Shown here: in pieces, positions 1 to 64,000 of the stretch
Numbering within the stretch: the stretch's first letter is position 1
Layout: every line of letters starts with the position of its first letter
NCBI GenBank assembly: GCA_963775895.1
Contig: CAVZKL010000019.1
Location: 1 to 64,000, forward strand
Direction of reading: 5' to 3'
DNA: 64,000 nt
DNA from: Candidatus Bathyarchaeota archaeon
GTDB lineage: Archaea; Thermoproteota; Bathyarchaeia; Bathyarchaeales; Bathycorpusculaceae
Translations under genes and position numbers: made by a program
Notes under the pieces: model-generated
What the model saw: the letters and a program-made list of their open reading frames with translations, nothing else
Told to the model about the DNA's origin: nothing
The model's database searches: none

Positions 1-32
1 CCAAAGGCGATGACGCTGCGATTTTCAGACAT
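1..32 (-). CDS. 5' end of a gene running off the window (MSENRSVIAF...)
   Basis: ATG at 32 just downstream of the 48..254 stop and open to the window edge; too short to identify. Confidence 0.3.
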   Translation of the reverse strand, partial: MSENRSVIAF

Positions 33-47
33 CAAGCAGAGCGCGCG

Positions 48-254
48 TCACTTTCTGGTCCACCAATCCCATTCTAACGCGCTGAAGCCTACGTAGAGCA
101 CAAGCAGGATTAAACCCCAGCTCAAGGCTATGCCTGCTATTTCCAATATTAGAGTGTCGTGAAGGTACGTGTAACTCGCCCACGCGCTAACGCTACTCAG
201 TCCAATCAATAAGAACACGAATATTGCCAAGTGAATTGCTCTCTCAGCCGTCAT
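48..254 (-). CDS. small membrane protein (2 TM), unknown function
   Basis: 68 aa with two hydrophobic segments; GGGTGA SD-like motif upstream. Confidence 0.65.
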   Translation of the reverse strand: MTAERAIHLAIFVFLLIGLSSVSAWASYTYLHDTLILEIAGIALSWGLILLVLYVGFSALEWDWWTRK

Positions 255-316
255 TGATTATCACCCGCTATTCTATTTCTTAGACTTGACTTCACAATAA
301 AACACTATCGCCAACG

Positions 317-323
317 TTTATTT
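317..323 (+). promoter_or_regulatory. TATA-like box of the C/D sRNA
   Basis: TTTATTT about 22-28 nt upstream of the sRNA stem at 345. Confidence 0.4.
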
Positions 324-344
324 CATCGTCTTGCCAAGAAGCTG

Positions 345-410
345 TTGAGGTCGATGATGTGAAGAAGAGCCGTCTGATTTGTGACGACATCTAAAAGACT
401 GAGGCTTCAA
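345..410 (+). ncRNA. box C/D 2'-O-methylation guide sRNA (double guide, 23S rRNA PTC region)
   Basis: 8-bp terminal stem TTGAGGTC/GGCTTCAA; C box ATGATGT 354-360, D' CTGA 374-377, C' GTGACGA 381-387, D CTGA 399-402; T-tract downstream at 417-428. Confidence 0.85.
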
Positions 411-428
411 AATCACTTTTTGATTTTA

Positions 429-851
429 TCAATGCTTGCGGGGCAAGTGTACTTCTAACATTCCCTTTTTGTAATTGATGATCATCTTCTTCATGTACAC
501 CGGAACCGGTACGCGTAGCTGGCAATGGTATTTCTGAAACTCGCCTTTGATATGAGTCACTCCGAGATCGTTGAGTTTGACTATCTTGTTCATCTTTGCT
601 GTTATCTCAAGAGAGCTACTGCCCAAGGGTTTGACCTTGACACCAGCCTTGTTTGTGAAAGGCAAATCAACTGTCACCAAAACTTCCTTCGGCTTCACCA
701 CCATTTCCCGCAAGGGTTCTAATGAACATTCACGCAAGTCCCAGCTTGGTCTTTCCCCAAAAGTGCCTCCAACCCGTTGAGTCCACCCTTCCAAATCTGC
801 AAAGTATTCGTCAATAATTTCTGACAATGATCGTCTTCTTCTTATCGCCAT
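429..851 (-). CDS. Hsp20/alpha-crystallin family small heat shock protein
   Basis: MAIRRRRSL...VTVDLP...YKKGMLEVHLP alpha-crystallin pattern; own ATG at 851 with SD-like GGGAGG upstream. Confidence 0.8.
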   Translation of the reverse strand: MAIRRRRSLSEIIDEYFADLEGWTQRVGGTFGERPSWDLRECSLEPLREMVVKPKEVLVTVDLPFTNKAGVKVKPLGSSSLEITAKMNKIVKLNDLGVTHIKGEFQKYHCQLRVPVPVYMKKMIINYKKGMLEVHLPRKH

Positions 852-865
852 TTCCCTCGTCCTCC

Positions 866-1613
866 CTAAGAAACGTACATTGGAATGTCCAGTTCTTGGG
901 GCTTCTTCATCTTGGACATCTCTTCCTGTGTTCTCTTCATCACGTCTCGTCCTCTGAGTCTGATTTCTTCTCCTTTCGCCAAGAGTTTTGCCACGTCTAC
1001 CTTGACATCCTGTGATCTTTTCAAGTTCTCTCAGTACTTCAGCGGCTGCTTCTGGGTCTGGATAATTGTAGAAACATTGAGCAAGCAGAGCAAGGGCAGG
1101 AACCCCGTTGTCTGAAGCTCTCTGCAGCATGATTGCTTGAGTCCCGACAATGTACCCTTCCGTCAAGATCTCTATCTGCTTGTCCTCAGCTATTTTCAAT
1201 GCTTCCGGACTTGAGGCGGCGGCAAATCCCTTCAATTCCTTGATGTCTTGTCGGTCCTCAACAGGAATTCCGCCCAAGGAAACCATCATCTTGATTTTCT
1301 TGCTTCGTCCCCATTCTATCAACCCATCCATTATTGGGTAAACTGCCTCTGCGGGCACAGGGGCTTCAGAAATTACCAAAAGAAGGCTTCCACCTGCGAA
1401 GATCCTAATTGAAGAATGAGGCAAACCTTCGTGAAGAACGACGAGCGGCGGCAACAGAGTTGAATCCAAATATGCCACTTCCTCAAGTTTCAATTCCTCA
1501 ACGAGATGCGCGGCAGCTATAACGCCCACGAGCCCAACGTCAGGAAAACCGAAGACCAGTGTTGTTTCGGGCGGAATCTTCTTTTTCTCGATGATCTTCA
1601 CTTGTTCATCCAA
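866..1613 (-). CDS. PAC2-family proteasome assembly chaperone (one frameshift ~1008)
   Basis: GFPDVGLVG, YPDPEAAA; shifted frame gives VKVDVAKLL...ELDIPMYVS* ending at 866. Confidence 0.85.
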
Positions 1614-1728
1614 CTTTAACCCTCAAGAGTTTCTTAGAGTTTTGAGGAATGTAAAAAGCTTATGGAGTGGTGGTTGAAGAACGGAACAGCTATTAAACAC
1701 TTGAAAGGTTCTAGTTCTGAGGAAAATA

Positions 1729-3063
1729 ATGTCTCTTGAACACTTAGGCTCTTCACTCTACGATGCTTTGAAGAAGGTCTTCAAAGCCTCTGTCGTCGAT
1801 GAGGCAACTGTCAAAGAGCTCGTTCGCGACATTCAAAGGGCTCTGCTTCAGGCAGACGTGAACGTGCAACTGGTCCTTGACATCTCCAAGCGAATAGAAG
1901 ACAGAGCGTTAAAGGAGAAAGTTCCTCCAGGGATATCACGACGCGAACACGTGATAAAGGTTGTTTATGAAGAGCTGACCCGTTTTCTCGGCGACAAACC
2001 CGTCCCGTTGAAGGTTGAGCCTGGAAAAAGAAAAATAATAATGCTGGTGGGCATTCAGGGTTCCGGAAAAACTACTGCTGCCGCCAAGCTTGCACGGTAT
2101 TTCCAGAAGAGAGGACTGAACCCTGCCTTGATTTGCGGGGACACTTTTCGTCCAGGAGCGTACGCGCAGCTTCAACAGCTTGCAAGCAGAATAAATGTTC
2201 CCATTTACGGTGACCTGAAGGGAAAAGATCCTGTCAAAGTCGTCAATGAAGGTATGAAACAGTATAGCGACAAAGACTTGATCATAGTTGACACTTCAGG
2301 CCGCCACAAAGAGGAGAAGGAATTGATCAAGGAAATGAAGATGCTTGAGAAGAGCATCAAGCCGGACGAAGTCATGCTTGTGATCGACGGAACGATCGGA
2401 CAGCAAGCTCTCGTTCAGGCAAAAGCCTTCAATGAGGCGACTCCAATAGGGTCTATCTTGGTAACAAAGCTAGACGGATCAGCCAGGGGAGGCGGGGCTC
2501 TCTCTGCCGTTGCAGCCACGGGGGCACCTATCAAATTCATAGGTACAGGTGAGAAAACTGAGGACATTGAGGCCTTTGTGCCGTCTCGTTTCGTTGGCAG
2601 ACTGCTGGGAATGGGCGACTTGGAAACGTTGCTGGACAAGGTAAAAGAAGCCGAGATAGTCGTTCCCGAAAAGAAAGCCAAAGCAATGATGAGCGGAAAA
2701 TTCACCTTAACCGACATGTACGAGCAGTTCGAAGCCATGAAAGGCATGGGCACCTTCAAGAAAATCTTCAAAATGCTTCCAGGAATGTCTTACAACATTC
2801 CAGACGACATGCTCAACATGGCTGAGGGACGCCTAGAAAAGTGGCGCGTGCTCATTCAATCGATGACACCTGAGGAAAAAGACAACCCCAAAATGTTCAA
2901 TTCCTCCAGAATAAAGCGCGTTGCCAGAGGCTCTGGCACGACTGAGAAGGACGTGAAAGAGCTTCTGAAACAGTACATAATGATGCGACGAATGCTCAAG
3001 ACCATGCGAAGAAAAAAGAAATTCCCCTTCTTCGGAAAAGGAATGCCGATGGATATGCAGTAA
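1729..3063 (+). CDS. srp54: signal recognition particle protein SRP54
   Basis: GIQGSGKTT, DTSGR, TKLDGSARGGG, Met-rich M domain. Confidence 0.97.
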   Translation: MSLEHLGSSLYDALKKVFKASVVDEATVKELVRDIQRALLQADVNVQLVLDISKRIEDRALKEKVPPGISRREHVIKVVYEELTRFLGDKPVPLKVEPGKRKIIMLVGIQGSGKTTAAAKLARYFQKRGLNPALICGDTFRPGAYAQLQQLASRINVPIYGDLKGKDPVKVVNEGMKQYSDKDLIIVDTSGRHKEEKELIKEMKMLEKSIKPDEVMLVIDGTIGQQALVQAKAFNEATPIGSILVTKLDGSARGGGALSAVAATGAPIKFIGTGEKTEDIEAFVPSRFVGRLLGMGDLETLLDKVKEAEIVVPEKKAKAMMSGKFTLTDMYEQFEAMKGMGTFKKIFKMLPGMSYNIPDDMLNMAEGRLEKWRVLIQSMTPEEKDNPKMFNSSRIKRVARGSGTTEKDVKELLKQYIMMRRMLKTMRRKKKFPFFGKGMPMDMQ

Positions 3064-3087
3064 ACTCTCCAAAACGAAGGTCACAGA

Positions 3088-4441
3088 ATGGACATTTTGC
3101 AGAACGTCCTGAAGATGCTCGAAGCCCATCCTTTGTGCGATCACTGCCTCGGAAGGCAATTTGCCCTACTTGGCCATGGACTTGACAATGCTCAGAGAGG
3201 TGAAGCGATAAAACTCGTTCTGACCCTTAATGGACATGAATTAGCTCTTTCGAACGAAAAGAAAGGCGAAAAGATCCTCAACGTGTTGGCGGTCAACGGT
3301 TTTTTCAAGACTGCTGAAGACGTACTAGATGGTTTGGGAAAACCAGTGTCAACCAAGAATCAATCGCCGAAATGCTACCTTTGTGCAGACAAATTTGAAG
3401 CAATACACAGTCTTGTCGAAGAATCAGCAAGACTTCTCGAAGATTACGAGTACAGCACTTTCCTCGTCGGCACTGAATTGCCGGTTGACGTTGCGGAGCG
3501 TGAGGATGAGTTCCGAGCAGAATTCAACGTTTTGCATGCGGAGAGCATGCGAAACGAGTTTGGCAGAGTTATGGGAAAGGAATTAGCCAAACGTGTCGGA
3601 AAGTCAGTGGACTTCAAGAGGCCGGAGATGGTTGCATTAGTCAACCCGTTTCGCGGGAGGGTAACGCTACAGCCCAATCCCCTTTTTGTTTCGGGAAGAT
3701 ACCGAAAGCTCAGCCGTGGTATACCGCAGTCAAAGTGGTTCTGCTCAAACTGCCATGGCAAGGGATGTAAGAAGTGCAATTGGACAGGGAAAATGTATGC
3801 GGAATCCGTGCAAGAAATAGTTGAAGGTCCGTTTCTGCAGGCTACTCAGGGTTTGAAAGGATCTTTTCATGCTTCTGGAAGGGAGGATATCGACGCTCGC
3901 ATGCTCGGGACTGGTAGGCCTTTTCGTCATCGAAATCACGGAACCCAAGAAGCGTTTCCTGAACCTTAAGAAGCTGAAGAAAGAAGTGAATGCCCAAGGG
4001 AAGGGCAAGGTTCAGGTTTCAGATTTACAGTTTGCTGACAAAGACGTTGTGAGAAAACTGAAGAAAGGTGAGTCAACTCAGAAAGAGTACCGTTTGATAT
4101 TGGAGTTTGAAAACAGGATTGCGACAAAAGACCTTCGTTTCCTCGAGAAGAGTCTCTCCAACACGTTGGTAAAACAACAGACGCCGTTGCGAGTTATGCA
4201 CCGACGCGCAGATTTGACGCGGGAAAAGTACATATACGAGGTGAACGTTAAGAAAATGTCGCTTCAAAAGGCTGAAATGAGAATACGATGCCAAGGAGGA
4301 CTGTACGTTAAAGAGTTGGTGACCGGAGATGATGGAAGAACAGTGCCCAGCGTTTCAGAGATTCTCAAAAACAAAGCGAAGCCTTTGAAACTTGACGTTT
4401 TAAGCGTAATTATGGATAGCGGAGAGTTGATGAAAAAATGA
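3088..4441 (+). CDS. pus10: tRNA pseudouridine(54/55) synthase Pus10 (frameshift ~3923)
   Basis: LCDHCLGR Zn site, GRYRK, FHASGREDIDARMLG catalytic Asp, QTPLRV, GGLYVKEL across two frames. Confidence 0.92.
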
Positions 4442-4734
4442 GGAGATCAAAGGGTTATCGTTCTGGCACACGCCGTCTCCTGACGAAGGAGCCTAGAGAG
4501 CGCGGCAAACTGAGTCTCAGTAAACTACTTTACGAGTATCAACCGGGAAGCCAAGTGGTGGTCAAGATAGAACCGAGTGTGCAAAAGGGGATGCCGCACA
4601 AGAGGTTCCATGGAAGAGTTGGCACGATATTGAACAAGCGAGGAAGAAGTTACGTGGTGAGTGTTTCACAGGGAGACGCTGTGAAAGAGATAATCGTTAG
4701 ACCCGAACATCTACAACCATACAAGAGCGATTGA
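4438..4734 (+). CDS. rpl21e: 50S ribosomal protein eL21
   Basis: SKGYRSGTR, KGMPHKRFHGRVG, IVRPEHL. Confidence 0.96.
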   Translation: MRRSKGYRSGTRRLLTKEPRERGKLSLSKLLYEYQPGSQVVVKIEPSVQKGMPHKRFHGRVGTILNKRGRSYVVSVSQGDAVKEIIVRPEHLQPYKSD

Positions 4735-4735
4735 A

Positions 4736-5075
4736 ATGTCCCAAGGAAACGTTACGGAAAAGAAACTGACCTTGCCACAAGTCAAAAAGATAATGGAAAG
4801 CATCGGAGAAGAAAACCTCGACCAGCTGCAACGCCGCACCTTTGACTACATCTCAAAGTTCGCGAAGATCGACGCTCCGACGAGCGAGAAGCTCGTGCAA
4901 GAAGCTCGTGACAGATTTTGGTCTTGAAGAAGTGGAAGCGGTTGAAATAGTGAACTGCATGCCAAAAAGTATAGAGGAATTGCGGGTTTTCTTGGCTGGT
5001 GGTCGCAAGATCATTGAAACCTCCAAGTTGGAAGCGATAATCAAGCTGCTGGATGAACACAGAAGTCAGAAGTAG
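4736..5075 (+). CDS. rpo4: RNA polymerase subunit Rpo4 (RpoF) (frameshift ~4899)
   Basis: LQRRTFDYISKF...EAVEIVNCMPKSIEELRVFL; conserved position after rpl21e. Confidence 0.88.
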
Positions 5076-5129
5076 TCGGGCTGTTACCCTAACTATTTTT
5101 AAACAAAGAGAGACTATGTATAGGCTGTT

Positions 5130-5705
5130 ATGACTATGATGGAGAAGCGGTACGAAGAGTACGCTTACATTCTGGATTTCCTTCCCCATGGACGGCCTGG
5201 CGTTCACGTTTCGGGCCGAGCTGGATACCGAGCGGGAGCGTTGGTTCAACTGCTGGGGGAGGAGTTCTTCACGTTACTGGAAGCTCTAGTCAAAGAAGGT
5301 GTTACGCTAAAACCCCCTGATCGAGTTTTCGTTGGTAAAGAAGCACGGAACGAAATAACATACATCATTGGACGAATCGGCTTTGATGAGCTGACCGCCG
5401 CCGCCAAAAACGAGCTTCCAACAGTCATCAGCAGAATAGTGCTGAACCGTGAAGAATATTTCGTTCAATTCTTCAACACTGCTCGAGCCGTGACTCCGAG
5501 AATGCACGCACTGGAGCTGGTGCCAGGCATCGGCAAGAAATACATGTGGCAGGTCATAAACGAACGCGAAAGGAAACCTTTCGAAAACTTCGAAGACTTG
5601 CAAAAACGAACTGAATTGCCTAACCCCGTGAAGCTGGTCACAAAACGGGTTATGGAAGAGCTAAGTGGCGACAGCAAGTATCGACTGTTCACGAGAGCCC
5701 AATAA
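5130..5705 (+). CDS. DUF655 putative RNA-binding protein
   Basis: EEYAYILDFLP, FTLLE, RMHALELVPGIGKK HhH motif; conserved synteny. Confidence 0.9.
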   Translation: MTMMEKRYEEYAYILDFLPHGRPGVHVSGRAGYRAGALVQLLGEEFFTLLEALVKEGVTLKPPDRVFVGKEARNEITYIIGRIGFDELTAAAKNELPTVISRIVLNREEYFVQFFNTARAVTPRMHALELVPGIGKKYMWQVINERERKPFENFEDLQKRTELPNPVKLVTKRVMEELSGDSKYRLFTRAQ

Positions 5706-5736
5706 TATAGTTGTTTTCGGCAAATTGCGTGTACCT

Positions 5737-6559
5737 ATGAGTCTCCTAGAAAAAACGAAGTTAATACTTCGAAATCATCGAAGTCTGCCGAAAAAATCGT
5801 TCGGACAAAACTTCATCATTGAACAATCAGTCTACGAACACATGATCAGCCACGCTTCATTGGACAAGAACGACACAGTTCTGGACATCGGAGCAGGTCT
5901 TGGCTTCTTGTCACGTCTGATCGCCAAAGACTGCAAAAAAGTTCTGGCCGTCGAAGCCGATGCCCAAGTAGCCGAGATCTTGCGTGAACAACTTGGAACC
6001 GCGCCTAATGTAGAAGTCATTGAGGGTGACGTTTTCAAGATCAATATTCCGCCATTCAACAAAATCATCTCGGCTCCACCCTACAATGTTTCCTCACGAC
6101 TCGTCCTTTGGATTCTGAACCAGAGCTTTGACTGTGGTGTTCTTGTTTTTCAAAGAGAATTTGCAGAACGCCTCGTAGCTCCAGTCAGAAGCGAAGGTTA
6201 CGGGTGGCTCACCGTCTTGACATACTATTATGCAGAAGTTGAGCTTTTGGACGGTGTTCCCAAATCGATGTTCTATCCGCAACCAAAAGTGGACTCGGTT
6301 ATCACTCGTTTGAATTTGAAAAGACCTGAACCGTGTAAGCAAGTAACTGGAATCGCGTTCAAACGATTCTTGCAAATGCTCTTCACACAACGTAACAGAA
6401 AGGTGAAAGGAGCTGTCTTGTCATATCTGAGGGGCCGTTAAAGGAATGACTAAGCTGGCTGCGGCTCAGGTAGTGGAGAACCTTCCCTACTCGAACAGGC
6501 GGGTCAGAGAATTGGCTCCTGAAGATTTCGGAGTACTAGCAAATGCCCTCAACGAGTAA
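5737..6559 (+). CDS. ksgA: 16S rRNA m6,2A dimethyltransferase KsgA/Dim1 (frameshift ~6438)
   Basis: KKSFGQNF, DIGAGLG, PPYNVSS, FYPQPKVDS; shifted frame continues RRVRELAPEDF to TAA 6559. Confidence 0.9.
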
Positions 6560-7157
6560 GAAAGTGCTCTTTGAAGATTTCACTTTTCTCGTGAATCAAA
6601 ACGTTTACGAACCAGCTGAGGACTCGTTCCTTTTTGCCGAAAACCTGAGCGGAAAGAAATCCTGTAAAGTCATCGATGTGGGCACTGGCTGCGGTATTCT
6701 GGGCATCGTTGCTGCAAAATGGGCTGAGGAAGTGTTTGCGGTCGATCTCAACCCCTACGCCGTTCGCTGTGCAAAGCAAAATGCAAAGTTAAACAATGTG
6801 ATCGACAAAATGGTCTTCGTTCAAGGAGACCTTCTCAGCTGCATCGATAGAAACGTGAAGTTCGATTTGATACTCTTCAATGCTCCGTACCTGCCCTCAG
6901 AAAAGGCAGATGGGTCTTGGCTTGAGTACTCTTGGGCTGGGGGCAAGGGAGGAAGAGAGGTGATTGACCGTTTCATCGACGAGACACCAGAATATCTCGC
7001 TCCAAAGGGGCAAATTCTTCTGATGCAGTCCTCTCTTTCAGACGTCGACAAGACAATACGGAGGTACGTGAATAAGGGCATGAGTGCAAGAGTAGTTGCA
7101 AGTCGAAGTGTGCCCTTCTTTGAAACAATAGTCCTCATAAGCGCCGCGCGACTGTAA
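6543..7157 (+). CDS. HemK2/PrmC-family (release factor Gln) methyltransferase
   Basis: VYEPAEDSFL, DVGTGCG, FNAPYLP, WAGG..GREVI. Confidence 0.88.
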   Translation: MPSTSKKVLFEDFTFLVNQNVYEPAEDSFLFAENLSGKKSCKVIDVGTGCGILGIVAAKWAEEVFAVDLNPYAVRCAKQNAKLNNVIDKMVFVQGDLLSCIDRNVKFDLILFNAPYLPSEKADGSWLEYSWAGGKGGREVIDRFIDETPEYLAPKGQILLMQSSLSDVDKTIRRYVNKGMSARVVASRSVPFFETIVLISAARL

Positions 7158-7222
7158 GGTTATGCTTTTCTGCGATGTGTTTATGTCCAACAAAGAGCTA
7201 AGATTCGAACTCAAGGTGTAGA

Positions 7223-8296
7223 TTGAAATTGACCGCGAAGGGCGAGCATATCACCATGTTGCATGGCGCTGGCGGAACAGTGATGCATGATCTGGTAAAG
7301 AATCATATTGTGAGATATTTTGGAGGCCCGAGTAACGCTGAAGTTCCGCTTGAAGCCATGGACGACGCGGCGGTCGTCGGCGGTATAGCTCTAAAAAGTG
7401 ACTCGCACGTGGTTAAACCAATATTCTTTCCTGGAGGAGACATTGGTCGTTTAGCAGTGTCGGGCACGGTAAACGACATCTCTGCCGTGGGAGCCGAGCC
7501 CTACGCCTTGGCGTGCGGTTTCATCTTAGAGGAGGGTTTAGCCATTTCTGATTTCGAAAGAATTCTTGCCAGTATGCAACGTGCATGCGGCGAAGCTGGT
7601 GTGAGCATTGTCACTGGAGACACTAAAGTCGTGGAGAAAGGAGCTCTCGGTGGTTGCGTGATAAACACGTCAGGAATCGGCAGAAGAACAGAGGCGTTGG
7701 ATGAGAATTTTGAGGTTGTCAAGTCATATGGACACGATTTCAAGGCGCGTTGGACTCTTGACTCGAACCTTGGTGCTGGCGACAAGATAATCGTTTCTGG
7801 AACAATCGGGGATCATGGACTGGCCGTTTTGTCTGCTCAGGAAGGTCTGAGGTTTGGAAGTGAAATAAAGTCGGATGTCAAACCTCTGAATCGTCTGGTT
7901 CAACGTTTGCTGGGTGAAGCTGGCGGAATTGTGTCCATAAAAGACCCTACTCGCGGCGGTCTCGCTGACGCATTGAATGAATTCAGTGAAAAATCGAAGG
8001 TAGGCATTCTGATCTACGAGGACAAGGTTCCGATAAAGAAAAGCGTACGCGCGGCCTGTGAAATGCTTGGTTTGGATCCGTTTGAGGTGGGCAACGAGGG
8101 AAAAATCATCATGGGCGTTGTGAAGGAAAAGGCAAAAGACGTTTTGAGACTCTTAAGAACAACTTCTGAAGGAAAGGATGCAGAAATCATCGGTGAAGCA
8201 ACAAAAGAATTTACTGGTGTGGCCATGCGAACGGTCGTGGGTGGAAAGAGAATAGTTGCTAGACCTGTGGGTGATCCTGTTCCCCGGATATGCTGA
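7223..8296 (+). CDS. hypE: hydrogenase maturation carbamoyl dehydratase HypE
   Basis: HGAGG, PIFFPGGDIGRLAV.GTVND, DPTRGG, C-terminal PRIC. Confidence 0.95.
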   Translation: MKLTAKGEHITMLHGAGGTVMHDLVKNHIVRYFGGPSNAEVPLEAMDDAAVVGGIALKSDSHVVKPIFFPGGDIGRLAVSGTVNDISAVGAEPYALACGFILEEGLAISDFERILASMQRACGEAGVSIVTGDTKVVEKGALGGCVINTSGIGRRTEALDENFEVVKSYGHDFKARWTLDSNLGAGDKIIVSGTIGDHGLAVLSAQEGLRFGSEIKSDVKPLNRLVQRLLGEAGGIVSIKDPTRGGLADALNEFSEKSKVGILIYEDKVPIKKSVRAACEMLGLDPFEVGNEGKIIMGVVKEKAKDVLRLLRTTSEGKDAEIIGEATKEFTGVAMRTVVGGKRIVARPVGDPVPRIC

Positions 8297-8307
8297 GAGG
8301 AGACCGC

Positions 8308-11081
<2,774 letters not shown>

Positions 11082-11147
11082 AAAGACTTAAATTTGGAAC
11101 AACGCGAAAAAAGCTCTAACCAAAGAAATTCTAGGGCTGAAAAAGAA

Positions 11148-11717
11148 ATGAGCGAAAAACTGGCAAATCCTGCGCCACTTGGACTGTTAGCCTTTGGACT
11201 AACGACAGTTCTGCTGAATCTGAGCAACGCTGGCTTTTTTGCCATGAACGGCATGATCTTAGCGATGGGCATAGCCTACGGCGGACTAGCTCAAATCATA
11301 GCAGGCTCAATGGAGTTCAGGAGAGGAAACACCTTTGGCACAGTTGCGTTCTCATCTTACGGGTTTTTCTGGTGGTCTCTTGTGATTTTGATCTTACTTC
11401 CAAATGCTGGTCTCGGAATTTCAGCGCCTACCTCAGAAGCTATGGCAGCGTACTTCTTCATGTGGGGCTTGTTCACCTTCTTTATGTTCTTCGGCACATT
11501 GAAAGCGAACAGGGCAATACAATTTGTCTTCATGAGCTTAGCAATTCTGTTCTTCCTGTTGACTGCTCACGAATTGACCAGCAACGGAACATTGGGCACG
11601 ATAACAGGATATGAAGGCATAATCTGCGGGTTGAGCGCGGTCTACCTCGGTTTAGCCGAAGTCATCAATGAAGCCCATGGAAAAGCCTTCCTCCCCATAG
11701 GTCCTATGAATCAATAA
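11148..11717 (+). CDS. satP: acetate uptake transporter, GPR1/FUN34/YaaH (SatP) family
   Basis: ANPAPLGL signature, YGGLAQ, NTFG, SYG.FW. Confidence 0.92.
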
Positions 11718-11787
11718 ACGCCTTCCCCCTTTTTATTTTCGACTAAAAACGTTTATATTCACGAAAGAAGGTCTTTCCACAAAATCC

Positions 11788-13743
11788 ATGGCTGGTTTGA
11801 AAATGTCTGAAACAAGCTTACCGTTTAACGATAGAGTGTATCCAGGAAAAACACTCAAAGACGAATGGGAAAAGTCGATAAGAAATCCTCAGGAGTTTTG
11901 GGCGGAAAAGGCAAGGGCGATTGACTGGTTCAAGACGTGGGACAAAGTCTTGGACGATTCTAACAAGCCGTTCTTCAAATGGTTTTCGGGCGGAGTTTTG
12001 AACATCAGTTACAACGCGCTGGATAGACACTTGAATACTTCCAGAAGAAACATGCTTGCCTACATTTGGGAGGGTGAGGATGGCGAGGTCAGAACCTACA
12101 CGTTCTACCAACTTTATCGCGAGGTCAACAAGCTCGCCAAGATCTTCAAAGACCTGGGTCTGAAGAAGGGCGACAGGGTCGCTGTCTATCTGCCGATGAT
12201 TCCGGAGCTTCCTATCACACTACTTGCGTGTTCCAGAATAGGAGCGGTTCACACGGTGGTTTTTTCGGGCTTCAGTGCCGAAGCACTTGCTGACAGGATA
12301 ACCGACTGCGAGGCAAAGGTTTTGGTTACCGCTGACGGAGCCTACAGACGAGGAAAAACAGTCACCCTGAAAGACACCGCAGACCGTGCGTTGCAGTCGA
12401 CTCCAAGCGTGCAAAAGACATTGGTCGTCAGGCGTACGAAGCAGGAAGTGCCGATGAAACAAGGGCGCGATGTTTGGTTCCATGAGGCGATGAACAAAGT
12501 TGAGTCGAACGCTTACGTTCCGCCTGAACCGATGGAATCCACTGATCCCCTGTTCATACTGTACACGTCCGGAACGACTGGAAAGCCGAAGGGGGTGCAA
12601 CACGGTACTGGCGGTTACTTGGTTTGGGCTTATTGGACCCTCAAGTGGGGCTTCAACCCGAACGAAGAGGACATCTGGTGGTGTACGGCAGATATCGGCT
12701 GGATCACTGGACACACGTACAACGTGTACGCTCCGTTGGCTGTAGGGGTAACATCGTTCATTTTTGAGGGGACACCCGATTATCCAGCTCAGGACAGATG
12801 GTGGGAGATGATCGAGCGCCATGGAGTCACGATACTTTACACGACGCCCACAGCGGTCAGGATGTTCATGAAATTCGGAGAGCAATGGGTAAACAAGCAT
12901 GATCTCAGCTCGCTCAGATTGTTGGGAACGGTGGGTGAGCCAATAAACCCTGAAGCTTGGAAATGGTATTACCGCGTGGTAGGGAAAGAGAAGTTGCCAG
13001 TCATAGACACTTGGTGGCAGACTGAAACAGGCGGTTTCATGATTGCGCCGCTGCCAGGACTGGAGCTTGTTCCGCTCAAGCCTGGTTCTGCGACGAATCC
13101 GCTGCCGAGTGTTCAAGCTGAAGTTTACGATGAAAAAGGACAGCAGGCGCCCGTTGGTGTCAAAGGTTTTCTGGTCATCAAGACTCCTTGGCCAGGAATG
13201 CTCGAAACGATATGGAAGGACCCTGAAAGATACAAACAAACATACTTCGGAAGATGGCCCAACATCTACTACACAGGAGACTATGCGGTGAGAGACCCCG
13301 ACGGTTACTTCTGGCTGCTTGGAAGGGCAGATGAAGTCTTGAAAGTTGCGGGGCACAGAATAGGCACCGTGGAGCTTGAAAGTGCGCTTGTTTCGCATCC
13401 AGCGGTTTCAGAGGCTGCAGTGATGGGCAAAGAAGACTCACTTAAAGGTGAGGTTCCTGTTGCTTTCGTAACGCTCAGAAGCGGTTTTCAGCCATCGGAC
13501 GAATTGCGCGCTGATCTGGTAAAACACATTCGAAACACGATTGGTCCGATCGCGACGCCAGACGCAATTGTGATCGTGAGCAGGCTTCCGAAGACGCGGA
13601 GTGGAAAAATCATGAGAAGACTGCTGAAAGCAGTGCTGGCAGGACAGGCGCTCGGCGACGTGTCAACGCTGGAAGATGAAGGTTCAGTTGACGAAATCAA
13701 AGCAACATACGACGAAATGAAAAGACAGTTGGAAAAGAAGTAA
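11788..13743 (+). CDS. acs: AMP-forming acetyl-CoA synthetase
   Basis: YTSGTTGKPKG, DTWWQTETG, PKTRSGKIMRR. Confidence 0.95.
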   Translation: MAGLKMSETSLPFNDRVYPGKTLKDEWEKSIRNPQEFWAEKARAIDWFKTWDKVLDDSNKPFFKWFSGGVLNISYNALDRHLNTSRRNMLAYIWEGEDGEVRTYTFYQLYREVNKLAKIFKDLGLKKGDRVAVYLPMIPELPITLLACSRIGAVHTVVFSGFSAEALADRITDCEAKVLVTADGAYRRGKTVTLKDTADRALQSTPSVQKTLVVRRTKQEVPMKQGRDVWFHEAMNKVESNAYVPPEPMESTDPLFILYTSGTTGKPKGVQHGTGGYLVWAYWTLKWGFNPNEEDIWWCTADIGWITGHTYNVYAPLAVGVTSFIFEGTPDYPAQDRWWEMIERHGVTILYTTPTAVRMFMKFGEQWVNKHDLSSLRLLGTVGEPINPEAWKWYYRVVGKEKLPVIDTWWQTETGGFMIAPLPGLELVPLKPGSATNPLPSVQAEVYDEKGQQAPVGVKGFLVIKTPWPGMLETIWKDPERYKQTYFGRWPNIYYTGDYAVRDPDGYFWLLGRADEVLKVAGHRIGTVELESALVSHPAVSEAAVMGKEDSLKGEVPVAFVTLRSGFQPSDELRADLVKHIRNTIGPIATPDAIVIVSRLPKTRSGKIMRRLLKAVLAGQALGDVSTLEDEGSVDEIKATYDEMKRQLEKK

Positions 13744-13847
13744 TCTCCACTTTCTTTACTCTGTTCTTTGTTTGAAATAGCTATGCTGTAGTGAATCGTA
13801 CGCACCTATATATTCTGGAAAATCAAAATGGTACTGCGGTGTGAGAT

Positions 13848-14618
13848 TTGCCACTTCCACTAGTTGAACGTTCAAAAAAAGAAATCACTGCGAAAATCAA
13901 GAAAAGAGTCGAGTCGGTCGAAGGGGTGAAGGGTATTCGCCAAATCGATGTGCGCGTGAGTGGAAAAAGAATCGACGTAAACCTTCTTCTTTTGGTACGT
14001 GCAAGCCTCAAATGGGAAGATAGTCACAAAATCTCGTTGGCCATTGAAAGAGAAGTGATGTCGGAGTTTCCTAACGCGAGGGTCACGGTCAACACAGAGC
14101 CCTTAGGAAACAGCACCGAAAGCGTTTGGAAGCTCGTGAAAGACGTCGCGGAAGGGGCACCAGGATCTAGAGGAGTTCACAATATCCATATTCAAAGAAT
14201 TGACAAGAAATTGTACATTGACCTACATCTGGAAGTCAGTGCCGAAATGACTGTAAAACAGGCCCATGAGGTTGCTGATCAGGTTGAAACGAAGATAAAA
14301 TCCGCCAATCCCAACATTTCTGATGTCACTGTCCACATCGAGACTGCTTCAGAACGTGTCTCAAGAGAGATGGCGGGAGTCGAAACCGAGTTAGAATCAT
14401 ACGTGGCTCACGTCGCCGAGGACTTTCCTGAAATCAAGGACGTTTGCGCCATCAAGGTTCGGAGGGTTGGAAACTCTATGCACCTGGTGCTTCAATGTCG
14501 CTTCGACGCTAATCTGAGCATCGAGAAAGCCCATGACATTTCTAGTAAGCTCGAAAAGGAAATTAGAAGCGCCTATCCCAACATCACCAGAATAGACATC
14601 CATGAAGAACCCGCGTAG
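13848..14618 (+). CDS. soluble protein of three CDF C-terminal (ZT_dimer-like) domains
   Basis: three repeats of '..AH..A..IE..I.......V.VH.EP'; no TM segment. Confidence 0.75.
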   Translation: MPLPLVERSKKEITAKIKKRVESVEGVKGIRQIDVRVSGKRIDVNLLLLVRASLKWEDSHKISLAIEREVMSEFPNARVTVNTEPLGNSTESVWKLVKDVAEGAPGSRGVHNIHIQRIDKKLYIDLHLEVSAEMTVKQAHEVADQVETKIKSANPNISDVTVHIETASERVSREMAGVETELESYVAHVAEDFPEIKDVCAIKVRRVGNSMHLVLQCRFDANLSIEKAHDISSKLEKEIRSAYPNITRIDIHEEPA

Positions 14619-14723
14619 ACTGATTGTTACCCCGCAAGAGCCTGACAAAACTACGTAACGCCTATATACCGCTCAGCAGAAGTTAGTCTAACCCCTAATT
14701 CATACACTCCACGAGGATCATAC

Positions 14724-17328
14724 TTGAGGCGGATTCAAGAATACGGCGAAGGAGAAAACATCCACCACCCAGAAAGACTGCTGGTCTGTTCAACCTGCAG
14801 ATGCCTATCGGCTATTCGAAACTAGTGAACAGGGCTTATCAGTAGAAGAAGCAGAAAGACGTCTCAAGACATATGGACGCAATGAGTTGCCGAAACATGC
14901 GTTCAGCACCACTCAAGTTGTTCTTAGACAATTCAAGAATCCCATATTTGCCATTCTCATCGCCTGCGCCGTTATAGCCGGCGTGTTCGAAGCGCCTGAA
15001 CAAGCAATATAATACTTTTGATGATCGCGATCAGCGTTGTCCTTGGATTCTACAATGAATACAAGGCAGAAAGAATCGTGGAAAACTTGCGCCAGAACGT
15101 GGCAATCAAAGCCGTCGTCACCAGAGATGGAAAATCATCTCAGATCGACTCAAGACAACTGGTCCCAGGAGATCTGGTTTCGGTCTATGTTGGCGATATT
15201 GCACCTGCTGACATGAGGATCGTGAAATGCACGGACCTGCAGACTGATGAAGCCACTTTCACGGGTGAATCTTTTCCGGTGGAAAAGACTTCCGAACCCG
15301 TCAAACTTGAACGTCCAACCCCCCAGCAACTTGCAAACTACCTTTTCATGGGTACGGTGGTCGTGCACGGAACTGGTAAGGGTATCGTGGTTTCGACTGG
15401 AAAGACCACACAGTTAGGGGCAATTTCTAGGAGTCTAGTGCGCTCCCATCCTGAGACGGAATTCCAGAAGGGTGTTCGGCAATATGGGACCATGCTCATC
15501 ACGTTAACCCTTGCTCTGACGATTGCCATTTTTGGTTTGATGACCGCAGTCGGCAAGCCACTGATCGATTCTCTGTTGTTCTCTCTTGCTGTTGCTGTCG
15601 GATTGGTGCCTGAACTGATGCCAGCCATCGTCACGATAAGTCTCGCTCGTGGCGCCAGCAGAATGGCAAAAGTGAAAGTCGTCGTTAAACGGCTTGTTTC
15701 AATCGAAGATTTTGGCAACATGAGCGTTTTCTGTACTGACAAGACGGGAACACTGACTGAGGGGAAAGTTACTCTTAATGACTGCAGGAGTCTCGGAGAG
15801 AGAGAAGACGAAAGAGTGCTATCTTATTCACTGCTCTGCAACTCAGCAGTTGTGGGCGAAACAATCGTTGGCAACCCCATGGACACGGCGATCTGGGAAT
15901 ACGCCATAAAAGCTGACGAGCAAGAGAGTGTCAAGCCCTACACAAAGATCCACGAGATACCTTTCGACTATCAACGTCGGATCATGTCGGTAATTGTCAA
16001 GAACAACAATGATCATCTTCTAATCAGCAAAGGAGCTCCTGAATCAATCTTCGCCAGGTGCCAATTTGCGGACATAGATGGAAAAATCAAACCCATAGAC
16101 TCAGTTAAGGATGCCATCAACGAGAAGTTCTTCAATTTGTCGGAACTAGGTTATCGCATCTTGGCGGTTGGAAGCCGACAGACAGAACTCAAACCGTCCT
16201 ATTCTGTTGATGACGAGAAGAACCTGACTTTGCTGGGTTTTCTGATATTTACGGATCCGCCTAAGAAAGATGCTCACGAAGCCATTGACAGGCTCAAACA
16301 GATGGGCGTTGAAGTGAAGATTTTAACCGGCGACAACGAGTTAGTTGCCAAAACAGTCTGCGATGAACTGAAAATACCTGTTAAGAAAATAGTTGTCGGT
16401 TCAGATCTCACGCAGATGAGTTGGACAGAAGTCAAGACAGCGGTCGAAGAAACCACGATCTTTGCGCGGATAACACCCGACCAGAAACTAGACGTCATCA
16501 AAGCGCTGAAAGAAAACGGTCATGTAGTTGGCTTCGGAGGCGACGGCGTGAATGATGCTCCTGCTCTCTACGAAGCCGATGTGGGCGTATCTGTTGACAC
16601 GGGCGTCGACGTTGCAAAGGAAGCGGCAGACATTGTTCTTCTGGAGAAGGACCTCTTGGTCATGGCAGACGGCATAAGCGAAGGACGCAGGATTTTCGGA
16701 AATACCATCAAGTACGTTTTGATGGGGACGAGCTCCAACTTTGGAAACATGTTCAGCGTCGCTGCGGCAGCAGTGTTTCTGCCTTTCCTTCCCATGGCGC
16801 CGATTCAAATCCTCTTCATGAACTTGCTCTATGACATATCAAACATGACTCTGCCGACGGACAACGTGGATGAAGAGTATGTCAAATCGCCGAAACACTG
16901 GGACATAGGTTTCGTGAGAAAGTACACTTTGTTCTTCGGTCCATTCAGTTCGCTCTACGACTTTCTTACCTTCGGCATAATGCTTTTCATCTTCGGATGT
17001 TGGGCAGGAACGCCTCACAGCGCGTTGGCAAGCGCTTTTTCAAAGTGGTTGGTTCGTAGAGTCCTTCTGGACAGAGGTTCTGGTCATGTATGTCATTAGA
17101 ACTAGACGTATTCCTTTCTTCACGAGTCGCCCTGGCAAATGGCTCACGGTTCTGACTCTCTCTTGTGTGGCATTCGGAACGATACTTCCCTTCACTTTCT
17201 TAGGCGGCTTCCTAGGGTTCACATCGCTTCCGCCTAACTACTGGGCTCTTCTGATACTGATGGTTGCCACTTACTTGGTGCTGGTCGATGCAGGCAAGGT
17301 GTTCTTCTACAAGATATGTAAATTCTAA
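14724..17328 (+). CDS. mgtA: Mg2+-importing P-type ATPase MgtA-like (frameshifts ~14730, ~15008, ~17040)
   Basis: GLS.EEAERRLKTYGRNEL upstream of the ORF-track start; GLVPELMP, DKTGTLT, PFDYQRR, GDGVND, SSNFGNMFS, NLLYD; start position uncertain. Confidence 0.85.
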
Positions 17329-17342
17329 GGAGTGAGACGTGT

Positions 17343-17657
17343 TTGGCAGGACTTGATCTGTTTCAGTGGTGGGCTGCAACCATTACCGCCGGCAGCCTTT
17401 TTTTGGCTTTGGTCGGCGTATATCTTTACGTGGACAGCAGGGGAAGACGTAGAAACCATCAGAAACAAGGAAGGAACTTGAAACGTTTGGTGACTGACTT
17501 CTTCTTCGTTTGGGTCTTGCTCGGTCTGTTAGTCTTCTATATAGTGTCAATCGACGTGGGCTCTGATTTGATGTTCGCGGTTGGGAACGTCTTGGTCGAG
17601 GCGCTTCTGGTTCTGTATTTGATATTCAACTGGAAAAGAGGCTCCAGGGAAACTTGA
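17343..17657 (+). CDS. small membrane protein (3 TM)
   Basis: GGAGTGA SD, TTG start, three hydrophobic segments; directly after mgtA. Confidence 0.6.
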   Translation: MAGLDLFQWWAATITAGSLFLALVGVYLYVDSRGRRRNHQKQGRNLKRLVTDFFFVWVLLGLLVFYIVSIDVGSDLMFAVGNVLVEALLVLYLIFNWKRGSRET

Positions 17658-17708
17658 CCTCAAGCATCCCATGACAAACTCTTTGCGGGAATATACAGTG
17701 TTTTCGCG

Positions 17709-19016
17709 CTACGGATAGAATCTCCTTGTCGTTCTCGGAAACGGAATAGCATCAATGATGTTCTCAAGATCAAGCATCCACGTTAACACTCTTTCGAGTC
17801 CCATTCCAAAACCGACGTGTGGTACCGTTCCATAGCGGCGAAGGTCAATGTACCAATCATAGTCTTTTTCTTTCAGACCCAGCTCCTTGAGTCTGGTAAC
17901 CAATTTTTCCTTGTCGTCTTCTCTTGCACCGCCTGTGGATATCTCTCCTATTCTGGGAACAAGCATGTCCGTTGACATCGCAATGTCGGGTTTGTCTCTG
18001 TACGTCTTGCAGTAGAAGGCCTTGATTTCCTTCGGATAATCATAAATGAAGAAGGGCTTGCCGAAATCGTCTGCTACCGCCTTTTCTTCCTCGTATCCGA
18101 GGTCGGCGCCCCACTTTGTCTTGAAGTCTTTCCCATTGAGTCTCTCGATTGCCTCTGCGTAGGTAATCTTCGGAAAAGGAGGTTTGACTATCTGCAGCTT
18201 TTTTATGTCAGCTCCCAGCTCCTCAAATTCGTTCTTGCAAGTCTCGAGGGTTCTTTGGCAGATGTGAGTCAGGAGTTCTTCTTCGTGTTTCATCAAGTCT
18301 TTCATTTCAGCAAAGGCTTGTTCTGCTTCAATGTGCCAGTATTCTGTCAAATGTCTTATTGTTCGGCTTTTTTCAGCTCTGAAAGAGGGTGCTATACAGT
18401 AGACCTTCTCCAGAGAATAGATCAGAATCTCCAGGTACAGTTGGGCGCTTTGTGTCAAGTACATGGGCTGATCAAAGTATTTCAGGCTGAACAGGGTTGA
18501 TCCGCCTTCGCATGCGCTCGTTATGAACATCGGCGGCGAAACTTCTACGAAATCATTCATTTTATAGAATTCATGTGTGAATCGGAGAACCTCGCTCCTG
18601 ACTTTCATGACCAGATTCATCCGGCGACTGCGGAGCCACAAGTGGCGAACATCCCTCAGAAACTCTTCACTCTTATCCTTCGTTATGGGGAAAAGCTCGG
18701 CCAGACCGATGATGGAAAGCTTGTCTGTCACGATTTCAAACCCGCCAGGCGCTCTTTGATCTCTTTTCACGGTTCCTTCAAGCGTCAGCGATGATTCAAT
18801 CGTTACCCTTTCAGCTTCCGGCCATGCTGGGCTCTCTTTCTTTATCGGGCATTGAATTGTCCCCGAAGAGTCTCGCACGATGAGGAAAACCGTCTGTTTC
18901 CCTTCTCTTTTGCGATAGACCCAGCCGCGAACTGCCACCTTCCTGTCTTCATAGCGGCCATCGAGAATTTGACGGATGGGAACGTAATCCATGCGAATCA
19001 ACCTTTTCTCTTTCAA
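17709..19016 (-). CDS. asnS: asparagine--tRNA ligase
   Basis: VRGWVYR OB fold, RHLWLRS, LTQSAQLYLE, FRAEKSRT.RHLTE, YGTVPH.GFGMGLER. Confidence 0.88.
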   Translation of the reverse strand: MKEKRLIRMDYVPIRQILDGRYEDRKVAVRGWVYRKREGKQTVFLIVRDSSGTIQCPIKKESPAWPEAERVTIESSLTLEGTVKRDQRAPGGFEIVTDKLSIIGLAELFPITKDKSEEFLRDVRHLWLRSRRMNLVMKVRSEVLRFTHEFYKMNDFVEVSPPMFITSACEGGSTLFSLKYFDQPMYLTQSAQLYLEILIYSLEKVYCIAPSFRAEKSRTIRHLTEYWHIEAEQAFAEMKDLMKHEEELLTHICQRTLETCKNEFEELGADIKKLQIVKPPFPKITYAEAIERLNGKDFKTKWGADLGYEEEKAVADDFGKPFFIYDYPKEIKAFYCKTYRDKPDIAMSTDMLVPRIGEISTGGAREDDKEKLVTRLKELGLKEKDYDWYIDLRRYGTVPHVGFGMGLERVLTWMLDLENIIDAIPFPRTTRRFYP

Positions 19017-19120
19017 TACTCTCCTTTCAAACGTAAATACCTATCTTGCACATTCTCATCTCGAAAAGCCCAGGTGCGAGCATTTACATTGCACTCTTGC
19101 GTCGAGTTGTAAGGTTGTGC

Positions 19121-19132
19121 ATTATGCATAAT
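19121..19132. promoter_or_regulatory. perfect 12-bp palindrome, candidate operator
   Basis: ATTATGCATAAT immediately before TATA-like CTTAAAT upstream of the CDF gene. Confidence 0.4.
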
Positions 19133-19170
19133 TCTTAAATCTCCGGCCCTTAAGCAGTATACCGCCAACA

Positions 19171-20541
19171 GTGTTGAAAACCTTGGAAAGCGATTACAAG
19201 CTGAGGGTCCTCAAAAGCTCGGCCATCGCCATTTCTAGCGTTGTTTTCGTGGAGATAATTTTGGGGTTGGCGGTAAACAGTCTTGCCATAGTGAGTGACG
19301 GTTTGCACGCTACACTCGATGCTTTGACCACGCTCATTCTATTCTTGGTTACTCGCATATCTTTGAAACCGCCTGATGAGGAGCACATGTATGGTCATCA
19401 AAAATTCGAAGCCATAGGCGGACTTACAGGTGGATTGGCTCTGATAGGAATAGCAATCGTCATAGTGTATGAAGCCATTCTGAAAATTTTGGCAAACCAA
19501 GCCGTGAAATTTGACATCGAGTACGTTGGTTTCATAGCGATCGGTTACACCTTCTGCGTAGATTTCTTCAGAGTCGGAACGTTGTTGAGAGCACGCGAGA
19601 GCCAGAGTTCTACGATGAGGGCGGGGTTCTACCACGCCATAGCAGACCTGAGTTCGACGATCATAGCGTTTCTGGGTTTCGGATTGGCAACTCTCGGAGT
19701 TCTCTGGGGGGATTCTGTGGCTTCGATATTTCTAGGCCTGTTGCTTTCTTACCTCAGCCTGAAACTGGTTTGGTCCAGCGCAATGGAACTGAGCGATACA
19801 ATATCAAAAAACGTAGCAGAGAAGATCAGAGAAACGATAAGAGCCACCAAAGAAGTCAGCAGAGTCGAAGACCTGAAGGTCAGAAGGGCAGGCGAAAAGA
19901 CCTTTGTTCGCGCCACAGTGCAGATTCCAGACTATCTGACGCTTGAAGAAGCTCACAAACTGACTGCGAAGATTCAAACAGACATAGAGAAAGCGGTGAG
20001 CAACTCGGATGTTATCATTCAAACCAAACCGTTTGCGACTGGGATGACGACTGAAAAGCTAATCGAGGCTCTTGCGAAGGAAGTTCCAGGAGTTAAAGAA
20101 GCGCACGAAATAGACGTCGCGTACACTGGAGGGAAGCTCTACGTTACGTTGCACATTTATGTGGATCCCAAGTTGTCGATCAAGAAGGCACATGAAATAG
20201 CCGAAGGAATAGAAGACAGAATAAATCAGAAAATCCAGAACGTTGAAGACATCGCGGTTCACATAGAGCCGTCCACTCTGAAGGAAAGAAAGGGTGCTGC
20301 CGTTGACGAAAGAGAGATCCGATGGATAATCCACGCTGCTGCTGCCAGCTATCAACAGGCTTTTCGAATCAAAGGAATAGTCACCTACGTTGCAGGTGGC
20401 AAACGCCACATCAACATCGATTGCGTCTTCACCCGGGAAATCTCGGTTGAAGAGGCGCACAACGTCGCATCTTTGATTGAAGGGCAGATTAGGCAACAGT
20501 TTCTTGAGACGGTAGTAACCGTGCACGTTGAGCCGAGTTAG
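19171..20541 (+). CDS. cation diffusion facilitator transporter with three C-terminal domains
   Basis: SDGLHATLD, PPDEEHMYGH.KFE, HAIAD; repeated VH.EP domains. Confidence 0.9.
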   Translation: MLKTLESDYKLRVLKSSAIAISSVVFVEIILGLAVNSLAIVSDGLHATLDALTTLILFLVTRISLKPPDEEHMYGHQKFEAIGGLTGGLALIGIAIVIVYEAILKILANQAVKFDIEYVGFIAIGYTFCVDFFRVGTLLRARESQSSTMRAGFYHAIADLSSTIIAFLGFGLATLGVLWGDSVASIFLGLLLSYLSLKLVWSSAMELSDTISKNVAEKIRETIRATKEVSRVEDLKVRRAGEKTFVRATVQIPDYLTLEEAHKLTAKIQTDIEKAVSNSDVIIQTKPFATGMTTEKLIEALAKEVPGVKEAHEIDVAYTGGKLYVTLHIYVDPKLSIKKAHEIAEGIEDRINQKIQNVEDIAVHIEPSTLKERKGAAVDEREIRWIIHAAAASYQQAFRIKGIVTYVAGGKRHINIDCVFTREISVEEAHNVASLIEGQIRQQFLETVVTVHVEPS

Positions 20542-20600
20542 TCTGCTGTGTCGTGCGGTTCTTTTTTTGAACGGTACAAAAAATGGGGGAGGTGAGTTGC

Positions 20601-22496
20601 TCAGCCGATTTGAATGTCTTTTATGAGCGTCAGATCGTCCAGGCTGTTGAGTTTCACTTCTGCCTCTGACACCGTGTAAAGCACGTTTCCTATGTACAAC
20701 GAACGTTGAACGTAGTGGCTGTAGTCGTAGATGTTTGTGCTGTTTTCCATGTGGGTGATTGCGCCTCTGTAGGCAAGGCCATTCGAGGTTATGTTAAACA
20801 CGTATGCGCCCTGCCAGACTGGTTGTCCGTACGCGTTCGGGAGGGATCGCGTCAGGGTATTGACTTCTGTCCACTTTTGCCACGAGGACGGGGATCACCA
20901 GCAGGTCCTTTTCCTTGTCAAAAAGAAAGGCCTCATGATCATACAGTACAGGAGAGTTCGTTCCTCTGTCTCCGATTGTGTAGTTGGCTATCTGTATTGG
21001 GTCACTGACGTTGCTGACGTCAAACAGCGATATTTTCACTCCTTGGTACCATGCAAAGAATCCCTCGTCTGACGGGGACGTTTCTTTGCCCACGCCTATT
21101 ATGTGGTTTTCATCGTACGGGTGCAGATAGTTTGAGTATCCAGTTATGTTCAGTTGCCCGAGAACAGCCGGCTTCGTTGGGTCGCTCAGATCTATCACGA
21201 ACAGCGGGTCTATCATCACGAAGGTCACCAGGTAGCATCTTTTCTCCATGAATCTGGCTGAGTAGATGTGTTCGCCTGGAGCCAAGTCTTCAAGCTTTCC
21301 GACTATGCTCATGTTCATGTCGAGCACGTAGACGTTGTTCGTTGGATTGCTCGTCAAGTTGGTGTACGTCCATGTCGTGGTAGCTATCCTGAAATGGTCA
21401 TCATACTCGTCCATGGAGAACTGGTTGAGAACCTGTCCCGGCACTTGCACCTTGCGCTTCAGGAATGATCGTGCTGTTCGCTATGTGCACACGGTAGATC
21501 GTTGTACCGTCGGTTCCTGCGAAAAGTTACGTAGACGTTGTTCAAGGAGACGTACATCGTGCTCGCTCCGCCGAGCATTATGGTTGCGGAGCTTGGTGCT
21601 TGTGCAGCATTTTTGATGTTCAATGCATAGATCGTTGTGAACAGGAAGTAAGTGTCCGAAACATTGGCGTAATACACGTCAGTCGGAGCTGCTTCTTTGG
21701 AGTAGCCGCTCGCCTTTATTGTCGGGAAGTTCACCTTGTCAACGGTAACGTTTGGAAACACTTCAACGCTGTGTTCTGATGGTTGGTTCGTCACGAAGTA
21801 GATGTAGTCTCCGATCATTCTTGAATCGAAGTATCCGCCGTTCGTTTCATAGCTTCTCACCAGCTCAGGCTGGGTTCTGTTCGATATGTCGTATATCTTC
21901 ACGTAGGTTCCGACGTCGCTGAAGTAGTTGAACGAGGAAAGGATCATAGGACTCATGACTGGGTTGTATTTCGTGCCCAAGACAGCAAGTTTGTCACCGT
22001 TCACAAAGATTCCAACAGGCGTCATGTCAGTGAAAGCAATCTTGTACATCACTCCTGCATCCTCGGGTGGATAGGCTCGCAGGATGGACACGTTGTTGCC
22101 TGATAATAGATAGATGTACTGTCCATCGGTCTTCACTATGTCCGCTTCGTCTACTCCTGCAACTTGAACGTTGGTGCCTGAGAACGACCACTGTGTTACT
22201 GCGTTGGCTGTGTATACTGTTGCGCCCAAGGCTGTAGGTGTAGATGCGGGGGGCATTGAGAAGAACTTCTCGTTGAAAGACTGGTAGTAAGTGTTTCCCC
22301 ATTGAGACGTGGATCTGTTCTTGAGGAAGCTTGTAAGTTCATCCAGGGATGAGAAAGTGGACATGGCGGAAGTGTTGTTGGGGTTTGAGATTTGGGGGAT
22401 GTAGCCCAGTTGGTAGCACACTGAAACCAGTATTATGGCCAAAAGCACTGCGGCGACACCGTAGAGTTTTGCGCGTTTTGCGATTTCCTTTTGCAT
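20601..22496 (-). CDS. membrane-anchored secreted beta-propeller protein (Beta_propel-like), frameshifts ~21524, ~21448, ~20835
   Basis: TNVQVAGVDEADIVKTDG, LNQFSMDE, IYSARF, DPLFVIDLS, GYSNYLHP, RSLYIG..LYTVS. Confidence 0.85.
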
Positions 22497-22569
22497 TCGC
22501 GTTTCACCTACGAGAGTAATGGATGCCGACGGATTTTATGCTAAGCCCTAGAACATCTTGTTCCAGAAG

Positions 22570-23037
22570 TTAGTACGGTTTCAAAGACCATACTCGAACG
22601 GCTTCGTACCAGAAAATTGCCGTTACAATGGCTCCGAAAGAGAGAATGAACAGGTTTTCCCTCGTGAAACCTTGCATCAGAACGAGTATGTACGCTGCGT
22701 AAAAAGTGGTGCTGAAAACCGCGTAAAAGAAGTACCTTGGAAACAGCATTCTTCCCAGTTTCACGAAATGTCTCAGAACTCCAATCTTGACTTCACTGAC
22801 CAAGGAATAGTTGCCCCCGACCTCCTGTTTAGCAACCAGGCCCAGCTGTCGCAACTGTTCAAGATGATGTTGCGCTACGCTGGGGCTGCTGAAGTGCAGG
22901 AGCTTCTGAACTTCTCTCACACTCATCGGGCGTCCATTCTTCAACAGAAGCCAATAGACTTTCCAATCCTTGCCCCTGAGCGCGTACTCAAACTCCGTTT
23001 CATCATCAGCGTTCAACAGACCGGTCCACTTCTGCAT
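22570..23037 (-). CDS. wHTH transcription regulator with two C-terminal TM helices
   Basis: MSVREVQK.LHFSSPSVAQHHLEQL HTH followed by two hydrophobic helices. Confidence 0.8.
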   Translation of the reverse strand: MQKWTGLLNADDETEFEYALRGKDWKVYWLLLKNGRPMSVREVQKLLHFSSPSVAQHHLEQLRQLGLVAKQEVGGNYSLVSEVKIGVLRHFVKLGRMLFPRYFFYAVFSTTFYAAYILVLMQGFTRENLFILSFGAIVTAIFWYEAVRVWSLKPY

Positions 23038-23072
23038 TACAGGTTAGTAACCGTCGCTTATAATTCCAAGTT

Positions 23073-23645
23073 TTAGAACGATTGTTTGAGAGCGTCAAAT
23101 ATCTCCTTTTCAACTTTTTCCACTGGCTTTCCAGCGTCAAGGATTCGCCATTTTCCCAACGAAGCCAGTGCAAGCGCTTTTCCTCTGATCTTCCGCAATT
23201 GCTCCAAGCTTTCAAACATCTCAAATCGGCTGCGAGTCTGCCGGATTCTTATTTCAGCCTCTTCAGGAAGCACGTCAAGAAAGAACATGTACTTCGACGT
23301 TGGAACAGTCAGAGCGAAAAAGTGGTACGCAACCATGTGAAGGGGCGACGGCAGGTAGGCCGTTCCCATGAGATACCGAACAAAAATGACGTAGTCATAC
23401 TCCTGCCACGAGTACATGATAATGGAACGGACCACATCGAGCATGTAGAAAAGCGCAGATGCGAAGTGAGCGTTCTTTCCTTTCTGGTAGAGAAATCTTC
23501 GCGCCTTTTTGCCGAAGAGATTGTCATTCGAAGGATGGATCCTCAGGAAGACTGTTTTGGCGTTATCTTCAAGTTTTCTATAGAGGCCGAATCCCTGCGT
23601 ACTCTTGCCTGATGCGTCTAACCCGTCGATGACTACGAGCACCAT
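23073..23645 (-). CDS. thymidylate kinase-like P-loop kinase (atypical)
   Basis: IDGLDASGKST P-loop; VRY in place of DRY; FFLDV.PE.A..RI. Confidence 0.75.
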   Translation of the reverse strand: MVLVVIDGLDASGKSTQGFGLYRKLEDNAKTVFLRIHPSNDNLFGKKARRFLYQKGKNAHFASALFYMLDVVRSIIMYSWQEYDYVIFVRYLMGTAYLPSPLHMVAYHFFALTVPTSKYMFFLDVLPEEAEIRIRQTRSRFEMFESLEQLRKIRGKALALASLGKWRILDAGKPVEKVEKEIFDALKQSF

Positions 23646-23649
23646 GTGG

Positions 23650-24363
23650 TCATAAGCCGCCTCCGAAGAGCAGAAACGTCAAAACGCTGAACGCGGGAAC
23701 CGTGAGATTGTCAAAACCCATCGGGGAAAAACCTTCTATCAGAGTGACGACTGCTGAAGCGGCAAATACGGCGAGGCCTTTTGATAAGAATGGAAATTGA
23801 TAAACGTGTGAAAAGAACATCATACCGAGTCCCAGACTTGCCAGGGAGACAAGAAACATGGCTATGGATCCTTCGAGGCTCTTCTTGGCCACTAGTTTGT
23901 ACTCGTGTTTGCCATACTTCTCGCCTATCATTGAGGCTGCAGCATCACCATAAGCCATCGGTAAGATGCCGGCGGCGACGAGGTAGGCTCTGTCAGCGAA
24001 AAGTAGAGCCAGACAAGTGTACGATATCGCGTAGAAGACCAAGCCCCATCGGTGTCCTTCCTCCGTCAAAACTGACAAGCCCTTCAGCCTATCGTTCAAG
24101 CCTTTGAACGGAGAATAGGGGGTGGCGAGAAAGGTAATCAGTATGAAGGGTGCCGCGACGAGAGTCGGAAAGATCTTGATCGAGAAAAAAGGAATTATGA
24201 ACGGAAGGTTTCCAATCATTATGTGCAAGAACTTTCTGGAGGTTTTCTGAGAGGTTTTAAGGATCTTGTCCAGTTTGCCAGAAACCCAGATAACTATGAG
24301 TATGTAAACGTAGCACAGTAACATCAGGAGAACGTTCCTCAGAGTCTCTTCGAGAACCGTCAA
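23650..24363 (-). CDS. phytol/dolichol kinase-like CTP-dependent isoprenoid alcohol kinase
   Basis: SRKFLHI, YGDAAASMIG..YG, KKSLEGS, GFDNLTVP. Confidence 0.82.
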   Translation of the reverse strand: MTVLEETLRNVLLMLLCYVYILIVIWVSGKLDKILKTSQKTSRKFLHIMIGNLPFIIPFFSIKIFPTLVAAPFILITFLATPYSPFKGLNDRLKGLSVLTEEGHRWGLVFYAISYTCLALLFADRAYLVAAGILPMAYGDAAASMIGEKYGKHEYKLVAKKSLEGSIAMFLVSLASLGLGMMFFSHVYQFPFLSKGLAVFAASAVVTLIEGFSPMGFDNLTVPAFSVLTFLLFGGGL

Positions 24364-24364
24364 G

Positions 24365-25225
24365 CTACCACAATGCCCCGGCTATGTAGGCGAAGAGTCC
24401 GAAAATGAACCAGACCAGTACGGTGTTCTTGACTCTTCTCGCGTTCTCTCTTGAACTATTCTTGAGGAGCATGAATGACCCTGTCACGAGTCCAACGTCG
24501 GTCACGGCGACGAATGGGATGAACCAGAAAGAAACCAGTCTCATTATCCATGGCAGCGGGCTCAACGAGACTGCGGCTAAATAGAAAAGCGCTGCGACGA
24601 TGGCGGTTTTCTTGTTGCCGTAACGGACTGCTAGGGTCTTGACGTTCTGTGTCTTGTCTCCTTCGACGTCGACGATGCCCTTCGTTATTTCTCTGCCAGT
24701 GTTTGAAAGGAAAGCCATGGACGCAAAGAGCAGAACGTTCAGTTTGACCTCGTTGGTCATTGCAATGCTGCCATACAGAAACGGTATGGCTACGCAAGCG
24801 CTTACGAGGAAGTTGCCGGGCAAGCCGCTTCTTTTTCCAACGGTCGTGTAGGCCACGAAAATAGCCCACGCCACCACCGCCGTGGCGAGACACAGTGGAT
24901 AAACAGGGTTCGTCAAAAAGGCCGCGAGAAATCCTACCGCAGTGAGGATAAGTGCAAAAGCTAGGGCTTCTTTCGGTTTGATCAACCCGCTCGGTATCGG
25001 CCGTTTAGGCTCGTTTATGGCGTCAATTTTGCGATCGTAATAATCGTTTATTGCCATCGAAGCGGCGGTTAACGCGAATCCAGTGACGAAACCGTCTAAA
25101 AGACTGGTCCAGCCTCGACTGAGCCCACTGAAGTCGGAGAGCATTCCTCCGACTATCACGGCTATGCCCATCATGACGCAGTTTATGGGTCGCGTTAAGC
25201 GTAGATAGCCGCTGACTTTGCTCAT
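24365..25225 (-). CDS. UbiA-family digeranylgeranylglyceryl-phosphate synthase
   Basis: LTRPIN, NDYYD.KIDAINEP.RPIPSG, REITKGIVDVEGD. Confidence 0.88.
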   Translation of the reverse strand: MSKVSGYLRLTRPINCVMMGIAVIVGGMLSDFSGLSRGWTSLLDGFVTGFALTAASMAINDYYDRKIDAINEPKRPIPSGLIKPKEALAFALILTAVGFLAAFLTNPVYPLCLATAVVAWAIFVAYTTVGKRSGLPGNFLVSACVAIPFLYGSIAMTNEVKLNVLLFASMAFLSNTGREITKGIVDVEGDKTQNVKTLAVRYGNKKTAIVAALFYLAAVSLSPLPWIMRLVSFWFIPFVAVTDVGLVTGSFMLLKNSSRENARRVKNTVLVWFIFGLFAYIAGALW

Positions 25226-25481
25226 GATTTTCCAAGCCTTGGCGGATTCTGTTCCATTCGTATGGTGCTGACTAAGTGTGTTCTACGCATTATAAAAGTC
25301 AATCTTCCCGTCTTTTTGTCCCTCAAGCCGCAAAGACCGTGATAATCATTCATTTGCGCCTTGCGCAATTGTGTGCTGTGGTTTTGGGAAGAGAATGCAT
25401 TCGAATAGGTTTCTTGTTTTGTTCAGTTAAGTTTAATACGACACATGCACGTAAATCATTGAAGTTTAATGGTGTCGCTGT

Positions 25482-26753
25482 ATGGCTGACGCTTCTGAAA
25501 TTGAAAAACTGAGAGTTATCATACCGGTGGGCGGCAAAGCTACTCGTTTGCTGCCGCTTACCGCTGAGACGAGCAAGGCGTGCATTCGTTTGCTGAACAG
25601 GCCTCTCATCGAGTTTTCTTTGTTGCCTCTGGCTCGTCAAGGAATAAAGAACTTCATTTTCGGAGTGAAGGGTTACACGAACTACAGGGATCTTCATGAT
25701 TATTTCGAGTCTGGCTATGGCTTTTCGGCTAGGTACGATATTGAACCGCGTGTTCACATTAAGTATCAACCGAACATCGAAGATGTGGGCAGCGCGGATT
25801 CTGCGTGCATCAACATGGATTATTATGATGTTACAGAACCTGTTTTTGCGGTTCAAGGTGACAATATTTTCGACGTTAACGTGAAAGATGTCATTGAATT
25901 TCACAAGAAAAAAGGCGCGGTCATGACGATTGCGCTGCGAAGGGTCGAAAATGTTGAAGGATTCGGGATAGCCGACGTTAACAAGGACATGCGGATTTCA
26001 CGTTTTGTTGAAAAACCCTCGCCCAAGGAGGCCCCTTCAGACTTGGCTAACACGGGTTTGTACATGGTCTCCCCAGAAATACGCAAAATCTTCAAAGAAA
26101 AGGGCGTGAAAGACATAATCAAGGAAAAGCACCGCCTCGACTTTGGCTACGACTTCATTCCGTACTTGATCAGTACTGGAAGACCCGTCTACGGTTACAC
26201 TCTGAAGGGAAGCTGGTTCGACGTTGGCTCACCCAAGAGATATCTCGAGGCCATGCAGGACATGCTTCACGGAAAGTTTGCACCGCTCACCGATTTCGGC
26301 GGAAGACTGGATGGAGAACAAAAAGTGTGGGTTCAAGGCGAAAGTTCTGAATCCATGAAGAGAAGGCAACAAATAATTAGGAAAATCGAAAAGGGAAAAA
26401 TCGAAGTCCAAGGCGCAGTTCTCATAGGGAGACATTGTGAAATCGGGGACGGCGTGAAAATCGTCAACTCCTGTATCGATAACTACACCAAGATTGGCGA
26501 TGGCACCCAGATAGAGGGATCCGCAATTATGGATCGTGTAATCGTCGGAGACAAGGCGCAAATCTTGCAAAGCGTCGTGGGACGACACGTAAAAGTGATG
26601 TCAAACTCTCATAAACCCACCATAATTGAATGTGTTTCAACCGTGGCTGATGACGTGATAATAGAAGAAGGATGCAGTCTTTCCGCGACGAAGATATACC
26701 CTCATCAATACGTGAGAGGGGTCTTCACGAATCAGACTCTAATGCCGAGCTGA
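25482..26753 (+). CDS. NDP-sugar pyrophosphorylase with C-terminal LbH domain
   Basis: GGKATRLLPLT, GSADS, FVEKP, WFDVG, hexapeptide repeats. Confidence 0.88.
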   Translation: MADASEIEKLRVIIPVGGKATRLLPLTAETSKACIRLLNRPLIEFSLLPLARQGIKNFIFGVKGYTNYRDLHDYFESGYGFSARYDIEPRVHIKYQPNIEDVGSADSACINMDYYDVTEPVFAVQGDNIFDVNVKDVIEFHKKKGAVMTIALRRVENVEGFGIADVNKDMRISRFVEKPSPKEAPSDLANTGLYMVSPEIRKIFKEKGVKDIIKEKHRLDFGYDFIPYLISTGRPVYGYTLKGSWFDVGSPKRYLEAMQDMLHGKFAPLTDFGGRLDGEQKVWVQGESSESMKRRQQIIRKIEKGKIEVQGAVLIGRHCEIGDGVKIVNSCIDNYTKIGDGTQIEGSAIMDRVIVGDKAQILQSVVGRHVKVMSNSHKPTIIECVSTVADDVIIEEGCSLSATKIYPHQYVRGVFTNQTLMPS

Positions 26754-26816
26754 GACTAAGCAGAAAATGCGTGTTCTACCGTTTATCGAAGCCATTTTGG
26801 GAATTGAGGCTTCTAA

Positions 26817-27293
26817 ATGAATGTCGACCTGTGCGAGATTCGACGGAAAACAGTTCCTGTGGGTGAGTACATCCTCAGCTTGGAACCAGTTTTCAAGGAC
26901 AAATTTCTAGTGAAAAAGCACGTTTATGAATTGCAGCATGATGCCGTAGAGGAACTGCGAAAGGCGGCAGACTGCTTCCTCGTCATAGTCTTCTCCGCTG
27001 GATGGTGCAAAGACTGCGCTGAACAAATTCCAGTCTTGGCACTCCTGGCCGAGGCCACTGGTCTGGAGGTTAGAGTGTTCGGCGGGCTCAAAAAAGATCC
27101 GTTGAGTCACACCAGTAAATGGAGGATTCCGCCATCACCGCCTGAAGTAACAGCATTTGAAGTCAACGCGATCCCTTTGATGGTAGTTGTTGACTCGAGT
27201 GGCAACGAAATTGGGCGAATAGTTGAGAAACCAAAGATGAAGCCCACGCTTGAACAAGAGCTCCTCGAAATCGTTAAATCTCGACCACGCTGA
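26817..27293 (+). CDS. thioredoxin-fold protein
   Basis: WCKDC active site, IP cis-Pro region, EIGRIVE.P. Confidence 0.82.
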   Translation: MNVDLCEIRRKTVPVGEYILSLEPVFKDKFLVKKHVYELQHDAVEELRKAADCFLVIVFSAGWCKDCAEQIPVLALLAEATGLEVRVFGGLKKDPLSHTSKWRIPPSPPEVTAFEVNAIPLMVVVDSSGNEIGRIVEKPKMKPTLEQELLEIVKSRPR

Positions 27294-27315
27294 CCATTTC
27301 AATGCGGCGTCAATA

Positions 27316-28089
27316 ATGAGCGTGTACGAAAAATTCGCGCAATTTTATGATTTGATCTACAAAGACATAGTGAACTATTCTCGAGAAACAGACGAGTTCG
27401 AGACACTATTCAAACGGTTTTCCAAGAAGAGACCAGAGAGCATTCTGGATGTCGGTTGCGGCACTGGGTCGCACTCTCTTCTTCTGTCAAAACGAGGATA
27501 TACTGTGACGGGAATCGACATTTCAGAAAGAATGATCGCACTAGCCAAGAACAAAGCATCAAAGGAGGGGCTGAAGGTTGATTTTTCTGTTCAGGACATG
27601 CGTAAGCTTGATCTCGGCAAGAGATTCGATTGTGCCCTGTGCGCCTTTGGAGGATTTGGTTACCTGCTAACGTTTGAAGATCTCAGGGAATTCTTGTCCC
27701 ATCTGAAGATGCATCTGAAACCTGACGGTCTGTTCATGTTTGAATTCTGGAACGTTGGCGGGGTCAGGCCTTCGCCTCTCAAGAGTTGGCTCAAAGTTCA
27801 AACTGGGACTCTTGTCTTGTACAGACTTTCAGAGTCAAACTTTGACCCGCTCACCAACGTCCTTGCGATAGACTTCCATTTCATTGAGCTTCACAAGAAG
27901 AAGCTTGGAGAAACTTTCAGCGAAACCCACAAGATAAGGTGCTACACTCTGCCTGAAATGAAGAAGTATCTTGAAGATAACGGTTTCAAACTCGTTGAAG
28001 CGTTTGACTGGAACGCAAGAGACACGAAGGATTTTAAACCGCCCGAAAAGGATTCGTTCAGGATTTTAACAGTGGCCAGACGAGTCTAG
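27316..28089 (+). CDS. class I SAM-dependent methyltransferase
   Basis: FAQFYD, LDVGCGTG, GIDISERM, QDMR. Confidence 0.88.
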   Translation: MSVYEKFAQFYDLIYKDIVNYSRETDEFETLFKRFSKKRPESILDVGCGTGSHSLLLSKRGYTVTGIDISERMIALAKNKASKEGLKVDFSVQDMRKLDLGKRFDCALCAFGGFGYLLTFEDLREFLSHLKMHLKPDGLFMFEFWNVGGVRPSPLKSWLKVQTGTLVLYRLSESNFDPLTNVLAIDFHFIELHKKKLGETFSETHKIRCYTLPEMKKYLEDNGFKLVEAFDWNARDTKDFKPPEKDSFRILTVARRV

Positions 28090-28643
28090 GCCCTGAACCA
28101 CTTGAAAATCAAATATCTGACTTTCCTTTTTTCAAGGTTGGGCGTCGCTATTATGAATCTTTTTCTCACGGTCGTTGCCAGCCGTCCAGCTTTAACGATT
28201 TCCGTGGCCGTTATCATCGACTCTGTCTTTTTAACTGAAACCATGTACGGCGCGTGCTCAACCCCAGGACCGTGCTTGTACACTGCGAAGTCGCATCCGA
28301 ACTTTATCCCTGGCGTGACGATCAGGCCGTTATCTCTTAGATCGCGGTAGACCGAGTATTTTTCATCGAACTCTTCGTAAAGGTTCTTTGCGGTTTTGCT
28401 GAGTCTTCTTACTCCAACTTTGGTTTTCTTCGGGCCCTCGACCACCGTTATCGCTTCTTTTTCAAGCAGGTACAGTCCTTCCATTAGGTCAAGAATGAGT
28501 GGGACGTTGAATTCTGGGATTTTTGGTTTGGCAATTCCGAGTGGTTTGCCGTAGAAGCCTCTTTTGTAAAGTTCTGAGCCTTCTGTCGGGTTCCATACGA
28601 CCAAGAAGTTCTCGATGAGTTCTACGCCGATTTTCTTGGGCAT
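28086..28643 (-). CDS. endA: tRNA-intron endonuclease catalytic subunit
   Basis: VYRDLR..G, GIKFG.DFAVY..GPG.EHAPY, GRLATTVRK. Confidence 0.92.
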   Translation of the reverse strand: MPKKIGVELIENFLVVWNPTEGSELYKRGFYGKPLGIAKPKIPEFNVPLILDLMEGLYLLEKEAITVVEGPKKTKVGVRRLSKTAKNLYEEFDEKYSVYRDLRDNGLIVTPGIKFGCDFAVYKHGPGVEHAPYMVSVKKTESMITATEIVKAGRLATTVRKRFIIATPNLEKRKVRYLIFKWFRA

Positions 28644-28658
28644 CCACTGGCTCGCCTG

Positions 28659-29318
28659 TTACATCATGAAGGAAAGAATTCGTGTGGCGTCAGCTGCATC
28701 TTCAGACTTGTCCGCCGAGTCTTCTAGGAGTTGGGTCACGTCTCTTAGCAGTATGAGGGCCGGGAGGTCCATCTTGCTGGTTAGAATTTTTATCTCAAGT
28801 TCACGGTAGATCGTGTCGACCTTGCGTTCAGCAATTTCAACTTCTTTTGCTTTTTCCATCGTTTTTGATGCACCATAGTTGAGGACCATGACTGTTTCTC
28901 TGAGTCTCAGCACAGTTTCAAAAACTGCTTCAGAGAGTTTAAGCAATTCCTTCTTTATGTCCATTGAAACGTTCCAGCGGTGGATTGTGATTTCATTCAG
29001 GCGAAAGGCTATGCCTTCGGAGAAGTCTGCTATCTCGCTTGTCAGGTTCGTGAATCTGAGAAAGTCTTCCCTGCTGAGCAGGATTGCGCCTATCTCCGCC
29101 AGTTCCTGAGATACGAGTCGTCTGGCTTTGTCGACTTCTTCTTCTCCGTTTCTTATTTCGTCGTAGAGTTCTTTTGTCTTCTCTTTGTCGTTTTTCATGA
29201 AAAACTCTATCATCTGGGGGACTTTCCTAGTTTGGTCCAACACTCTTCGTAAGTGTTCTTGGCAAACGCTTAGCGCTCTTCTCTTCACGCGTTCTTCGGT
29301 TTCCGCTGGTAGGACCAA
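28659..29318 (-). CDS. DUF47/PhoU-like protein
   Basis: REDFLR..., E.KVD.IYR, LEDSADKSEDAAD helical pattern. Confidence 0.82.
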   Translation of the reverse strand: MVLPAETEERVKRRALSVCQEHLRRVLDQTRKVPQMIEFFMKNDKEKTKELYDEIRNGEEEVDKARRLVSQELAEIGAILLSREDFLRFTNLTSEIADFSEGIAFRLNEITIHRWNVSMDIKKELLKLSEAVFETVLRLRETVMVLNYGASKTMEKAKEVEIAERKVDTIYRELEIKILTSKMDLPALILLRDVTQLLEDSADKSEDAADATRILSFMM

Positions 29319-29400
29319 ACTCTTTCCGCCCGCACAACAGGGTAACTCTTTCTATGCTCAAATGGGCCGTACTCTTATAAAAATTAGCGAATGATAGATT

Positions 29401-31176
29401 TCAAACAGACGTGCCCAGCTGGTCAAAACTGATTTTCCGCCTAAAATACTGATGCAGAAGCCTCGGTAATTCGTCGATTTTGGTTCTCACCTGTTTCCAA
29501 GAGTCTCGGTCACGTACTGTGACGGTGTCGTCATTTAGAGTGTCATAATCAACTGTGATGCCTAATTGGACTCCTGTCTCGTCCGCGCGAGCATATCTTC
29601 TGCCAATCGAACCTGACTCATCATACTCAGTCAGGAACCCCTCGTCTGTAAGCTTCTTTTGCACCTCCAACGTTTTCTCTGGCAGTCCGTCTTTGCTCAT
29701 CAGGGGGTAAACTGCTACCTGAATGGGCGCGATGTCTCTCGGAAAGCTCATAATCACTCGGTCGTCCTTCAATTGGTAAGCGTATTCTAAGGCAACGTAC
29801 AGAAGCCTGTCTATACCAAAACTGGGTTCAACGACGTGAGGAACAAAGTGCCTTCCTCTTTCAACAGTCTTCCTGCGTTGAATGTCTACGTGCTCGGGGA
29901 GAATCTTGAATTTTCCAAGCATGTAGAAACCGTTCTTCTTCAAAGAAGCCTCGAGTTCCTTCGCGTCGACTTTGGCGAGTAGATCTGCCACTCCTGCGGC
30001 TTCGCCTTTAAAGATCGGGCCCAGCCTAGCCATTACGGGTTTGGCTGTGAACTCTTCTTTCTCCATTGGTTTTTCATATTCCTTGAAAACTCGCATGTCT
30101 GCGCCAGTGTGTTGCATGTGGCTTTTCAGATCGTAGTCTGACCTGTCAGCGTGGCCAGAAACTTCGAGCCAACCCCATCGGTCAACGAGGACTTGTTGAT
30201 CGAAGCTCTGGCTTGAATAGTGGGCTCTTTCCCACGGGAATTTTTCAATGAATCTCTGTCTGTCTTCGGGAACTCCCAGCTCTACGAGCAGTCGCTTGGC
30301 ATAAGCCATAAAAACGGCTTGCCACTCAAGTTTAACAAGTCCTCGATTCAACGCTTCCTCCACCGTGACTTCTGTGATTTTCTCTGAATCCTTCTCTCTT
30401 GTCTCTGTCGTGAGGAAGCGCAATTTCTCGTCTTTGACGTCTTTCAGAAGGTGACAATCGGGCTCTTCTGGGTCGTAGAAGAACTCCAGGTCTGCTATCG
30501 TGAATTCTCGTACTCTTATCAAACCCTGTCTGGGTGAAATCTCGTTTCTTAAAGCGTGCCCAATTTGCAGGACGCCGAAGGGGAGCTTCTCTCTTGCCAG
30601 TCCGAAAAACCGGTTGAACTCTACGAAGATGCCCTGTGCAGCTTCGGGTCTTCCGTAGCCGACTGCCTTGGAGTATGGGCCGATGGTGGTTTTGAACATG
30701 GTGAGAAACGTCTCGGGTGGTCTGAATGTTCCTCCACAGTCTGGGCATCGGATCTTGTTCTTTTCTAATGCCTCACCTATTTCTTGGAGGCTCAGCTTCT
30801 CAGCTTCTGCTTCGCTCAGTCCTGCTAATTCTTCAAGCAGATGATCGGCCCTGAACCTTTTTCCACATTTCGTGCACTCGACAAGGGGTTCTTTGAAGTG
30901 GCTAACATGGCCCGAGGCTTCAAAAACTTCGGCGGGGGTAATTATGGGCGATTCCGTCTCGAGGATTCCCAGTCTGTTCACGAACAGTTCTCGGAGCTTC
31001 TTTTCTATGTTCTGTTTCAATCGAGCACCTGGTTCGCCGTAGGTTACGAAACCGCTAACGCCGCCATAGATCTCGTAGGACTGCCAGAAGAAGCCTCGGC
31101 GACGGGCTAGTTCGTTGATGGCTGTGAACTTGTCTGGTGCTTTGGATTTCCTCCGCCATTTTATCAGCCTTCTCAT
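29401..31176 (-). CDS. glyS: glycine--tRNA ligase (archaeal/eukaryotic type)
   Basis: RRGFFW..YEIYGG, RPEAAQGIF, RNEISPRQG, PHVVEPSFGIDR. Confidence 0.95.
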   Translation of the reverse strand: MRRLIKWRRKSKAPDKFTAINELARRRGFFWQSYEIYGGVSGFVTYGEPGARLKQNIEKKLRELFVNRLGILETESPIITPAEVFEASGHVSHFKEPLVECTKCGKRFRADHLLEELAGLSEAEAEKLSLQEIGEALEKNKIRCPDCGGTFRPPETFLTMFKTTIGPYSKAVGYGRPEAAQGIFVEFNRFFGLAREKLPFGVLQIGHALRNEISPRQGLIRVREFTIADLEFFYDPEEPDCHLLKDVKDEKLRFLTTETREKDSEKITEVTVEEALNRGLVKLEWQAVFMAYAKRLLVELGVPEDRQRFIEKFPWERAHYSSQSFDQQVLVDRWGWLEVSGHADRSDYDLKSHMQHTGADMRVFKEYEKPMEKEEFTAKPVMARLGPIFKGEAAGVADLLAKVDAKELEASLKKNGFYMLGKFKILPEHVDIQRRKTVERGRHFVPHVVEPSFGIDRLLYVALEYAYQLKDDRVIMSFPRDIAPIQVAVYPLMSKDGLPEKTLEVQKKLTDEGFLTEYDESGSIGRRYARADETGVQLGITVDYDTLNDDTVTVRDRDSWKQVRTKIDELPRLLHQYFRRKISFDQLGTSV

Positions 31177-31274
31177 TAAGTAAACGTCTCTCAGACTTTA
31201 ATCTTGCTAGAAGCGCGTTTCGTAGAGCAAACCTGAGGAGCAAAATTTAAGGCTAATGACAAATTGAAGAGTAG

Positions 31275-32330
31275 GTGGCGGTTTGCTTGACTAAAGAAGT
31301 TCAGCTTCTCGAAAAACTGTCCAACGCCTTCGGTCCTTCAGGGCTTGAGGAAGATGTCGTCAGAATACTGCGCAAGGAACTTGAAAAGCACGCGGATGAG
31401 ACTCAAGTTGACAAGCTTGGAAACATCATCTTCTACCACAAGGGAAAGAAGGGCTATCCACGGGTGATGCTTTGCGCTCACATGGACGAAGTGGGTTTCA
31501 TAACTACCTATGTTGAAGATAACGGTTTTCTACGTTTTGATACGCTTGGAGGAATAACCAACAACGTCATACCTGGTCAGAGAGTTCTCTTTAAGGGCGA
31601 GAAGGGTTTTCTAAGAGGAATCGTCGGCACTAAACCTCCGCACATCATGACACCTGAGGAAATCAACAGAATCATACCCAAAGAAGACTTGTTCATCGAC
31701 GTGGGAGCGGACAACCTTGCCCAGGCAAACGCAAAGGGTGCCGACGTAGGAATGATGGGCGTTTTCGATGTCGAGTTTCTTGATCTAGGAGATGGATACT
31801 TTAGAGGAAAGGCTTTTGATGACAGAGCCGGTTGCGTCGTTCTAACAGAAGTCTTCAAGGCACTGCAGGATTCCCCGTACAACATCGCTGCGGTGGGATC
31901 CGTGCAAGAAGAGTTGGGGATTCGAGGGGCGAAGACTGCTGCTTGGCAAGTGAATCCTGACTATGGGCTTGCGTTGGAAGGAACCTTCGTTGCAGATGTT
32001 CCTGGCACCAGACCAGATCGCGTGTCCTCAAAAATAAAGGGTGGACCCGTTTTGACCATTATGGACAGAACATCGTTTACGCATCCTCATGTTCTGAAGA
32101 CTCTGATAAGAGCTGGGAGGGGGAACTCCATACCTTTCCAATTCAAGAAGGTGCCAGTGGGCGGAACAGACGCAGGCGCAATTCACCTCACAAAAGCAGG
32201 CGTTCCAAGCGGAACGGTTGCCGTGCCCTGTAGGTACATTCATGGACCGGCTTCAATCATTCATATCGATGATTTGAAGAATACGATAAGGCTCGTGACA
32301 GAGTTCGTCAAAGCCATATCGGCGAAATAA
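31275..32330 (+). CDS. M42 family (TET) aminopeptidase
   Basis: AHMDEVG, KAFDDR.G, QEE.G.RGA, GGTDAG, RYIH. Confidence 0.92.
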   Translation: MAVCLTKEVQLLEKLSNAFGPSGLEEDVVRILRKELEKHADETQVDKLGNIIFYHKGKKGYPRVMLCAHMDEVGFITTYVEDNGFLRFDTLGGITNNVIPGQRVLFKGEKGFLRGIVGTKPPHIMTPEEINRIIPKEDLFIDVGADNLAQANAKGADVGMMGVFDVEFLDLGDGYFRGKAFDDRAGCVVLTEVFKALQDSPYNIAAVGSVQEELGIRGAKTAAWQVNPDYGLALEGTFVADVPGTRPDRVSSKIKGGPVLTIMDRTSFTHPHVLKTLIRAGRGNSIPFQFKKVPVGGTDAGAIHLTKAGVPSGTVAVPCRYIHGPASIIHIDDLKNTIRLVTEFVKAISAK

Positions 32331-32406
32331 GTTCGTTTTGGAGAGTGGTATCTGTATTGCGTGGGGGAAGCAGCGTAGCCTTTTTTAAGGCTCGGCAAAT
32401 AAGAGC

Positions 32407-33489
32407 TTGCAATTAGGTGTCAAAGACTTGTCAAAGATAAAAGTGGCCTTGGTTGGCGTCGGTAACTGCGCCTCGGCTTTGGTCCAAGGTCTGAAGTACT
32501 ACGGGGGTGCAGTTAAGGACGATGGTTCCATCGGACTGAGGAATCCTACGTTGGGCGGCTTTCGCCCGAAGGACATAGAGGTTGTTGCTGCTTTTGACAT
32601 TGACGAAAAGAAAGTTGGGAAGGATTTGTCGGAGGCTATCGTTGCTCCTCCAAACGATGTTCCAAGGATTGCCGATGTTCCTTTCACAAGTGTCTTGGTG
32701 AATAAAGGACCCATTTTGGACGGACTGGGCGAGTACGCAAAGAAACTTGTTCGCGTTAGCGACCATCGAGATGCTGATGTTGCGATGATTTTGAAGGAGA
32801 ATGACGCGGATATCGTACTGAACCTGCTTCCGAGCGGAGCTGTGAAGGCTTCTCAATGGTATGCTGAACAATCGATTGTGGCTGGTTGTGCATTGGTGAA
32901 CGTTACACCGAATTTCATCGCCAGTGACGCGGCTTGGGCGAAGAAATATGAGGCTGCTGGTCTTCCGCTTGTGGGCGATGATCTGATAGATCAGGTGGGC
33001 GCGACCACTTTGCACAAGACTCTTCTAAATCTGCTTTCGATGAACGGTGTGCGTATCACAGAAACATATCAGCTGGATGTTGGCGGGGGAATGGAATCCT
33101 TGGACACGCTGGAGAGAACGAAGGACGTTAAGCGTACTGTGAAAACGAAGTCAGTTGAGGCTGCTTTGCCCTATTCGGCTGCTGTTGTTGCGGGCTCGAC
33201 GGATTACGTTGATTTTATGCAGAACAGACGTGACAGCTATTTCTGGATCGGAGGTGTTTACTTCGGCAATGCGAGGATGCAGATGGATTTGAAGCTTTCA
33301 ACCGTTGATGCGCCCAATGCTGGTTCGGTTTTGCTGGACTTGATCCGAGCTGTAAGATTGGCTATGGACAGAAAATTGAAGGGTGCTGTGCTGCCCATCT
33401 GTGCTTACGCTTTCAAGCATCCGCCGCAATTCATGTCGCTTGAGACTGCTGAGAAATTGTTCGCAGAATTCGTTGCTGGAGAAGGTTAA
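32407..33489 (+). CDS. myo-inositol-1-phosphate synthase-like protein (divergent)
   Basis: GVGNCASALVQG, AAFDID..KVG.DLSEA, GDD..QVGAT, FKHPP. Confidence 0.82.
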   Translation: MQLGVKDLSKIKVALVGVGNCASALVQGLKYYGGAVKDDGSIGLRNPTLGGFRPKDIEVVAAFDIDEKKVGKDLSEAIVAPPNDVPRIADVPFTSVLVNKGPILDGLGEYAKKLVRVSDHRDADVAMILKENDADIVLNLLPSGAVKASQWYAEQSIVAGCALVNVTPNFIASDAAWAKKYEAAGLPLVGDDLIDQVGATTLHKTLLNLLSMNGVRITETYQLDVGGGMESLDTLERTKDVKRTVKTKSVEAALPYSAAVVAGSTDYVDFMQNRRDSYFWIGGVYFGNARMQMDLKLSTVDAPNAGSVLLDLIRAVRLAMDRKLKGAVLPICAYAFKHPPQFMSLETAEKLFAEFVAGEG

Positions 33490-33498
33490 GTCCGAATC

Positions 33499-34611
33499 CT
33501 ACGCTTTGCTTAGTTTTCTCAGTTCTCGAATTGTCTTTTCCCTTATTCCAGTCTCTTTGAGTCTTTCTTTGAGCAGAGAAATGGTTTTGACTGGTGTAGG
33601 GTCCACGCCTCGCAGCACTGCAAGGTAGACGCTCGTAAAATCCCCAACGCATATTACTGATGACATTTTGGCGAGTTTGCTTTTTCCTTCAGTCCACACT
33701 GTAAAAGTTCCCACGGATGTCTTGTTGATCATTTCTTTTGTGAATTCGATTCTTTTCTTGATCTCATCAGGTTCGTCTACATCACGGATGAAAATGACCG
33801 AGACATATGGGCTGAATTCCTCTGCTTGTTCCCACGCCACGATCTCATTGTGGTTGAGTTCTGGGAAGTATTCCCATTTTGCCAAGTTCTTGCTGTTTTC
33901 GTTGATCTGTGTCTTCAGGCGTTGAGCAACAGCCCGATAGAATCTGAAGCCATAAACCATCGGTATTGTTCCGTTGATTTCCGATGCCAAAGTCTTAGCC
34001 TTGTTGCTGCTTACGCGGTTCTCGGGCGAATTTTCGGCACTAACTTGTTTCAGGATTTTTACGGTCTCCTGGAACTCCGCTTCAACTCCGGAAGCAAGAT
34101 CAAGCTTCTGCAATATCGCTGGCAGTGGTAAGAACAAGTAAGGAAGAGTGGCTCGCGGAGCCATTCCGCTTGGAACAAGCAGATGTGGAACGTTAAGTTT
34201 CTCAGCGAACTCGCGGAGTGCTCCTCCTGAGCTTATGCTGATTATCATGCATTTTCTTCTTAGAGCCTCGAGGAATACGCTGAGGGTTTCTTCAGTCTCC
34301 CCCGAATAGCTTGTGCAGAAGACCAGTGTGTTCTTGTTTGCGTAACGGGGAAGACAATAATCTCGACAAACCTCGATTGGAACTGTCAATACGTTTTGAG
34401 CCCAATCTTTAGCAAGTTCTCCGCCTATGGCTGAGCCGCCCATACCTGCGACAACTATGTTCTCGGGTCTGGGAAAGCTTGCTTTGAATTGTTCTGCAAC
34501 CCTGGCTGCTTTTTCATAATGCATGGGTGCGTCAACGCAGAACGAAAGCATGTTGCTCTTGTCAATCTTCTTGATCTCGCTAAGACTGTCCAATCTAATC
34601 GATTTCTTCAA
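33499..34611 (-). CDS. bifunctional phosphoglucose/phosphomannose isomerase
   Basis: GMGGSAIGG, SYSGETEETL, PRA, NENSK, PELNHNE, RGVDP.PV. Confidence 0.92.
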   Translation of the reverse strand: MKKSIRLDSLSEIKKIDKSNMLSFCVDAPMHYEKAARVAEQFKASFPRPENIVVAGMGGSAIGGELAKDWAQNVLTVPIEVCRDYCLPRYANKNTLVFCTSYSGETEETLSVFLEALRRKCMIISISSGGALREFAEKLNVPHLLVPSGMAPRATLPYLFLPLPAILQKLDLASGVEAEFQETVKILKQVSAENSPENRVSSNKAKTLASEINGTIPMVYGFRFYRAVAQRLKTQINENSKNLAKWEYFPELNHNEIVAWEQAEEFSPYVSVIFIRDVDEPDEIKKRIEFTKEMINKTSVGTFTVWTEGKSKLAKMSSVICVGDFTSVYLAVLRGVDPTPVKTISLLKERLKETGIREKTIRELRKLSKA

Positions 34612-34724
34612 CTCTATGCACGACCAACACGTTGAGGGCTTGAGGAAACCCTATGATGTTTTCAGCTTTTAAGTCGAATGTGTAATAAGTGTACTGAACC
34701 ACAACGTCAAGAGACAGATTTGAC

Positions 34725-35609
34725 ATGAAAAAACTGTCCATTGCGATCCCAGCTTCTGTTGTTTCAGACACTCCTCATTTGCGTGAAAAAACGTCAAAGA
34801 TAGGTTCGATTGGAAGAGCAGCAGCGATTTTCAAGGTGAACAACATAATAATCTACCCAGATGATCCGCGCCTAAGCCGGGAAAAAGACGCCGATTTGAT
34901 TGCGAGACTTCTTGCGTACATGGAAACTCCTCAATACCTCAGAAAGAGACTGTTCGAGCTGAGTCCAGATCTGCAGTTCGCCGGGATACTGCCTCCTCTG
35001 CGCACGCCTCATCATCCTTTGAATCGCAACAGTAGAGATCTCAAGATGGGCGAGTTTCGAGAAGGAGTCGTCTTGTCTAGGGCAAAGCAAGGGGTTCTTG
35101 TGGACATCGGTGTTGAACAGCCGGCTTTGGCAAAGAACATGGAAGTGAGCGTCGGCCAGCGCGTCACTGTGAAAGTCGTGAAAACGGGACGTCCTGTTGA
35201 GGTTGAACCCGCAGATCGCAATGAGGTTCCATCATACTGGGGGTACGTGGTCAAAGTGGAAAAACGGTCTTTGGGCAAAATGCTAGGGACTGGAGATTTC
35301 GATTTGAAGATTGCCACTTCAAAGTACGGTTCACCTTTCTCTGGATTGAGAGAAAAACTGATTGGGAAGTGGGCTCGGCTAGGCAGGTTCTGGTGGTTTT
35401 CGGAGCCCCCACAGTTGGGTTGAGTGAAATAGATAGCACGTGAGGGACTTAAACTCGATGATGTCGTGGATTTTGTGGTCAACACTATTCCAAATCAAGG
35501 AACGGAAACTGTGAGGACAGAAGAGGCTGTTCTCGCGTCTTTGGCAGTTTTCAACGTTGATCTTGACAGAGACTATGTGAAAAGAGCTGCCTTCGGGACA
35601 AAGGGATAA
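34725..35609 (+). CDS. SPOUT RNA methyltransferase (MTH1/SPOUT1 family), frameshifts ~35380 and ~35432
   Basis: IAIPAS, ETPQYLRK, LPPLRTPHH, YWGY; shifted frames give VVFGAP and NTIPNQGTETVRTEEA. Confidence 0.85.
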
Positions 35610-35635
35610 ATGTCGGTTTCTCTAATGTTGCCTCC

Positions 35636-36472
35636 ATGTATTTCGACATCACTATGCCCTTGACGCTCTTCGCTGTCACCTTGGTTTCCTTTTTTCTGAA
35701 CGAGAAAACCGAGAACAAGCTGAAGAATACCATGGATGAACGGCAGCTTGGTGTCTGGGATGCTGTTTTGCTTGTGGGCGTGATGGCGGTTATGATCTAT
35801 TTGATTATTTTCGTGAGAGAAATCACGTTGATTCTGATGGCCCTGTTTCTTTTCGCTTATTCGATGCTCTTATTCACGTTTACCTACATGTTTTCAAAGG
35901 ACCGATGGTACATCGCCATTATACCTCCAGCAGTGTTCGTCATTCTTTATGTGCTGCTGAGGGACACAGCGGTTTGGGCATATTATCTGTCTAACATTTA
36001 CGCTCTCATTTTCGCCGTCCTAATCACACTCTACCTGGTGAGCTTGTTCACTTGGAAAACAACCGCTGTCTTCGGAGTCCTACTGACCGCGATGGACATT
36101 GTCTTGGTCTTCGTAACCGGAACTATGGTGGAAGCTGCTAAGGTTACAACTAGCTTGAGGCTTCCTGTGATGGTTTCTCTTCCGCTTATTCCACCATGGC
36201 CAGGGTCTGGTTTGGCCTTTCTCAGTCTTGGCTTGGGGGACTTTTTCTTCGCCGGATTGCTAGGAGTGCAAACTCTGAAAAGATACGGAAAACGCTTTGC
36301 CATTATTACAGCTGCTGGCATGACTATTTCCTTTTTCCTCTTTGAGCTGCTGTTGCTGAACTCCTTGCGCATACCTTTCGCTGGTACACTGATGATTATC
36401 TGCGGTTGGGCGCCCCTAGTGATTGGTAAAGAATTGAGCAAGAAACCTGTTGCCTCGGCAACCTCGTCTTAG
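35636..36472 (+). CDS. presenilin/signal peptide peptidase-like GxGD intramembrane aspartyl protease
   Basis: about 9 TM segments, MDIVLVF and LGLGD catalytic Asp motifs. Confidence 0.75.
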   Translation: MYFDITMPLTLFAVTLVSFFLNEKTENKLKNTMDERQLGVWDAVLLVGVMAVMIYLIIFVREITLILMALFLFAYSMLLFTFTYMFSKDRWYIAIIPPAVFVILYVLLRDTAVWAYYLSNIYALIFAVLITLYLVSLFTWKTTAVFGVLLTAMDIVLVFVTGTMVEAAKVTTSLRLPVMVSLPLIPPWPGSGLAFLSLGLGDFFFAGLLGVQTLKRYGKRFAIITAAGMTISFFLFELLLLNSLRIPFAGTLMIICGWAPLVIGKELSKKPVASATSS

Positions 36473-36540
36473 CTAATTCTAGAAACGTGGATGATATTAG
36501 AACTGAATAATGGTAAAACAATAAAGAAGAGCGTCGGTTT

Positions 36541-36864
36541 TTAACCGAAGAGAGCGCCCAGTCCTTCGAGTGCTGCTTCTTCCTTAGCTTTTTCGTCCTC
36601 TTTCTTCTTCTTTTCGTCTTCCTTTGGCTTTGCTTCTGCTGCTGGCGCGGCTGCTGCGGGTGCAACTGCGGCTGGTGCTGCCATCATAGTCGGGGCAGAT
36701 TTGATTGCTTCATCGATTTTGACTTCGGCGAGTGATGCTACGAGTGCTTTGACGCGAACTACGTCGGCGTTAATGCCTGCGGCCGTCAAAACTTGCGTTA
36801 GGTTTGCTTCGTTGATTTCTTTTCCTGCTTTGTGAAGAAGCATTGCAGCGTAAATGTATTCCAT
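36541..36864 (-). CDS. rpl12: ribosomal stalk protein P1/L12
   Basis: [11 protein letters not shown]...GLGALFG. Confidence 0.97.
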
Positions 36865-36891
36865 ATCCTTTCACCTCTCACATCGACTATT

Positions 36892-37773
36892 TTAACTTTT
36901 TTCGGTTGCCACTTTTTCTTGTAACGTGGGCACTCTACTACTTAAACTTAGCATTTGGGCATTTGCTTTTCTTATTAGGTCTTCTATGGTTTCTTTCGTG
37001 GGTATCGCGGCTGCTAGGGCCAAGGCGTAGGCTTCTTTGTGGGCGACCTGTAAGAGTGCTACCATGTTATCTTCAGTCGGATAACTGATGCCCAACGACA
37101 ATGCAAAAGCGTTGGCGTACGCATTTTCAATGTCGTGCTTAGTTCCGTCCACGTCTATTTTGAGTTGCTCTTGTTTTATGATTAATCCTTCGTCAAACGC
37201 CACCGTCATTGCCAGTCCTGCTTCAACAGGCTTTATTCCCAGCTTTGAAAGCATGCTGGCAAGTCTTTCATTGATTACCTCTCCTTTCTTGACGACTAGC
37301 GTGTCTCTGTTTATCCAGACGCTTCCAGACTCGATTCGTGTCGGTAAACCGACAGCGTTCAGCTGGCTGATTATTGGCCCTGGAGGCTGCCCGGTGTTTC
37401 CGGCTGGAACGATGACGTCGAACGCTGCTACGTCGCCTGACTTGGCCGTCGTTTTGACTTTTCCTTTTTCAAGAATCAGAGCCAGTTTAAACGGGTTCAA
37501 GTCTGTGAAAATGAAAACGTTCGAGCCCTTCAGATGTTCTTCCAGCTTCTTCAGCTCGGGCTTCTCTTTGCAGTTCTCAATGGCTAGTTTCATCAGAGTG
37601 TTCTTCAAGACTCTCATGAATACTTTGTCTGCAAGGTTCTTCTTGAATTCCTGCAGCTGAGCTGCCCTGACCTTGTTGAGACTGGCGATGCCGATGATTT
37701 TGTAGCGGTTAACAAGGCTGGTTAATGCTTCAACTTCCTTCGTTTTCTGCTGCAAAATCTGTTCGGACGGCAT
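36892..37773 (-). CDS. rplP0: ribosomal protein uL10/P0
   Basis: KNTLMKLA, PAGNTG.PPGP, L.KLGIKP. Confidence 0.95.
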   Translation of the reverse strand: MPSEQILQQKTKEVEALTSLVNRYKIIGIASLNKVRAAQLQEFKKNLADKVFMRVLKNTLMKLAIENCKEKPELKKLEEHLKGSNVFIFTDLNPFKLALILEKGKVKTTAKSGDVAAFDVIVPAGNTGQPPGPIISQLNAVGLPTRIESGSVWINRDTLVVKKGEVINERLASMLSKLGIKPVEAGLAMTVAFDEGLIIKQEQLKIDVDGTKHDIENAYANAFALSLGISYPTEDNMVALLQVAHKEAYALALAAAIPTKETIEDLIRKANAQMLSLSSRVPTLQEKVATEKS

Positions 37774-37788
37774 TTGTTTTCCTCTCTT

Positions 37789-38439
37789 CTATGGTTGTAT
37801 CTTCACAGGTTTGCCCATGGCTGTTTTTATGTAGGCAGACTTGATGTTTTTCATTCCTTTTTTAAGTTTGCCTTCTAAAACCCTTATGACCGTTTGCACG
37901 TTTTCCGTTATTTCTTCGTCCTTCATGTTTTCAGTTGCAACACGGTTCTGCAGTATCGGTTGATTGCGCATTCTGACGATGATCGTTTTCCGATTTTTCT
38001 TTATCAAATTCGCTATGTCTGCGGAAGGCGGAACTGGTACAGGCATTTTTCCCCTTGGACCAAGAACGGAGCCCAGAGTTCTACCTACCAGAGGCATCAG
38101 TGGAGCCTCTGCAATGAAGAAGTCATAATTGTTAGCTACCTTGCGCAGCTCCTGCTTCTTCCCTGCTAGAGATTCGAGTTCCCCTCTTTCAATCACGTAG
38201 TCTGCCTTTGCGTTCTTGGCTTTCATAGCCAGCTCGCCAGAACCTATGACACATACCTTGTTAAGCTTCTCAGGGGCGTATGGAAGTTCTATGATTTCCT
38301 GAATCTTGCTCTCGGGTGCTTTCATGTCAATGTCTTGCAGTTTTATGATTAGCTCTATGGATTGGGTGAATTTTCTCTTTTGCGACTTTTCTTTCGCTTC
38401 TTTCACTGCATTCAGGATCGTTTTTTGGTCTAAGGGCAA
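37789..38439 (-). CDS. rpl1: ribosomal protein uL1
   Basis: RKFTQSIEL, LGPRGKMP, IKTAMG. Confidence 0.96.
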   Translation of the reverse strand: MPLDQKTILNAVKEAKEKSQKRKFTQSIELIIKLQDIDMKAPESKIQEIIELPYAPEKLNKVCVIGSGELAMKAKNAKADYVIERGELESLAGKKQELRKVANNYDFFIAEAPLMPLVGRTLGSVLGPRGKMPVPVPPSADIANLIKKNRKTIIVRMRNQPILQNRVATENMKDEEITENVQTVIRVLEGKLKKGMKNIKSAYIKTAMGKPVKIQP

Positions 38440-38500
38440 TTCGAAAGCCTCGTGCCATTGAGGGAATGGAATGCGGTTATAAAAATATTCTCTCTTGCGT

Positions 38501-38990
38501 TCAACTCTTGCTCAGTACGTCATCGTACTTGCCTTGATCGATGTCTTTTTGAACTTCGCGGGGGTCTTTGCCTTCAGCCGTCACGCCTATGCTTACGCAC
38601 ACACCTAGAATTTCCTTCGTTGCTCCCTTCAGAGTTTTCGACAACAGTTCGGGGCGTTTCATCTTTGCTATTCGTATGACCTGATCGATAGGTGAGGTTT
38701 CCGACTTTCGCCGTGTTTGGCGTGCCTGAACCCTTTTCGATTTTCAATTCGCTGACGATCAGCGCGGACGCCGTTGGCGTTCCAACCGTAACGTCGAACT
38801 GTTTCGTGTCAGGATCGACGAGGACTTTGACGGGAACCTTCATCCCCGAATAGTCTTTCGTAAGTTCGTTTATCTTGTTAACAATCGCCATGACGTTTAC
38901 GCCCAATGGGCCAAGTGCTGGACCCAGAGGCGGCCCGGCGTTTGCTTGTCCTCCGCTTACGAGGAGTTCTATTGTTTTTTTGTCTGCCAT
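38501..38990 (-). CDS. rpl11: ribosomal protein uL11 (frameshift ~38690)
   Basis: [14 protein letters not shown]; shifted frame IDQVIRIAK...C.S.GVT.EGKDP to TGA at 38501. Confidence 0.93.
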
Positions 38991-38991
38991 T

Positions 38992-39480
38992 TCATGTTTC
39001 ACCTTCAGTTTTTTTCTTTGCTCTCTCGACGAGTTTTACGTATTCCGAGTTGACTGTAATGGGCAGAGTGAAGGTTGCTTCGAGCAATTCAAGTGTGACT
39101 TCCGCCTTGGTTTTGTCGATTCTCGTTATTTTGGCGCGCATGCCTTTGAATGGCCCGCCAGTTATCTCCACGATGTCGCTCTCATTCAACTCTTCAAGTA
39201 TGGGTTTCTTGACTATGTATCTTTCAATTTCCGCGAAACTAACGATGCCAGGCACTCTTGAGCGCACATGCTTTATTCCTGCTATGGCTTCTTCGACAAG
39301 GTGCGGGCCTTCAGCTTCTATGAACACGTATCCTTTAAGTGTTTCAGGCGCCAGAATTGCCTTTATGGGGATTTTGGTCATCTCCACTTTTGAAGCGATC
39401 AGTCTGGCGACGTTTCTTTCCTGACCAGTTGTCGTCTTCACGGCGAAAATTTTCGTGGTGTACTCTTCGGGTTTTTCCAT
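38992..39480 (-). CDS. spt5: transcription elongation factor Spt5/NusG
   Basis: AVKTTTGQE, KGYVFIEA, KOW motif GGPFKG. Confidence 0.95.
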   Translation of the reverse strand: MEKPEEYTTKIFAVKTTTGQERNVARLIASKVEMTKIPIKAILAPETLKGYVFIEAEGPHLVEEAIAGIKHVRSRVPGIVSFAEIERYIVKKPILEELNESDIVEITGGPFKGMRAKITRIDKTKAEVTLELLEATFTLPITVNSEYVKLVERAKKKTEGET

Positions 39481-39493
39481 CGATACTTTCCTT

Positions 39494-39724
39494 CTAGCCG
39501 ATGGAACCACGGAGAATCAAGATGAGAACAAAACTTGTCGCTGACGATGTTTGGCTTCCCGGTTGCACGACGGATGACAGCAGTTTTATCACGAAACCTA
39601 TTACTCCTATGGCACTGATGCCCAGCAGGCATATTTTTATCGACAGCCAAAGCTCGCTTCTTCCAGGCTTGATCGCCAATCTGAGTGTTCTTGCACATTG
39701 TGTTAGGAAATCTCTTAAGCCCAT
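39494..39724 (-). CDS. secE: protein translocase SecE/Sec61-gamma
   Basis: RTLRLAIKP..SE, IG.IGFVI TM; position upstream of spt5. Confidence 0.85.
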   Translation of the reverse strand: MGLRDFLTQCARTLRLAIKPGRSELWLSIKICLLGISAIGVIGFVIKLLSSVVQPGSQTSSATSFVLILILRGSIG

Positions 39725-40012
39725 GTTTATCGCTTTCTCAATTCATCAGTCTGACATAATTGCTTGCTTGAAAGCCAACAATTATCGTTCTCTACCTAGT
39801 TCCTACTAGGTTGCTCTTCTAGAAAAACGTAGGGGAGTATTTATGTCTTTTTAAGATCATTTCTCCATCAGCAGCGGACCTGCCAATATGAAAGCTAGAG
39901 ATTCGTTGTATGGTTTGACGGATCGAGGGGCATGAACGTGCGAGGCAGTGGTGATTGTCGGTTTCAAGATACTCTGCGATTTTTCATCAAGAGTACTTGG
40001 ACCTAGGAAGTT

Positions 40013-40836
40013 CTAGGCTCTCTCGAATTTCAGGTCTGCCTTGCCTAGAGCCTCGATGAGATCAGGTTTGTCTTCTCCTCTGATTCCCTTCCAATCGAGG
40101 ATTGCGGTGTCCACTCTTTCCACGGTTCTTTCTCTGCATTGCCTGAGTATTGAGGGATCGATCTTTGACACTGCGTATTTGGGAATCATGTGTCCAAAAG
40201 CCAAATCTCCTTCAAGCGCCATCCGAGTGAACTTGGCGTTGTAATGCGGACCGCCTATACCCATCACTGTTCTGAGTGGGTAATTGCCAAACTGTTTGAT
40301 GGCTTCGATCGCTGAGTGTGCAACCGCGTCTGCAGCATTCACGTCACTCCATTGTCGTGGAGAGCTTCCCAGTTCAACGAACATTGTGGGCAGATTTAAT
40401 GAGGGTCCATGGTGCGTCCCTTCGTACGAGACCTCGTAGTCTAACTGCATTTCATTTTTCAGCGTGAGCATGGTTCGCAGGGCCGTTCGCATGAGATTTC
40501 CTGCGGAAATCGATACCGTTCTCGGGATTCCGCCGAGTTCTGCTTCGGCGAGGTTGCCCGGTGTGTGAACGGAGAGAGTTGGGGTTCCGCTCATGCTGCT
40601 GTGTCGGGAGATGAAGACGACGAGTTCCAGGTTTGTGAATGATTCCGCAAGATGTTGTGCGTAGATGGATTCTTTGTTCAACGTTACGAGTTCAACTTTC
40701 TTGTCGTTTATGTTGGCTTCATAGGCTGGGTTTGATTCGAACTTGTCAGTTTTTTCCTTGAAATATAGTTACTCAAGACTTGTTTTCGGATGTTCAGGCT
40801 TGCAGGGTCTTTGTTTGAGGCGACGATGATGATCAT
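40013..40836 (-). CDS. dtdA: D-aminoacyl-tRNA deacylase (archaeal DTD2; frameshift ~40765)
   Basis: MIIIVASNKDPAS start, SRHSS, HTPGN, EGTHHGP, FVELGS, GGPHY, GHMIPKY. Confidence 0.9.
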
Positions 40837-40943
40837 CTATGTGCATCCAAGTGAAGATAGGAGATCGTGAGAAAAAGGTTTGCATAAAGCTTATAATCGT
40901 TGAAGGTTGTTGAACGGTTTGAAGTCAATTCAAGGGTTTGAGT

Positions 40944-41859
40944 ATGCATCTGCTTAATTTCAAAGAACTGAACGGCAAGCAACTCGTCAAAATGATTGAC
41001 ACGGGTATCGAGATCAAACACGATCCCAACAAGTACAGTGAGGCTTTGAAAGGCAAGTCTTGTGCACTGCTTTTCCAGAAGACCAGTACCAGAACCAGGG
41101 TCTCTTTTGAAGTGGCTATGACTCAGCTCGGTGGACATGCGTTGTTCATCGATTGGAGGTCAACGAATTTTGCTTTGGCGGACGTGGGCGACGAAGTTCA
41201 ATATCTCTCTCGAAACGTCGACTGCATCATGGCGAGACTGTTGAAAAACGCGGATCTGCAGACCATGGCCAAAAACTCGCGAGTTCCAGTGATCAACGGA
41301 TGCGACGAGAAGTATCATCCCAGTCAAGCCATTGCCGATTTGATAACCGTCAAAGAGAAGAAGGGTAAGCTTAAAGGTGTGAACCTCGTTTACGTGGGAA
41401 TCCATAACAACGTGTGCAACTCGCTTGTTGAAGGCTGCACGAAAACTGGCGTGCGAATAACCACTGTGACACCAATATTCAACGAGGCCGCTCGCGACGT
41501 TGAACTTCTCGAGGCGGCCAAAAAGACGGGATTGTGGGAAACAACTTTGAACTTCAAGCAGGCCGTGAAGGACGCCGATTTTGTTTACACCGACACCTGG
41601 GTTGACATGGAGTTTTTCACCGACCCGAGATTTGCCGCTGAGAAAAGAGAAGCGTCTCAAACAGATGATGCCCTACCAAATCAACACTGAACTGATTAAG
41701 AACAGTAAGGCCTACGTCATGCATGACATGCCGATTCATAGAGGCTATGAAATAACTGGCGACGTGATCGAAAGCCCGAAGTCGATCATATACCAGCAGG
41801 GCGAAAACCGACTGTACTCAGCAAAAACAATATTGCTTAAGCTTCTCGAAAAACAGTAG
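40944..41859 (+). CDS. argF: ornithine carbamoyltransferase (frameshift ~41646)
   Basis: STRTR, HPSQ, YTDTW, MHDMP..RG.E, Q.ENR. Confidence 0.88.
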
Positions 41860-41899
41860 AAACGAAAGCTGTCGAGCTGGGACGTTAGAGCAAGTCAAG

Positions 41900-42805
41900 T
41901 TACTTGAGGATCATTTGCACAAACTTGTCTGGGTCGAACTGTTCCAGATCATCATACGCCTGCCCCGTTCCAATAAACAGGATGGGTTTCTGGGTTACGT
42001 AGGTGACGCTCAGAGCCGAGCCGCCCTTGACGTCTGCGTCGACTTTGGTTAATATCGTTGCGTCTATTCCAACGCACTTGTTGAATTCTTCTGCCTGCAT
42101 TACCGCGTCGTTTCCGATCAGTGAATCAACCGTCAGTATCGTCAAATCCGGTTTTACAACGCGCTTGATCTTCGCCAGTTCGTTCATGAGGTTCTGATTC
42201 GTCTGCATTCTTCCCGCCGTGTCGATGAGCACGACGTTGATTCCATGTGATTTTGCATGGGTGATCGTATCATAAGCCACAGCTGCTGGGTCTGCCCCGT
42301 ACGCGTGCTTGATCATCTTCGTTCCCAGTCGCTTTGCGTGTTCTTCCAGCTGTTCAATAGAGCCTGCGCGATAGGTGTCGCTGCAAGCGATCACAGCCGA
42401 GTATCCGCGTTTGCTGAGGAAGCGGCAGACTTTTGCTATAGTCGTTGTCTTGCCGGTTCCGTTGATTCCCACAAAAACTATGATGAAGGGTTCTGCCTTC
42501 TTGCGTTTTTCCTCCAGAGCCTTCAGCAAGTCAATTTTATTGTTTGTTTGCATCGTCTCCAGAAGGACGTCGCGGAGCTGTTGTTCGACGATTCTCTTTC
42601 GGTCTTCGAGACGTTTGACTTGTACCTTGTTCAACCGTTGTTCCATTTCGGTGCAGATTTTTTCTGCTACTGGAAGAGCCACATCGTTTTCCACAAGGCT
42701 CATTTTGAACTCGGAAAGAATCGGGCGTACGTTTTCGGGTTTGAGCTCTGCTGTGGTTACTTTCGTTACAAGTCCTTTCAGTCCGGACTTGAGTTTCTCA
42801 AACAT
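41900..42805 (-). CDS. ftsY: SRP receptor FtsY
   Basis: GINGTGKTTTIAK, DTAGR, TKVDAD.KGG. Confidence 0.96.
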   Translation of the reverse strand: MFEKLKSGLKGLVTKVTTAELKPENVRPILSEFKMSLVENDVALPVAEKICTEMEQRLNKVQVKRLEDRKRIVEQQLRDVLLETMQTNNKIDLLKALEEKRKKAEPFIIVFVGINGTGKTTTIAKVCRFLSKRGYSAVIACSDTYRAGSIEQLEEHAKRLGTKMIKHAYGADPAAVAYDTITHAKSHGINVVLIDTAGRMQTNQNLMNELAKIKRVVKPDLTILTVDSLIGNDAVMQAEEFNKCVGIDATILTKVDADVKGGSALSVTYVTQKPILFIGTGQAYDDLEQFDPDKFVQMILK

Positions 42806-43244
42806 TTTCCTGAGGTTTCCTTTCTTTTGCAGCGGCGATTAATGTTTCTGCTCTCTCTCTGTCAAGATTGATTCTTTCTGCGATCTGTGAATACTGTTGC
42901 TGTATTGATTTTCTAGTCTTGTCGACGTCTTCTAGGCGTTTTTTGATGATTTCCTTTGCTTCTTCTCTTGTCTTTTCAACCGAGACGCCTGCGCCCATTC
43001 CCACGATAACTTTTTCCGGGTTGTCGAGTTTTGCCCTGACGTACGAGGTTCCTCCTATGGGCACTAGAACCTCCGATTTGTCGCCTTCTTTTTCTAGTCC
43101 ATCCAGTGTTGCTTGTGCGTACATGAGGTCATTTGCAGCAGCGTTCACCATGCTCATTCTGGATTGAAGAGCTTCAGCCGTCTGTTCAAGAAGTCGCATC
43201 TCAACGCTAAGTTTTTGAAGCTCCTCTTCACTTTTGCCTGCCAC
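42798..43244 (-). CDS. pfdA: prefoldin alpha subunit
   Basis: LVPIGG, V.VGMGAGVSVEK between coiled coils. Confidence 0.93.
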   Translation of the reverse strand: MAGKSEEELQKLSVEMRLLEQTAEALQSRMSMVNAAANDLMYAQATLDGLEKEGDKSEVLVPIGGTSYVRAKLDNPEKVIVGMGAGVSVEKTREEAKEIIKKRLEDVDKTRKSIQQQYSQIAERINLDRERAETLIAAAKERKPQENV

Positions 43245-43248
43245 TTTC

Positions 43249-43485
43249 CTATTCTCCAGTCACGATTTTTTTCAAAAGCGGGTTTTCAATGTTCTCCGCG
43301 GAGACTTCTTCAACGTTAGTTATCTTGATGTGACAACGTTTTACACGGTGTCTGCTGCCCAACTCCGCATAAACTTTTTCTCTTGCTTGCTCCGGCTTTT
43401 CGCATAGGATCTCTTTTCTGAATTGAGTTTTCAAGTTGGGCTTAGCTATTTCACCAGTGACTCTGAAGACTTTCAACCCTGTCAT
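43249..43485 (-). CDS. rpl18a: 50S ribosomal protein eL20 (LX/L18Ae)
   Basis: FRV.G, A.EKVYAELGSRHRVKR. Confidence 0.92.
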   Translation of the reverse strand: MTGLKVFRVTGEIAKPNLKTQFRKEILCEKPEQAREKVYAELGSRHRVKRCHIKITNVEEVSAENIENPLLKKIVTGE

Positions 43486-44158
43486 CCTCTTTTACAACAT
43501 CCAAGGCATTCCCTATTATAAATATCTCGGGTCCTGTAGTCAACAATCCTGCAATGGCTGCGTGACTGTTAGCGATCAAGCCTGTTCCCACGTAGGGTAT
43601 GCCGCAGTTGATCGTGCCGACATCAACGGGAACCTTCAGTACGTTCTCGAGAACCTGGCGCTCCGAATCCTTCAGCAAAGGATGAGCCAGGACTCCTTTG
43701 TTCGTCGCCACGCCCAGTGAACCAACGTAAGGTAGGTCGGCGATTTCTCCTCGCACCGCTTCAACACACAGTGTTTCAGAGATTTTCTGAACGTCAGGCG
43801 TTTTCAAACGCGGATCCACGATAGCTCCATGATCATTTGCAAGAACGAGGTTTCCATATGCTGTTTTTCTGGTGTCCATCACGGTTATGTTTCCTTCGAA
43901 ACATCGGTGGATAGCTTCAACTTCTTCTTCCCTGGCGAAGCTCGGGAGCAGGATTCCGTTCGAGTTTGCACAGGCGAGTGCCCCGACGAGAACCGATCCG
44001 CCGATTGATGTGTGGACGAGTTTGACTTTCAGCCATTCGCTCAGCCTCTCAGCTTTCTTGAGCGGCACCGAGCCTGGAACGATGAAAATTCGGTCCGTGA
44101 CTAATGAATAGACACCTATGCTTGCGCTTCCAACGATGCCCGACAGGTAAATGGCCAA
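43451..44158 (-). CDS. eif6: translation initiation factor aIF6
   Basis: IGVY, NSNG, GNLVLAND.G, GTIN.G.PYVG.GLIAN, TTGPE. Confidence 0.94.
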   Translation of the reverse strand: MAIYLSGIVGSASIGVYSLVTDRIFIVPGSVPLKKAERLSEWLKVKLVHTSIGGSVLVGALACANSNGILLPSFAREEEVEAIHRCFEGNITVMDTRKTAYGNLVLANDHGAIVDPRLKTPDVQKISETLCVEAVRGEIADLPYVGSLGVATNKGVLAHPLLKDSERQVLENVLKVPVDVGTINCGIPYVGTGLIANSHAAIAGLLTTGPEIFIIGNALDVVKEDDRVESLQSHW

Positions 44159-44161
44159 GGA

Positions 44162-44669
44162 TCAATCTCCTTCGGCCAAGTAAACAGTCACGTTACCTTC
44201 CTTGTCTTTTGCTGCGCGAACCCGGATTTTTCTCGGAGGCTTTTCGATGCCTCTTGTCCACATTCTCTCGTTTACCTCATTGCTGATGACGAGTTTGCCA
44301 GGTTCTTCTTCCTCTCCGGTTTCTGTTTCTTTTTTCGCTCCGAGCTTCATGTGTTTGATTATGAAAGCCCTGAGTATGCGAACCGCCCTTGGCGTTCTCT
44401 TGTTGGGCGGCATAATCCAAGCCTTGCTAAGAGGAACAGTGTAGGTCCGCTCTTCAACGATTTCTTCTTCCTCTTTCTCCTCTTTCGGAGGTTTGACTTC
44501 TTCTTTTTCCTCGACCGCGGGCAGTTCTTCCTCTTTCTCTTTTTCCTTCTTCTTCTGGAGTCTCTTCTAGGGCTTCTTCAAGTTCTTCGTCACCAAGTTC
44601 TTCCTCTTCCGTAGCCTCTACTGGTTTTTCTTCTTTCTCTTCAGTCTTGGTTGTCTGTTCTTTTTCCAT
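44162..44669 (-). CDS. rpl31e: 50S ribosomal protein eL31 with acidic N-terminal extension (frameshift ~44540)
   Basis: EERTYTVPL, RTPRAVR, VNERMW.RGIEKPP.KIRV. Confidence 0.9.
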
Positions 44670-44681
44670 CAGCTTCTTCTC

Positions 44682-44837
44682 CTATGCTTTCAGTTTTCTT
44701 GTTCGCCATTGTCTCTGTTTGGGATGTGACCTGAATTTTCCGCTTGATCTGGCTATGACCCATGTGGGAACCGGTTTCTTCTGTTTTCCTGCTTTCGCCA
44801 GTCTTCTTTTTTTGGCTGTCGGCTTGTTTCGAGTCAT
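44682..44837 (-). CDS. rpl39e: 50S ribosomal protein eL39 (51 aa, below the ORF-track cutoff)
   Basis: [51 protein letters not shown]. Confidence 0.95.
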
Positions 44838-44840
44838 TTT

Positions 44841-45170
44841 CTATCTCCTCGTTATTTTTGTTTCACGCTTGCGCGATTGGAGTTGGATCAGTATTTTCTT
44901 AAGCTGTTCATCACTCATTGGGATTGGCACTCGTCCTTGTTGCGCCAACTGGATGAGTTGAAGTTCAAGTTGAGACGTGAATTCTGGTTTGATCATTTTG
45001 AGGTTTGCCAGCCTCTGCCTCGCGTCTGGCGAAAGTATGCTTCTCAGCAACGCCTGCTTTTCCTGTTCCATCTGCTCTTCTGCTTGGACGTCCTTCTGCT
45101 CTTCAGAAGCTCGTCTCTGCATAGCTGAAAGTCTTCGTTTCCGAAGTTCTTCCAGCTCCTCGTCGGGCAT
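44841..45170 (-). CDS. PDCD5-like dsDNA-binding protein
   Basis: ELEELRKRR, LLRSIL.PDARQRLANLKMIKPE. Confidence 0.92.
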   Translation of the reverse strand: MPDEELEELRKRRLSAMQRRASEEQKDVQAEEQMEQEKQALLRSILSPDARQRLANLKMIKPEFTSQLELQLIQLAQQGRVPIPMSDEQLKKILIQLQSRKRETKITRR

Positions 45171-45171
45171 G

Positions 45172-45639
45172 CTACTCACCTTTTTGGTACTTCTGTAGTT
45201 CTGGGAGCTCCTTCACCATTTCCGTTCCGACTTCTTCGGCCACTTCTTTGAGAAGTTTTCTTCCAGCTGGCGTCATTCGTCTCCCGCGGGCCTTGACCAT
45301 TTCAATGTAACCGGCGGTTTCCAGCTGCTGTATGGCTTTTCTTATGACTGAACCGCCTGATTTTGATGCGTGATGAGGCTTCACACCCGTGCTTTTTCTT
45401 CCACCATAATCCGCCCTCAGTTTCTCCAACCCTATCGGGCCATGAACGTATATTTTACGCAGAATAGAAGCGCACCTGACGTACCACCAGTTCGGGTTCT
45501 GGGGCTGCGATTGAACGTGACTGCCCGTTTTCACGATGCTAGTCCATACGGGCGGTGTGACGGCGTCCACGTTTTCCTTCAAGTATTTCGCTAGTCTATC
45601 GATGAACATAGATACTGAGACGTCATTGGGGGTTACCAA
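45172..45639 (-). CDS. rps19e: 30S ribosomal protein eS19
   Basis: VKTG.H, WWYVRCASILRK.Y, YGGRK, QQLE.AG. Confidence 0.96.
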   Translation of the reverse strand: MVTPNDVSVSMFIDRLAKYLKENVDAVTPPVWTSIVKTGSHVQSQPQNPNWWYVRCASILRKIYVHGPIGLEKLRADYGGRKSTGVKPHHASKSGGSVIRKAIQQLETAGYIEMVKARGRRMTPAGRKLLKEVAEEVGTEMVKELPELQKYQKGE

Positions 45640-45683
45640 TATTCATTATCCCTTTGAGTTTTCGTTCAGTAGAATCATGAAGC

Positions 45684-45694
45684 TAAATATAAAG
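45684..45694 (-). promoter_or_regulatory. TATA box for the rps19e operon
   Basis: CTTTATATTTA on the minus strand about 45 nt upstream of the start. Confidence 0.5.
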
Positions 45695-45917
45695 ATTCTT
45701 TGGCTGCAAACTTGCACTGCTCGTGAGACCTTCGAGACCTCTTTCTCTGTCTCAAATTTCGATTTTGAAATGGTCGATGTGATCGGCAAACGGGTAGAAC
45801 ATCGAACGTCGAAGGTCAAGAAAAAGACTGGTTCAGCACGGTCAGATTGTTGTAAACGGAGTTGTCTTATCAGAAAACATATTTTGTAATGTCGCATATA
45901 GAATTCGGGAGACGACA

Positions 45918-46688
45918 ATGAAGAAACGCATACAGCCTCACATAATGTGCGGTGTTGGAGATGTCGCAAAATACGTCTTGATTCCTGGAGATCCGAAGAG
46001 AGTTGAAAAGATTGCTGTCTTCTTCGATGAAAGCTCGATAGTCGCAGACAATCGCGAGTTCGTGACGTGCACCGGCAGCGTCGGCGGTATACGTATATCC
46101 GCTTGTTCAACTGGAATAGGCTGCCCCTCAGCGGCAATAGCCGTTGAAGAACTCGCAAACATAGGAGCTCAGACCTTCATCCGAGTCGGAACTGCAGGTG
46201 CTCTTCAATCCCGCATTAAGACGGGTGACATCGTGGTCGCGAGCGCCGCGGTGCGGGCAGATGGAACCTCAAGAAACTATGTTCCAGTCGAATATCCTGC
46301 CATAGCAGATTTTGACGTCACTCAGGCCCTGCTCCAGGCCGCAGAAGGAACGAAAAGAAAGGTTCATTTCGGACCAGTCGTAAGCTCAGATTCTTTTTAT
46401 GGTGATCTGGACAATCTGAGACGCTGGAGCAGTCTGAACGTGTTGGCTGTTGAAATGGAATGCTCCGTTGTATTCACTCTTGCGATGCTCAGAAGACTGA
46501 CGGCCGGAGCGATATTGGCAGTTGATGGTAACCCGTTGATGGGGGTGGGAAAAGGCGAATTCGAGCCTGGTGAAAAAAGCGGAGAAATGGATGAACGAGT
46601 TCAAGATTCGATCAAAGCTGAGATACAGATCGCCATTGAGGCAATCAAGTTGTTAGAAAACAAATCAAAATCCAAGCTGCGCAAGTAG
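45918..46688 (+). CDS. uridine/purine nucleoside phosphorylase (PNP/UDP family 1)
   Basis: PGDP.R, NREF, STGIGCPS, RVGTAG, SSDSFY, VEME. Confidence 0.9.
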   Translation: MKKRIQPHIMCGVGDVAKYVLIPGDPKRVEKIAVFFDESSIVADNREFVTCTGSVGGIRISACSTGIGCPSAAIAVEELANIGAQTFIRVGTAGALQSRIKTGDIVVASAAVRADGTSRNYVPVEYPAIADFDVTQALLQAAEGTKRKVHFGPVVSSDSFYGDLDNLRRWSSLNVLAVEMECSVVFTLAMLRRLTAGAILAVDGNPLMGVGKGEFEPGEKSGEMDERVQDSIKAEIQIAIEAIKLLENKSKSKLRK

Positions 46689-46739
46689 CACGCTTCAATG
46701 ATCTCCTTAAGTGCCAAAAGAATCCTGAATTCGACAGTG

Positions 46740-47666
46740 TTATTCTTTTTCGTAGGGTTTGTAGTCGCTGGGTGGAATCCTCTTTCTGACAAAGCCTGCC
46801 AGCACTATTACGGTGAGTATGTAAGGGATTGCCAAGATGATCTGGGGTGGAAGAAGTCCCGCGCCCTGGAGTCGCATCTGAAGAGCGTCTGCAAAGCCGA
46901 ACAGCAGGCCAGCTCCCAATGCTCCCACGGGCATCCATCCGCCAAGGATCATTGCGGCGAGGGCGATGAAACCCCTGCCTCCCGTCATTCCTGAAACGAA
47001 GAAATTCAATTGCCCCAACGACAGAAATGCGCCTCCGAGAGCAGTCAACATGCCGCTTATCATGAGGCATAAATACTTTGTACGGTAAACATTTATCCCG
47101 GCAGTGTCTGCTGCCGCTGGATGTTCACCAACGGCCCGGATTCTTAGCCCCGTCGGAGTTTTGAACAGAAAGACGTACGTGAGCACCACTAAAATCAACA
47201 TAATGTATACCAGCGGAGTTTGTGACCCAAGAATGTCGCCTAGGATTGGCACGTCTTTCAAAAGCGGAATCGATATCGTGCCTAGCCCGTTTACGCTTTG
47301 CGATGCGCCTCTTGATCCCCAGATTACTTGGGACAGATAAGGCGTGATGCCCAGAGCGAGTATGTTAATGCCTGTGCCACTGACGATCTGGTTTCCGGCA
47401 AATTTAACAGTCAAAACTGCGAGAAGAAGACCTAGCAGACCGCCAACAAGCACGGCCGCAAACACTCCGATCCAGGGATTGCCACTGTAGAAAGTGGCCA
47501 GCACGCCCGTGAAGGCTCCGGTCAACATCATTCCTTCCAAGGCTATGTTAATAACGCCAACCCTTTCGGAGAAAATTCCACCTAACGCGGCAAAGACCAG
47601 GGGAGTAGCCATCCTCAAAGCCGCTGCAAAAAGTCCGACATTGATAATGTCAATTATAGTCACCAT
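46740..47666 (-). CDS. nucleoside ABC transporter permease (CUT2/NupC-like)
   Basis: SERVGVINIALEG, GLRIRAVGEHP.AADTAGINV, GRGFIALA. Confidence 0.9.
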   Translation of the reverse strand: MVTIIDIINVGLFAAALRMATPLVFAALGGIFSERVGVINIALEGMMLTGAFTGVLATFYSGNPWIGVFAAVLVGGLLGLLLAVLTVKFAGNQIVSGTGINILALGITPYLSQVIWGSRGASQSVNGLGTISIPLLKDVPILGDILGSQTPLVYIMLILVVLTYVFLFKTPTGLRIRAVGEHPAAADTAGINVYRTKYLCLMISGMLTALGGAFLSLGQLNFFVSGMTGGRGFIALAAMILGGWMPVGALGAGLLFGFADALQMRLQGAGLLPPQIILAIPYILTVIVLAGFVRKRIPPSDYKPYEKE

Positions 47667-48862
47667 TAGGAGCCACCTCTCCGTAAAATCCGCTTGACCT
47701 TCTGTGGAACTGCTCGAATTCTTGTCACAAGAGGCTTGATCAATCGCGGAGTTGCCAAGCCTTTGCTCGAGAGATAGCTGATTAATCGGGGAGCTGCTAC
47801 AAAAAGCACGACCAGTCCTTGAAGAACTGACACGATGTCGATAGGAACGCCGGTGATTGTGTTCATCGTCATGCCGCCAGCTCTTAGAGCCCCAAACAAG
47901 ATTGCTGCAAAGACCGCGCCTATCGGGTTCAGTCCGCCGATCAAGGCCACGGCCAGCCCGTCGAAGCCGTAGCCTGGGGAGAAGCCGTCTATGAAGCGCC
48001 GGTGAACGCCAAGTATTTCTCCTGCTCCGCCCAGTCCTGCTAAGGTTCCACTGATGACGAAGGCCAGGACCATCGTTTTTTTCACGTTGATGCCATTACT
48101 TTCAGCGGCTGGCGTGTTTAACCCGATGGCTCTCACTTCGTAGCCCAGAACCGTCCTGTTGAGCATGAGCGCCACGATCGCGGTCATCGCTATCGCGATG
48201 AAAATGGAAGCTGACAGCTGTGTCGGCGCAAGGATGCGTGGCAGTTCGGCTGAAGGCGCTACAAAAACGGTTTGGGCTACCCAACCTGGTGGTGCTTTAA
48301 ATGGATAGTTCACCATGTAACTGGTGATGTATAACGCTACGTAGCTTAACATCATGCTTGTGATGACTTCGTGCGCGCCAAGCCTTGCCTTCAGAATACC
48401 TGGGATGAAACCCCAAAGTGCTCCTCCAGCCGCGCCGGCCAATAGGGCCAGTGGCAGATGAACGTACGTTGGCAGGTCGCTGAAGTATATTCCGACCAGC
48501 GCAGCGGTGAACCCACCGATTAGCAGCTGCCCTTCCGCGCCAATGTTGAAGAGCCCGCATTTGAAAGCGAAAAGAAACGCCAAAGCCGTAAAGATTAATG
48601 GTGTTGCCTTCGTAAGAGTTTGCCCAATGCCGTAGACATCACCAAATGCTCCTGTCAATACAGCCATGTACGCGTTGATTGGCGAGTATCCCGTTGCCCA
48701 GAGCACGATTGCTCCAACCAGGAAAGCGAGAAGGATGGCAATTATCTGGGGGACAGCATTGCGGAGTCGCCTACTGACGGCAGTTACCCAATTAAGCCCC
48801 ATTTTGCCTAACCGCAGCCTGATCTTCTTGCTCTGTTTGGCTGGTTCAGTCATTTTTGCCAC
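47666..48862 (-). CDS. nucleoside ABC transporter permease (CUT2/NupB-like)
   Basis: GLFNIGAEGQ, GYE.RAIG.N, GYGFDG.AVAL. Confidence 0.9.
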   Translation of the reverse strand: MAKMTEPAKQSKKIRLRLGKMGLNWVTAVSRRLRNAVPQIIAILLAFLVGAIVLWATGYSPINAYMAVLTGAFGDVYGIGQTLTKATPLIFTALAFLFAFKCGLFNIGAEGQLLIGGFTAALVGIYFSDLPTYVHLPLALLAGAAGGALWGFIPGILKARLGAHEVITSMMLSYVALYITSYMVNYPFKAPPGWVAQTVFVAPSAELPRILAPTQLSASIFIAIAMTAIVALMLNRTVLGYEVRAIGLNTPAAESNGINVKKTMVLAFVISGTLAGLGGAGEILGVHRRFIDGFSPGYGFDGLAVALIGGLNPIGAVFAAILFGALRAGGMTMNTITGVPIDIVSVLQGLVVLFVAAPRLISYLSSKGLATPRLIKPLVTRIRAVPQKVKRILRRGGS

Positions 48863-50363
48863 CAGTCATGAGAAGGCCGAGTTCGAATTCGTTCGTCTTG
48901 CTGCATTCTCTAACCGCCACGATTTGGCCTTCGTACAACACTGCGATTCTGTCACTCAAGGCGAGAACTTCTTCAAGATCTGCCGATATGAGTAGAATGG
49001 CGCATCCTTGGTCTCTCATCTCTACAAGCTTTTTGCGAACGTATTCGGTTGCCCCAACATCCAGTCCACGCGTTGGTTGAGAGGCGATGACGAATTTTGG
49101 TTTTCTGCTGAACTCTCTTGCCAGGACGATTCTTTGCTGAGTGCCCCCCGACAAATGTCTCACAAGGGTGTTCCTGCTCGGTGTTTTTATCGAATACTCT
49201 TGGATTAGACCGTCTGAAAAGCTTGAAGCCTTTTCAAGGTTCAATGTAGCCCATCGCGTTGCAAAGGGAGGTTTGTCTTGTTGTCCGAGTATTAGATTCT
49301 CTGAGACCGAGAAATCGAGGACCAGACCTCTCTTCTGCCTGTCTTCCGGCACATCGGAGACTCCCATGCCTATGCGTTCATGAGGCGAGGCATTCGTTAT
49401 ACACGTTCCCTCAAGACATACTTTTCCTGACGTGGCTTCTCTCAATCCGGTCAGGACTTCAACGAGCTCCGTCTGCCCGTTCCCTTCTACGCCAGCTATC
49501 CCGAGAATCTCAGATTCGTGCACTTCAAAAGATAACTCCTTCAGGGCCAGCAGCTTCCTATCGTTGAATGCTTTTAAGTTCTCAACTTGCAGGACAGTTT
49601 TTCCTGGCGCTGCCTGTTCCTTGTCAATGGTGTAAAGAATCTCCCGACCCACCATCATGGCGGCAAGTTCTCTCTGGTCAGTCTCACTTGCCTCCACGGT
49701 TCCTGCGACTTTTCCTCTTTTTAGAACCGTGATTCTGTCGCATATTGCGCAGACCTCTTTCAGCTTGTGGGTTATGAAGATGACGGCTTTTCCCTGCTGT
49801 TTGAGAGCCCTCATCGCTTCGAACAAGCTCTCAACTTCTTGCGGTGTAAGAACGGATGTGGGTTCGTCTAATATGAGGATTTCAGCTCCTCGATAAAGAG
49901 CCTTTATAATTTCAACTCTCTGCTGGGTACCAACCGGAAGATTGTAGACTAAGGCTTTAGGATCCACTTCCAACCCGTAGCTTTTTGAAATAGCTTTGAT
50001 ACTGGTGACTATTTTGTTCATGTCCAGAAGGATTCTGCGTCTAGCAGGTTCTCTGCCTAAAACTATGTTTTCTGCAACTGTGAGGCTTGGAACCAGCATG
50101 AACTGTTGATGGACCATTCCTATGCCGAGTTTTATCGCCGTTGCAGGGTTATCGATCTTTACCTGTTCTTCGTTTATGAAAATCTGTCCTTCGTCTGGCT
50201 TGTACAGTCCGTAGAGAATGCTCATGAGCACGGTTTTCCCGGCCCCGTTTTCTCCGAGTAAGCCGTGTACCTCTCCTTTTCTCACGTCAAAATTTACTTT
50301 GTCGTTTGCTGTTGTGCCAGGGAAATTCTTGGTGATGTTCACCATCCTGACGGCTGTGCTCAT
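48846..50363 (-). CDS. nucleoside ABC transporter ATPase (two NBDs, NupA-like)
   Basis: GENGAGKT, GMVHQ, LDEPT, GVEGNGQ, LSGG, PTRGLDVGA. Confidence 0.92.
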   Translation of the reverse strand: MSTAVRMVNITKNFPGTTANDKVNFDVRKGEVHGLLGENGAGKTVLMSILYGLYKPDEGQIFINEEQVKIDNPATAIKLGIGMVHQQFMLVPSLTVAENIVLGREPARRRILLDMNKIVTSIKAISKSYGLEVDPKALVYNLPVGTQQRVEIIKALYRGAEILILDEPTSVLTPQEVESLFEAMRALKQQGKAVIFITHKLKEVCAICDRITVLKRGKVAGTVEASETDQRELAAMMVGREILYTIDKEQAAPGKTVLQVENLKAFNDRKLLALKELSFEVHESEILGIAGVEGNGQTELVEVLTGLREATSGKVCLEGTCITNASPHERIGMGVSDVPEDRQKRGLVLDFSVSENLILGQQDKPPFATRWATLNLEKASSFSDGLIQEYSIKTPSRNTLVRHLSGGTQQRIVLAREFSRKPKFVIASQPTRGLDVGATEYVRKKLVEMRDQGCAILLISADLEEVLALSDRIAVLYEGQIVAVRECSKTNEFELGLLMTGGKND

Positions 50364-50401
50364 AGATAAAAAGGAGGAGAGGAACTGAGTTAAGCCTTTT
50401 G

Positions 50402-51595
50402 CTATGAGAATGCTGATGGAACCGTGATGTTTCCTGAGATTATTCTGTCCCGTGCGTCCGTCAGTTTCGTCAGTACATTTGCTGGCAGTGGTGTTTCGGT
50501 GAAATTGAATGTACTTTCCCACAATGGTTGCTCTTCAGGCAGTCTGCTGCATCCTGTCCATCCTTCTGCTACTCCCTTGTCGTAGACTCCGCCTTTGAAG
50601 CCCCCAGTCTTAAGGTTGGGGAAGAGTTTGGATATCACTGCTGCTTCTACCATTTCGAAAACTGCTTCGTCGACTCTCTTGGTCGCGCTGGCCACAATAC
50701 TCTGTGGATTCGTGTACAGATAGTCTTGGCAAGAATCCACGCCGAACCCGATTTTTCCCTGCTCGTTTATTGCTTGCAAAGCACCAAGTCCGCTCTTACC
50801 AGCAGCTGCGAAAATCGCGTCAGCCCCTTGCCCAATCAACGCCAAGGCCTCTTCGTGAGCTGTGTTAGGATCTGACCAACCGCCAACGAACGACGGAGAA
50901 ACCACAGTTGCGCTGGAATTTGCCCACATCACTCCTGCTTGATATCCGTCAAAGAAGTCTCTGATCAAGGGTATGTCCATGCCTCCGATGAAACCGACCT
51001 TTCCCGTTGAAGTCATCATTCCGCTCAGCACGCCTACTAAGAACGATCCTTCGTTTGCTTTGAAGAGAAGGGAGGCAACGTTCGGCTGATCGACTTCCAT
51101 GTCAACTATGGCGAAGTTCTGGTTCGGATATGCTATTGCTGTCTTGTTAAGAGCATCCGCCTGATCGAAGCCGATGCAGACTATCAGGGCGTATTTGCCG
51201 GTTTTTGCATAGTTCACCTGATCACCTTCATAGTCCGCTATGGCTGCCGGTGACGCGTAGTCAAAGGTGATGTTGAGTTCAGTTTGGGCACGCTTTAGGC
51301 CTGCGAAGGCGATGTCATTAAAGGATTTGTCGCCAAGGCCCCCTGTTGCTAGAACAAGGGCGATTTTGATATTCTGCAAAGCTGCGAGTTGTGCAAGAGC
51401 TGCGGTGAGATTGCCATTGACGTTGTTGTAGTTCGTCTGCAGGGTGTTGAAATCGTGTTTTGCAAGTTGTCAAAATCAGTTTTGCTGACGTAGTCTGGTC
51501 CGGGTGTTCCTGCGGGTTTTACGACCCATACGATTCCTGCTCCAATCACTAAACCGATCAGTATTGCTACGATCGCAATTGCGTATGCTTTTCAT
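50402..51595 (-). CDS. BMP-family nucleoside-binding protein with N-terminal TM anchor and coiled-coil stalk (frameshifts ~51590, ~51445)
   Basis: GGLGDKSFN, F.ANEGSFLVG, AAGKSGLG, GVDSCQ; upstream frames give AYAIAIVAILIGLVIG anchor. Confidence 0.88.
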
Positions 51596-51723
51596 TTTTA
51601 CTCCTCACACTAATGTTGGTTGATTGCGTTTTAAGACTTTTGTCTACGCAACGCCTATTTGGAAAGTGGTCAAAAATACGCCTGAAAGAATGGAAAGAGT
51701 GCCTTTGTCTCATTGCCTAGAGC

Positions 51724-51987
51724 TCAAACGTCGCCAGAATCCTTGATCTTGAGATCTTCGTAGGGAGCTGCAACTCTTCTGTAGAATTCGAGTTTGATGC
51801 ATTCTAGGACGCCTATTGCCTTGTTGATGTGATAGTACCGGAGGGGATAAATCGATTTGAGAATTTTCGTCATAACGTAATTCAACTCTCCATCCACTTC
51901 CTCTGGGGGCAAAGCCTTCAGGGTGTCTACGAGTTCCTGCAGGGTTTTCTCGTATTTTTTTCTGTTCTCAGGTTTTATGTAGGGCAA
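51724..51987 (-). CDS. small conserved protein resembling the DUF6899 family
   Basis: PYIK, GELNY.MT, GVLEC.KLEFYRR.AAPYED.KI..SGDV recognised from memory. Confidence 0.7.
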
Positions 51988-52112
51988 GGCTATCACTTCT
52001 CTGTTTTATCTAAACCAATAGGACCTTTATTAACCGTTGTTGCAGCGGCATTTGTTTGCGTTTCTAAAAGTGTATAAACAGATGATCATTATTGTTAGGC
52101 AGGAGTTCAGAC

Positions 52113-53498
52113 ATGTTAGCAAGCTCAAGACGATTGTTTGGTACAAACGGCATCAGAGGAATAGTCAACAAGGAGCTAACGCCTCAGATCGCCACGCAAG
52201 TTGGAGTTGCTGTTGGAACTTTCTTTGGACACGGAAATCTTGTGGTAGGTTATGACGTCAGGACCAGTAGCCCCTTGCTGGCTCAAGCTGTGATTTCAGG
52301 CTTAAATTCAACAGGCTGCAACGTGCTGCTGGCTGGAATGGTTCCCACCCCCGCGCTACAGTTCTCTGTGAGGAGTCACAAAGCCGACGGTGGCGTCATG
52401 ATAACGGCGTCCCACAACCCTGCTGAATACAACGGTATCAAAGTGATCTGGAATGACGGAATTGAACTGGCGCGAGAACAAGAGATCAAAATCGAGGACG
52501 CATACTTCAACAACAAGATTGATTTTGCTGAATGGAATGAGCTTGGGAAAACACGGAACCTGAAAGGAATAGTGTGCGAGTACATCGCTGGAGTGAAGAA
52601 GCACGTGAACGCGTCGGCGATAATGAAGAAACGTTACCACGTTGCGGTCGATGCAGCAAACAGCGTTGGCGGTCTGACGGGGCCGCGGCTGCTGCGCGAA
52701 TTAGGCTGCAAGGTGACTGGAATCAACACCAAAATGGACGGCACATTTCCAGGAAGGCTTCCTGAACCAAGTCCGGGGAACCTCGGCAAGCTTGCTTCAA
52801 CCGTGAAAAGAGTGAGAGCAGATCTTGGCGTGGGTTTCGACTCGGATGCTGATCGAGCGGTCTTTGTCGATGAGAAGGGCAGAGTCATTACGGGGGACGA
52901 GAGTTTCGCTTTGACTGAAAAATACTTTTTGATGGACAATCCAGGCGAAAAAGTCGTCACATCGATCAGCTCATCAACCATGATAAAAGACGTTGCCGAC
53001 GAATATCATGGAGAGGTCGTGTGGACCAAGATCGGAAGTGTGACTGTTTCACAAACCATGAAGAAAGTCAAAGCCAAACTCGGCGGGGAAGACTACGGTG
53101 GAATCTTCTACGGACCCCACCAACCTGTCAGAGATGGTGCCATGGCAGTCGCACTGATTCTTGACATAATGGCGAGAACAGGGGAGAAACTCTCCTCGTT
53201 GCTCGGCAAACTTCCTAAATACTTCATTGGAAAGGGAAGGATAGAATGCGCCGAACAACTCAAACAACGCGTGTTGAAAGAACTCGTTCAACAGGCAGAA
53301 GGATTGAATATCAACACTCTTGACGGCATCAAAATTTTCTTCGAGGACAAGAGCACCATACTGGTAAGGCCCAGCGGAACCGAGCCCGTGTATCGGATTT
53401 ACGCAGAAGCGAAAACCGGCAAGAGGGTCGCGCAAATCGTTGAAGAATACAGTGAGAAAGTCAAGAGAATAATCGAAAAGCTCGCCGCTGAACGATGA
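52113..53498 (+). CDS. alpha-D-phosphohexomutase superfamily protein (GlmM/PMM/phosphopentomutase-like)
   Basis: FGTNGIRG, TASHNP phosphoserine, DSDADR metal loop, RPSGTEP. Confidence 0.9.
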   Translation: MLASSRRLFGTNGIRGIVNKELTPQIATQVGVAVGTFFGHGNLVVGYDVRTSSPLLAQAVISGLNSTGCNVLLAGMVPTPALQFSVRSHKADGGVMITASHNPAEYNGIKVIWNDGIELAREQEIKIEDAYFNNKIDFAEWNELGKTRNLKGIVCEYIAGVKKHVNASAIMKKRYHVAVDAANSVGGLTGPRLLRELGCKVTGINTKMDGTFPGRLPEPSPGNLGKLASTVKRVRADLGVGFDSDADRAVFVDEKGRVITGDESFALTEKYFLMDNPGEKVVTSISSSTMIKDVADEYHGEVVWTKIGSVTVSQTMKKVKAKLGGEDYGGIFYGPHQPVRDGAMAVALILDIMARTGEKLSSLLGKLPKYFIGKGRIECAEQLKQRVLKELVQQAEGLNINTLDGIKIFFEDKSTILVRPSGTEPVYRIYAEAKTGKRVAQIVEEYSEKVKRIIEKLAAER

Positions 53499-53716
53499 TT
53501 GTGTTTCAAGAAACTGCGGCCTAGAGCGTTTATCCTGTTTTCTTCAGATTCTCTTCGCGCGCGCTTCGCATCGCATAATACTCGCTTACGGCCAAAGTCT
53601 CGTTGCTCACTCTAACACGTTGAGAATAAAGCGCACGCCATCTCTCGTGACGTCTTGGCAAATTGCGCTGAAGAACAGGTTGCAATTCTCATAGTTGGCC
53701 ACCAAGCGCGCGCGTT

Positions 53717-54370
53717 CTATCCAAGGTTTTCTAACTTTTCGTTCAGTTCCAGAAGATTGTGAATTACAGATTTCTCCTTGCGTTGTCCTCTCCTATCTAG
53801 AAAGTAAGCGTGTATGCCCAGGCTCTCTGGAACTTCAAAATCAAAGAAGCGATCATCGCCCACATGAACCATTTCCTCTGGAGTGATGCCGCAAATACCG
53901 CAGACTTTTTCGTAAAGACTGATCGATTTCTTGACAAGCCCGAAATCAGACGTTGAAGAGAAAACACGTTCGAAATAGTGCGAAATACTCGTTCTCTCCA
54001 GCTCCAGATCCGCAAATTCTCTTCGGGCATTCGTGATTACGATAAGCCTAAATCCTCTATCTCTTGTCTCCTTCAAGATTCTGGGCACTTCAGGGAACAC
54101 TCTAATCTTGTTTCTATATTGGTTCAGAATTTCCGCCGGAGATATGTCCAAGTCAAACTTCATTATCCAGTGACGCAGATCATACCACTCGACCTTCTCC
54201 CTGCCAACTTTGTCGTATTCTCTTTTTACATACTTCTTGGCGTCCTCGAATGAAATATCTCTCTTGAGAGCGTACGATCGGGGTATTCCTTCCAACCAGA
54301 CAGAGTCCACGAATGAGGTCTCGGTAATGGTTCCATCCAGATCAAACGACACTATTCTTATGTTGCCCAA
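53717..54370 (-). CDS. HAD-superfamily hydrolase
   Basis: FDLDGT, ITN, HVGDD..FD. Confidence 0.88.
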   Translation of the reverse strand: MGNIRIVSFDLDGTITETSFVDSVWLEGIPRSYALKRDISFEDAKKYVKREYDKVGREKVEWYDLRHWIMKFDLDISPAEILNQYRNKIRVFPEVPRILKETRDRGFRLIVITNARREFADLELERTSISHYFERVFSSTSDFGLVKKSISLYEKVCGICGITPEEMVHVGDDRFFDFEVPESLGIHAYFLDRRGQRKEKSVIHNLLELNEKLENLG

Positions 54371-54543
54371 GCTTTGCCCCCTTCGGTAACTTGTGCCTGT
54401 CTCTCATGTCACTAGGCCTCTGCTGCACTATATTTTTGCCTGTTCTTTTTGTTTCAAAGAACGTATATTCTTGACTTTTCTCTCAAACTGCAATTCTTCC
54501 TCCGTGTGTTTCATTGGAATGGGATGTCACTTTTCTAAAGTTA

Positions 54544-54620
54544 GTGTCTGAATGATGAGTTGGACTATTGATTTTCGTTTCACAATTCTTTAGAATCCAG
54601 AGCGGGACTCTGACATGCAG
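54544..54620 (+). ncRNA. candidate box C/D sRNA
   Basis: C box ATGATGA 54552-54558, D box CTGA 54610-54613, imperfect terminal stem; C'/D' boxes weak. Confidence 0.45.
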
Positions 54621-54622
54621 GG

Positions 54623-54808
54623 ATGACTATGAAGAAAGATGGTCCCAGACGCGCTCGTGCCAAGGAAAGACTGAGAACGTGCAGCTACTGCAAAGGTACT
54701 GGTCGTGATCTTGCACGGTCGCTTTGGGGTGAATTCATATGCCCCGTCTGTGGTGGAACGGGGAAGTTGAAGAAGGCTTTGGAGACAGAAAGCGCAATCT
54801 CCAAGTGA
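54623..54808 (+). CDS. DnaJ-type zinc-finger microprotein
   Basis: CSYCKGTG and CPVCGGTG in a 61-aa basic protein. Confidence 0.7.
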   Translation: MTMKKDGPRRARAKERLRTCSYCKGTGRDLARSLWGEFICPVCGGTGKLKKALETESAISK

Positions 54809-54850
54809 TCACGAAACGAGCTAACGCGACTTGTCCTGGCCTGAGGGCTT

Positions 54851-55132
54851 TCAGGTATCGGCTGGCTTGAAAAGTATGAATGTGTGGCCTCTGACTTCTA
54901 CCAGTGTTGCTCGCGTCTGCTCGGCCACGGTTGCTGTGATCTGTTTCGTCTCTTGCTCTGAGAGAGCGCTCTTCAAGATCTTGCATTTTACGTACTTGTT
55001 TCTGTTCAGTTGTTTTCCGATCTCTTTCACTATTTCTGGAGAGGCTCCACTCTTGCCAATCCATACTGTTGGTTTTTCTTCTCCGAATTTTCTTTTGATG
55101 AATCTTTTCTTTCCAGGCGTCATTTTGCTCAT
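54851..55132 (-). CDS. yhbY: YhbY/CRM RNA-binding protein
   Basis: PTVWIGKSG, EI.KQL, V.CKI, VEVRGHT.ILFK; ATGA overlap with rnp4. Confidence 0.9.
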   Translation of the reverse strand: MSKMTPGKKRFIKRKFGEEKPTVWIGKSGASPEIVKEIGKQLNRNKYVKCKILKSALSEQETKQITATVAEQTRATLVEVRGHTFILFKPADT

Positions 55133-55464
55133 GTTATTTTTTTCTCCTGCCTTCTTGCCGTGGGTATTCTCGTGTGTCCGCCACATTTCAGACAGGTGAT
55201 TACTACGTGTGGCTCACGTCTCTGTTGCAATCGTACCTTGCAGTTTACGCCGGGTAAGATAAAGCTCTTGCAGTGTTTGCAGATTTGTCGCTTGTATTCG
55301 GGCGGTAAGCAGATTTTAGCGGCCATGGCTATTCTTCTTGCGGTGTCCGCATAACGTTGCGCTAGGTCTGGGTTTTCATGCAACGTCTTGTGTGCCAATT
55401 CGAAGAGTGTCCGTATTCTCTGCTTGGCTATTCGTCTGGTATCCGTATCCACGGTGATTCCCAT
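55129..55464 (-). CDS. rnp4: ribonuclease P protein component 4 (Rpp21)
   Basis: IA.QRI..L, A.RY...A, CKHC...PG...C.KCG. Confidence 0.92.
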   Translation of the reverse strand: MGITVDTDTRRIAKQRIRTLFELAHKTLHENPDLAQRYADTARRIAMAAKICLPPEYKRQICKHCKSFILPGVNCKVRLQQRREPHVVITCLKCGGHTRIPTARRQEKKIT

Positions 55465-55635
55465 TCTGCTGTGCTGCGATCTTTGGCATTAGTGAACAGG
55501 TATTTGCAATGTAAAGCTTGTGACGGCAGAGTTTTTCAGATTCTGTCATGTTTTTAGGTTTTCTCTAATGCGTGTTTTTCTTTATGCGTCTTTCTTGAGT
55601 AGGTGTGAACCTGCGTTTTTTCTTAGGTTGTTGAT

Positions 55636-56865
55636 GTGGTTCAGTTTTGTCATACGCAAGGCAAATATAAACTTGCATGGTTTCTGATTAACTGGGTCGT
55701 GGAGGAGATCGCGCGCGGAAAGATCTGCAACATCGGCTACATAAACAGAATCAGAGATAACCTTCTAAATGTTCGAAAGAAGGAGCTGTCGCAGCTTTAT
55801 GAAAACCTGAAGGCTGCTGACTGTGTCGTCTGCGGAGGCTCGGGACGGTCGTTGTATTCCTTGAACGCGGCCATGAGTCAGATTGCGATCAGTCAGATAG
55901 GCTGGAGAAACAAAGTTGTTGTGACTCCGGACGATCCAGGCTTTCCTGGAAAAAACATGTATGACGCTGCTGCGGAGTTGGAAAGACGTTACAACAGGAT
56001 TCTGCTTCTGGTGAATTCTGGAAGTGGCGTGTCCTGGGATCCCTTGGTTTTGGCAGAAGATCTTTCAAAGTATGTTGAAGACAACAAGTCCTCCAAGTTT
56101 TCCATGGGGCTGATCACTTCAAACATGAACTCGCCTTTGGCGAAAGTGGTTGGCAAACACGGAAGTGTAGTCGAGTTGCGAGGACGGGGCAGGTCGAAGC
56201 CGTCGCTTGATTACAGCGAAATAGGAATAATGGGAGACATTTTCGAGCTGGGAAGTCTCCTTCTCCTTTCAATGATGACCGAGGCTATTTTCCGGAACCT
56301 AGAGGCGGGCGAAATAATTAGACTCTGCGACGAGGAATTCGAAAAGCTTTGTCCCATGATTGATTCCATCGTGGAATCCGACGTTTACTCAAGTCTCGTA
56401 GACGTTTTGGAGAAGCGGACAAGCGTTTTTCTGGGTGGGAAAGGTACAGCCGGCGAAATAGTGAAAATGGCTGCGATTCGGCTCTTCCACATCAAGAGCA
56501 CTCTTGGAGACAGCGTGCACATTGCCAGGGGTGTTAACACGCCGGCGCCGAGGCCGGGAGACCTCGAGATTCTGATGTCATTTTCGGGTGAGACAAAATC
56601 TGTCATAGCTTGGTGTGAGACTCTGAAGACAATGAATGGCACGATATTATCGATCACGGGAGTAAAAAAATCGACGCTGAGTGACAAGTCAGACCTTCAC
56701 ATAACGCTAGAGGAGGAAGTGAAAGCGGGGCAACCTAGGAGGTTTTACATGCGAGCAGCGTTTGTTCTAAGTCCTTTGCCCGTGAAATTGGTTGAGAGGC
56801 TGGGTGAAAAAGGGTTAACATTGCCGGAGTACATACTCCATTGGCACCATTCATTGACTGAATAA
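55636..56865 (+). CDS. tandem SIS-domain protein (6-phospho-3-hexuloisomerase-like x2)
   Basis: GSGRS, NSGSG, MGDIFE in domain 1; AIRLFH, PGDLEI..SFSGET, SITG..STL in domain 2; start uncertain. Confidence 0.75.
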   Translation: MVQFCHTQGKYKLAWFLINWVVEEIARGKICNIGYINRIRDNLLNVRKKELSQLYENLKAADCVVCGGSGRSLYSLNAAMSQIAISQIGWRNKVVVTPDDPGFPGKNMYDAAAELERRYNRILLLVNSGSGVSWDPLVLAEDLSKYVEDNKSSKFSMGLITSNMNSPLAKVVGKHGSVVELRGRGRSKPSLDYSEIGIMGDIFELGSLLLLSMMTEAIFRNLEAGEIIRLCDEEFEKLCPMIDSIVESDVYSSLVDVLEKRTSVFLGGKGTAGEIVKMAAIRLFHIKSTLGDSVHIARGVNTPAPRPGDLEILMSFSGETKSVIAWCETLKTMNGTILSITGVKKSTLSDKSDLHITLEEEVKAGQPRRFYMRAAFVLSPLPVKLVERLGEKGLTLPEYILHWHHSLTE

Positions 56866-56938
56866 CACTGTTCTCTTTGGCTGCTAGAGCTGTGCATTGC
56901 AGTTTCTTTCAGTTTATCTACACGCGCGCATCCATGCA

Positions 56939-57655
56939 TCACGTTAAGGAGCTGATTCTTTCTGAAAGTACTTTCCGGACAAGCCTTTTAGAACGAAACC
57001 TCACGGCAAATACTGTTGTCAGAGTCACGAGGAACAGTACAGGTAGAATCATGAACGACGGAAACTCCGGCACAGCTTGATCCACGACTTCAATTCGAAT
57101 GACCTCCTTAACCCAGTAGGCCGAGTCTGTGACCAAACCTTCAGGACCTACGATAGCGAGTCTCAGCGGTCCATCACCTGAAGCCAAGTTCTGTCCGTTA
57201 AAATAGTAAGCGAGGATCGGCGTCAATGACTGGTTGTGTGGTGTCGGTTGGCCCGTCGTGTTGTCGTAGGTGGTGAAATTGCCATAAACCTGAGAATAAG
57301 TGAGGGTTAGGGTATAGTTGTCGGCAGCTAGGAACTTGACAACGCTCGTGTTATTCAAGGCTTCAACTAGAGTGCAGAGCGTGGTCAAAGGCACACCAGT
57401 GTAATTTCCCACACCCTTGATGGCGGGGTATGCAGTCTTGTATCCTCCATAACCGCTGTAAGTTTGCAATCCACCGATGCCTGTTTCATTCAGAATAATA
57501 GTGGTGCCATTGCCAACGATGGCAACACTCATTGGCGGAAGCGGTGCAACAGTGGTGTTGGCGTCACATCGCCACACGGGCTGCAAAAATGAGAAAGTGA
57601 CTAGCAGGACTGAAGCTGACAACAAAAGAAAGAGAAGCTTTCGACGCACATTCAT
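56939..57655 (-). CDS. VPEF-anchored surface protein with sulfite-oxidase/molybdopterin-binding-like domain
   Basis: signal peptide; YTGVPL, A.DNY, ILAY..NG, GPLRLAI, WVKEV..IEV; VPEF+TM+basic tail; many N-glycosylation sequons. Confidence 0.75.
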   Translation of the reverse strand: MNVRRKLLFLLLSASVLLVTFSFLQPVWRCDANTTVAPLPPMSVAIVGNGTTIILNETGIGGLQTYSGYGGYKTAYPAIKGVGNYTGVPLTTLCTLVEALNNTSVVKFLAADNYTLTLTYSQVYGNFTTYDNTTGQPTPHNQSLTPILAYYFNGQNLASGDGPLRLAIVGPEGLVTDSAYWVKEVIRIEVVDQAVPEFPSFMILPVLFLVTLTTVFAVRFRSKRLVRKVLSERISSLT

Positions 57656-57922
57656 CTCGATCTTCCCTCCGTTCTCCGTTCAAATCGCTACCTGGTATAC
57701 GTATAACAGTATTCCGTTAAAGGATCATGCCGAACACGATGGTTTGGTGGAGCAGAATCCTCCTGAGCCAGTCATCAAGTTAATACGTCACAGCCTTCTG
57801 AAGCTCATCAGTGAGAGCAAATCACGATAGTCAATTGAAAGGTGCGCGTGCGTGTTAGAGAGCAAGCGCTGAATAGATAAGACATAAGAGTTTTAGAGTC
57901 TGAATACAATTGCTGATGTAGG

Positions 57923-58426
57923 TTGAGGGTTGTTACTCTCTGCTTTATGTTACTCCTAATCCTTCTAGTCTCCAGCATTGCTTTGACTAGAGCAGCCTCT
58001 TGGAGTAAGGTAATACAATTTACAGGCTCGGCGGGACAGGATACGCCGTACTTTTCTTGCAGTCACATCGAATGGCGAATCCTATGGAGTTGGACGGTGG
58101 GTTCACAGGGTTTAACAGTCGGAATCGTTGCATATGTGTATGATAACCAAGGCGGCCTAGTAACTACCATAGCGCCATGGATAAACGGCGCTCGCTCAGG
58201 CGAAACTTACATCCACAATCACGAAGGCACATTCTATCTGAGCATCAGCACAATAAACGTGGCAAGTTACACCTTTACAATCGAGCAAGACACCGACTCT
58301 GTTCCAGAGTTTTCGCCAGTGATTTTGTTGTTGCTTGTGATTGGACTGTCAATAGCGATGGTGACAGCAGCGAAGCAGGGGCATCTTTGCTCTCGAAGTC
58401 AAACGCGCTTTTTCGGCGCGGTATAG
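57923..58426 (+). CDS. VPEF-anchored small surface protein
   Basis: signal peptide, beta-rich domain, DSVPEF+TM. Confidence 0.7.
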   Translation: MRVVTLCFMLLLILLVSSIALTRAASWSKVIQFTGSAGQDTPYFSCSHIEWRILWSWTVGSQGLTVGIVAYVYDNQGGLVTTIAPWINGARSGETYIHNHEGTFYLSISTINVASYTFTIEQDTDSVPEFSPVILLLLVIGLSIAMVTAAKQGHLCSRSQTRFFGAV

Positions 58427-58546
58427 CTCAATGTAACCGCATTTTTCACGGTAGAACACGCGGACATCGTCGCCTAGAAAAAGCTCTCCGTTTGGGACAA
58501 TTTCAACGCTGTAACTGACGCTTTGAGATACTTGCCTTAGCGCGCA

Positions 58547-59263
58547 CTAGTACTCTAGTTCTCCGTTGATGAACTTTCTGGTAATTTCACTGTGGGGGTT
58601 ATTGAAAAACTCGTCGGGACCCGACCGCTCCACAATCCTTCCGTTGTAGATGTGAATTATTTCGTCAGCCAGCCTTCTTGCCTGAGCCAAATTGTGCGTA
58701 GCCATAATAATTATTTCATCCTCTTTCTTTCTACTAGCTATAGCCCTCTCAATCATTGTAGCATTGTTTGGGTCTAGATTCGCAGTAGGTTCATCCAAAA
58801 GCAAAATCCGCGGATTAAGCAAGAACGCTCGTGCAAGGGCGATTCTCTGTTGTTCTCCACCTGAGGTTTTCCTTGCCTTTCTTTTTTCGAAATTCCTCAA
58901 TCCAACAGCGTGCAATTCTTGACCTATTTTTTCTTTGATCTCACTGTCTTTTTTTCCTCTGATTTTGAGACCGTACGCCAAGTTGCCGTAAACCGACCTG
59001 TTGAACATCACTGTTTTCTGGAAAACTAGTGTCGCGATCTGGCGCAATTTCTTTCCGCTTATGTCCTTGCCGTCGAGAAGTATGTTGCCTTTATCCCGTT
59101 CCTCCAACCCAGCTATGACCCGGAGTAGGGTTGTCTTCCCAGCTCCATTGATTCCTATTAGTGTTATCGTTTTGCCTCCAACTACTTCCAGGTTAATGTC
59201 TTCTAGGGCTTTGATTGAGCCATAGCTTTTTTCAACGTTTTTGAGTTGGAGTCTTGTTTCCAT
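58547..59263 (-). CDS. tupC: tungstate ABC transporter ATPase
   Basis: GINGAGKT, SGGEQQR, LDEPTANLDP, THNLAQA.RL; adjacent to tupAB. Confidence 0.82.
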   Translation of the reverse strand: METRLQLKNVEKSYGSIKALEDINLEVVGGKTITLIGINGAGKTTLLRVIAGLEERDKGNILLDGKDISGKKLRQIATLVFQKTVMFNRSVYGNLAYGLKIRGKKDSEIKEKIGQELHAVGLRNFEKRKARKTSGGEQQRIALARAFLLNPRILLLDEPTANLDPNNATMIERAIASRKKEDEIIIMATHNLAQARRLADEIIHIYNGRIVERSGPDEFFNNPHSEITRKFINGELEY

Positions 59264-59308
59264 TGCCTCAGTCTTCTCCTGTGGTTAGTCTCGTGGCATA
59301 CGCCCTAC

Positions 59309-60037
59309 TCAAGATCCATTCCTTCTTCCAAGAAAGCTTTCTTCTTGTCTCAGTCTTTCCACAAGGTTAAGCGTCAAGGTTATCGTGAACACTATTACCA
59401 TGAGGATTATTGCGTATGCCATTGCGACGTCGAACTGTCCTAGATTTGTTTCCAATGCAATGGAAGTTGTCAGCACCCTCGTTTCTTGAAAAAGATTTCC
59501 ACCTATCATCATGGCCACACCGAGCTCTCCGAAACCTCTATTGAAAGCGGCTGTTATAGCTAACACCATTGACCAAACGGTTTCTCTTATTATGACCAAG
59601 TTGGTTCTAAGATTAGATGCGCCAAGCGTCTTAGCGAGATCTCTTAACTGGACATCAGCAGCACCAAGTGCACTGCCGGTGAAGCTGACGATCAAGGGTG
59701 TAACCAATATAGATTGACCAATTGCTATTCCATTAACCGTGTAAAGTAGATGTAGAAAGCCGAATAGTCCTTGACGCGACATAAAGAGATACAATAACAA
59801 TCCCAAGGCAACCGTGGGAACACCTATGAGCGCGCTGAAAATGCCTTTGATCAACCACTTACCTCTAAAAGAATGTAGACCCAAAACCATTGCTATAGGA
59901 ATGCTCCATAAGCAAGCTAGCAGCGTCCCAACGCCAGTGACGTATAACGACCTATAGACAGTCGCGTATACTTCATTGTTCCCACTGAAAATCAATTCCA
60001 GAGCCTTCTGGAACGCCTGAATTATTACATCTGCCAT
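59309..60037 (-). CDS. tupB: tungstate ABC transporter permease
   Basis: VPTVALGL.LY, G.FG.L.LLYT, E.G.AMM.GGN...TRVLTT.I. Confidence 0.88.
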   Translation of the reverse strand: MADVIIQAFQKALELIFSGNNEVYATVYRSLYVTGVGTLLACLWSIPIAMVLGLHSFRGKWLIKGIFSALIGVPTVALGLLLYLFMSRQGLFGFLHLLYTVNGIAIGQSILVTPLIVSFTGSALGAADVQLRDLAKTLGASNLRTNLVIIRETVWSMVLAITAAFNRGFGELGVAMMIGGNLFQETRVLTTSIALETNLGQFDVAMAYAIILMVIVFTITLTLNLVERLRQEESFLGRRNGS

Positions 60038-60106
60038 TCGAGATCACAAAGAAAAAAGAGGATTGAGTCTATGCGCGCGAGATAACTCGCGCCAGCATGC
60101 GCAAGA

Positions 60107-61380
60107 TCACGGGTTATCCCAACTGTTTGCGTATAGGTAGCCTGCGTCGTATCGGTAAGCCGATGCACATTCGGTTGCGTTTGCAGGGAGGTAAGCGTAG
60201 CTCTGGATCCAGCTCAACAGTGTGGCGTTGGCTCCGTTGGCTAATGGCACGAAGGGGGTGAAAAGTGGTGCTCCGAACGTTGACGTCCCATAGTTGGCTA
60301 ACAGGTTTTGGCCTTCGTCAGAAACCAAGTAGTGTATGAATAGCATTGAAGCGGCAAAGTTCGTTTGCGTGAGATTAGCGTTCAGTGGATTGTCTGCTAT
60401 CATGCTGTAAACGTTCAACAGGTCCTGGCTGGCTTGAACCACAATTTTCATTTGAATGTTCCCGTTTTTGGTGTTGGTCAAATATGAAGCCGTGTCCGAC
60501 AGTGTGTATCCGCCTAGTTGGTTGGCCACAAGTAACGTGGCGGTCATGCCTTGTCCTGTCTCCTTGTACCATGATGTTTCTGTTCTTATCTGCGTCCAGT
60601 TTATGCCTGCCTTAGCCCACAAGGTCTTTTCTTTTGCGTTAGTTCCTGATCCGTCGCCTCTTGATACCCATATGGCTTGACCTTGTTCTCCGAGTGTTTT
60701 GATCTGTTTTAGTGCGTCCAACGGTGTCATGCCAGTTACGTTGGCGGGATCGTTTTGGGGTCCTACGATTATGAAGAAGTTGGATGCTATGATCTTGCGG
60801 TTCACGCCATATCCGTTAACCATGAATGTGTTTTCCTGAACCGGATCGTGGACCATTATCATGTCTGCGTCACCTCTCATGGCTGTCTGTATGGCAGCGC
60901 CAGTTCCTTGCGAAAGAAAATTAATGGTTATCCAAGGGAACTTTGCCTGAAACACCGTTTTCATCTGATCTTCCACTCCTGTTTCGTAGAGGCTGGTCGT
61001 TGACGAAACTATTAGCGTAGTGGGTGATGGCGGTGAACCTGTCCATCCAAACTTATTTACATCAATCGCGATATCCCTCATGTTTATCCGGCTGTCGTTG
61101 TTTATGTCGTATTCCGGGTTCCAATTGGGTGTCCCTGGTTGGGCGTTGAAGACACTGACAAGTGTGGCTATGTCTTTCATGTTCACTTTGAGGTCGAGGT
61201 TGACGTCTTCTCTTATCGTCCAGTTAAGCCAGTCAGGCTCAGGATACAATCGGTCTGGTTGACCACGCTGCTGCTTATTCCCGTCAAGGCGTTTACATTC
61301 GATACCTGATAGAAAAAGGTTAGCAGTAAAGGCAACACGCAGATACTGAGAATCAGTATTTTCTTCAATCTTCGACTCAA
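60107..61380 (-). CDS. tupA: tungstate-binding protein TupA with N-terminal signal peptide and dockerin-like domain (frameshift ~61222)
   Basis: STTSLYETG, GTGAA, MVHDP, SRGDGSGT, GQGM, YTLSD, LLNVY; DVN.DLKVNMKD and DIN.DSRINMRD repeats. Confidence 0.85.
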
Positions 61381-61641
61381 TTCCGGGCATCTCCTTATCA
61401 ATGGGTCAATGCGTATGGCAGACAGAGGATCGATATGCATTTAAAAACATTTCGGCGATTGAAACGAAGATCACCGCCGCGCGAGCCATCGTTCCGTCAG
61501 TCGATCTATTGACACGATTTATCCTTGCGTTGCTGCTAGGTTGAAGGAGAAATTTGGTGACCTCTATCAGAAAGTCTGAAAAAAGCTTCTTGGAGGAAAC
61601 GAAGATAAAGACATTGAGAAATATGATTCTGCAGTTGTGAA

Positions 61642-62982
61642 CTACCTTTTCTTCAACATACTGCAGAAAGAGCGCGCGCTGCTTTTTGCGCAGAGCTTCA
61701 GGGCTGAATCTCCGCTGCTTGGCGGACGCGTTGTTCTCCTCTTTCTTAAGAGAAATCCAAAAATCAAAATGAGTGCGGCCAGCATTGTTGCCAAAAGCAC
61801 CTTTAAGAGTAGAAGGGGGTCCCCCGGCGGGCTTCCAACCGTTATCGTGAACGTTTTCAAACTGCTTATTCCTTCATCGTTGGTTACATTAAGCATCACA
61901 TAGTACGTTCCTCCTTTGCCGTACGAGTGTGACACGACTTGTCCGGTTCCGTTTGCTCCGTCGCCGAAACTCCATTCATACGAGACTATTCTTCCAACGT
62001 CAACGGATTTACTTGCGTCAAAAGTCACGTTTTGTCCAACGTCAACCGCTGCCGGATAGTATACGATGGGTTCCGGGACGCGGTGAAATTCTGCGCCTGA
62101 TATGCTCACGGTGTGAAAGCCTTCCTCAAGAGCCAGGTACACGTACGAGCTTGTGTTGGTGTCAGCTTCAATCGCGCTGAAGGTCTTTCCGTCCAGGGTG
62201 ACGTTGTACGGTCTGCTGAGAAAGTCTTGTTGCAGGATCAGATCGGTGAAACCCGACGTTCCTTCTGGAACAGTAACATTCAAGTTCAATGCTTTCTGGG
62301 AAGGGTCAAATGAAGAGGCTGTAATTGAAGCGTTTGTGAACGCTCTGACTTCGAAAGTTCTGTTTCCGTAGGACAACTCCAACGTCTGTAGTGAAGGAGT
62401 TGGCGTCGGCATTGGGCCGTAGTCAGGCACGTCGGCCGTGTCGCTGTATCCCGAACTCTCCCATTGTCCCTTGTAATCAGTCGTGACGACTTCTATTGTT
62501 TCAACGCCGCTAGCCCATTTGTAACCATACTTGCCCGGGACAGCCAGTCTGTTAGGACCTGCCGGGCCGTAAGTCAGTTGCGGGAGGCTTGTTCCGTTTG
62601 CTTCTAGAGCCAGAATTGTCGTGGGTTTTAAAGCGTCTTCTACGAGGAGGTCTGAAGAATAGCCGTCTGAACAATGCGTGACAATCTTGTAGGCTTCGGG
62701 TTTGATTTGAGCCAAAGTCAGTAGATAGAAGAGTGGTATTCCAGTCCAGTTGTAAGTAACGTCTGGAGAACCTGTGACGCATCTTAGTTCGGCTACCTCT
62801 GAAACCATGGGTAAAGAAACCAGTTCAGCATAGGTCAAGTTCAAGGGAGTGCTCACAGATCCGTATATCTCCAACGCGACAGGTGTTTGAAGGGCAACGG
62901 TTGCCTTCGACGCGGGCAGAAAAGTAACCAGAGCAAAGATCAACAACAAGGCCAAAGAAGCCGTTCTTAGGGTTTTGCGCAT
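61642..62982 (-). CDS. membrane-anchored surface protein: molybdopterin oxidoreductase (sulfite oxidase fold) + beta-sandwich + PKD + TM
   Basis: LRCV (Mo-ligand Cys position), WTGIPL, DGYS, RLAVPGKYGYKW; FDAS.S, YEWSFGDG PKD; C-terminal TM+RKRR. Confidence 0.82.
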   Translation of the reverse strand: MRKTLRTASLALLLIFALVTFLPASKATVALQTPVALEIYGSVSTPLNLTYAELVSLPMVSEVAELRCVTGSPDVTYNWTGIPLFYLLTLAQIKPEAYKIVTHCSDGYSSDLLVEDALKPTTILALEANGTSLPQLTYGPAGPNRLAVPGKYGYKWASGVETIEVVTTDYKGQWESSGYSDTADVPDYGPMPTPTPSLQTLELSYGNRTFEVRAFTNASITASSFDPSQKALNLNVTVPEGTSGFTDLILQQDFLSRPYNVTLDGKTFSAIEADTNTSSYVYLALEEGFHTVSISGAEFHRVPEPIVYYPAAVDVGQNVTFDASKSVDVGRIVSYEWSFGDGANGTGQVVSHSYGKGGTYYVMLNVTNDEGISSLKTFTITVGSPPGDPLLLLKVLLATMLAALILIFGFLLRKRRTTRPPSSGDSALKLCAKSSARSFCSMLKKR

Positions 62983-63025
62983 GTTTTTCAACCCCCTATA
63001 TAGCGCGCTGTGCCTTCTGAACAGG

Positions 63026-63271
63026 CTAACCAGAGCCTCTGTTTTCCGCTTCGTCCAAGGCTTCCTTACGTTGCCAAGCAGCATCCGTCTTGCCTGAAGA
63101 GTCTTCACGTCGATGTAAACCAAGTACAGGATTATCCGTTTCCTCAGTGCCTTCAACTCGAGACGGTCTCAAACCCCAGCAGGTTAATTGCTGGGCTTGC
63201 CCAACCGCAACCAAAGCAAACGGCAACGTTGCAACACTCATTGCGACGAGGAGAAGCTTCCACAACTTCAT
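63026..63271 (-). CDS. possible small secreted protein
   Basis: signal-peptide-like MKLWKLLLVAMSVATLPFALVAVGQA; TTTAAATA TATA-like motif upstream. Confidence 0.35.
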   Translation of the reverse strand: MKLWKLLLVAMSVATLPFALVAVGQAQQLTCWGLRPSRVEGTEETDNPVLGLHRREDSSGKTDAAWQRKEALDEAENRGSG

Positions 63272-63628
63272 GCTTCTTAATCACTCAAAACGAACCAGCC
63301 ATGTTCAATTATTTAAACCCTGTTAAAAGAAACACGAATCCGATGCGCCCGCAGATCCGAGCAGATCTCGCGAGTTCTTGTGTCTTCCAGGATCTTTTGG
63401 GTTTCGCTTTCTGTTGGGTTATGGACTGGTTGCAGTGCGAAGAAATGTTGGGGATTGCGAATGGATAGTGGTCAAAATGGCGCGCCTAAAATTATTCGCT
63501 GAAAAAAAGCTTATTGTGTACCTCCCCTCCTCGGTTTCAATGTATCATGAATATTAGGATCCAAATATGCACGGATGCGATTTGTTTTTCTGCCTTTTTG
63601 CGGCACACGCTCTTTTTCACTGTATAAG

Positions 63629-63651
63629 TGCGGGGAGTGGGACTTGAACCC
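63629..63651 (-). mobile_element. tRNA (Leu-like) 3' fragment, probable att site of an integrated element lying to the right
   Basis: GGGTTCAAGTCCCACTCCCCGCA = T-loop, 3' acceptor strand and discriminator; no D or anticodon arm upstream. Confidence 0.6.
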
Positions 63652-63929
63652 CAACAGAAGTGGCGACGTCTCCCGCAAATCCCCCTTTTTTCTCTCTGCA
63701 TCTACGTATTCGGGTCACTTGACGCTAACGTGCTCAGCCTATCGTCAAATTGGTGCTCTTTAACTGGCATCCGCGCGCTTGATCGCCCTCTTCCAAGACC
63801 AAGTCTAATCCTCCTGTGTTGTACTATCTCTTGCGGCGCTTTATTGGTGAGGATACGATGGCAACACGAAAATTCACTTATCTTGAAGTTGTACCTGCGA
63901 TTTCTGTACAAAAGAGTGCATGCGCGCGC

Positions 63930-64000
63930 CTAGAACTCTAGTGTTTTCCGAATCTTCTCAAGGTTCTCTTTGGCTGCGGGCTCCTCGTTCGACAGGAACT
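63930..64000 (-). CDS. 3' end of a gene entering from outside the window (...FLSNEEPAAKENLEKIRKTLEF*)
   Basis: open frame from the window edge to TAG at 63930. Confidence 0.35.
   Translation of the reverse strand, partial: FLSNEEPAAKENLEKIRKTLEF

Follow-up and report, generated by a model that had tools for sequence, protein, structure and literature searches.

A conserved box C/D guide RNA gene of Bathyarchaeia with one recognisable predicted target, the C2510 equivalent of 23S rRNA

The DNA analysed here, hereafter the window, comprises 64,000 nucleotides (positions 1-64000) of a bathyarchaeal metagenome-assembled genome (MAG) of 1.77 Mb, distributed over 28 contigs and 88.8% complete. Close to its beginning, at positions 345-410 of the forward strand, lies what we consider, judging from its sequence and that of its relatives, a genuine and conserved archaeal box C/D sRNA gene of 66 nt. 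Its two ends, TTGAGGTC (345-352) and GGCTTCAA (403-410), form a terminal stem of 8 bp, six of them Watson-Crick and two G-U. A single G separates the 5' strand of this stem from box C (ATGATGT, 354-360), which agrees with RUGAUGA at six of seven positions and departs from it only by its last base, a T instead of an A. The D' spacer follows (GAAGAAGAGCCGT, 13 nt, 361-373), containing the guide GAAGAGCCG (364-372), and then box D' (CTGA, 374-377), a linker of 3 nt, TTT (378-380), box C' (GTGACGA, 381-387), the D spacer (CATCTAAAAGA, 11 nt, 388-398) and box D (CTGA, 399-402). Boxes C and D, flanked by the 8-bp stem, can adopt the G-A/A-G, U-U and G-C arrangement of a K-turn, as derived by hand; the last base of box C lies outside these contacts with box D. 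In the middle of the molecule, CTGA, the TTT that closes the loop and GTGACGA, placed between spacers of 13 and 11 nt, supply the elements of a C'/D' K-loop. The minimum free energy (MFE) fold of the sRNA retains the terminal stem, with -14.3 kcal/mol and z = -0.71, a stability no greater than that of shuffled sequences. Such an unexceptional value is normal for box C/D RNAs and speaks neither for nor against the assignment.

Upstream of the gene there is a BRE/TATA-like element, CAACGTTTATTT (312-323, +), situated ~22-33 nt before the first base of the stem and including the TATA-like TTTATTT at 317-323. Of 20 homologous sequences, 19 have a motif of the TTTAT/TTATT type 24-30 nt before the aligned start; the promoter element, read by eye, is (A/C)AAnGTTTAT[TC]T-like and lies ~28 nt upstream. 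On the other side, a T-rich tract (TTTTTGATTTT, 417-427, +), with T runs at 417-421 and 424-427, immediately precedes the stop codon of the convergent gene and is a possible archaeal termination signal; T-rich tracts are also seen by eye 3' of the sRNA in most homologues of the same genus. An earlier note on this DNA had described the 8-bp stem, the four boxes with their spacing, the TATA-like motif and the T-tract, and all of these are indeed read in the sequence.

Both neighbouring genes lie on the reverse strand. The divergent one (51-254, -) codes for a hydrophobic protein of 68 aa without any Pfam family, and the convergent one (432-851, -) for an Hsp20-like protein of 140 aa. Of 20 loci, the window's own included, 16 have the Hsp20-like gene beside the sRNA, and the small hydrophobic ORF is likewise its neighbour in 16. 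The earlier note had named the convergent neighbour hsp20; its adjacency is conserved, but its identity remains below the Pfam HSP20 threshold (15.2 versus 20.8 bits). The region 429-1613 (-) is open over 394 codons in a single frame, in which no stop separates a PAC2 part from the Hsp20-like part of 140 aa. The PAC2-family domain (PF09754) scores 126 bits over residues 20-203, and for residues ~210-255 the tblastn matches of several relatives sit in another frame; the arrangement may represent a fusion, an overlap or a frameshift. The SRP54 gene (1729-3063, +) is found 1.3 kb downstream of the sRNA. ARAGORN detects no tRNA gene in the window. When introns are allowed, this program labels the intron-containing tRNA-Lys(UUU) (C17:46283-46379, in the window's own genome) and tRNA-Met(CAU) (locus L180, in a relative) as tRNA-Ser(aga); its tRNA counts are unreliable in this lineage, in which introns directly after position 37 are frequent.

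Individual boxes are short, and Rfam is silent at gathering score, so that one might see in this locus nothing but a chance arrangement of short motifs within an intergenic spacer. We give this reading almost no probability. When both strands of the whole genome were searched with a four-box regular expression allowing spacers of 10-14 nt, the sRNA at 345-410 was the sole match, against none in the reversed genome used as a control. A looser four-box pattern combined with a stem of 5 bp retrieved three sites in the genome versus none in the control. Two of these are additional C/D candidates, C13:37882 (+) and C17:14771 (+), the former with a canonical appearance: ATGACGA, 10 nt, CTGA, aaaa, ATGATGT, 12 nt, CTGA and a 5-bp stem. 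Three candidates of the loose pattern in 1.77 Mb suggest a small repertoire of guide RNAs. The proteins with which such RNAs form RNPs are encoded as a full set in the same genome: fibrillarin (C20:12237-12917, 329.7 bits), Nop5 directly beside it (C20:13039-13716, 256.4 bits) and L7Ae (C13:44948-45220, 103.4 bits).

The distribution of the sequence among relatives argues most clearly against chance. A BLAST search with 86 bases around the candidate as the query found homologous loci in 19 relatives, some of the same genus, others of the same family or of two further families; sequence and position are thus both conserved. These 19 and the window's own sequence make up alignment A1, and all 20 parse as C, D', C' and D with a stem. 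The boxes, whose loss in relatives the earlier note had named as grounds for giving up its reading, are kept in all 20: the TGA-G core of box C, the GTGA-G of box C' and box D are invariant, box D' is CTGA in 18 and CGGA in two, and the linker between D' and C' always measures 3-4 nt. Besides the box cores, A1 has invariant columns in the core of the stem and over a run of ten bases, GAAGAGCCGT, with which the D' spacer ends. These ten are unchanged in 20 of 20 homologues, with the two to three bases immediately 5' of them being variable, and the entire D spacer differs among the homologues, both in its sequence and in its length of 10-17 nt.

R1, a covariance model derived from A1, found matches in 42 of 151 sampled genomes of Bathyarchaeia, among them 14 of the 15 from the window's family. 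The 27 new matches form alignment A2, in which 21 sequences keep GAAGAGCCG, the other six being weak matches with other or decayed guides; C2510 is the position predicted by 20 of the 24 sequences of A2 that can be parsed. In A1 the terminal stem is 82.5% paired without any covariation, and 498 of 500 shuffles were paired at least as well. Fitting A2 to the model favours the structure; in this model-fitted alignment six of the seven stem pairs show compensatory changes, for instance GGCU/AGCC and GCCC/GGGC. Its covariation score was reached by none of 500 shuffles and slid controls were 31-51% paired, figures that likewise come from the model-fitted alignment. This pattern of conservation, with matches to the model across the class and compensatory changes in the stem, excludes a chance arrangement. 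Locus L054 (genome G129) has AATAACG in the place of box C, the guide GAAGAGTCAT and ATGA as D', and a synteny-level match to the model remains there; it is a probable decayed copy, i.e. a pseudogene. In loci L123 and L124 (G045 and G056), a GGAAGAGCCGG guide precedes box D after a long spacer and the guide on the D' side is different.

We also searched a sample of 401 genomes of the phylum with the pattern GAAGAGCCGNCNGA, which matched in 97 of them; beyond the class, the control with the reversed pattern gave matches about as often. Among the 38 matches inspected, those outside the class presented the D' guide in a C/D context only in G521, G490, G513 and G524. The locus of G524 (L125) carries an insertion of ~33 nt between D' and C'. 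A full-text literature search found no paper on C/D sRNAs of Bathyarchaeia, and no database family covers this gene in that class. It is previously uncatalogued, and at the same time it is an ordinary kind of gene with a standard mechanism. The earlier note's central claim, that the locus is a box C/D sRNA, stands on the anatomy, the conservation in 19 relatives and the sole four-box match of the genome.

The 23S and 16S rRNA genes of the source genome are absent from the assembly, so that what can be said about rRNA targets rests on relatives of the same genus (G001 and G009) and on more distant ones, nine 23S genes in total (six, including the two of the same genus, and three from further relatives). 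The guide GAAGAGCCG (364-372), which corresponds to guide positions 2-10 counted from box D', forms nine Watson-Crick pairs with CGGCUCUUC of these 23S rRNAs. This target (CGGCUCUUC / UCGGCUCUUCC) is identical in the nine genes, as is its longer context GGUACCUCGAUGUCGGCUCUUCC. The earlier note had proposed that the D' guide is complementary to 23S rRNA and aims at the equivalent of C2510, and on both points the comparison agrees with it: G369, which is base five counting back from D', pairs with the final C of UCGGC, and this N+5 cytidine is E. coli C2510 when a 23S rRNA of the same genus is aligned with E. coli rrlH, with no indels across 2492-2521. Guide position 1 (T373) is a conserved U that faces a U and stays unpaired. 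In solved structures of archaeal C/D RNPs, a duplex of 10 bp is the most that a 12-nt spacer can hold. Here the D' spacer measures 13 nt, not 12, and the duplex 9 bp; the deeper-branching members carry GGAAGAGCCGU and form ten pairs, at positions 2-11.

Complementarity between the D' guide and 23S rRNA, taken alone, is weak evidence for a target, as 36 of 200 shuffled D' guides reach a run of 9 bp somewhere in 16S and 23S rRNA. We call the target because the guide is invariant and because its conservation ends exactly where the complementarity to 23S rRNA ends. The D' guide has no match among the tRNAs predicted by ARAGORN. An alternative target of 10 nt, ACGGCUCUUC, which includes the base next to D', occurs at two other places of the genome, neither of them a recognised RNA gene. 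A box C/D sRNA is expected to have one guide or more that can pair with rRNA or tRNA and places its target at N+5, and here it is the D' guide that appears to fill this role.

The D guide is a different matter. In the earlier note it was supposed to pair with CUUUUAGAUG and to direct methylation at position 2499, so that the two guides of a double-guide sRNA would tile the peptidyl-transferase loop, with methylation directed to the equivalents of C2510 and 2499. Half of this is right, namely the D' half, and archaeal double guides with neighbouring targets are described as common in the available text of a review. However, where the D guide (CATCTAAAAG) should find CUUUUAGAUG, the 23S rRNA of the relatives reads ACCUCGAUG / UACCUCGAUGUCGG / ACCUCGAUGUCGG in nine of nine cases, leaving only GAUG and scattered pairs. 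The supposed pairing is therefore wrong for all nine, position 2499 has no basis as a target and the tiling disappears with it. The missing 23S rRNA of the source genome itself is unlikely to differ at this place, since positions 2497-2501 are near-universal. Nor is the D guide conserved, although that stretch of 23S rRNA is invariant, and its best rRNA match (eight pairs including two G-U, near E. coli 404) is at chance level, being equalled by 85 of 200 shuffles (with the rRNA of G001). Tiling by the two guides is accordingly an extremely improbable reading. Of the alignment to 23S rRNA that the earlier note had proposed for both guides, run on the relatives' genes, only the D' part thus gave a match.

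Other searches with the D guide had no better outcome. Neither 24 nor, subsequently, 35 tRNAs predicted by ARAGORN contained a convincing target, and the 30 near-matches with up to one mismatch found in the whole genome all lie outside any RNA-gene context. The D guide CATCTAAAAGA does not pair with the genome's own tRNA-Met (CCAGACUCAUAAUCUGG), and the pattern used found no other tRNA-Met guide in the source assembly. The D guides of the same genus resemble drifting versions of one another and are equally devoid of rRNA targets. A doubtful candidate is the anticodon loop of the intron-containing pre-tRNA-Lys(UUU) of the same genome (G000 C17:46283-46379): the D guide would form eight contiguous pairs, seven Watson-Crick and one G-U, with ACUUUUA|GG across the exon-intron junction, in the same manner as the D guides of deeper relatives pair with pre-tRNA-Met, and it could then be an ancestral tRNA-Met guide that has been retargeted. 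Yet N+5 falls on U35, next to the wobble base U34 and not on it; by a rough estimate, chance alone would yield about one such match in the tRNA set; and G005, G009, G001 and G008 keep nearly the same tRNA-Lys with D guides that do not fit. A tRNA-Lys target common to the genus is rejected by these four guides, and for the window's own we deem it unlikely. The D guide of this sRNA is probably an orphan, one that in this genus has drifted and lacks a target; the D arm may be kept only for the symmetric architecture of the RNP. Orphan guides are common, with 28% in six species of Pyrobaculum according to the available text of PMC6009581.

The history of the D arm can be followed elsewhere in the family. 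In other families of Bathyarchaeia the D spacer is CC[CT]TATGAGTG, and in G513, outside the class, AGATTATGAGTA. In G044, G054 and G058 (sRNA loci L051, L052 and L056), the D guide pairs with ACUCAUA|GGG of the elongator pre-tRNA-Met (L179, L180 and L181, respectively), extending three bases into the intron, and in G513 (L101) with ACUCAUAAUC of an intron-less tRNA-Met (L182). N+5 is C34 of tRNA-Met in all four. As the duplex of the first three runs into the intron, the precursor tRNA must be their substrate, and as guide and target change together (GGG versus AAUC), these D guides are very likely functional. The tRNA-Met targets were found by BLAST with the tRNA-Met gene of the source genome, pattern searches having given only places outside tRNAs. 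A target in the loop of helix 91 was considered for the CCTTATGAGTG guide of these relatives and abandoned in favour of tRNA-Met, the 23S rRNA of those lineages having GCAGCA there.

A third state is found within the window's family. In G016, G017 and G048 (loci L021, L015 and L057), the D guide AAACCCAGCG forms 10 bp with GCUGGGUUU of 23S rRNA and would address the equivalent of E. coli G2581, a residue of the peptidyl-transferase centre; in the copy of G048 the D' guide has diverged. Compared across these genomes, the D' arm is fixed throughout the class, and the D arm seems to have been either retargeted, from tRNA-Met C34 to 23S G2581, or abandoned. The family illustrates how guides may evolve, with one arm frozen across a class and the other one labile.

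Together, these observations lead us to propose, with a probability of about 0.8, that the sRNA directs 2'-O-methylation at the C2510 equivalent through its D' guide, its D arm being probably targetless; only one of the two guides appears to have a recognisable target. The sRNA of 66 nt would be transcribed from its own promoter, and L7Ae, Nop5 and fibrillarin would assemble on its C/D K-turn and C'/D' K-loop. Within this RNP, GAAGAGCCG would pair with the universally conserved CGGCUCUUC of helix 90, next to the peptidyl-transferase centre, placing the C2510-equivalent cytidine at the fifth position upstream of D', where fibrillarin would methylate its ribose. The short guide of 9 bp and the orphan arm could also be read in another way, in which the sRNA mainly acts as a chaperone of rRNA folding, or is a decaying gene, and the guide only tethers it to helix 90 without any methylation; a review, in its available text, discusses C/D sRNAs as chaperones. 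This is very improbable in our opinion, given that the four boxes, the spacer length and the register with a conserved C at N+5 are kept throughout the class and that the methyltransferase genes are present in the genome. The window's copy is, in addition, unlike the decayed one of G129, with its GAAGAGTCAT and damaged box C. Methylation of the C2510 equivalent through the D' guide thus remains our preferred reading. It implies that one particular ribose in helix 90 is methylated, that of the nucleotide that plants and animals methylate by means of U49/SNORD49, and it annotates a guide RNA gene in a major uncultured class of archaea.

In its general organization, this sRNA is much like the archaeal dual-guide sRNAs of Sulfolobus, Pyrococcus and Pyrobaculum (sR), with which it shares a length of ~60-70 nt, the order C/D'/C'/D, spacers of ~12 nt, a short terminal stem, a D'-C' linker of 3 nt and a promoter of its own. 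Its predicted target also falls, as for other archaeal sRNAs, within the methylation hotspot of helices 90-93 in domain V (available text of PMC7994747 and PMC4644070). Unlike them, it has a target for only one guide, and it comes from a Bathyarchaeia MAG from a wetland/soil-type sample. The available main text of PMC4644070, PMC7994747, PMC6009581 and PMC7758197 contains no site-level statement on methylation of the C2510 equivalent in archaea, supplementary site lists lying outside this search; in the papers searched we found no methylation data for this lineage. Rfam, against which the earlier note had proposed an Infernal search that included SNORD49, returned no family at gathering score for the whole window or the 20 homologous loci. 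In a permissive scan around the sRNA, the best score was that of sR14 (RF01145), with 19.8 bits against 38 and a different guide, and the plant snoR77Y came next.

The D guides of the deeper relatives have parallels of their own. Human SNORD97/SCARNA97 is the guide for Cm34 of elongator tRNA-Met, and in Haloferax volcanii sR-tMet reportedly guides this same modification. For sR-tMet, the available text of PMC6601510 cites Joardar et al. 2011. The D guides of the deeper relatives resemble both in addressing C34 of tRNA-Met, a complementarity that the window's D guide has lost.

For the D' guide, the closest parallel is eukaryotic U49/SNORD49, of which the sRNA would be a functional counterpart at the C2510 equivalent. 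Taking human Gm4499 to be the equivalent of E. coli G2553, the offsets from it and from Arabidopsis G2923 place human Cm4456 and Arabidopsis Cm2880 both at E. coli 2510. In the available text of PMC9941101, human 28S Cm4456 (old number Cm4426) is assigned to SNORD49A/B, and in that of PMC8053127, Arabidopsis 25S Cm2880 is assigned to U49 and G2923 is the Spb1 site. Hoeppner and Poole 2012 pair AtU49 Cm2869 with human U49 Cm4426 (PMC3511168, available text). The SNORD49 consensus (RF00277) has UAGGAAGUGCCGU followed by the D' box and, read on the rRNA CGGCUCUUCCUA, selects the same cytidine. The site and guide of U49 given in the earlier note were thus correct, according to both the human and Arabidopsis tables and the Rfam consensus.

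Whether this likeness reflects common ancestry is another question. SNORD49 (RF00277, clan CL00062) came third in a permissive Rfam scan of 151 bases, with 17.4 bits, E = 0.033 and a gathering score of 37, and the matches of the cmscan alignment are confined to the boxes, the guide core and part of C'; no similarity beyond boxes and guide that would point to common descent was found in it. The suggestion of the earlier note that the sRNA could be an archaeal counterpart of U49 therefore stands as regards nucleotide and register, but not as membership of the family (17.4 versus 37 bits). Because a shared target dictates the guide, identity of the guides cannot indicate common descent. One could imagine that an ancestral archaeal RNA carried a D' guide for C2510 and a D guide for tRNA-Met C34, later split over SNORD49 and SNORD97/SCARNA97, a scenario that we regard as quite improbable. 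Should guides with GGAAGAGCCG before D or D' prove widespread, above all if Asgard archaea have them at the same D' position and with a tRNA-Met partner, common descent would become likelier; a family limited to Bathyarchaeia and a few neighbouring lineages would rather speak for an independent origin. Archaeal counterparts are named for few ancient snoRNAs in the available text of PMC3511168, one of them being sR12, for SNORD43/snR70; U49 is absent from those named there. The bathyarchaeal sRNA adds a candidate archaeal counterpart of an ancient snoRNA, for which descent and convergence are inseparable.

Compared feature by feature, SNORD49 and the sRNA address the same rRNA nucleotide in the same register, both with a guide located upstream of D' and with a U next to D' that faces a U. 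In its guide core the SNORD49 consensus reads GGAAGUGCCGU, which is nearly identical to the GAAGAGCCGU of the sRNA. They differ in that the archaeal guide pairs perfectly at the place beside the target where the SNORD49 consensus forms a U-U mismatch, and plant U49 guides a second site, Cm1510/1518 (available text of PMC8053127 and PMC3511168), to which nothing in the sRNA corresponds. The archaeal sRNA, unlike SNORD49, possesses strong C' and D' boxes and its own promoter.
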